The notes under the pieces are model-generated. The model searched no databases. It saw only the letters and a list, made by a program, of their open reading frames with translations, and was not told where the DNA came from. A stretch of DNA of 60,386 bases, filler included, from Squatina squatina (Eukaryota), in NCBI GenBank assembly GCA_031763465.1. It is 3 parts of 3 records of this genome, joined end to end, with 100 filler letters (N's around TTAATTAATTAA, not from the genome) between each part and the next. Parts side by side here need not be neighbours in the genome. Positions count along the whole stretch, not along the records: positions 43,548 to 60,386 come from JARFOE010000057.1; 2 more parts are not named here. The stretch is one strand, 5' to 3'. Both the position numbers and the translations under genes were made by a program. Position 1 is the stretch's first letter; each line of letters starts with the position of its first letter. This document shows, piece by piece, positions 1 to 60,386 of the stretch.

Positions 1-1541
1 CATTTAAGAAATAATCGGATGCTGAAATGGGAGACTTTGAAATTCTTTCTGGATGGCTGAATTAAGATGGACTGAATGGCTTTCCTCATCCACAACACTA
101 TCTTGTGGCATTGAAAATGCACGCAGTTGTGAAAGGGGCCAAATAGTTTGATTTTTCTTCCAAAACTTACGTCAGTTTTTTAAAGGTTTAGTGTTGAAAG
201 GCTTCCAACTTTGAGCAAGGGTGAAGAGAGAAGGCTGAAGTTTAACATGAAAATAATGAGTTTGTTGGCAAGAGGGAGAGCCCTGTGTGAACCACACAAG
301 GGCCTAAGAATTTGCAGCAATGGGAAGAGGCTGTTGGGTGACAATTTTTAAGAATCGGCCTGTTTTCTTGCCACGTCTCAATCCTTTTTCTGCAGATATT
401 CTTCTAATTGTCCCTGGACCAAGTTAAAATTGTCCACTTTGCTGTCCCCTCCCAGTGATGAATTCACCATGCCTAAGTAGATGTTTATAAACATTGTTTG
501 CACTCGACTTACCAAATTTACTTCCTGCATTTTTTGGTACTTGAGCAAAATGTTGAAGGCAGTCATGTACAGTGCAGCCCTTCTCCAAAATAGGTGATTG
601 CAGGGTCTCCGTGCAAGTTGCAAATAGTGGTTTTATACTTTTGCTTGTGGAGGAATCATGAGAAATCTCAACATCTATAAACGGGTTTCACAGTCGAGCT
701 AAGTTGATAATTTTTTCAAAGTGATGCTGTATTTTAGCACCTCAACCTTTTTGACAACCTGTGTTCTGAATTGTTGTAACTTGCTCTTAATCTAAGTGGA
801 TGTCTTCTGCTTCCTGCCAGATAAATGCATGCTTTGTCTTGAGCTGTCTGTGAACATGTGTTATAATTGATAGAATACAGTCCACTAATACTGTTAGCAC
901 ACCCCTGCACTCCAAAGAACTTGTTAGAAATTGACCTGATTTTGAGAAGTTCTGGCACCCTACATGAACACATCAGCAATAATAAATTAACAATTACTGG
1001 TGGTTTTTATTGGGTAAATTAAGTACAAATAATGTGTGCTCCACTTTCATGTTATTAAACAGGATAACTTCTGCAATAATAGCACACTAAAAACAAAGAC
1101 ACTGCTTGTGAATAACTCCTGGAAGTGCAGTCAATGACCAGTTGACCAATACATCTTAGAAAAGTTCACATTGCACGTTTGTAATTTCGTAACATCAGAA
1201 TTTTACAGTTTATTCAAAGCATATTTGGAAATCAGTGCCCATTAGATATAAAACATCATTGATCCTTACTGAAATAGTCAAAATACGAAAAAACATAGCT
1301 CAATAAATTTTACCCGTAGAGGCTTTTGTACTGAGACCTAAAACTGGGTTGCTGTCCAGTCGCACTGAATGTTGCAAACAACTTGCTGTAGTTTGTCATT
1401 CGTTTAATGTCATGTGCTTGCATATTAAAGAAGTTTTGTTTTGCATTTTACATTTGTGCATGACAGCATGTGTTTCTATTGCTTTTATTACACTTTTTTC
1501 CTAATTGTTTTGATGTGCTCTCTTGCTTGGTATGCATGCAG

Positions 1542-1688
1542 TAATTCGTATCTGCTAGCAATAGGCAGAAGTAGCAGTGCCAGAGATCTCCCAGCCAACT
1601 CTTCCTCAGCCATCAGCTTGGATCCTACTAATTCTAAGTCTAGGCAACCAACATCAACTCAGTATTCGTCTTACAACGTCTACAAAAG
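1542..1688 (+). CDS. PPP1R12A: PPP1R12A (MYPT1) central Ser-rich exon, probably an alternative cassette exon
   Basis: Acceptor tgcatgcag| and donor |gtatag. The 147-nt exon is phase 2-2 and reads (S)NSYLLAIGRSSSARDLPANSSSAISLDPTNSKSRQPTSTQYSSYNVYK(R/S), resembling the fish MYPT1 GRSSSxRDLPA segment (recalled). It lies on the same strand upstream of a clear PPP1R12A exon. Confidence 0.6.
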
Positions 1689-2034
1689 GTATAGAAACAT
1701 AGAAACATAGAAACATATAACATTGATCTGTTTGAAAAGGCAGTCACCATAGTTTGGCAAGAATGCTTCTTTGTGTGCTTCAAGCTCACTTCAGAGTGTG
1801 TGTATGGTTGTGCTCTCACTGTTGTACTGTCTTCCCCTTATATTTTGATTGAGGTACTGACATTATCAGTACAGCAAGTACAGCATCAGTTTCCAGTCTG
1901 ATAACCTTGCCGGTAGTGTCGGCGTATACGAGTTCCAAAGTCTTTTTAAGTCCTGCGAAGATTTTGTTTGGGAGCAGAAAATATATAGCAGGTTTGCCAC
2001 CACATGAAAATTAAAAAGACAAGGTTTCTGTTTT

Positions 2035-2140
2035 GGGTATCGATCCTTCAGTTCTGTTGAAGGGTCTGTCCCCCAAACAGTAACTTGTGTTGAATTTTCT
2101 GCAATTTAATTTCAGGTTTCCAATATTTGTAGTTTTTAAA
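2035..2140 (+). mobile_element. Degenerate Penelope-like element terminal fragment
   Basis: cttcagttctgttgaagggtc...aaac matches the 38725-38850 copy; the hammerhead core is mutated. Confidence 0.45.
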
Positions 2141-2451
2141 AAATCTGTAGTTTCTTTTAATTTATTTCGATACTTTTTGTGGACGACAATGATTTGTGTA
2201 TTAACAGTTTTGGTAATTGTGGTCCTGGGGAAAGGGGGAATTTATGTTTCGCCTGACGTGACCTTTTTGTACAAAGGTCCTCCATGAGTTAATTGTGACC
2301 TTAGCAGTAACCTGGGTTGCTCTGCATTTCCATTGCAACTTCACAAAAGATGCATCTTGATCGTTGCAGTGGTCAGAATGCTGACGGTGGTGTGTCTCTA
2401 ACTTGGGGTACAGCTGGTACAGCTACTGACCCAGTGCATTGCATTCTTGCC

Positions 2452-2600
2452 AGATAGCAACTATCAAAAGGGAATTGAAGGGAAAAAATCTGCAGGGCTC
2501 TGGGGAAAGAGTGGGACGAATTGGATAAATCTACCGAAGAGCTGGCACAGGCAGGATAGGCCGAATGGCAGCCTCCTGTACTGTATCATTCTATGATTCT
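2452..2600 (+). mobile_element. CR1-type LINE 3' end
   Basis: ggccgaatggc...cctcctgtactgta followed by a (TTCTATGA)n tail, typical of shark CR1. Confidence 0.7.
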
Positions 2601-4907
2601 ACAAAAATAGGTGTGGGGCATTCTAATATGTGCATCATGACATGTTGCATTTTGCCCGTATTCTCTTGGTGTTGCATGGAGCTGACACATTGGGACCGTT
2701 TAGTGTTCCTGGACGTTTGGGAAATCCTGGGAACCGCACCGAGAGGAAATTCGGTTGGGGAGTTGATTTCTCCTAAGGGAGTCTGATTTTCCATCCATTT
2801 AAATTAATGGTTTGAACGTTGAGCAGACTCTGTAGAGATATTCAATTCTCCTTGCTCGATATTCCTGTTTCTGCCGTACCCTGGTGTTCCAGTATGCTCA
2901 AGAGCAGGAAAATCTGGCCCAGTATTATTCCATGTACAGACGATCCTTCTCGGTGTCGCACAGCCAAAAAAGCAGTTCCTGGTCTGATTGCCCTACACAA
3001 TTTTTGCACTGCATGTGTTGTGGAAGGATTAAAAAAAATCAGTGAAGCAAGTATGGTTTACACATCTATCGACAATCAACCTACTTTAGTTATGTCCTGC
3101 CANNNNNNNNNNTTGGTATCCTATCAAACATTAGATTGTTGAAACTCCGCCCGGTGTCCAGCTGAGTGACACATTGAGCACTTGCAAATGTCCATTGGAT
3201 CCTTGCCAAACAAAGCACTGTTTTCCGATCTTTCTGCAATTTAGCTGGTTGGAATGGTTACTTTCTGTCTTTGCACTATCACTGCACTGTATTGATCTAT
3301 ATTTTAAAGATTTCTTTTTACAAAACTGATTTGCCCAAACCCATTTATCTTGCCTGCAAGGATGAAATGCAAACCTCAATCTAAAACCACTTTATTGTAC
3401 TTCTACCAAACTTCAGTAGCTTCCTGTAATCTGACACGTTCTTTTGAAAGTGTGCATCCAATTACTTGTATTTTCAGTCTTGGGGCTGAAAGAACTTTCG
3501 GACAAATCTTGCCAAAATCTCGATGTTGCAGAAAGGCTAACCTTTATTACGCTGGAAAAGCAAGAACATAGATAATTGTGGCGATGTTTTAAAGTTAACA
3601 TTTTAACAACCAAAATCACCATTTGAGCACAAAAACTGATAGTGCAAATAAAAAACTTTGTGCTGGTGGATTTCTGTACATATCTTCCATCAATGCATTT
3701 GACTCTTTGAATCGTTTCCATAGCCACCTGTGGCAATCCTGTTCCACACACTCGAACCATTGTTCANNNNNNNNNNNNNNNNNNNNNNNNNNNNNNNNNN
3801 NNNNNNNNNNNNNNNNNNNNNNNNNNNNNNNNNNNNNNNNNNNNNNNNNNNNNNNNNNNNNNNNNNAGAGCATATTGACTATGCTAAGCAAAGCTTATGT
3901 CACCCCTGAAAAACTAATTTAAATTTTGTGCAAAGTCAAATTTATCCATTTCAACTTTTTAAAAAAAAAAGACAATTGTTAAGAAACTTAAAGTTAAAGT
4001 TTGTCCATCTTTATTTCAGGTTTGCATTTTCCCCCATGTTTGTTTGGCTCTCTAACATTTTTAATAAGTTAGAATTGTCAGAACTTGCCCACTTCCTGGT
4101 TCGATGTCTCTGATAATTCTGCATTTTGATTGGCTTCTTAGACAGCTCTTTGCTGAGAATCCCCATTAACTTCTGTTGATTTCAATTACGTGTTGGAAAA
4201 GCTGCAGTTCCCGACACGGAGATCGTGAGATCTTTGTGCGACACTTACTTTGGAGCCAGCGGCTTCACCACTCGGGGCCATGATTTCTATCTGGTGGGGA
4301 GCTAACTGCCTGGTTAGGCTCAGGAGTGTTCAATCCAAGTTACGGTTACTACCTTTGCCAAGTTCAAGAAAGTGACTCAACAGAGGAATTGTACCCTCCC
4401 CACGCATTACTGTTTGGATCTACAAATTTAAAAAGTTATGTGCTTCTATTGAACTATTTTGAATGAAGACATAAAACGTACGTCTTTGGATTCATCTGAG
4501 GGGATGCTACAGTAACTGATGAAAATGACTGAAGATCATTAGTTGCTTGCCTGCCTTTGGTGGATCTTCCTCTGTTGTTAAATGAGCTTTTTGTCCATAT
4601 ACCAATTGCCTTCCTGTCTGCTGTGATTTAGTGATATGGAGTCTATTGGTTTTAATGTGCTTTAAGAATAGCTGAGTTGTCTTGATCTCTTTGGAAGGGG
4701 TAAATGTAGAAGATTTCTCCTGAAGCGCTGTGGGAAAGGGGAGATTGCGACTGACAAAAGTCTTCGTCGGTCAGTGATCACAGTGACTTTTTTTTAAAAA
4801 ACCACCATTTTATAAACGACACTTAATCTGTATTATGCCGACCGTGACCTGATGTGAAGAATGAGGGAGATGCTGCTAAACATACACTACCTGACATTGT
4901 TTTTCAG

Positions 4908-4955
4908 AGGCAAGAAAGGATAGCTGATCGGTCGCTGCTAGAGATGGAGAAAAGG
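4908..4955 (+). CDS. PPP1R12A: PPP1R12A (MYPT1) C-terminal coiled-coil exon
   Basis: tttttcag|48 nt|gtaagc encoding RQERIADRSLLEMEKR (human MYPT1 RQERFADRSLLEMEKR). Confidence 0.92.
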
Positions 4956-6079
4956 GTAAGCTTCAAATGACAATGCACTTTTGGTGGGATCCAGTTTTGC
5001 AATGCAGTTCTCTTAGAGNNNNNNNNNNNNNNNNNNNNNNNNNNNNNNNNNNNNNNNNNNNNNNNNNNNNNNNNNNNNNNNNNNNNNNNNNNNNNNNNNN
5101 NNNNNNNNNNNNNNNNNNAAGAGGATTCTGACTGCTGTTGATGCCATTGCATGATAACTGATCAACTCTGAACTCGTAGCGCAGTCATTCAGCAAAGTGA
5201 GTCATGAGAAGATAGGAGTGACCGACAAGGCTCCCACCTTTTAACAGAATCCTCTTGTGAACCTGTTTAATGTCTTTATATATGGATATCTAAATATATA
5301 TATATGGCCATTTTAACAGAAACTAAAACTGCTGAAGAAATGGAATGACTGAAAATCTTGTTTACAGTAATATGAGGAAAGTGTTTAAGGGCAGAAGCGC
5401 CTCAGATATTAAACCGATAAGCCTTACTTGTACATAAAACACTTGTGTCAACAAACTGCTTTCATTTTCACAACAAAGACAGTTAAGAATACAACACAAT
5501 TTTACTGTGCCACAGAATTGTTTTCCTCCTTCACATGCTTTAAAAGTATTTAATATGTGCTTAACCACCCATGTGCCAGTTCAAGTTGGGACAGTATTCA
5601 CAGAACTATTCCGCTTTGAAAATGATGCATCCAAGCCCGATAGAGGAGGTAGCTGCAAATCGTGATTTGACCCTCCATGTTGATCAGCTAGACTTGGTGA
5701 AACATTTGCTTTCACTGTTTGTGCAATATGCATTTCTTTATAAGATGCTTTAACAAGTCAGTTGAAGTAGATTTATTTTACAAAATGTTTTTAAAATTTT
5801 AAAGTAATTGAATTCATTTAATTAATTTGAAATGCACAATTCTTTTTAAAAAAAAAATATATATATATTTTTGGCGCTTGTGCGGTTTTCGGGGTATTAC
5901 AAATGAACGTAATCACCATTAGTATGAATGGGAATACGCTTAACTGGCTTGGCCGAGCCCGACCACGTGACTCTATCCACACCTGCGATCCGCATGCATG
6001 GATGGGACGCATGGGCCTCTAGGCACTGGATCTGTAGAGGCCAAGAGGAAGTCTACGAACCTACCAGGACCCACGGTAA

Positions 6080-6157
6080 GAGAGATTAATGGGTATGATC
6101 TGATAGCCATTACAGAGACATGGTTACAAGGAGATCAAAGCTGGGAACTCAATGTTC
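6080..6157 (+). mobile_element. CR1 LINE ORF2 endonuclease fragment
   Basis: INGYDLIAITETWLQGDQSWELN, the APE domain ITETW motif. Confidence 0.8.
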
Positions 6158-6257
6158 NNNNNNNNNNNNNNNNNNNNNNNNNNNNNNNNNNNNNNNNNNN
6201 NNNNNNNNNNNNNNNNNNNNNNNNNNNNNNNNNNNNNNNNNNNNNNNNNNNNNNNNN

Positions 6258-7510
6258 CTTAAAAAGTGCATATACATGAAACGATTTCTTGGCAAAGAGT
6301 GGTGTTTTGAATGGTAAGCGGTACTTTTGATTTGGGGATTTCAAAATTCACAGATGCAGAAATGTGCATCAAAGATTAACGAGAGGTTTCTCACTGTTTT
6401 GCATACTGTGAGTCACATCCATGCCATTTAAGTCCTTGCCAAAGTAATCTCACTCAAACGAGCATTTGTTTGGGAAACCTAACCTGGTCCTCACCTACCT
6501 TTTTTTTTAGTTTTGTATCCATGGTGGTGTTGGGGCTGATGGGCAGAGTCGCTGGAAGTTGGGAAACCATCATTGTGTCAGAAGTCCAGAAATCAAAACG
6601 CACTTCCTATATTTTGGTGGCCTTTTTTAAAAGAAAATGATTTCAGTGAACACTCTTACCGTTAGACCGAAATCGTGCATCACCCCGAGTTTATTTTGAA
6701 TATATATATTTAAACGTCAGTACGATTTCATACGGCACATACTATATGTCAAATAAAACCACTGAAAGAGTTCAAACATGCGGAGTCATTGTACATTGTA
6801 AAGCTTGCAGTAGTCATTGTATTATCATTAAATATATTGTATTAAATGTGAATTTATACCCCTTCATAAAAAAAAAACACAGTTCTTGTGTTACATCGCT
6901 TATCGTAGTCTTCTGGTAAATGGGGCATAATGCCCCTGCGTCATTGAGGCGTGATGTTTTCTGTTAATTGGTTTTATGCAGTTGTGGGTTCGTACTCTTA
7001 CTACCAATCTCAGGAGTTTGATTTTACAAAGGTACCAAGGAAACTCGATTTTCATATTCAGATGGTATTAGGACTAAGTGATTGTTGGGTTGAGATTACC
7101 AGTGGTGCGTGACATCTTACTGTGGTTTGACACATACGCAGAAATAACGATGGCAGAGGGTTTGAATGCTGGTTCGCCACAGTGCTCTGAGTGTGTGACT
7201 GACTGACAGGCGAGCAGATTGCGGAATGTGTTGGGTGCATGTGCAAAAATTACCGTAGATGTTTCTAATATTTTAGTGTTTTATATTTAGGCTATTTATT
7301 CTTTATATTCGGAATCCATGATGTGGCCGGCGTGCTGTGCCAGTTTTATTGGTAGTATTGAGCAGACGGTGCATCTGCATGAAGCTGATTGCAAAAACTT
7401 CCAACTATTTTCTGAAAATTGTATTTTGACATATACAAATAAAAATTAAAATGTTGACTTAGTGCCATATTTATTTGACCACGAGCTGAATAATAAAATA
7501 CGCAAGTATA
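6258..7510 (+). other. PPP1R12A: Probable PPP1R12A 3'UTR with polyadenylation signals
   Basis: Repeat-free AU-rich tract downstream of the last visible exon, with AATAAA at 6752, 7438 and 7492. The stop-codon exon is not present in the assembly. Confidence 0.4.
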
Positions 7511-8016
7511 ACCTTGGCTTTCAAATTATTGCACCAGCCTTGAGTGTTCATGCGTGCTTCTTTGCTAAGAGGAAGGTGCGTGACTTGTCTCGATTGTACT
7601 CTGCAGAGCATGGGGTGTCAGGTAAGATGTGTAATTGAGAAATCACAATTTGTAGAAGGCTTCGGTTCTGAAATCTACATCCTTATTGTGTCCTGTACCA
7701 GGGGTGTCCAAACTTGCAATCCTTGGTTCTGATGAACTCAGAGCCCCATTCACCCATCTGTTTCTTTNNNNNNNNNNNNNNNNNNNNNNNNNNNNNNNNN
7801 NNNNNNNNNNNNNNNNNNNNNNNNNNNNNNNNNNNNNNNNNNNNNNNNNNNNNNNNNNNNNNNNNNNCCCACTAGTCTTTGCTCGTGTTTAATTCTGTGT
7901 TCGGCTTAATTCTGATTTGGATATTGGACTGAATTTGCTGTATGCCCAATATATTTCTGTTGAGCAGTGTCTCTGTAGATAATTCAATCATTACCAAAAA
8001 GCTTTACACAAGAGCA

Positions 8017-8310
8017 TCATAGGAGCAGGAGTCGGCGATATGGCCCCTCGAGCTCACTCCGCTGTTCAGTAAGATCATGGCTGACCTTCGCCCTCACCTC
8101 CACTTTTCTGCCTGATCCCCAAATCCCTTGATTCCCCGAGAGTCTAAAAATCTATTGCTCTCAGCCTTGAGTATACTCAAGGACAGCATCCACAGCCCTT
8201 TGGGATAAAGAATTCCAAAGATTCACCCTCCTGAGTGAAGAAATTTCTCCACTTCTGTCCTAAGTAGCCAACCCTTTATCCTGAGACTGTGCCTGTAAGT
8301 CTTGAGAATT
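8017..8310 (-). mobile_element. CR1 LINE 3' end
   Basis: ataggagcaggagt...aagatcatggctga...gaattccaaagattcac, the reverse CR1 tail. Confidence 0.75.
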
Positions 8311-8787
8311 TCGCCATTGATGAGGGACAGTTTTAGGTTGCATTTCATTTCTGGTATAATAGAAATTTAATACGAAAGTTATTTTATACTTCAGTTTCAA
8401 AACCAGCAGGTGGTGCTGGCTACTGCCAGCTTTTCTGCACTGCAACTACCTTTGTCCTGTGTATATGCAGTTCTCTTAACTGAGTGCACTTTCTGCTGGG
8501 TAATTTGAGAAACTAATCACCTGACTGGTGCACTGAGCATTTTGCACACATGGTTCTTATTCTGTTTCTATCGCATGCCATTTCTACATTTAAGGGAAAA
8601 ATTCCTGTGATCCAAGTTTTTCTTAAAAACACAAAAGACCCTTGCGTTGCACTGAGGAAAAACAAATCTAATTAACACTTGATTTACCACTGGCTATTTC
8701 CAATAAGCTACAAAAATTAATGCAGCAAAAACCTTTGAAAAATCCTCTGCACTGGCTGACTGAGCAGTAGCGCGTGTGTGTGTAATT

Positions 8788-9273
8788 GTCAGCTGTGGTT
8801 CATTTGGCAGCACCCTGGCTTCCGAGTCACAAGGTTGTGGGTTCAAGTCCCACTTAACGACTGAGCACCCTTTGGGATAGAGAATTCCAAAGATTCACAA
8901 CCCTCTGAGTTGTAACTTTGAGAGACTTGAGCACAAAAGTCTAGGCCGGCTCTCAGTGAAGTGCTGCACTGACAGAGGTGCCGTCTTTCAGATGAGACAC
9001 TAAACCGTCTGCTCTCTCTAGTAGATGTGAAAGATCCTGTGGCATGATTTCTAAGAGGAGCAGGGGAGTTCTCCCTGGTATCCTGATCAATATTTATCCC
9101 TCAATCAACATCACTAAAAACAGGTAATCTATTTGTGGGAGCTTGATGTGTGCAAATTGGCTGCTGCTTTTCCTAAGTTACAACAGTGACTACACTTCAA
9201 AAGAATTTAATTGGCTGTAAAGTGCTTTGGGACGTCTGGTGGTAGTGAAAGGTGCCATATAAATGCAAGTCTT
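8788..9273 (+). mobile_element. Near full-length tRNA-derived Deu-domain SINE (SacSINE1-like)
   Basis: tRNA-like head (gggttcaagtccc), Deu core (gtgccgtctttcagatgagac...aaagatcc...ggggagttctcc) and 3' end tataaatgcaagtctt. Confidence 0.85.
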
Positions 9274-9709
9274 ATACATTTTATATAGAAAAATATATCG
9301 TTCTTGAATAAAGGTAGGCGATTCTTCGTCTGAAACAAAGTGGCACCAATGTCCTTGCAGGCAGGGCAGTAGTTATATTTAAACAAATGGATGACGGGGA
9401 GGTTTGAGACTAGAGAAGGAAAGCAGCATTAAGAAAACTTGGAGTAGAAGCAGGAATATAATGAGAAAATTTGGACCAAGGTAACATCTTTGTGAGCAGC
9501 TGTTTAAATTTGTCCCCACCATTGCTGTTCATACAGTTTATTTAAAATGCTTATGAAGTTGAGNNNNNNNNNNCCCCAATCTCCAGGGCACCCTCTATTC
9601 CACTAGTCTGGAACTCTTTTTCCTTCCTTCCACCACCCTACCATTTCCCACACCAATCATACATCAACCGTTCTTGACTGTCAATGCAGTTACTGTTGAA
9701 TGAAAGGAA

Positions 9710-9880
9710 GTTTCCTGCTGTGGGGCTCCCTGTTCACAAAAACTGAACTGAGACTGGCCAACCTCATTTCACACAGGGTGCCTACCATCAGTGGATAGAG
9801 ATTTCCAGTGCCATCGGTCTGGGCTGGATTTGAACTTGGGTCCTCGGTGAAAAGGCTGACTTGTTGGTCAGGCTGGTGTC
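9710..9880 (-). mobile_element. LF-SINE-like fragment
   Basis: Minus strand gccttttcacc...gttcaaatccagcccag...tgtgaaatgag.ttgg...gtctcagttcagtt matches the recalled LF-SINE 5' consensus. Confidence 0.6.
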
Positions 9881-9994
9881 TAATGCACATGGAAACCCAG
9901 CATCATGTTCGAGAGCCTCTAAACCAAGCTACTGTGGAAGTACATGTGTGGAGTTGCTATTCAGCTGGTGTGGAAATACACACCCAGCCCAAAG

Positions 9995-10517
9995 AGAGTG
10001 ATGCAGCACAGAAGGAGGCTATTTGGCCCATTGTACCTGTGCTGGTTTTTTGGTCGAGTTATCCAATTCACCCCAGTCCCCCGCTTCTTACATATAGCCC
10101 TGTAAAAAATTTTCCCTTCAAATATTTATCCAGTTCTCTTCTGAATGTTGCTATTGAATCTGTTTCCACCAGGTAGTACGTTCCAGATCCCAACAATTTA
10201 CTGTGCAAAATAATGTTCCCTCATGTCACCTCTGGTTCTTTTGCTGGTTACCGTAAATCTGTGTCTTCTGGTTACCGACCCTTCTGCCACCGGAAACAGT
10301 TTATCCTTATTTACTCTATCAAAACCAGTCATAGAAACATAGAAACATAGAAGATAGGAGCAGGAGTAGGCCATTCGGCCCTTTAAGCCTGCTCCGCCAT
10401 TCAATTAGATCATGGCTGATCTTCCAACTTCAGTACCCTATCCCTGCTTTCTCCCCGTATCCCTTGATCCCTTTAGCCTTAAGAGCTATGTCTAACTCCC
10501 TCTTGAATATATTTAAT
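9995..10517 (-). mobile_element. Two adjacent CR1 LINE 3' ends
   Basis: RT C-terminus FDRVNKDKLFPVAEGSVTRRHRF; second tail with (catagaaa)n. Confidence 0.8.
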
Positions 10518-10617
10518 NNNNNNNNNNNNNNNNNNNNNNNNNNNNNNNNNNNNNNNNNNNNNNNNNNNNNNNNNNNNNNNNNNNNNNNNNNNNNNNNNNN
10601 NNNNNNNNNNNNNNNNN

Positions 10618-10897
10618 CCGCACTGTCGGAGGGGCAGTACTGAGGGAGTGCCGCACTGTCGGAGGGTCAGTCCTGAGGGAGCGCTGCACTGTCGGAGGGG
10701 CAATACTGAAGGAGTGCCGCACTGTCGGAGGGGCAGTACTGAGGGAGTGCGGCACTGTCGGAGGGGCAATACTGAAGGAGTGCCGCACTGTCGGAGGAGC
10801 AGTACTGAGGGAGTGCCACACTGTCAGAGGGACAATACTGAAGGAGTGCCGCACTGTCGGAGGGGCAGTCCTGAGGGAGTGCCGCACTGTCGGAGGT
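10618..10897 (+). repeat. 33-bp minisatellite (~8 copies) derived from a Deu-SINE internal segment
   Basis: Unit cactgtcggaggggcagtactgagggagtgccg; it runs directly into the SINE body at ~10890-11070. Confidence 0.9.
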
Positions 10898-11522
10898 GCC
10901 GCCTTCTGGGTGAGATGTTAAACTGAGACCCCATCTGCTCTCTCCGGTGGATGTAAATGGTCCTACTGCATAGTTCAAAAAAGAGCGGGGAGTTAACCCT
11001 GGTGTCGTGAGCCAATATTTATCTGTCAACCAACATCTCCGATTAACTGATCATTTATCTCATTGCACAAGCTTGCATATGGCACATGACTGGACGAGTA
11101 CGGTTTTGAGGATTCAGTAACAAGCACTGGGATTCAAAGTGACTGAATGTGATGGGTGACTGCTTCTGTGAACCGCCGCTAATGCGGCGATTGCTGCTCT
11201 GCAGATGAATTGAAATCCCCTCTGGAATGTGTCTGTGGAATGCTTCTCATTGCCAAATTGTTATCACATGCTGATTGATGGAAGTATTTACTGGCAGATG
11301 TCGACATGTTGGCTATTTATTTTCAGCCACAGGTCAGCTTGCGAGACGGGATTTTTTTTGTGAGCGTGGGGTGGGATTGTAAGAGGTAAAACTGCAGCAG
11401 TTTGGAGAATTTTATGCAATCCNNNNNNNNNNNNNNNNNNNNNNNNNNNNNNNNNNNNNNNNNNNNNNNNNNNNNNNNNNNNNNNNNNNNNNNNNNNNNN
11501 NNNNNNNNNNNNNNNNNNNNNN

Positions 11523-11869
11523 GGTACCGACCCTCCTGCCAGTGGAAGCTGATTCTCCCTACCTACTCTCTCAAATCCCTTCATGATTTTGAACACCTCT
11601 ACTAAATCTCCCCTTAACCTTCTCTGCTCTGAGGAGAACAATCCCAGCATTTCCAGTGTCTCCACATAACTGAAGTCCCTCATCCCTGGTGCCATTCTAG
11701 TAAACCACGTCTGTACCCCCTCCACGACGTTAACAGCCTTCCTGAAGTATGGCACCCGGAATTGAACACAATACTCCAGCTGGGGCCTAACCAGTGTTTT
11801 ATAAAGGTTTAACATAACTTCCTTGCTTTTGTACTCTATGCCACTATTAATAAAGCCAAGAATTCGCAA
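11523..11869 (-). mobile_element. CR1 LINE RT C-terminal fragment
   Basis: LYKTLVRPQLEYCVQF...LGLFSSEQRRLRGDLVEVFKIMKG. Confidence 0.9.
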
Positions 11870-12122
11870 TGTTTTTTCAACAGCAATTTTAATCTATTTA
11901 TATTATATACGCTTACAGATTCACACCCACAAACAGCCCAATTCTCTGCCGTGAGTTTGCAGCTTGCTACCACACTGTGACAGTCTCAATACCCTGCTTT
12001 GCTTCCTGTTGCATTAACTTGANNNNNNNNNNNNNNNNNNNNNNNNNNNNNNNNNNNNNNNNNNNNNNNNNNNNNNNNNNNNNNNNNNNNNNNNNNNNNN
12101 NNNNNNNNNNNNNNNNNNNNNN

Positions 12123-12302
12123 TGTGTGATTTTTTTTTTACGTCCACCTGAGAGAGCAGACGGAGCCTCGGTTTACCGTCTATTCCAAAAGACGGCACCT
12201 CCGGCAGCAACGCACTGGAACATCAGTTCAGATCCTGTACTTCAGCCCTGGCACAGGCTTTGAGCCCCCAACCTTCTGCTCCCCACTGAGCCCCAGCTGA
12301 CA
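12123..12302 (-). mobile_element. Deu-domain SINE 5' fragment
   Basis: ttacgtccacctgagag...aaagacggcacctcc...cagctgacac, the reverse of the 8788 element. Confidence 0.7.
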
Positions 12303-12952
12303 CGTAACTATCTGGCAAAGATTGCCCTTGTGCCATTCTAAGTGATGTTTATACACAAGTGTCTGTTTTACAAGTGAAGATTTGATGAAGTCGGAATTGA
12401 CTTGAGTGATTGAAAAATATTGCACTCAGCTCTCGAAGCGTGCAATTGGGTTGAGGAGTCAGTGGTGGTCATGGAAACAGCCTACTTTAATGAAGCTGAG
12501 GTGGGACTATTACCGTAGCAAATCCAGTGAGGGGTCCTGCCAACATCATGGAGGTAAGCTCGAGAGAACACGGAATCTAATCTGCAATCACTCCCTGCTG
12601 TGTTGTTTTTATTTGCTTTTCTGCAGTACACATTGTACAATCATTTACATGAAGTTAGTGACTTATTGAGTAGCTGGCAATGAGGCTGCCGATGGCTGCC
12701 TATGGGAGGGATGAGAGCATCAGTGTGGCAGGTTAATGACTGCGGGTAAGAAATAGATAACTCTCATAAGAAAAATAATTTACTTGAAGCCGGAGGTAGC
12801 TGTTGTTTGTAATGATATTGCAGTGTTTTGATAGTGGTCAGAATCAATTCCTNNNNNNNNNNNNNNNNNNNNNNNNNNNNNNNNNNNNNNNNNNNNNNNN
12901 NNNNNNNNNNNNNNNNNNNNNNNNNNNNNNNNNNNNNNNNNNNNNNNNNNNN

Positions 12953-26882: not shown

Positions 26883-27340
26883 CGTCCCTCCTCGGTGTGG
26901 CCTAGTGCCACAGACATACCCACCTGCAGCTAGCCTGTCTGCCCATCTGGCTGGCAGCGGGTGGGAAACAGGCTTCAGGTGCAAATCAGGCCCTGCTGTT
27001 AAAGTCAGCGGGGCCGGCTGGAAAAGCGTTCTCCCGGATTTTCCGCCCGCATCAGAGCCCAGTATCTTTGATCAATACTTCCACCCCCTCCTTTTTCCTT
27101 TCCTAATGCATCGTGCCTATTGCGGCCTTACCAATTTTGCGGCACATTGAGGTTCACAGGTAAGTCCAGGAGGGGGTCAGGTGATCAGGAGTGGGGGAGT
27201 AAGGGCAGGTCGGCAGTAGCTCGCTGTTTTGTGGAGGCACGAGGGGCACTCCTGTTCTTTCAGATTCCACAAAAAACGTTTTGGAAGGTTTGGGACCATT
27301 TTCTGAGAGGTCCCTTTTAGGGTGCGTTGACTTCACTGCT
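26883..27340. mobile_element. GC-rich MITE-like fragments
   Basis: gcgggtgggaa...ttaaagtcagcggg...attttccgcccg; similar motifs recur at 30885-31183 and 41545-42010. Confidence 0.45.
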
Positions 27341-30300
27341 TAAGAGCTGGAAATACAATCGGAGCTTGCAAGCTTCGACGAGTGCAAACAAATTTACCAA
27401 TCTAGATCAAAAATAAGCACAGAAACCTCATTTCCATATTGAAATGAGACAGTGCTCATGGCCACCTAAAATAAGTCGCTGACCAATTTAGCAATTATCC
27501 GAACAACCGTGGAGATGGGACGTGGGGCTCTGCCTAGCTAAATTGGTTATCATTTTTGAATATAAAGCAACCAGCTGGCATTACATTGAACTCTACCCTC
27601 TGCTCACTGGATAGTAAATACCTTTTTTTGAACTTCCTCTGTGGAAGTTACAATATTGAAATACTTGGTAGGATCAGAGGACATCTCAAGTGGATCAGCT
27701 TATGACAAACTTGGATGTAGAGGTATGTCAATCATAATGATCAAACNNNNNNNNNNCCGTTACTAAAGGAGGAAGACAGTATTAGAGGTCAATGATAACC
27801 TGAGTGTGGAAGTGGAGGGGGTGGGGGGGAAGAAGAGAACGTTCTAACTGGTGACTTGTCACAAAGTGAGAGGATGGTAATTCCCCAAAGGATGGAGTCA
27901 ACACAAGTATAAAACACAAATAGCAAGTTGATTAAGAGAAATAAAACAAGCATTGATGATGGAGCTGACAGTGAAGAAGCTATCAAATAGCACACAGAGC
28001 AACAGCACTAAGAGTTTCAGTGTTAAGTCCTAAAAAGTGAAGTGTTTTGTGCCAGAAATAGGATTTTGATCATTTCTGTAACCATGATATATGGGAGATA
28101 ATGGAGGCAAGTCTGAGGCCTGTTATCTGAATTTTACCTAATGCAGTAGAAAGTGAGCCATATGTTGCATATGGCTGCAGGGAGATCAAGTGATGATTAA
28201 TGCAGCAATAATTCAAGGCCTAAAAAATAATGGGCTTTCAGAAATAATGAAGGATAGGCACTGTGCCATTTAATGATGAGTTATAGAAAACAGACAGATT
28301 GCAATATAATGAAAATATATCACAAAATACCATGGAACAAATTTGCTAGGTATATTCAGTATAATATCCAAACAGTAAATTATATTTTCAAGAAAACCAT
28401 TTAAAATCTAAATAAAGAGACATTTATTTATTCAATCATAAATGTGATATTTGAAAATATCTGTACCAGATGCTTTCTAAGACCCATTTAAAATTGACCA
28501 ATATTTCTTTGGTTCCTTTTTAATCCATAAAAGTGCCTCGGAGCTTCAGCAAAAAATAATCACATGGTTCAGATAAATGTCTGCAAGTTCATAACACTGT
28601 GAAAATGACCTGCATTTGATAGAATGTTTAAATATGCGGCTAACCCCATATTAATTATAAATGCAATTATTTAAAGATAGATTATTCCTGATATAGTCAC
28701 AAACACAAGGCCAACTTTTTAATATAAATTATAATCTATATCCTTTTTATGCCTCGCCGGATGATTTAAATATATATTTTACGTACGTTTACTAGGTAGT
28801 TAAACCTCATTGTAATATGTCTCTGCTGTTTACTCAGTAAACGTATGTTCATAACAAGCTGTTTCACTGCTCCTGGTAGAAGTTCCATTCTTTTCATTAG
28901 AGGAACTCAATCCTCAATAAGATGAATCTTTAAGAATGAGATAAGAGGAATTGCTTTGCAGGTCCTTGTGAGTCTGCAGTAATGAGGTTTGAGTGTATCT
29001 GGATTCAACACACTTTATAGATTTGTAACATTTGTACAATACATTACTCCACTTGAGTTTTATGCAGTTTATTTCATTTTCATTTTAAATTTAGGAGTTA
29101 TTCATTACCCAGCATATTCTAAGCACAAACATACCATTTAGTTTTCCCTTTCAATCTATAGAACTTGTTCTTAAACCGTGGACTAATAAAGATTGAGAGG
29201 GAATTCCCAACAATGTCCTCAAAACTTACCTTTTCAACTCCACATTGGTAATCACGCCTAAACCTTCTATTGTTGCTCAATATATGTTCTCCTCTGTGAT
29301 ACCCTTTACAATGCTTTCTATACTAAAGGAGCAATATAAATACAAGTTGTTCACATGCTCTTTATTTTAACAGGGTGCCTGAATTTCCGATACTGCTCTT
29401 CATTTTCCAATTATTTTGTGAATATAATTGACTCTCGGGGCAAATTTTCCAAAAGTGCACTTTTGCTGGGGAGCCTCACCATTTGAAGTGGGTATCAGAA
29501 AACAGCGGGTAAACTGACCACAACTTCCCTATATGCATTCCCAGTAAGAAAGGCTTCATGGCAAGAGTGGGTATTCGTAATTCGCGGATGATCCTGAGGC
29601 TAGGCAGTCCTTAGCTGGGCCCGCAGCTAAAATGGTGTGCATGTTCCAATGATGTCATTGGGACTGTCATAACATTTCAACCACAACCACAACCTAAGTC
29701 CTGAACAGTCTCCAGCCCGCCAGCAAAAGATGAGGTAGCAAGGATCCAGGCCACAGGAGGCCCAATTACATTTTCCCTTTTATTTTTTAAAGGATGTTTT
29801 TGGGCTAGCAGGAGCAGAACTATTTCCGTGGCTCCCTGGTGAAGACCTGAATGTCCCCCCTACCAATTTTGACACACACCAAAATGTGGCGACATCACTC
29901 CCGTAGTTGGAAACAGATTTTCTCCAGTAATTGAGGGGTCAAGAATGAGGGTGTGTAAATATAAGATATTTGGGGTAGAATAGCATAGTGGTTGTCTCTT
30001 AACTGCCCTGTGCCATGCCGTTGTATTCAAGAAAGTGGCTCACCACCAACTTCTCAAGGGCAATTAGGGATAGGCAATAAATACTGGCTTTGCCAGTGAC
30101 GCCCATATCACGTGAAAGAATTTAAAAAAAGTAAAATATTTGANNNNNNNNNNNNNNNNNNNNNNNNNNNNNNNNNNNNNNNNNNNNNNNNNNNNNNNNN
30201 NNNNNNNNNNNNNNNNNNNNNNNNNNNNNNNNNNNNNNNNNNNTTCCCACAGGATTTGTTCAAATCTCCAATTAAAATGTTATTAGATCCTATATAATAT

Positions 30301-32344
30301 GTATTAAGATGTTTTAGGGACTATTATTATAAAGGATTGTTGCTACAATTTAGGTACAAGGTAATTGCTGGACTGATTTATCAATTATGTGGGTAATACA
30401 ATTCCACAATGAATCCAGTTCCTGCTTGTGCTTTATCAGTAGCTCAATGTGCACCATTCAAGGCAGACAATGCCTTGCAGTTAAATTTCATTGAAAAGTC
30501 AGTCAAATATTTCTGAAAAGGGAAAGCAGTCAGATTTGCAAAAGTGAGGAATAAGTGGACTGACAAATGTCTTTCATTTCCTTAGCAGAAATGATAATGC
30601 TTCTGTCTCAGTGCCATTTGGAAGGGATAAGAGCACCAGATTTATTCCTGTTTATTCCAATACTCAGTCTCTCAAGGGCTTATACTCACTGTGCTTATAA
30701 CCTGGCCAACTCCAAATGCTCTTGTGGATTCTGCACATCATGTACAGTTTTATTCCCTTTTCGTCCAATTCTGATCCCTGCTTGACCTTCATCATGCCTC
30801 TCCCTCCTTGTCCAAGTACAGATAAACCTGATAATCCAGTCTCTGATACCAGATGGATGTGTTTCCAAAAGTGTGGCCATTATTCTTAGTGGAATTTTAA
30901 CCCCAAAAACGGGTGGGTTTGGGTCAGTGGGATGTAAAAAAAAATTTAAAACGCAAACCTGAACCTCACTCACCTTGAACCTACACTTCCGGGTTTAACA
31001 GAGGCAGGATGGGGGCGGGGTGCAACCAACCCGCTCCCAGGTGGCGGGTTGCTCATTTAAATACTTTAGTGAGACTGCATGCCTCATATTTTGGCTATAT
31101 TTTAAATTTAACTCTGACTGGCCAGGTTCTCTGGGCCTTGGGAAACCAGACAGTTAAAGGGAGACGAGAACAGCTTCATGAAGNNNNNNNNNNNNNNNNN
31201 NNNNNNNNNNNNNNNNNNNNNNNNNNNNNNNNNNNNNNNNNNNNNNNNNNNNNNNNNNNNNNNNNNNNNNNNNNNNNNNNNNNAGTAATTTCCATCTTAG
31301 AGGTATTATAGTCAAATTCATTCATGAGAAAACATATTCTTAAAAATAAAACACAACTATGAATGGGTTTTCACAATTTTTAAAATTGCAAATTGCCACA
31401 CACTACCATTGCTTACCAAAGATGTAAGCATGCAACGCTGGAAAATCAATCCACCATTCCTCTACAATATTTTCACATTCATTACTGAAAATATTTGCGC
31501 TATTTTGTTATTTTGAGATACGTGATTCCCTCCAAAAATGTTGTACCCATTTGTCTGTAAGGTCTTCCATTACGTACTATATTTTAAAGCTATTTTATTC
31601 CCTAAAGATCATATGAATGTCTGAAGAGGGCTGTAAAACATGAAAAGGATTGTTGTTGAAATCCTTCTCTCGGCCAGACAAAAACTCTACTGCAGTTTTA
31701 GTAAGACTTTCTTGAATTGTATGTTTAATTATGTCATAAGCAAGAATGAAAATAAACTGATCTTCTATGCATTTAATGGTTTCTGGTTGAAAATGCAATG
31801 CCCACAAATTTGGGCAGGTTAACTCCATGAACTTATGATATTAATCAATTTAGATTAACTACCCAGTCATAGTTACAATACGTCAGGGAATTTTTACATC
31901 CACAACTTCTATTTTCATTTATTGATTGAGCTCCAGCTCTTCAATCATTTTGCAAAAATAACACTGGCCCTGATTGAGTGTGTTTATTTTCAATATTGAA
32001 GAAACCTCACGTGTTACACTTAATTCAACACATTTGAATGGATTACTGCTAATATTGAGAGCCATCACAAGGTCTCCAGATAAATGGTTAAAGAATCTCT
32101 ACCACCAGATTAACATTTTATTTTCTCAATCTTTTTTTTTCAACCAATTCATCACCATCCATAACAGATTTGCTTGGAAATAACAGGTTGAGTCAGATGA
32201 AAGACAAGGGTTTACTTCATTTTTTTCACTAACCACGCAGTATTGTGGCATTCAGGTGCATTCTATAAGTCAGTGTCTATTGAAGATCCTTCTCTTCTGC
32301 ACATTTGCAGTCTACAGGTCAGTTATCAGACAGTATTGACATTG

Positions 32345-32430
32345 GTACAAAAGCGAAATACTGCGGATGCTGGAATCTAGAATAAAAACAAAAACTCAGC
32401 AGGTCAGGCAGCATCTGTGGAGAGAAAAAT
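32345..32430 (-). mobile_element. Penelope-like element terminal fragment
   Basis: gatgctggaa...ctcagcaggtcaggcagcatctgtggagagaaa, the reverse complement of the 38790-38850 segment. Confidence 0.7.
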
Positions 32431-32544
32431 GGATGGCCGAGTGGTCTGAGGTGCCAGACTCAAGGACTGTTAATCCTTACCTACCAAAGGTTGGTGAATT
32501 CTGGTCCCTTTCTAGGTGCGAGGGTTCGCATTCATCTTTTGTCT
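32431..32544 (+). pseudogene. Intron-containing tRNA-Leu(CAA) pseudogene
   Basis: GGATGGCCGAGTGGTCTgAGGtGCCAGACT-CAA-G, a 34-nt intron (32465-32498), then TTCTGGTC...GGGTTCGcAT. The first 4 nt are lost and the T-arm and acceptor stem are mutated. Confidence 0.85.
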
Positions 32545-34129
32545 ACAGTTTAAAGCAAAACCTTTATTGTTGTAACTTTTATATAAGATGAACAAACCAA
32601 AATACTTGGAAATAGATACTGACTGAATTATTCTTAGATAATCAGCTCCAGAGTCAGTAATGTGGAGTGATTCAGCCACTATCCGTTAGCCTTCATCGTG
32701 GAGTTCTTTATGCAACAATGACACAGATTTAATAACCACCCGTAACAGTCACTATCAGCAGATAGAGGAATCTAAAAAAATAAAGTGAGGATCGTGCACT
32801 TCACAGTATACAATACGAAAAATAATAGATAACCTGGATGAGTTCAACANNNNNNNNNNNNNNNNNNNNNNNNNNNNNNNNNNNNNNNNNNNNNNNNNNN
32901 NNNNNNNNNNNNNNNNNNNNNNNNNNNNNNNNNNNNNNNNNNNNNNNNNTATTTCATCTGGAAGTGTATGCCAGTGAATTTTATTGAAAAATTACTTATT
33001 TTAACAAAAGAAAAGAAGCTTTGCCTGGTGGAGCTGAATTCAAATAGTTGAACAGTGTGTTATCTTACTTAATAGTATAAGGTGACCTTTGAAACAAAAT
33101 GCTTTCATTTTAAAGAACAATGGATGTTGCCACATCGATATCACATCAATCTTGTGAATAAAAATCCAAAAGTCTCTTTACATTTTGGCTTGGCTTTTGA
33201 TAGATCAGGTTGCTATATACTGTCATGACTTTGTGTATGAAAATAAATGGTTTTAAAAGGTAAAAGTTGCATTCCATTTTTGTGGAGTTCACAGTGGATA
33301 TATTGCAGTTAAGCCACAAATGCAATTTCCCACTGAACCTTCTTTTGTAGCAAGGTACCGATATTGATGTCTCTGATGCTTTTTTCACATTTTTATATTT
33401 GTACATTAGGGTCTGTTCAATACTGGAATGGATTCATCAATTCCAATTGCTGCTGGCTACCTTGATAAAGAATGGTTGATTCTGTATAACTGGTGGCTCG
33501 TAAGTCTTTGTCAAAATGGTAGCTGACGTGTTAATTTTAAAAGAGCAAACACTTAGGCAAAGGTTCATGAAGAAAATAATGAAATCAATTAAAAGATAGA
33601 AGCAGTTAGATGAAGTCTTCTTTCAAAGAACTGAAAATACGTTACGAGGTGCTGTAATCAGCTCTCTCATCTTTTATATTGATAGTTACTTTTATAAATC
33701 AAATTTTTTTCTGCCAGGTACCCAATATTCCATGTTTTTGATGAAACGTTTAGTATAGAATGAACTGATGTACTGGAGGCAGTGTAGACCAACCATCCAA
33801 CTGACCTTCAAAACAGATCTATTAATGCTACTCAAGATTTATCATCTTAAGAAGATGGCATTTCAAATGCTGCTGATACAGTAGAATAGCAAGTCACATT
33901 GACTGGATGGAATAGGTGATATAGTGACCATCAGTTGAACTGTCAGTTTACAAAAGCCGTTTTAACAAAGAAAACTGCAAATATCCAAGACAGCTTTCTT
34001 AAAGGAAATTATAATAAAGTGAATAAAAATAATAGTTTGATTCTCAGATTACCCTAAAGCATCATCTACAACTAGTACAGTTGTTCCAGTGTGAGGTTTA
34101 AGGGAGTTTTTTCAGATGTTGTGAATTGG

Positions 34130-34368
34130 AGGGTATGGTAACGTAGTGGTTATGGTTACTGGACTAGTAATCCAGAGGCCTGGACTAATAATCTGGAGAC
34201 ATGAGCCCACCACGGCAGCTGGGGAATTTAAATAAATCTGGAATAAAAAGCCAGTCATGGTGGTCATGTGACTACCGGTTTGTCGTAAAAACCCATCTGG
34301 TTCACGAGTGTCGTTTAGGGAAAGAAATCTGGCCTATATGTGACTCTAGACCCACAGCAATGTGGTTG
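34130..34368 (+). mobile_element. tRNA-derived SINE 5' part (deleted copy also at ~29970-30130)
   Basis: gtagtggttat..ttactggactagtaatccagagg...aaaacccatctggttcac...tatgtgactctagacccacagcaatgtggttg. Confidence 0.7.
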
Positions 34369-34468
34369 GNNNNNNNNNNNNNNNNNNNNNNNNNNNNNNN
34401 NNNNNNNNNNNNNNNNNNNNNNNNNNNNNNNNNNNNNNNNNNNNNNNNNNNNNNNNNNNNNNNNNNNN

Positions 34469-34677
34469 NGGTCTGGAACTCACTGCCTGAAAGGGTGGTA
34501 GAGGCAGAAACCCTCATAGCATTTAATAAGTATTTGGATATGAACTTGAAGTGCCTACAGGGCTACAGACCAAGAGCTGGAAAGTGGGATTCAACTGCAT
34601 CGCTCTTTGTCGGCTGGCGTGGACACAATGGGCCTAATGGCCTCCTTCTGAGCTGCAAATTTCTATGATTCTATGAT
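34469..34677 (+). mobile_element. CR1 LINE 3' end
   Basis: VWNSLPERVVEAETLIAFNKYLD followed by a (TTCTATGA)n tail. Confidence 0.88.
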
Positions 34678-36531
34678 CCTATAAAAGGACTCATAAAGAT
34701 CTTGTAGCAATATGGCCACCTGCTTGTTATCCTGGCTGAAGAATAGTGCACTAAAAAAAAAATCAAAGAATAATCTAAAAAGGAAGGTAATGTAATATTA
34801 ATTGGGGGAGGGAGACCAGCCCCACAAATAAAAAAGAAAAAAAAATCTAAGGAGGTTTCAGTGCCAAACTCGTTCTCTTTTCCCCTGTCAACCCGCGCTT
34901 ATAATCAAAGAGAACAAATTGACAATTTTCTAAAATGCTTAACAGTCAAACTTCAGACAGAATGAGAAATGAAGGTAGATTGGATTCCAGCATAGCTCAC
35001 AAAATACACAAAACTATTGATTTACACTCCTACTTCTTTAAAGCTTGGAGTGTTTTAAAAAGCTAGATGCCAGCCTATGCTGCATTTTTTTTCAATGTGC
35101 TGGACTAGTCCGGTCACTTCAACAATCAATGTTTGCTTCATCATTCCGCTGGAACATTCCGTTATTCATAATTGATTGCACAGGGATGAAAGGCTGAGAA
35201 CTAATGAGCTAGATGTTAATTCACTGAAGTCAAAAGATGCGTTAACAGTTCAATAACATTATTCAATATTTTTAAGCCATGTCAGTTCAACTTTAATCAG
35301 TAGGTATAACTAATATAAAANNNNNNNNNNNNNNNNNNNNNNNNNNNNNNNNNNNNNNNNNNNNNNNNNNNNNNNNNNNNNNNNNNNNNNNNNNNNNNNN
35401 NNNNNNNNNNNNNNNNNNNNGGTCATGGCAATGTTTGAGGTAGTCGCATGTCCGTGTGTTAAACAGATGGCTTGCCTCCCAAGAATCGAAGATGACTAAA
35501 TTGGACAACCTGGCAACACAATAAAAACGAAAATGTTCGCAGTATTGATGATGTGCCATTAAAGGTTGCTAGTGCACTTAATAAACATCACATCACTGCA
35601 CCGATTGTGTCTACGCCTTTACACTGTAAATCTGGTATTGAACACATGATTTGAGACGGGAGCCTAAGCATTATTTCAGGGCTAGGATCGATCAATTTTT
35701 CCAAGGATTTAATAAAACATTACAGTTTGAAAGTTGGCAACTTCGTTTGAGCGCAATGATGATCTGAGAATCTGGTTTTGAACACAATATACCTGTGGCG
35801 AAACTATAGCCTGAAGCTGATGCAGTTGCACAATATAAGCGAAGATTTTCCACTTCAGTGCTCCTGGTGGGCCCCAGGAATGTGTTTTAGCAAATTGCGT
35901 CTGAACTGAAGCTATCATATCCATGCAGACGCATTGCTGGAATAATCTAAAACTAATCCCATTGCTCTGCTTTCTCTCAATAGCACTATATCTTTCTCTA
36001 GTTCAAATATTTATTCACTCCCTGTGGCAAAGCATTCCATGCCCTTAACAGCTCTCTGCATAAAATAATAGTTGCTAAACTTTATCAGCTCCTTCCATAG
36101 TAGAAAATAATAATTTTTTGCAGCTCTTGTGCTAAAACTATGACTATAATTATCTTTTAACAGTTATTTTATTAATCCTTTCCTTACTGACTACAGAAAT
36201 TGTCTGGCTTATCTTTTCTTCAGAGGCTCCAGTCAAATAATCATTCTTTGAAGAATTCCAGTCAAACTCGTTGATTTCAACTGGAGCTGAGAAGCTAATT
36301 TAAGCAACCGTTGGATTTAATAGATTGCCAACTGGACACACATCTCGAAGAAATCATGTGGCATGTCTTATATTTGAACTGTTTGGCTTGGCTCCTCTCT
36401 CAAGCAACCAACCCAGAGATCAATGTGATTAATTGCTGCAACCTTGTATCAAGTTAAGCTGAAAAATGATCTCTACGGGAGTAGCTGGCATCGAACCTAT
36501 ATGTCCCGTGACAGAAAGAAGCCAATATATT

Positions 36532-36800
36532 GGCCCCGAAACTCAGGCCTCTCCGTGTGCATACAAAGTGCGCACGCGCTCGGAGAGGCCCCGCAAGTTC
36601 CGGGTTTAGGCACGCGCTACGCGTGCCCCTGAACCCGGAACCTCCAATCTGTCAAGGATTGCCTTGACAGATCCACCGCTTCTGTAAGAAAAGGGCTTCC
36701 CTGGGCGGTGAGTTGGGTTACTTATGCCTGAAAAGAGAAGGTGCACAGGCCTGTTTTTTCAGTCGTAAGACATTTTTCAAACACAAAAATATGAGTGGAT
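36532..36800 (+). mobile_element. 5' end of a hairpin-rich Harbinger-like non-autonomous element
   Basis: Starts ggccccgaaa (similar start ggccctgaaattg at ~43426); three consecutive perfect stems. Confidence 0.55.
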
Positions 36801-37654
36801 GGAATATTGTGCAGGGGGAGTTCGATAGTTTGTCAATCTCACCCCTGCTGGTAAGAAAAGTCACTTTTAGTTCAAACAATAAAACACAAAGTAGATTGTT
36901 TTTCAAGGCAAGGTCAAAATATTTCCAGTCTCACCATTAAAAACAAAAGATCACTGCTTTGTGCTTGTTTGGCTTTTTTTTTGCATTGCACATACCATTA
37001 CATCATTTTCCATTACTATGTTTGATCTCTTTTATTCAAAAGTAGTCTATTATCTATGAATCTCTCACACTAATTACATTGATTCGTGATTTTCAGATTA
37101 CTCTTTGACAAGGGTCTGTGTTTATTTTTGCATAACTTTTTACCATATTGCACTTGTGAGGTACTTGGGAATCTTAGATTTCTTGACGTTCCTATTAAAC
37201 TTGCTTCTTCAAAACAAAGTTTGAAATGTAGAGTGATCCAGGAACTTCAGAATATTGACCAGGCTACTCAATTTCAAATGCTGGGAGAATATTTGGGTTC
37301 CCAATTTACTGTGTAGAAAATCTTACTGTAACAACAAATGCTCACTCCAAACAAAGAACACCATGGCAGTCCTTCAAGTGATATCACATGGAAGCAATAA
37401 GCGGAGCTCGCTGTCTAGCGCATGATGAACAAAGTCACGAGTGTGTCATTTCTGGTTATTTCCTGTAATTTAGGACAGATTCATCCCCAAAAGAAAACAC
37501 AACCCCTGTTGTTTATCCTTTTACAGAGAAAGAAACTGTCATACAGTGAGAATTTAAACATTTCCTGTTATTGCAGAGATTCTCTTAAAGCTCTATCCCA
37601 CAGGCCTGACTCAAAGACCCGGATTAAGCACAGATTCTGTATATCTGTCTTCTC

Positions 37655-37980
37655 TCTCTCAGGCAGTCCCTCGGGTTCAAGGATGACTTGCTTCCATTCC
37701 AGAGTTGTGGGTTCTGAGGTGGCTGAAAAGTCCAATGTGGGATCCGCAAACTCGACCACAGGAGGGGCAGTTGGTATTTGGTGGGGCGTTTGGCCTCCAC
37801 GTGCTCCCGCCAGAGAGCCCAAAGCAGTTGGTGCCTTCATGGATGCTTCTCCTCCAATGCGGGTAGTCTTGGGCCATTGATTCCCATGAGTCGGTGGGGA
37901 TGTTTCATTTTTTCAATGAGGCTTTGAGGACGTCCTTATAGCGTTTCCTCTTCCCTCCTTGGAGGCGTTTGTCATGACAG
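37655..37980 (-). mobile_element. RTE LINE 3' end with C2H2 motif
   Basis: GGKRKRYKDVLKASLKK...CPSCGRVCGSHIGLFSHLRTH, followed by ggaagcaagtcatcctt..cccgagggactgcct. Confidence 0.88.
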
Positions 37981-38724
37981 NNNNNNNNNNNNNNNNNNNN
38001 NNNNNNNNNNNNNNNNNNNNNNNNNNNNNNNNNNNNNNNNNNNNNNNNNNNNNNNNNNNNNNNNNNNNNNNNNNNNNNNNTTACTGGTGCTTTGAGGATA
38101 ATATTCTGCAATTCTGTCAATTATTCTGTGGCCTTCAGGATCATAATTTGTAATCCAGTAACTATTTAGAGGGAATATTAAAACAAGGATTGACTTTCTA
38201 TAATAATTTTATGCTGCTTAAATTCTGGGCATTGAAGAACAAATATTTTCTAGCTTTAACAAAAATGCAGTATTTCTATACCTTTACTCACAAATTAATC
38301 ACTTGCTCAGTGTTCAGAACTGTATGAAACAGTATTAGGGAGACATTCAGCTTGTAACACATGTGGCAGCAATTTTTTGCCTTCTTTCTGTTTGCCAGCT
38401 GACTTCATATTGAATAGGTTTCCAATTGGGACATATTATTCAAAGTACTTGATTGCAACAGAAGTTCCCAACCCTGTACTCCAGATAATGTATCCCGTCT
38501 GGGACCATTTTAACTGAAAAACAGATCTACAATGAAATCAACAGGCCAAAAAAAAAGACAAGATGTTGCCTTGTTGTTCTCTGATGAAAACAATCCATAT
38601 TACAAGCCGGATTCCTGCGCAACCNNNNNNNNNNNNNNNNNNNNNNNNNNNNNNNNNNNNNNNNNNNNNNNNNNNNNNNNNNNNNNNNNNNNNNNNNNNN
38701 NNNNNNNNNNNNNNNNNNNNNNNN

Positions 38725-38850
38725 TTGCTGTATTTCTGGCTTTTTTCAGTTCTGACGAAGGGTCATCGACCCGAAACATTGACTCTGTTTTTCTCTCCAC
38801 AAATGCTGCCTGACCTGCTCAGTTTTTCCAGCATTTTTTGTTTGTATTAA
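38725..38850 (+). mobile_element. Penelope-like terminal repeat with minimal hammerhead ribozyme-like motif (38748-38784)
   Basis: agtt-CTGACGA-a-gggtc-atc-gaccc-GAAA-catt-gact. Confidence 0.7.
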
Positions 38851-39397
38851 CAAAGATATCACAGGCTAGAATATTCAAATTAAGCAAGGGATCTTTAATG
38901 GTTTTAAAATTTTAAAAACCTTCAACTTCCGATGAAAATGTTTCACAACCAGATACTGTTAAACCAGTTTAACCAAATTTAATCCAATTTAAACCAGTTG
39001 AACTAAATTTACATTCCCTACTTATACTATTAGTCATTATAATCCAAGGGCACATGTGCTGTCACTGGTTAACAATAGGAGGATAGCAAAAAAATGACCT
39101 TCACATGTGCTCTTGGGTTCTTATTGTTTTCGAAGGATGTAAGGCAACTCCATGACGTTATCAGTTAATAAAAGAGAACAATTAAGAAATCACCAATCAC
39201 TTATCTCACAAGAAACATTTATCAGTACGGGTTATAAAAACACTATTATTAAGTGAGATGGTTTGGGAACTGCTGGCTGATTGTAGAAGGACTTGGTTAC
39301 ATTCAGACCTTCTGTTGACAATTCACCTTCATTTCAAAGCTACACCAGGCAATCATTCTTGTGTTTCTGAATCTTAATTAATGCTGTTTCTCTCTCT

Positions 39398-39538
39398 GGG
39401 GTAGATTTTGACTTTGCACGATAGTGTAACACGGATGATAGCAAATCGGCAGCCCGTTTAAAATCGGGCGAAATATAAAACAGGCTACCGATTCGCTATC
39501 GCCCCTTTGCACTATCGCATAACATCAAAATCTGCCTC
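39398..39538. mobile_element. Fold-back MITE (~141 bp), PIF/Harbinger-like
   Basis: The whole element is an imperfect palindrome (ggggtagattttga ... tcaaaatctgcctc), with TCT on both flanks. Confidence 0.8.
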
Positions 39539-40102
39539 TCTCATTCTCTCCTTCTCTCTGCATACACTGGAGTTTTAAACAAATCTGCTGTACTGTGGTT
39601 CTTCAAAGTATATTCAATAAAAAGTGCTTCTAATAACACAAGCTGTCTCCCACCCAATGGTATAATGAATTGCTTTACTAACATGTTGGCCCTTTGGGAA
39701 AGCAAAGCCAGATGTGTACTCAGCAAAACTGCTGCAGAATTGGGTGTTATGAAATGAGGAAAAACAATTTTATAAGCCAGATGCTGCAAATCTTAATGTA
39801 AGGAGTCTCGGAGAGGAGAAACGCAACTTATGCGACTGAAGGCTATCTGTTCTCCCCCTACAATGCCTGTGTTACAACAGGCATTGGAGGGAGTGGCTGA
39901 ATGCGGACAGTACCAGTCAGCCACCACGGTTATGGCAGTGGCTGACTCACTGCTTTTGCAGTGAAACTCCAGGAAAGTTTAGGGTCACCAGAATCCCAGC
40001 AGGCTGATAATGAAACCTTGTAATGAGCAAACACAACTCCTTTCACAAAGGACTCACTTAAGAGTGGCAGTTTAGATGTCACACATCTGAAATGAAGGAC
40101 CA

Positions 40103-40261
40103 GGGGTGAAATTGAATTGCGGCAGGGCAAAAACCAGGCAGTAGTGGATCGGCCTCGCCCTTTCCGTTCAAATAATGCAAAGGAAAATTGGGCAGGATGT
40201 ACAACAGGTGGCAGATCGATATTGCCTGTTTTGCACCCCTGACCAAGTTGAATTTCACCTG
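40103..40261. mobile_element. Fold-back MITE (~160 bp)
   Basis: ggggtgaaattgaattg ... caagttgaatttcacctg, with complementary inner arms. Confidence 0.7.
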
Positions 40262-43200
40262 CCCGTGCACCAAAGCGCAACACTGAAATTTCAAGTTGCC
40301 AATTTTTACTAATAGTGGAAATAAATGTCTTGTATTAGGTTTGGACATTGTGCTGAGTATTTATTTGTCATTGGTTACACTACAGCAGGAACCTTTGAAG
40401 AATTGACCATAAAAGTACAAGAAAAGATGATTTAGGCATTGTTACTTGGCAGATGTGATTTGCTCCTCAGATATAAAGTGTACATGTGGCAGTCCTTGAA
40501 AGGCACCAGTCTTCCTTGATGCATTGATGGTACCGCTGCTCAATCCTTGTCATTTTCACCCTCTTACTCTGTCATAGCTTTGCTATCCTGGTCATCAAAC
40601 TGCAGGTTGGGGCCTCTTCTCACAGCAAAGTCATGTCCTATGCAAGAGACAACAATTACTCTGAAAATATTTGCAGTGGGAGGTGCACTGTGNNNNNNNN
40701 NNNNNNNNNNNNNNNNNNNNNNNNNNNNNNNNNNNNNNNNNNNNNNNNNNNNNNNNNNNNNNNNNNNNNNNNNNNNNNNNNNNNNNNNNNNNCAGCAGCA
40801 GATGAACTGAGGTCGGGGGCAAAGACAGGCAATATTACGTCAGATCATCGATGGAATAATGTGTATCACCCATACCACAACACAAGTTTGACAATCTGCT
40901 TTTATTAACGTGATGCTATTGGTTTAATGATCAGAAAAAATAGAAAAATAGTCCACTTCATTAAAAGAAGTTCCACATGTAACAACTATTGCCTTTCGCT
41001 AAGCATCACACATGGAGCAAGCTCATTATCTTTCCTCCTCTAGCTAGACAGAGGCCCTATCGGAGCTAAAGTAGTTCATTTTAGAATAGTGCACATTCAA
41101 GATGCTGGAATGAATTGCATATAAGTCGAACCTTCCTATTTTGGAAAGACAACATATGACTGAAAATGATGTATTTCCTAACAGGAACACAGCAGTCCTT
41201 TGTGCACACTTTCAGTTTTGCATGATAAATCCATTTTGAAAATGAGTTCTTGCTGGGTTTGTAATGCCAAAATGCAGATTGCTGCTGACTGATGGAATTT
41301 CCATGATGTGCTATTTGCCACAAGTTGAAAGCTTTATATTTGATGAGCCAAATAACTCTGGCAATANNNNNNNNNNNNNNNNNNNNNNNNNNNNNNNNNN
41401 NNNNNNNNNNNNNNNNNNNNNNNNNNNNNNNNNNNNNNNNNNNNNNNNNNNNNNNNNNNNNNNNNNAGGAGTATAATGGTCGGCCAATCTGCTACCGTTT
41501 GTTTTGCAGCCCTGTAAATGTTGAATTCTATCCCCTCCCCCCAGGCTCAGGGGGAGACTTTCACAATGGGCGTTGAACAGGCGTGATATCACCGGTGTGG
41601 CCTCGGTGCCTGCCTAACGAGCCAGCAGTGGGTTGGCAGGTTCTTATGGCACCCAGAGGAACACGCCTGCTCCAGCTGACTCTGTAAACACCTTCAAAAA
41701 AAATTGAAAAATTACCTTTTAGGAGAGACCTCCAGGAACCCCTTGAAAAACCGCCGATTAGACATCTGGAAAAAGTGGGACTGGGATGTGCTGTGAATCG
41801 GCAACCATTTCTCTTTGACAGTTGCAATCGGGGTCCTACAACAAGCGTAGGACCGCGATTTGCAAATTTAAACAGTCTTCTGCCTGTTTGGGCGGGAGCC
41901 CGTTTAAAGGCCTGCCTGAAAGTTGAGTCAGGCAGGAAAGTGAGTGAACAAAGTCCTTACCAGATTTTCAACTATTTCTCAGATGGGAAGCGGGTAGCCA
42001 GCAGTTGAAAGGTTCTCATTTCTCTTACCGTTAGTCGTACCATCTGTCACTGATTAAGAGAGAAGCAGATCATCGGCAGGTCAAGTTAAATTGGAGAGTG
42101 CAGAATTTATTCTGAACACTTGTGTTCTAGTTACAGACTCAGGAGACTTACGTGCAAAGTTTGTCTTTGAATTTTTGGAAGGAGTGGCTCAGCGCTAGTT
42201 TGGATCTAATTTTGGAAAGACCAACATAGCTTCAGTTTTCAGGAGGCCTTCATAGCTTGAATTGGTGCCATTTATATTTTAGTGAATTTTCCATCCCAAA
42301 GACAGTGAGTAATCATTCGGTTTGTATACTGACTCATTTTCAATTGTAAGGATAGAAATAGGGGCAGTTTTGTCTGTAAAGTCTAAACTTCTACCTAATG
42401 GCTAGGTTAAGTGCTGGAGGCCTAACAATCCCCAACAGTGTGAAATATAGGTTTGATGCATGACTGGCAGAATTTTGTTTATTTAAAGCATAGCAAAAAT
42501 ATTTTCACCCCAGCTTCTAGATGGGTAAACTGTTGGGCCATCAAATACCCATTGGGTGTGAGCAGGAGAATGATGAGCATGTAATAACTTAGCTGTTAAC
42601 CTATACTGTTTCAAAAACTTTTCCCTCATAAGTGCTATTGTTTGTTCACAATTTAATGCTCTGTTAAACTAAGATTTTGTTCCTCAATTTACACCCATAA
42701 TTGTGTAATTTGATAGGGAAATTATGGCAGAGGCCACTGGAATCCATTCTGATTCTCTGTATGAGAATGTAGACTGCAATGCAGATATACCATATTCTGG
42801 TTGGCTCAACCCAGGAGAGTCTGTATAATAGCTGGAGCTGAAACTGTCCCAGAATTTAATACACAGCATGACATCACAGCATCATGGAGTGTGTTCAAAC
42901 TGCAGGGCTGGTAGACTTGTGGCAGTAAACAGGCTAAACATCTATGGTTGAGTGAAGCAGACTGTATTCACTGGGTGCTTTGGATCCCTCTGACACTCTG
43001 AGCTTTACATGCAGAACTGTTCACATGATGCAGCATACACTGACTACATCCCCATGCATGTGCAATAATGCTTCAATTTTCACACAAAAGCAGAGAATCG
43101 CTGTCTACATTTAGTGTAGCCAGGTCAATGCAAGCAAGGCAACATTACTTAAAGCAAAATTCATCTTGGCTGCTAGCACGGAGCAGGCAATAGCAAATCG

Positions 43201-43491
43201 GAAACCCATTTAGCACGTTCAATTTTATTTCTATTGGTTTGAAAATACTCAACTGGAGAAGGGCTTGTTGAAAAAGAATCTGGAATCAAAGATTGGCAGG
43301 TAAAACAGCAAATGGCCAATGGAAGGCCTTCAAAGAGTAGATAGTTTGAGTACATACTTGGTATTACCATGAAGGGGAAAGGAAGGACATCCAAAGCTAG
43401 AGCTCCCTGAATGACTAAGGATAATGGCCCTGAAATTGCAATCTCCCNNNNNNNNNNNNNNNNNNNNNNNNNNNNNNNNNNNNNNNNNNNN

Positions 43492-43503
43492 TTAATTAAT
43501 TAA
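43492..43503. other. Artificial scaffold linker TTAATTAATTAA
   Basis: Same 12-mer between two 44-N runs. Confidence 0.95.
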
Positions 43504-43624
43504 NNNNNNNNNNNNNNNNNNNNNNNNNNNNNNNNNNNNNNNNNNNNGGGTTAAGGTACTGGTTACAGTATCTGCGGTTGTCATATATTCAGTACATAAA
43601 ATACAACCAAGAGTGAGCTGCTAC

Positions 43625-43772
43625 CTGTGGAAAGCGAATCACAGCCATGGTCAAACAGCTCTCCAAGAGGACTGCTGCTATTGGTTCTTCTTGCCTGCTT
43701 CCCATCTATAGCGTCGAGTGTCTGGTAGATAAAAAGGCCCAGTGCACAGGCTAGGTATGCCCAGAGAGGTGC
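43625..43772 (-). CDS. CEPT1: Choline/ethanolamine phosphotransferase 1 exon (CDP-alcohol phosphotransferase motif)
   Basis: ctctgcag|148 nt|gtagc encoding [55 protein letters not shown] and NSSSP favour CEPT1 over CHPT1. Confidence 0.88.
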
Positions 43773-43974
43773 CTGCAGAGCACAGAGACCAGAGTGAGCC
43801 CAACATCAGCAGCAGGATCACACACTGGGAGCAGAGTGAAGGGATGGGGAAAGAGCATTACACAAAAAAACACAATGGCAGAACTTGACAGTCGCATCAG
43901 GTTAAGTTCAACTTTTCCTATATTGTAAACAATACACTAGATCAGAAGTAACAGCGTGCGGAGAAATGAATAAA

Positions 43975-44085
43975 GTTATTACAACAGTGACTGCACTTCA
44001 AGAGAACTTCATTGGCTGTAATGCTATTTGGGATGTCCTGAGGTTCTTCAAGGCACTATAGAAATGCAGATCTTTCTTTTCTTAA
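43975..44085 (+). mobile_element. Deu-domain SINE 3' end
   Basis: acaacagtgactgcacttcaa...attggctgtaa...tatagaaatgcaga. Confidence 0.7.
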
Positions 44086-44575
44086 GTGCCTCCACTGAAC
44101 ACTGTACTTAGACTCGGGTNNNNNNNNNNCTGGAATAACAGGAGAATGGAGGAATATTGGTACAGAAAGATGGCTGCCTCTCTCCCTCCCTACCCCAGCT
44201 GTATACATGGCACTATTGAAATCTGAAGCTCACTGTGGGGAGGACTCAGTCACAGAGCAGAGTCCTAATAGAATGCTCCACAAGATGTGTGCGCTCAAGA
44301 GAGTTTGGAAATTAAACTGGTGGAGGGGGGAGACAATGATATAGCCTGACTTCGGTTATCAAGACAATGGGGCCAACAAGAGGAGCCCGATACAAACCCT
44401 GGGCAGGAGAGGATTCACAATGGGATATAAGCACCATGTAGAGGGAACAAGTTAATGATACAAGGCTTCGACCAANNNNNNNNNNNNNNNNNNNNNNNNN
44501 NNNNNNNNNNNNNNNNNNNNNNNNNNNNNNNNNNNNNNNNNNNNNNNNNNNNNNNNNNNNNNNNNNNNNNNNNNN

Positions 44576-44730
44576 ATCCCTGCGACACTTAGTACATTCC
44601 CCAGCACCGATCCCTGGGACACTCATTACATCTCCCAGCACCGATCCCTGGGACACTCATTACATCTCCCAGCACTGAACTCCGGGACACTCCACTCACT
44701 GCATCTCCCAGCACCGATCCCCAGGACACC
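44576..44730 (+). repeat. 34-bp minisatellite (~4 copies)
   Basis: Unit ccctgggacactcattacatctcccagcaccgat. Confidence 0.85.
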
Positions 44731-45009
44731 ACCAGCACTGACGCTGACCGCAATCAGTATCAGCCATCAGTCAATTGTAATACTATGTCTCTGAAATTGA
44801 AGTTTGTGCTTCCCTGTGTCCTCGCCAATATTGATCCCTCAATCAACCTCAGCAAAAACCTCAACCTGAAAGGAAAGCGGGTTTACAGCTTTTGGGGGAA
44901 TGCATTTTTTATCATTCGAGCACTCATCATGTTGGTAATGAGAAAACACTGTGCTCCTCTAACCCTAACCACTGACCCCTGAACTGCTTCCTGTTAACTG
45001 TCTCCGCAG

Positions 45010-45093
45010 AACTGCACTTCTAAATTAGAGGAATTTTTCAATTCGAAGCTGTACATGATTGGAGTGGTGGGAATCGGGATTGCGGGAGTGATG
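45010..45093 (+). CDS. TSPAN2: Tetraspanin exon (end of large extracellular loop plus TM4), TSPAN2-like (CD9/CD81/TSPAN2 group)
   Basis: tctccgcag|84 nt|gtaagg encoding NCTSKLEEFFNSKLYMIGVVGIGIAGVM (human TSPAN2 NCIDEIETIISVKLQLIGIVGIGIAGLT). TSPAN2 neighbours NGF in mammals. Confidence 0.72.
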
Positions 45094-45452
45094 GTAAGGA
45101 ATGCTATCCTGACCACCACTCGTGGTACGGAGAACAGCTCTGATTCTATCGTCTTCAAGGCCTGTAGTACCCGATGGTTTCTGGTACAGGACGCACAACC
45201 CACTGGTGGTGACTTCAGATCAAAGTGGCAAATAACTTTCAGCTCTTCAGGCCGGAACCAGCATTTGAAAACTGATTAAATCTGAACCGGTTTATTTTGT
45301 GAATGGAGGGAGTCTGCTCACTCTCCCCAGTCCATCCAACGTGACTCCCACCNNNNNNNNNNNNNNNNNNNNNNNNNNNNNNNNNNNNNNNNNNNNNNNN
45401 NNNNNNNNNNNNNNNNNNNNNNNNNNNNNNNNNNNNNNNNNNNNNNNNNNNN

Positions 45453-46364
45453 CTGCCCTTGCTGCTGCCCATTGCCCACTTGTTGCTGCTGCTCGGCCAG
45501 CTCGGTGATGAGAGTCACAAAATAAGGGATAACAGAAATCACATCGATCACATTCAGTATGTTCCTGAAGAAGTCGGACTTGCTGGGGCAAGATGCAGAC
45601 CTGACCAGCAGCTCGAAGGAAAACCAAAGCATGCACATGGTCTCGATGAGAAAGAAAGGGTCGGTGAAGGCGCTGGGACTGGGGCCAGTGCTTTGGCTGG
45701 AGTTGGTCGAGCTTCTGGGGGCGCCCAGGTCAGAATCTTCCCTGAACTCAGGCAGGGTCTCCAGGCAGAAGATGATAATAGAGATGATGATGACAAAGAC
45801 GGAGACCAAAGCCACCCCCCGGGCTGCCCCCGAACTCTCGGGATACTCGAGCAGCAGCCACAGTTGCATGGACATCTCCTGCATGGGGAGCTGTACCTCC
45901 AGCTCCTTGATGAACCCCTCCTCTTCCCTGAACTGCTCCATGGCATCAGAACCCAGCTGGTAGAATGTGATTTCATCCGCAAAGACATCCAGGGGCACAT
46001 TGGCGGGTCTTCGAACCTTGCCCCCAGACTGGTAATAATACAGAATCCCATCGAAACTGGGCCGGTTCCTGTCAAAGAAATATTGGTTGGTGAGGGGGTC
46101 AAAGTAGGGCAGGCGACGTAGGGGGTCTCCCAGCAGGGTGTCCGGGAACTGGGCCAGGGTCTTCAGCTGGGTCTCGAACCTCATGCCGGCTACGTTGATG
46201 ATAACTCTCTGACTGCCCTCCTGCTCCAACAGCTGCTCCATCTCCTGCTGGTGCTCACAGACCAGCTGGCTCAGCAAGCTGTTGGGGAGGCTGTCACAGT
46301 CCAGCAGCTTTCTCCATGTGGACAGCAGGCTCGAACAGCTGGCACGGGGCTTCGACCAGTTCTC
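45453..46364 (-). CDS. KCNA10: Kv1.8/KCNA10-like Shaker channel, partial (N-terminus, T1, S1-S3), cut by gaps at both ends
   Basis: Open for 304 codons. KCNA10-type motifs: [44 protein letters not shown] and YFVTLITEL. Confidence 0.8.
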
Positions 46365-46970
46365 NNNNNNNNNNNNNNNNNNNNNNNNNNNNNNNNNNNN
46401 NNNNNNNNNNNNNNNNNNNNNNNNNNNNNNNNNNNNNNNNNNNNNNNNNNNNNNNNNNNNNNNNGTTATAGAACAAAAGGCTTTCTAAGATAAATAGATA
46501 ACCAGCAGAATACTGAACAAGGAAATTAATGATAGGACAACATGAACCAGCAATGATTAATGTATAACTTTAGTGACAGATTGTAATAAACAGAGCCAAA
46601 GAGATCAATTATCTGTGGTATAGACAGGATGTTTCAATAAATAAGCTAAATTGAGCTATTCCTGTGGAGGACTCCATGGCTTCTCTCTAACTCCAGCTAC
46701 ACATGTCCTTGTCAGATACAGGGACAAAACTCTCCTAACTAATTTGCTTTACTCTAAAGTTGGCACCACCTTATACAAGTGATTAAGTGCAGCAGTGAGA
46801 TGTGATCGGAATGTGTAGGGATGGTTGAATAGGACACAGTTACTGTGTGAATGTTTTACGCTCTGATACAGACACTAAAAGCTACACAGACACTGAGCAG
46901 ACCATAAACAAGAGAGCAGTGAGAAAACCCGAGCTGTGCCCCTGGTGTGGGACCTGTGGCCATGATACAC

Positions 46971-47305
46971 TCACACATCACTCCGCAACTTGGTGATGTT
47001 CACATAGTTGGGGTTTGATAAAGTGCAATTGTCAGTGTGAAGATTGTGATCGGGGGGGTCCCGAGCATTGCCCACCCGCTCCTGGGCCTCCGTGTACTCC
47101 GACTTGCAGATGCTGGAAGTGCTGTTGCTCTTCTTCAGATCAGCGGTGGATGGGATGGTCGGGCAGCTCCTCACATGCAGGTATTGGGCCTGTTCCTCGT
47201 TCTCCGTCTCCCGGTGGTAGAAATAGTTAAAGTTGGAGACTATGACGGGCACAGGGAGTGCGATGGTCAGCACCCCCGCGATGGCACACAGAGTCCCCAC
47301 CATCT
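46971..47305 (-). CDS. KCNA2: Kv1.2/KCNA2-like channel, S6 and C-terminus (partial)
   Basis: [43 protein letters not shown]...[19 protein letters not shown]; aligns to the KCNA2 tail [23 protein letters not shown]...NYVNITKMLTDV. Confidence 0.8.
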
Positions 47306-47405
47306 NNNNNNNNNNNNNNNNNNNNNNNNNNNNNNNNNNNNNNNNNNNNNNNNNNNNNNNNNNNNNNNNNNNNNNNNNNNNNNNNNNNNNNNNNNNNNNN
47401 NNNNN

Positions 47406-47662
47406 TGTCCTGGATGGTGTCGAGCTTCTTGAGTGTTGTTGCAGCTGCACTCATCCAGGCAAGTGGAGAGTATTCCATCACAGTCCTGACTTGTGCCTTG
47501 TAGATGGTGGAAAGGGACTCAGGACGTGAGTCACTCGCCACAGAATACCCAGCCTCTGACCTGCTCTTGTGGCCATAGTATTTATGTTGCTGGTCCAGTT
47601 AAGTTTCCGGTCAATGGTGACCCCCAGGACGTTGATGATGGGGGATTTGGCAACGGTAATGC
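47406..47662 (-). mobile_element. LINE RT fragment
   Basis: LSTIYKAQVRTVMEYSPLAWMSAAATTLKKLDTIQD. Confidence 0.85.
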
Positions 47663-48517
47663 CTCTCTTTCAGAGAGCCAGAACAGGCACAATAGGCCCG
47701 ATGTCCTCCTTCTGCGCTAAGTCAGTTCCCATAAATATTTGGATTGAATGCTTACTGTCACTAACCCTAACAAAATATAACATAGTGACCCTCAGGGCAA
47801 TTCCAACCACATGGATGGGATATGGATTTATTTACAATGAACCCAATTTAAACTGACCAGCAGGGAAAAATACATCTGTAGAATTTAAAAACATAAAGAC
47901 CTTCTTATGATTATGAAATATGATGAATCACCCCATTTGGTATAATGGCCAAACTAAAAGTAATTATCTCCAGAAACATGTGGAGGCCAGAGAAGGCAGC
48001 AAGGGAGGAGGAGGGGGAGGGAGGGGGTGCGCGCTGATGCCAGTGGCTTTCATGGTAATTATATATATTTTTAAAATGATATAACCATTCTGTCCAACCC
48101 CATTGGTTGAGCCTTTGTCCCTCAAAACTGATGGACGGAGTGCTGAACCAATCACATAGTTGGTTAAGAACCTGGTCCATCATATTTGAGGGACATTGGA
48201 AACTTTACTTCATAAATCAGATTGTCAGGATGGATGATATCTGACTTTTTAAAATTGGGCTCCAATTTAAGAAAAAAGAACTGCGGACTGAAATTATCTA
48301 ACATTTTGTGAAGTCCTTGGATTTAAAAGTCTAACCAATCCTGGAAAGTTAGTGATTAACCTCGCCTATATCCTAATTGTGAAGTCTACTCAAGCTTAAT
48401 CAGCAAATGAATGCAAGAGATTCCAGTAATAACTGTGGCTGCAATAAAACAAAAGTGGATCACACACCTGGATTGGAATCTGGTTGGATTGCACAAGGGG
48501 GATGGAAGGGAAGGAGA

Positions 48518-48862
48518 GAAGAGGAAGAAGATGAGGAGTCCCAGCTCCCTCATGCTAGCCTTCAGTGTCTGTCCAAGGATCTGCAGCCCTTTGGAGTGTC
48601 TGGAGAGCTTGAAGATCCTGAAGACCCTGACCAGCCGGATGACCCGCAGGATGGCCAAAGACATGGCCTGCTGCCCTTGCTGCTGCCCATTGCCCACTTG
48701 TTGCTGCTGCTCGGCCAGCTCGGTGCCCAGGGTGATGAAGTAGGGGGTAATGGCCACGATATCAATGATGTTCATGATGTTTTTGAAGAAGCCAGGTTTG
48801 CTGGGGCAGGAGAAAAATCTCACCAACAGCTCGAAAGAGAACCAGACAATGCACAGTGTCTC
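48518..48862 (-). pseudogene. Isolated Kv1 (KCNA2/KCNA3-like) S2-S5 fragment embedded in non-coding DNA; pseudogene fragment or assembly chimera
   Basis: [34 protein letters not shown]...[49 protein letters not shown]. Homology stops abruptly at both ends with no gap and no credible splice sites. Confidence 0.6.
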
Positions 48863-49483
48863 AGAGTTGCTGTATCTATTCCAGTTCAGTCTTTGGTTTT
48901 AATAAGCTCACTGCCACTGCATTAAATTTTAATAAAGAACCGTTGGTAGTACTAGATTGGTGAAGGGAAGGCTTGTAACACTAATGAAGCTGTTGTGTGA
49001 CTTTACTGGTGTCTACAAACATCATGGGAGAACACTGTTTGTAGAGTTAAGGAAGCAAGTAGTAGCATGGTAACAGTAAGTGCCATAAATTGTCCATAAT
49101 AGTGATTTAACTGGAAATACTGCATTATCATCTGTAGCCTAAACTGAATAATAGCCTGGAACAGTTAACAGGAACAGAAAGAGTTGAAAGAACAATTATT
49201 GTACCATGCAGGAACTTACTCCAGCCGAGTGGCTCCTAAACACCGTCAAAAGCCTCTTACCAGAAAATACAAGTAACAAAGCTACAAGACTTAGTTTGAC
49301 TGCAAGCATTTAAAATGTGCTTGTAAAATGTTCAGAACTTTTCCTTGGGGGTAATTTTAACTTTTAGCAGTGGTATAAAATGGCTGATTCCAGACTGGCC
49401 ATCCATTATACATAATATAAAGAATGGAATCTCATTTTCCTTTTTTATAGTCTTTTCTGCCTGCACTCTCACCTTTAAAGTCT

Positions 49484-50153
49484 ATGGCCAAGAGTTTCTG
49501 CTTTGAGCAATCCAAGCACAAATTGTGCTTAAAGTTGTGTTCGTTTGAAGAATTTCTTTTTTGCTTTAAGTTGCATATTGCCAGACATAATCTTCCATGA
49601 ACCAGCGCAAACTGGCAGTGTTTTGGAGCATAATTTTTAAAAATTTATATTTTTGCATTAAAAATATTCTTTGTATTTAAGAGTGGTAACCTGCTGCACT
49701 TTATTATAATCACAAAAAATAAGAATTTTTAATCAGTGTCAATTCCACCACCTGAATGACCCAATTTTAATAACTGAAAATGACTAAAATACTGTACAGA
49801 ACCATTTACTAGTTACTTTGGTGTGAAGTAGTCAACTTCTTAGTAAATTTAAAAAAAAAATTAAAAGCTTTCAAATAGTGTCCTTGCGTCTTTTTTTTAA
49901 AAAAGCTTCATTTTAAGGGCCTCCTCAAAGGCCCACAAACCAGCGCAATGAGCGGGAACTCACCATGATGATGAATTCAATCTGGGGGTGTGGCCAGTTT
50001 TGTGGGTGGGGCCAGCTTCTAGCGTGATGTTTTTTTTAAACTAGTGCAAATGATCGCAGAAACATGATTTTCACTGCATGTAATTTGCGCTTGAAATCCC
50101 TCGACCTTTTGCGTTGGTTTGGCCGATTTTCGGGCGAATTGGAAACCTCTATC
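49484..50153. mobile_element. Probable non-autonomous DNA element with GC-rich ends and AT-rich core
   Basis: ggccaagagtttc ... ggaaacctctatc imperfect TIRs; gcgcaaa/tttgcgc motifs at both ends. Confidence 0.4.
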
Positions 50154-51329
50154 AAAAGCTCTCTATTCTCCCACTCTAAGAATGTTGCTATTTAGGGAAC
50201 ACTTTTCAAACTTTTTTTTCCCCAAATGTACTATTTCACTTTTTTTGAATTGCAATACAGCTGAGGCACACCTGCAGACAGTGGGGGAAACTCTAATGCA
50301 TTTGTCATAAAGCCATATCTCACCCAAAAGTGCTTGAACCTCCCAATCGAGATAATGCAGACAAATGTTTAATTTTCCTCTATTCTCTCCCCTTAAAACA
50401 TACAAGCACAATATGTGCATGTTAAACAATAGGGGTATGTTGTTGTATTTTTGTGACTCTTTTAATTGTCATGCAGATGGAGACTGTTCACTTAGTCCCT
50501 TGTTCACTAAAGAATATTAATGATTTCAGTACAATTATTTTCATATACAGTAAAATTGAAAATAAAAGCTGAGCAATGTGTTTCGCTGCATGTTCTGCTT
50601 CAATTGCAGAATGTGCAATTGAGAAATGTTCTCTTAATCACTAACTTCTCTAAACTGCATTTCCACTACAGATTCAGAATGTTGCAAGTCTTTACACACG
50701 TCTCCATCCAGTCTGACCTCATTACCTCTCCCACCATTGAAAGATCGCTTCTGTCACCTCAACTTCAATTGCCATCTATTCCATCAGTATGGGTGCCCTT
50801 GAAACTCTCCCACACTGATCCTCAGGAACCCACCACAATCAGCCCCAGAACCATCAACACCAGGCACACCAGCACGACCAACATCACCAACCAACACCNN
50901 NNNNNNNNNNNNNNNNNNNNNNNNNNNNNNNNNNNNNNNNNNNNNNNNNNNNNNNNNNNNNNNNNNNNNNNNNNNNNNNNNNNNNNNNNNNNNNNNNNTT
51001 TGCTTGCATCGTGACGTTCAGAAATGTGCAAGTCCTATTGAATTGTGGCCCAATAGTTTCAGACTAATTTATTAGACTTTAGATGTTCAGGAATGTTACA
51101 GTAGAAGACCTTTAAAAAGTAGTGAAAGTGTCATTAAACTATTGCTGCAAGTAGGACAAAAAAAAACTAAATAATTGACAAAAACTTGTCCTGGACTCAA
51201 TGCATCTGTTAATGAGCAGAAAATTTGTTTTTTGAAGCCCCATAAACATAATTCAAAACACTGTCGTGTGGTTACCAACAAGCAATGAGAAGAGTTAGAA
51301 GACGATACCCTGGTCTGGTAACTGTATAA

Positions 51330-52517
51330 GTTAGAACAGCGAATGACAGGAGGAGGTTTTGGAACTTGAGCAGCAGCTGGTGTCACTGCAGTGCAACCAT
51401 GAGGCTGAAAGCTACAATAATAGCATGTTTCAGGAGGTTGTTCCCCCTGCAGTGTAAGAGTGTACAGGCAGAGAGGGAATGGGTGAACATCAAACAGACA
51501 AGGAGGACCAGGCAGATAGTGCAGGAGTCCCCAGAGTGCATCTCGCTCTCCAACCAGTATTCAGTACTGGTGAAGGTGATGGTTCCTCTGGGGAGTGCAG
51601 CCAGAGCCAANNNNNNNNNNNNNNNNNNNNNNNNNNNNNNNNNNNNNNNNNNNNNNNNNNNNNNNNNNNNNNNNNNNNNNNNNNNNNNNNNNNNNNNNNN
51701 NNNNNNNNNNNNNNNNNNNNNNNNNNNNNNNNNNNNNNNNNNNNNNNNNNNNNNNNNNNNNNNNNNNNNNNNNNNNNNNNNNNNNNNNNNNNNNNNNNNN
51801 NNNNNNNNNNNNNNNNNNNNNNNNNNNNNNNNNNNNNNNNNNNNNNNNNNNNNNNNNNNNNNNNNNNNNNNNNNNNNNNNNNNNNNNNNNNNNNNAGCAA
51901 TTAGGTTTTTAAATAAGTTATTCTTCCAACTAGGCTGAAATCACTTCAAAATAGTAGAAAAAGTGATGAGGTCCTGCAAGCAGATTTTAGAGAGCTAGGA
52001 AAGAGATTTAAAAAGAAGGACCTCAAAGGTAGTAATCTCAGGATTACTCCCAGTGCCATGTGCGAGTGAGTACAGAAATAGGAGGATAGATCAGATGAAC
52101 GCGTGGCTGGAGAGATGGAGCAGGGCTTTAGATTTGAAGCATTGGAACCATTTCTGGGACCTGTACAAACCGGATGGGTTACACCTCAGCAGGACTGGGA
52201 TCAATATCCTCACAGGGGTTTTTGCTAGTACTGTTGGGAAGGGTTTAATCTAACTTGGCAGGGGGATGGGGACCTGAGGAGATTTGGAAGGGGGAAGAAA
52301 CAAAAGCCACCAGCAAATACAGAAAAATATCAAAAAGCCAAAATTAAAGGCATTTTATCTGAATGCACGCAGCATTCGCAACAAGGCAAATGAATTGACG
52401 GCACAAGTAGAAGTAAATGGGTCTGATCTAATTGCCATTACGGAAATGTGGCTGCAGCGTGACCAGGGCTGGGAATTGAATATTCAACAATTAGGAAGGA
52501 CAGGCAAAAAGGAAAAG
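51330..52517 (+). mobile_element. CR1 LINE 5' part: degenerate ORF1 (SGNH-esterase-like) and start of ORF2 endonuclease
   Basis: ISLSNQYSVL; NAWLERW...DLYKPDGLHLSRTG; FYLNARSIRNKANEL...DLIAITEMWL. Confidence 0.85.
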
Positions 52518-52639
52518 NNNNNNNNNNNNNNNNNNNNNNNNNNNNNNNNNNNNNNNNNNNNNNNNNNNNNNNNNNNNNNNNNNNNNNNNNNNNNNNNNNN
52601 NNNNNNNNNNNNNNNNNAGCTAAAAAAATGAATGCACAT

Positions 52640-52758
52640 GGAACCTTTCCAAAATTTAATAAATTAAGGGTACGTTTTCAGGTATAAATCTCACATGCAG
52701 TTTGTATAAGTTAAGGAATAATTTACACTGAGGTAGGGTGGAGTCGGGCGCTGGCGTG
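52640..52758 (-). promoter_or_regulatory. NGF 3'UTR with ATTAAA polyA signal (52655-52660)
   Basis: ccctacctcagtgtaaattatt...actgcatg...tttatac...atttattaaattttggaa matches the recalled mammalian NGF 3'UTR. Confidence 0.65.
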
Positions 52759-53466
52759 TCAAGGTTTCCATGTTTTCCTGGTGAGAACGCAGACACAGGC
52801 GGTCCTGATCCTGATGTAGTTCCACCTGATGTGGTTGTGGTCCAGCACCAGCGCTTGGACATGGCTGTCGGTGGTGTCACACTGAGAGTTCCAGTGTCGG
52901 CCGTCGATGCCCCGACAGCCCTGGCTCGTGGGTTTCCTCTTGCGGCAGGTGGTCTCGTAAAACAACTGTCGGACCAGCGTCCCGTTCACGTAGAACTGCG
53001 AGACCACTTCCACCGCTCGGCCCCGAATGTCCAGGGCGCCCTTCTTGTCCACGACCCAGTGGTGCTGCCTGTCGCAGACTGAGAACTGGCCCTGGAGACG
53101 CACCCCCTTGACCTGGCGCTTGAGACGGAGGCTTCGCTGGGATGGCGGCCGCCCAGCGCTGGGGCCGCCGGCCCAGGGACCGCCAGCGGACTGACTGTGG
53201 AACCGGACTCGGGACGAATGCGAGGGTCGGCTTTGGAACACGTGAGGCTCCACATTGAAAGGTGGGAAATCATTCATCCTCGGTCTCGTTCCACCTGCCA
53301 GGCTGTGAGGGGCAGGGGGGGACCCTGGGGGGCTGCGTGTGGGGGTCCTGTGCCCACGGCCCCATGGCGTGGAGTGCAGCACCGCAGCAGCATTGTCAAT
53401 CCTTGGTGAGGCCTCAATGGCACGGAGGGAAACGGTGAGGAGAACACAGCAAAAGACGGACATCAT
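52759..53466 (-). CDS. NGF: Neurotrophin precursor, highly divergent NGF (235 aa; 118-aa mature domain after RLKR)
   Basis: Single coding exon (acceptor ccctttcacag|, exon starts 53474) with a signal peptide, NGF-like prodomain (VEPHVF..SSRVRF), furin site RLKR, six cystine-knot Cys, GCRGID..HWNSQC and IRI.TACVCVL. It aligns without gaps to NGF rather than NT3/BDNF/NT4, and has an NGF-like 3'UTR and synteny. Confidence 0.82.
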   Translation of the reverse strand: MMSVFCCVLLTVSLRAIEASPRIDNAAAVLHSTPWGRGHRTPTRSPPGSPPAPHSLAGGTRPRMNDFPPFNVEPHVFQSRPSHSSRVRFHSQSAGGPWAGGPSAGRPPSQRSLRLKRQVKGVRLQGQFSVCDRQHHWVVDKKGALDIRGRAVEVVSQFYVNGTLVRQLFYETTCRKRKPTSQGCRGIDGRHWNSQCDTTDSHVQALVLDHNHIRWNYIRIRTACVCVLTRKTWKP

Positions 53467-53719
53467 TCATTCACCTGTGAAAGGGAAGTAGAAGCTCAGT
53501 GGCCATTAAGCGAGTCCATTAATTGTGAGCTACGAAAAGCACATAAATACTCCCACATTATACCTGCTTACTTGGCTAATGGAAAGGCTGCTGCTGACTC
53601 CACTTGTGCAGAGATTTAGCTGTCAGGAGTTGGCAGTTCATTTCTGCAACCTCAGAAGCCACTCTCACTACATTGCTAGTCACTATCAGAACACTGAAAG
53701 ATTGGGCCACTGATCTCCA

Positions 53720-54300
53720 CTTTACCTGCCATCTATTAGATCAGCATGGGTGCTGCTTATGCTGTCTCACCTTGAACCTCAGAATCGGACCAAAACGAGC
53801 CCCAGCACCAGCCACACCAGCAGCAGCAGCAACCACAACAGAAGCCTTCTCCCCACAGACCTGATGCTCCACAGGAGAGAGGGGGGGTCAGCATAGGGGT
53901 GCTCCTCACCAGTGTTGATACCCCCAACACAGGGTATACAGGCAGAAAATGAGCTTCCTGGACATGACTGAACAACAGTGCTTCAGGAGGCTCAGACTAT
54001 TACGCCATGCGGCTATATGAGATTTAATTCTGTCATCGGGTTGCTGGATTGCCCCCCTCTCTCCATCTCCCACCGCCAGCAGCTCTGCAACTCCAAAGAT
54101 GTCCAGGGCTTCCTCCTCTGCTGGAGTCAAATTTGTGAAGACTGGAGGGTCACCTCCGGTTCTCTGCCTCTCCTTCTTGTTCTGGGCTCTCTTCTCCAGC
54201 AAGGAGGGAAAGAAGAGAATTTTGAGTGAGAATGACGGAATGAGGGTAAGGAATAGATGGGTCACATCTGTAGAGGGTGACTATGAGGGAGTGGGGTGAC
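53720..54300. mobile_element. Internally deleted Harbinger transposon: HARBI1-like transposase 5' piece (+) fused to Myb/SANT-like gene piece (-)
   Basis: + strand YPQHRVYRQKMSFLDMTEQQCFRRLRL (~53918-54000); - strand EKRAQNKKERQRTGGDPPVFTNLTPAEEEALDIFG (~54090-54200). Confidence 0.75.
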
Positions 54301-55525
54301 AATATCAAATTTGTGGTGTTACTTGCTATGATTGCATTAGGATGAGGGCAAGTATCTGGGGTGGTAAATCAGATGGGGATGTGAGTAAGTATATCGACAG
54401 AGAGGGNNNNNNNNNNNNNNNNNNNNNNNNNNNNNNNNNNNNNNNNNNNNNNNNNNNNNNNNNNNNNNNNNNNNNNNNNNNNNNNNNNNNNNNNNNNNNN
54501 NNNNNNTCCAAGTGTGGAGCAATCACAGAGCAGCCCTTTTTCGCGTGTGCCTGGCAAAGGTATGAAGGGCTGCAGCCAATGAACCGGCCTCTACTACTCA
54601 TATTAAGAACAGAAAGTCGATTTCAACTATAGATAGTTTCAGCTCCCAATGAGGCCAAATGTTGTGTGTGCTTAATACGAGAAGCTCAGCCCAATTTATT
54701 GATCAGATGGTTTATTCTGAAGTCCAAGTTTCCACGTTCCTTTACAAATAGGGTGGAATGTCAGTTCTGTTTCTACCACAGGAAAAAGAATACCGCGCAT
54801 GTGAGAAATCTTCCCAAGGTCAGGCACTCTCCAGCCTCAAAGCCCACTCTGGAGCAGTCCTGGCTCAATGAGATCACAAAATGCAAGTCCTTTTACCAGA
54901 TTTTATTTTGTTTCTACTTTCCTGAATGGAAACAGAACAGATAAGCACATCTCGACCCAAAGAGCCAACCCCGCTGCAACCACCTCAGAACAGATCAGGC
55001 ACAGATCAATTTACTCCCTCTTTCACCACCTAAGTGGTGGAGCAACTCTCAGTCGGAACAGTTCAGACCAAATATCAGGACAACTGCAAAACAGAATGTT
55101 TCACAAAGCTTCAATCTTCATCCCGCTTCTTTAAGTGCATCGTGTAACTTAATGTTTGTGTTCTGTAGCAAAAATCGACAGTTAAGCCAGGGCTACTCCT
55201 CTGCACCCTGCAGGTTCCAAAATGACAGTACTGCCTCGTGGCAGAACCTGTTTCACTGTACAGGTTTCCTCCAGTCCCCAACAGCACAGCTGCAGAAACT
55301 CCGACAAGCCCGTGTGCTTCATTAAATTAAACCATTCATCCTCAGTCAGGCCTCTGCAGTTCAATTGCTTGGAGTCATGATGAAAAAAGGCTACGATGAA
55401 TTCTGATTTCTCTCCCCATAAAATGAGCAGCTGGCACAGAAGGAGGCAGTATTATACGATGACTGACCTCAGTGTCAGTCAGTGACCCAGTAAATGTGGG
55501 GGAACTATGTCTCTTCCAGGTTATC

Positions 55526-55636
55526 TTAAATGCCTATCGAGCGTAAAACTCTCTTCTCTTTTTCATTGAGGTGATCAGAAAACGGCGTGTAGCAGGGCTG
55601 TTGTGCAAACTGACGGAGGTAATCGGTTAGATATGC
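55526..55636 (-). CDS. IPO9: Importin-9 last coding exon
   Basis: tttaatttcag| then [36 protein letters not shown] (human [36 protein letters not shown]). Confidence 0.95.
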
Positions 55637-57246
55637 CTGAAATTAAAAGACAGGATCAGTAAGCATTCACATAAAATATTAGTTGCAACCCTTTCACACT
55701 GGCCTTAATCCTTTTCATTTTACAATGTGCTCCAACACCATGCTGTGTCGTTCAACTGCCACTGTCAGCCATTTGGAGGGAATTTATTTTGTGAACATGG
55801 TGGGATTCTGTGCAGGCCACTTTCCAATTGGGCTGAACAACTCTGATTCATCAGGAGGGACAACATACCCTGCAGAGACATAGTCTCTCGAGAGCTCTCC
55901 GCCTACCAGCTGCCTACTTTTAGCAGTGTTTTTTTTTTAAAGTGAGTCCAGGGCTTTGTCCTGCACCATAATTCCTGACAACCCATTCCACCTGCGTGTA
56001 AAGAAATATTTTCTGATGACTTCTCTAAATATGCCCCTCACCCAGAGTTCACCATGGCGCCCCCCCACCCCCCCCACCGTGTCCTGCTGCTCCAGTGTNN
56101 NNNNNNNNNNNNNNNNNNNNNNNNNNNNNNNNNNNNNNNNNNNNNNNNNNNNNNNNNNNNNNNNNNNNNNNNNNNNNNNNNNNNNNNNNNNNNNNNNNNN
56201 NNNNNNNNNNNNNNNNNNNNNNNNNNNNNNNNNNNNNNNNNNNNNNNNNNNNNNNNNNNNNNNNNNNNNNNNNNNNNNNNNNNNNNNNNNNNNNNNNNNN
56301 NNNNNNNNNNNNNNNNNNNNNNNNNNNNNNNNNNNNNNNNNNNNNNNNNNNNNNNNNNNNNNNNNNNNNNNNNNNNNNNNNNNNNNNNNNNNNNNNNNNN
56401 NNNNNNNNNNNNNNNNNNNNNNNNNNNNNNNNNNNNNNNNNNNNNNNNNNNNNNNNNNNNNNNNNNNNNNNNNNNNNNNNNNNNNNNNNNNNNNNNNNNN
56501 NNNNNNNNNNNNNNNNNNNNNNNNNNNNNNNNNNNNNNNNNNNNNNNNNNNNNNNNNNNNNNNNNNNNNNNNNNNNNNNNNNNNNNNNNNNNNNNNNNNN
56601 NNNNNNNNNNNNNNNNNNNNNNNNNNNNNNNNNNNNNNNNNNNNNNNNNNNNNNNNNNNNNNNNNNNNNNNNNNNNNNNNNNNNNNNNNNNNNNNNNNNN
56701 NNNNNNNNNNNNNNNNNNNNNNNNNNNNNNNNNNNNNNNNNNNNNNNNNNNNNNNNNNNNNNNNNNNNNNNNNTCCCCAACCCGTCTGCAGTCTCTCTCT
56801 CTCCCTTCCCCACCCCGACTGCAATCTCTCTCTTCCCTCTTTCCCCACCCCCGTCTGCAATACTGCTAATTGGGGAGACGAGATCTGTTCCTTTGCAAAC
56901 CGTGCTGTCTATTATTTATTCAATTATTTTTATACACGTACTGTTTCCGATTATTGATTACCTGGTTAAATCAATAATCGGAATAATCCCCAATTATTGA
57001 AGTCAGCTCAAGGGGGGGGGGTGTAGTTCCCAGATTCGGCTCTGCTAACCTTTTTGAAAATGGAAACTATATTTGCCCGATTCCAGTTTTTTGGAAGCTC
57101 CCCAGTGTTCACTGACTCCCTCAAGATGAACACCTGTGCTCCACAAATCTCAGTATTATTTATCTAAAATCTCTGCCGCACTGATGTCAAAATTAACCCC
57201 CCCCACAACCCCCGTCTCACCCTATTTAATGAAGAATCCTAATTAC

Positions 57247-57323
57247 CTGTAAGTCAACCTGATACAAGGGATCCTTCAGAGTGTCTGGATCATCTTCATC
57301 ATCCTCATCATAATAGTCATCAT
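57247..57323 (-). CDS. IPO9: Importin-9 penultimate exon
   Basis: aaacag|77 nt|gtaatt encoding DDDYYDEDDEDDPDTLKDPLYQVDLQ; phases fit both neighbouring exons. Confidence 0.95.
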
Positions 57324-58849
57324 CTGTTTAAATACAGCACACCATTATTGACCCTAACAGCTTCAAATAGGTGCAATATATCAGTATCTGTAGAAATGAC
57401 CTCTCATTATTCAACCAGTCAATAACATCCAAGTACTGAGTCATTAATTAACCGTCCCAACTAATGAGAAATGATTAATGCTAAATTACACTAAAGATGA
57501 TTTAGACTTTGAAATGCTGCTGTCCTGTCCCTCTGGGTGACCGATCCTTTTAAATCAGTGGGAAGGTTGAGGATTCCCGGTCAATTTATGNNNNNNNNNN
57601 NNNNNNNNNNNNNNNNNNNNNNNNNNNNNNNNNNNNNNNNNNNNNNNNNNNNNNNNNNNNNNNNNNNNNNNNNNNNNNNNNNNNNNNNNNNNNNNNNNNN
57701 NNNNNNNNNNNNNNNNNNNNNNNNNNNNNNNNNNNNNNNNNNNNNNNNNNNNNNNNNNNNNNNNNNNNNNNNNNNNNNNNNNNNNNNNNNNNNNNNNNNN
57801 NNNNNNNNNNNNNNNNNNNNNNNNNNNNNNNNNNNNNNNNNNNNNNNNNNNNNNNNNNNNNNNNNNNNNNNNNNNNNNNNNNNNNNNNNNNNNNNNNNNN
57901 NNNNNNNNNNNNNNNNNNNNNNNNNNNNNNNNNNNNNNNNNNNNNNNNNNNNNNNNNNNNNNNNNNNNNNNNNNNNNNNNNNNNNNNNNNNNNNNNNNNN
58001 NNNNNNNNNNNNNNNNNNNNNNNNNNNNNNNNNNNNNNNNNNNNNNNNNNNNNNNNNNNNNNNNNNNNNNNNNNNNNNNNNNNNNNNNNNNNNCATGCAC
58101 TCACCTCTACCTAATAAAGTGGGACAGCATGTTGCTGTGGATTTATCTATGGACTGGCATCACAATTGACCAAAATGATCAACAATTCAAGTGGAGAAAC
58201 CAGAATTTGTCAGCTTCTCCTCGCTGCTTTTTTCTCCTGCTACTGAAGTGCTCAAGATTTGACAGTCGAACACTGCTTCCAAAACACCAAATTGAGTCAC
58301 AACAGAGGAACACGGGCTGTACTTCTGATGGCTTAGTACAGCAACATCCAAACATTTATAGCAGTGGGCCAGAATCGGTGTGCCACCATTAGAAAGTGGG
58401 CCACAAATAGTGAACTCACTTTTAAGTCAGATAGAATTATAATCATGGCAACTAGTTTATCATGGCTGAATAAGTGCAATTGGTTTCTATTACATTAAAT
58501 TCTAGAAATTTTACTGGTACTTGGGGATCACATTCATTATAATTAAGATCACTGGTTTATGGTGACCAAATTAATCAAATTCAGCTTCCGTTACAAAGGA
58601 TTTGGGTTTTATTACTAGTCCTTGGGGAATCCTATTTCGTGAGTCCATTCATTTTCCATGAAACCTGCAAATCTGTATCATGATTGAACACCACTTCCAA
58701 TCTATTTTGTGCTTTTTGGAGTCACTGAATACACTTCCCACCTCCTTCAAGTCTGTCTATCCATCCTCCTCCCACCTTGCTATTTTACCTTTCTCTTGTT
58801 TTTTTCACTTTTCCTTTGTTTGTTCCTTTTGAAATGCTGTTGAGCTGTA

Positions 58850-58940
58850 GTGTCTCCTGACTCTGAGGAAGGATCCTGGATCGAAGGGGTGACATGCTTT
58901 CTCTCAACAGATGCTGAATGCCTCCAGCGGTTTGTTTTGT
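58850..58940 (+). mobile_element. Degenerate Penelope-like terminal fragment
   Basis: ctctgaggaaggatcctggatcgaa...tctctcaacagatgctg. Confidence 0.45.
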
Positions 58941-59212
58941 TACCCATAATTACTCACTTAAAAAATTCAACAGCAATCTTTTAATACTCAAGCAAATAAT
59001 GGCTCCAAATATTACTCACATCTAGGAGAAAAGCCTAACAGAGTTTGATGAATTATAAAACATGGCAATCTCCAGGAACAACAGACAATTAGACCGGCAC
59101 CACAGTGATCCTGACAGTAAAGTAACACATGATATGCACACAAAAGCAGGCAGCTGAATAACATGCCAAAAAACCTAGAGTTGGATGATTAAAAATAGTT
59201 GGAGCTTCTTAC

Positions 59213-59326
59213 CGTATCGAACGCCTGCCCCGGGGTTGAGCAGGTCTGATAACAGCTGTCCCGCTAGACCCTCATCATCCTCTTCCTCATCGTCATCCTG
59301 GTCCTCCCACATGTCATTAACTTCAT
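59213..59326 (-). CDS. IPO9: Importin-9 acidic-loop exon
   Basis: tattcag|114 nt|gtaaga encoding [38 protein letters not shown] (human [27 protein letters not shown]). Confidence 0.93.
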
Positions 59327-59528
59327 CTGAATACACGAGACACAAACATCAGCTTCACAAAGTTATACACACTACAGAAAAAGGTACGTGCTGTACAACG
59401 CGGGAAAAGGGCGCGTGTACACATGCTGNNNNNNNNNNNNNNNNNNNNNNNNNNNNNNNNNNNNNNNNNNNNNNNNNNNNNNNNNNNNNNNNNNNNNNNN
59501 NNNNNNNNNNNNNNNNNNNNNNNNNNNN

Positions 59529-60386
59529 ATTGGCAAAATCCTCTTGTTTTGCGAAGACAGACGCAAGGTACTCATTTAATACCTCAGCTTTCACAAGAAG
59601 ATCTCCTTTTTGGTCGCTAATCAGTCCACCCTTCCTTTGACTACGTTTTTACTATTTATATGTTTATAAAATACTTTTGGGCTCCTTTTTGTTGTTAGCC
59701 AATCCATTCTCAAACTCTCTCTTTGCCCTTCTTATATCCCTTTTTCAGATCTCCTCTGTACTTTCTATATTCAGCTTGGTTTGCTACTGAATTATGAACC
59801 CAACACTTGTCATAAGTCTCCTTTTTCTGCTCCATTTTAATCTCTTTAGCCATCCAGAGAGCTCCAGCCTTGGATGCCCTTCCTTTCCCCCTCGTGGGAG
59901 TGTGTCTGGTCTGAACCCAAACAACCTCATTTACCATCTTACCTGCCAACCTTTGATTCCAATCCACCATAGCCCGATCTGTTTCAACTCACTGAAATTA
60001 GCCCTCCTCCATTGAGTATTTTCGCATGTGATTTTTCCTTGTCTTTTTCCATAACTACTGGAAACCTAATGATATTGTGATTGCTGTTTCCCGCATGCTC
60101 CCTCACTGAAACATGCTCCACCTCATTCCCCAGAACTAGATCCAGTACGCCTTCCTTCCTCGTTGGGCTGGAAACACACTGATCAAGAAAGTCTCTTGTA
60201 CACATTTCAGGATTTCATCCCCCTTTTTGCCCTTTACACTGTTATTTTCCCAGTCTATATTAGGAGAATTGAAGTCCCCCATTATCACAACTCTAAAGTT
60301 CTTGCATCTTTCTGCAATTTGCTCCTTGAACCTCCTTCCCATTATTTGGTGGCCTATAGTTACCACCCAGCAGCGTAATAGCTCCT
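59529..60386 (-). mobile_element. CR1 LINE ORF2 fragment (endonuclease to linker), frameshifted
   Basis: VVIMGDFNSPNIDW; LDQCVSSPTRKEGVLDLVLGNE; AEVLNEYLASVF. Confidence 0.9.

Follow-up and report, generated by a model that had tools for sequence, protein, structure and literature searches.

The NGF gene of Squatina squatina, a divergent and constrained chondrichthyan orthologue that lacks arginine 100

A complete gene on the minus strand of a 60,386-nucleotide stretch of DNA from Squatina squatina (assembly GCA_031763465.1; the whole stretch is hereafter called the window) is the chondrichthyan orthologue of NGF, and not an extra neurotrophin. The long branch that leads to cartilaginous-fish NGF is real and old, but comparable to that of teleost NGF/NT-7, and the amino acid changes along it are real, largely fixed and constrained. 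The most probable account is that cartilaginous fishes carry a single NGF orthologue, a working TrkA ligand with p75 as co-receptor and with compensated surfaces, whose divergence arose mostly on the stem and has been under purifying selection since. The gene has already been published, as have its identity of about 52% with human NGF and its effect on PC12 cells, and the Squatina gene is a known gene: Callorhinchus NGF was described in 2011 (PMC3280201), the low identity of catshark NGF in 2023 (PMC10253963), its activity in 2025 (PMC11993139) and shark NGF loci in 2026 (PMC13663574). The lead that is left is position 100, where cartilaginous fishes are without the arginine whose loss blunts human pain. 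Statements from the literature refer to the accessible portions of the papers cited.

Results

An intact precursor gene in a fragmented scaffold

The open reading frame translated from the window (Table 1) is interrupted by neither stop nor gap, and the precursor is complete, as the original prediction had it; that prediction ended the mature domain at 53112, one codon short of its true boundary after RLKR. Furin acts at basic sites of this kind. As in neurotrophins generally (PF00243), the product is a single-exon prepro-protein with a basic cleavage site, of which R114 and R117 are invariant in the ten chondrichthyan rows, and with a mature domain of six cysteines and cystine-knot fold (Pfam E 2.3e-40, model and Foldseek). 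An AlphaFold model of the mature domain, made from a 34-row alignment, has a mean pLDDT of 89.5, with residues 1-9 below 50; its best structural match is mouse NGF (4xpj, rmsd 1.1 A over 105 columns), and rmsd values against several NGF chains are 1.1-1.9 A. An in-frame TGA lies directly 5' of the first ATG (53461-53476, minus strand), leaving only the short NGF precursor open; in the mammalian rows and Callorhinchus the reading frame continues through the acceptor region where Squatina has this TGA.

Table 1. Features around the NGF gene, in positions of the window
Feature	Coordinates	Strand	Evidence
Prepro-NGF coding exon, single, 235 aa + stop	52759..53466	-	ORF; Pfam NGF E 2.3e-40
Pyrimidine tract and splice acceptor AG, 8 nt 5' of first ATG	53475..53495	-	Sequence
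Hydrophobic signal-peptide-like N-terminus, residues ~1-19	53410..53466	-	Read from translation; cleavage site inferred
NGF/NT-7-type pro-domain motif, residues 72-89	53200..53253	-	Profile scores and alignment
Furin-type cleavage site RLKR	53116..53127	-	Translation
Mature NGF, 118 aa, NGF numbering 2-119, cystine-knot fold	52762..53115	-	Alignment and model
Asn100 (AAC), HSAN V position, p75 contact	52819..52821	-	Alignment; p75 table in PMC10045213
Arg98, p75 contact A98 in mammalian NGF	52825..52827	-	Alignment; PMC10045213
Asp84 in place of zinc ligand/TrkA contact His84	52867..52869	-	Alignment; PMC8700322, 10.1101/2025.02.27.640519
Arg105 in place of zinc ligand Asp105, charge-swapped with Asp84	52804..52806	-	Alignment; PMC8700322
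Importin-9, last three exons (59213-59326, 57247-57323, 55526-55636)	55526..59326	-	Last exon matches Importin-9, E 2.8e-11
Three pieces of Kv1 (KCNA) genes	45453..48898	-	Sequence matches
CD9/TSPAN2-like tetraspanin exon	45010..45093	+	CD9 E 0.003, CD81 E 0.005 (weak); AG/GT borders
CEPT1 exon	43625..43772	-	Pfam E 5.7e-8; CEPT1 98.8 vs CHPT1 92.6 bits

The 3' exons of importin-9 lie upstream of NGF, and KCNA, CD9-like and CEPT1 exons lie downstream. Two of the importin-9 exons (59213-59326 and 57247-57323), read from the sequence, are ones that we take to belong to this gene; the importin-9 stop codon and the coding exon of NGF are some 2 kb apart, with one 100-N join in between, and no upstream NGF exon was identified. 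The search with the tetraspanin exon placed six repetitive light-harvesting chains above the CD9/CD81 matches. This content (KCNA, CD9/TSPAN2-like, IPO9) agrees with a 2026 survey, in which shark NGF loci adjoin IPO9 and CD9/KCNA (PMC13663574). Order and distances are unsure because 46 N gaps interrupt the scaffold, the majority of them exactly 100 bases long; the CEPT1 exon (minus), the tetraspanin exon (plus) and the KCNA halves (minus) are interleaved across 100-N joins between 43625 and 47305, so that the order of contigs is unreliable.

Two Kv1 pieces (45453-45507 and 48671-48725, minus strand) share an identical run of 55 nt in a Gln-rich S3-S4 linker, which sits in a 192-nt match of 77% and, in one of the copies, is cut off by an N gap; the cause would be either gene conversion among KCNA genes in tandem or collapse of the assembly. 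A KCNA S2-S5 fragment (48389-48898, minus strand; Pfam Ion_trans E 1.8e-25) is embedded in non-coding DNA, is bounded by an N gap at neither end and has a frame that breaks at its 5' end; it is either a pseudogene fragment or a mis-join. A LINE-like retroelement fragment occupies 60139-60384 (minus strand; endonuclease domain E 5e-8), and the translation of 11288-11815 (minus strand) is presumably another. Bases 1-43500 yielded no convincing gene, only weak Pfam matches below curated cut-offs. The Pfam scan covered 525 stop-free, N-free frames of at least 45 aa; the short IPO9 and tetraspanin exons escaped it and were found by reading.

Orthology to NGF

Profile scores of the mature domain barely part NGF (125 bits) from NT-3 (122 bits), and orthology was therefore tested in four ways, by trees, the pro-domain, the neighbourhood and a search with coelacanth NGF. 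Identity of the mature domain is about 51% to NGF, NT-3 and BDNF alike. In a mature-domain tree (59 rows, 121 columns) the ten chondrichthyan rows cluster together (100/99) as the sister group of bony NGF/NT-7 (99/95). In a tree of pro-domain plus mature domain (45 rows, 189 columns) the chondrichthyans join NGF at 100/100, their branching broadly follows the species, and the row nearest to Squatina is that of the sawshark Pristiophorus (98/97), a placement from which the host is probably a squalomorph. Both trees omit partial records and most invertebrate and divergent NT-4 records, and the paralogue labels on unnamed rows were assigned from their sequences. A forced union with NT-3 was rejected (p-AU 0.018); a forced union with BDNF/NT-4 had a log-likelihood 17.5 lower and was not rejected (p-AU 0.10). 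With chondrichthyan sequences included, the gene groups with NGF in both trees, the placement that had been foreseen.

The pro-region of Squatina NGF scores 13.8 and 15.2 bits on the tetrapod-type and teleost NGF/NT-7 pro-domain profiles, respectively, and -2.2, 1.4 and -3.8 bits on those of NT-3, BDNF and NT-4; all ten chondrichthyan pro-regions score best on the NGF/NT-7 profile. NT-3 identity is ruled out by the rejected union and by this profile. So is identity with teleost NT-6 or NT-7: the insert after the second cysteine, visible in NT-7 rows, is absent, and the alignment to solved NGF chains is gap-free, both as originally described. Homologue searches returned one named sequence each in eight sharks and in Callorhinchus, with mature identities to Squatina NGF of 75-82% and 64%, respectively, in these matches and of 73-84% and 64-65% overall, and the catshark genome is reported to hold four neurotrophins (PMC10253963). 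With coelacanth NGF as query, no chondrichthyan name occurs among the best 120 of 394 matches (down to 66% identity; 19 unnamed).

Sequence features of the mature domain

Between G10 and K115, Squatina NGF is identical to whale NGF at 54 of 106 positions. Human NGF (PDB 1sg1_A) differs from whale NGF at 6, 26 and 117 only, and the count applies to human NGF as well because K26 of Squatina matches neither, which reproduces the hand count of the original prediction. All nine substitutions that it listed (R9Q, E11Q, S17R, Y52L, H84D, F86H, K88Q, R100N and D105R) are present, but its description of these sites as highly conserved fits some better than others. Among 107 of the 108 named bony NGF/NT-7 rows (the gar row, whose mature start was not parsed, and five unnamed mammal- or amniote-type records were left out), S17 and R100 are invariant and H84 (100 rows), E11 and F86 (99 each) and Y52 (97) nearly so, whereas R9 (91), D105 (83) and K88 (78) vary, with Asn105 in 22 rows, Arg88 in 21 and Asp84 in three snake NGFs.

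The SSHPIF segment is indeed replaced, but ray-finned fishes in our alignment also lack it, and as ray-finned NGFs are likewise without the HPxF segment, we rejected the replacement as a peculiarity of sharks. W21, I31, R103, the six cysteines and basic residues at 32 and 34 are all kept in Squatina; a basic residue at 32, however, is not class-wide, the ten chondrichthyans having Arg in six cases, His in three and Leu in one. The domain is as rich in Arg and His as had been noted, with 12 Arg and 6 His in residues 10-115 against maxima of 8 and 5 in the 107 bony rows, and its net charge is +8 against a bony NGF median of +4. Both the tetrapod-type HPxF patch and the His84/Asp105 zinc site are absent. 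Of 65 positions conserved in at least 90% of bony NGF, Squatina NGF departs from the consensus at 20, each bony row at 8 or fewer and six paralogue rows at 11-19; this consensus was drawn from the bony rows and favours them.

Rate and constraint

In the mature-domain tree the chondrichthyan stem measures 0.54 against 0.25 for the bony stem, and from root to tip Squatina measures 1.09, coelacanth and tetrapods 0.39-0.68, and teleosts, whose rows are biased to divergent ones, 0.92-1.30. The chondrichthyan stem is the longest inner branch of the pro-domain plus mature tree (1.48), which leaves the rooting of the NGF clade undecided. Relative-rate tests (uncorrected) with NT-3 outgroups indicated faster change than in non-teleost bony NGF, with values below 0.05 in seven of eight comparisons; none of four fell below 0.05 with a BDNF outgroup, and none of nine against teleosts. 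It is on these tests and the root-to-tip lengths that the branch is judged comparable to that of teleosts. The trees and per-site counts thus bear out an NGF whose branch is long and whose fixed changes fall at sites that are conserved elsewhere.

Squatina NGF is 65% identical to that of Callorhinchus, and whale NGF 67% to that of killifish. Across the ten chondrichthyan rows, Callorhinchus included, 50 of 107 mature positions are invariant, and 16 positions, each fixed in nine or more of them, depart from the bony consensus. Among nine sharks identity is 81.6% in the mature core and 48.5% in the pro-domain, which speaks against the loss of constraint implied by the earlier suggestion of a relaxed ligand; the N-terminal segment is 40% identical among sharks. 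For other vertebrates a dN/dS of 0.067 has been reported (PMC13663574), and among seven of the nine NGF foreground clades of that survey none is chondrichthyan.

Receptor contacts

Contact lists came from the p75 interface table of PDB 1SG1 (PMC10045213) and, for TrkA, from passages of a simulation preprint (10.1101/2025.02.27.640519), the TrkA list being incomplete in consequence. In TrkA, the partners of E11, H84 and R103 are R347, Q350 and N349. Within residues 10-115, 19 of the 34 listed p75 contact residues differ in Squatina NGF. None of 17 tests for enrichment of changes at contacts fell below 0.05 (the closest being 0.06, 0.066 and 0.079): p was 0.41-1.0 over all positions (four tests), 0.06-1.0 over conserved positions (four), 0.08-0.71 in a larger set (six) and 0.07-0.66 for fixed shifts (three). 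Sites on the TrkA list trend towards change (6/11 vs 14/54, p 0.079), and 4 of the 16 fixed shifts fall at TrkA contacts (p 0.13) and 5 of 16 at p75 contacts (p 0.66). Receptor-contact enrichment was accordingly rejected, and with changes not concentrated at contact positions the notion of a remodelled receptor-binding surface loses its footing.

Activity of the catshark orthologue

Our catshark row, P0008 (229 aa; 56/108 = 51.85% identity), was tied to the published catshark NGF XP_038676845.1 by name, by length (PMC13663574) and by percent identity, the published value against human NGF being 51.85% (PMC10253963). The transcript cloned for the PC12 work, XM_038820917.1, probably encodes this protein, the numeric offset between the two accessions being as in another catshark pair. 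Catshark NGF is reported to elicit neurites in rat PC12 cells, a qualitative result in which some cells had differentiated after 9 days of CMV overexpression; the accessible text gives no dose-response and no TrkA phosphorylation (PMC11993139). P0008 shares eight of the nine flagged sites with Squatina NGF, six identically (Q9, Q11, D84, H86, N100 and R105) and two with similar residues (K17 and H88); at position 52 it has Met against Leu in Squatina, and K32 is also lost. Skate DRG neurons express ntrk1 with ntrk3, trpv1 and tac1 (PMC13621994). Because catshark NGF shares these changes yet gives PC12 neurites, and skate DRG expresses ntrk1, a working TrkA ligand is favoured, and the dependence on a divergent TrkA that had been envisaged is not. 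NGF and NTRK1 were both unrecovered from the Amblyraja radiata genome (PMC10253963, PMC13663574), yet the little skate expresses ntrk1 (PMC13621994); batoid NGF is absent from the homologue set used here.

The zinc site and position 100

In mouse NGF, His84 and Asp105 bind one zinc ion (PMC8700322). Squatina NGF has Asp84 and Arg105, a charge swap, and the two residues are predicted to stand in register across a hairpin (model strands 75-92 and 95-113, register read by eye). The other proposed ligands, His4 and His8, are absent as well, Leu8 (53095-53097, minus strand) thus completing the loss of all four; the catshark has Pro8, and 8 of the 10 chondrichthyans and 94 of the 107 bony rows retain His8. 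We infer that the zinc site has been lost in Squatina NGF. Asp84 arose separately in three snake NGFs (P0265, P0272 and P0278), and two afrotherians combine Tyr84 with Asn105; from such sequence comparisons, positions 84 and 105 appear often to change together.

At position 100, every one of the 107 bony NGF/NT-7 rows and 17 of 18 NT-3/BDNF/NT-4 rows have Arg, and all ten chondrichthyans have Asn. Position 98 is Arg or Lys in all ten and Ala or Ser in all 107 bony rows; the basic residue may be a local compensation for Asn100. In humans R100 is mutated in the pain insensitivity HSAN V (R100W); it is about 90% buried against p75, with a salt bridge to D75, and its substitution raises the p75 KD from 1.53 nM to 6.44 (R100A), 9.58 (R100V), 25.9 (R100Q) or 125 nM (R100E), while TrkA is spared (R100Q 1.63 against 0.94 nM; PMC10045213). 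R100W/E reduces PLC-gamma1 signalling and nociception and keeps trophic activity (PMC3046150). Since substitutions of R100 cut p75 affinity and spare TrkA, Asn100 points towards a painless-type ligand and away from the p75 bias that had been proposed; by analogy with the human mutants, it suggests weaker, not stronger, p75 binding. Searchable literature, that is, outside subscription journals and figure alignments, yielded no mention of Asn100 in sharks; the alignment in Figure 1B of the 2023 catshark paper may show it without comment (PMC10253963).

Discussion

On the account that we consider most probable, NGF of Squatina would be made as a prepro-protein and cut after RLKR, and the mature form would fold as a cystine knot, as sequence and model indicate, and dimerise as the family does. 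By analogy with the catshark orthologue on rat cells, it would be a target-derived agonist of TrkA that uses p75 as its co-receptor. Most divergence would have arisen once, on the cartilaginous-fish stem and spread over the whole domain, and have been held since by purifying selection. The change from H84/D105 to D84/R105 across the hairpin, and R100N with A98R, would be local compensations, and a kept core (W21, I31, G33, R59, R69, T83, R103, V109 and R114) would carry receptor binding.

Other readings of the gene differ in how far the evidence reaches them. That it is an extra NGF-derived neurotrophin, the first part of which the original prediction had entertained, or a misplaced NT-3, BDNF or NT-4 paralogue, is highly improbable and largely refuted: the near tie of mature scores, the even identity to three paralogues, the one AU test that did not reject and the fifth neurotrophin of Callorhinchus (which is, however, NT-4-derived; PMC3280201) are outweighed by the trees, the pro-domain motif, the coelacanth-query search, published inventories and the neighbourhood. 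It is also very unlikely that the gene is relaxed or decaying because C-fibres are few. Its long branch in both trees and the seven of eight rate tests would fit, as would very low expression in catshark brain (PMC10253963) and the failure to find NGF in the Amblyraja genome (PMC10253963, PMC13663574), but NGF is intact in ten of ten chondrichthyan rows, nearly half of its mature positions are invariant, the 16 shifts are fixed rather than variable, divergence from Callorhinchus resembles that between whale and killifish, and neither the BDNF outgroup nor comparison with teleosts gives a rate difference.

The remaining alternatives concern receptors. A rewired specificity, in which NGF changed in step with a divergent TrkA ectodomain in sharks, or moved towards TrkC, and is only a weak cross-agonist of mammalian TrkA, draws on fixed changes at the TrkA contacts E11, T81, H84 and F86 (list from 10.1101/2025.02.27.640519), on the N-terminal segment, variable among sharks and of low confidence in the model, on skate ntrk3 neurons that mostly co-express ntrk1 (PMC13621994), and on shark NTRK1 models without ectodomain, a full one not having been recovered in six genomes (PMC13663574). 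The same survey allows that such partial models may be assembly gaps; the PC12 response (PMC11993139), the non-significant TrkA-contact enrichment and the lack of the HPxF segment in ray-finned NGFs too also weigh against this specificity change, which we think rather unlikely. A retuned ligand, a TrkA agonist whose mature form binds p75 weakly through loss of R100, K88 and K95, would differ from the preferred account on p75 only and amount to a naturally occurring counterpart of painless NGF (R100W/E), with trophic activity but poor sensitisation; it too is unlikely, if a little less so. The contrast at position 100 between chondrichthyans and both bony NGF and the paralogues argues for it, as do the burial of R100 at the p75 interface with the rise in KD of R100Q (PMC10045213), the trophic yet less nociceptive R100W/E (PMC3046150) and the few unmyelinated fibres of elasmobranchs (PMC13621994, PMC2780683). 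Against it, contact 98 became basic in every chondrichthyan, the fixed shifts show no enrichment at p75 contacts, 21 of the 107 bony rows also have N95, and the p75 of sharks may have changed together with its ligand. The p75 ectodomain is acidic, and the raised net charge should help binding to it. Small substitutions, moreover, cost little (R100A, R100V; PMC10045213), and skate DRG contains ntrk1/trpv1/tac1 neurons (PMC13621994).

The broadest form of this idea, which we hold to be unlikely, is that a painless-type NGF was fixed in cartilaginous fishes before the split of sharks and chimaeras, with R100, K88, K95 and the zinc site lost, so that trophic TrkA signalling was uncoupled from p75-dependent sensitisation, contributing to an A-fibre-dominated, C-fibre-poor sensory system. 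Either way, a whole vertebrate class is without an arginine that is retained in bony NGFs and that, when mutated, makes humans insensitive to pain. A natural painless NGF, if true, would bear on the debate over shark pain and on NGF drug design; the alternative outcome would show how a conserved receptor interface is compensated.

Comparison with known systems

The closest counterparts are the other chondrichthyan NGFs, among them those of Scyliorhinus canicula (XP_038676845.1, 'neurotrophin-7-like') and Callorhinchus milii (UniProt F1BZW6), which belong to the same clade (100/100) and the same neighbourhood. Squatina NGF has D81, D84, H86, N100, R105 and Q9/Q11 in common with the catshark, whereas L8, V23, A35, L52, Q79 and H94 are found in Squatina only (positions 2-118), and its precursor, with a slightly longer pro-domain, has 235 aa against 228-231 in other sharks. 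With tetrapod and coelacanth beta-NGF, its orthologue, it shares the six cysteines, W21, I31, R103, the fold, the pro-domain motif and the furin site, but at about 51% identity it lacks HPxF, R100 and His84/Asp105 and is more basic. Teleost NGF and NT-6/NT-7 fall in the same clade, and have a non-mammalian N-terminus, a C-terminal Trp117 and a comparable root-to-tip length; the insert is missing from Squatina, and teleosts keep R100 and mostly H84. In human R100W (HSAN V) and the engineered painless R100E the arginine is missing at the same position, but the Squatina residue is Asn, neither Trp nor Glu, and the rest of the protein is about 50% diverged and carries a new basic residue at 98.
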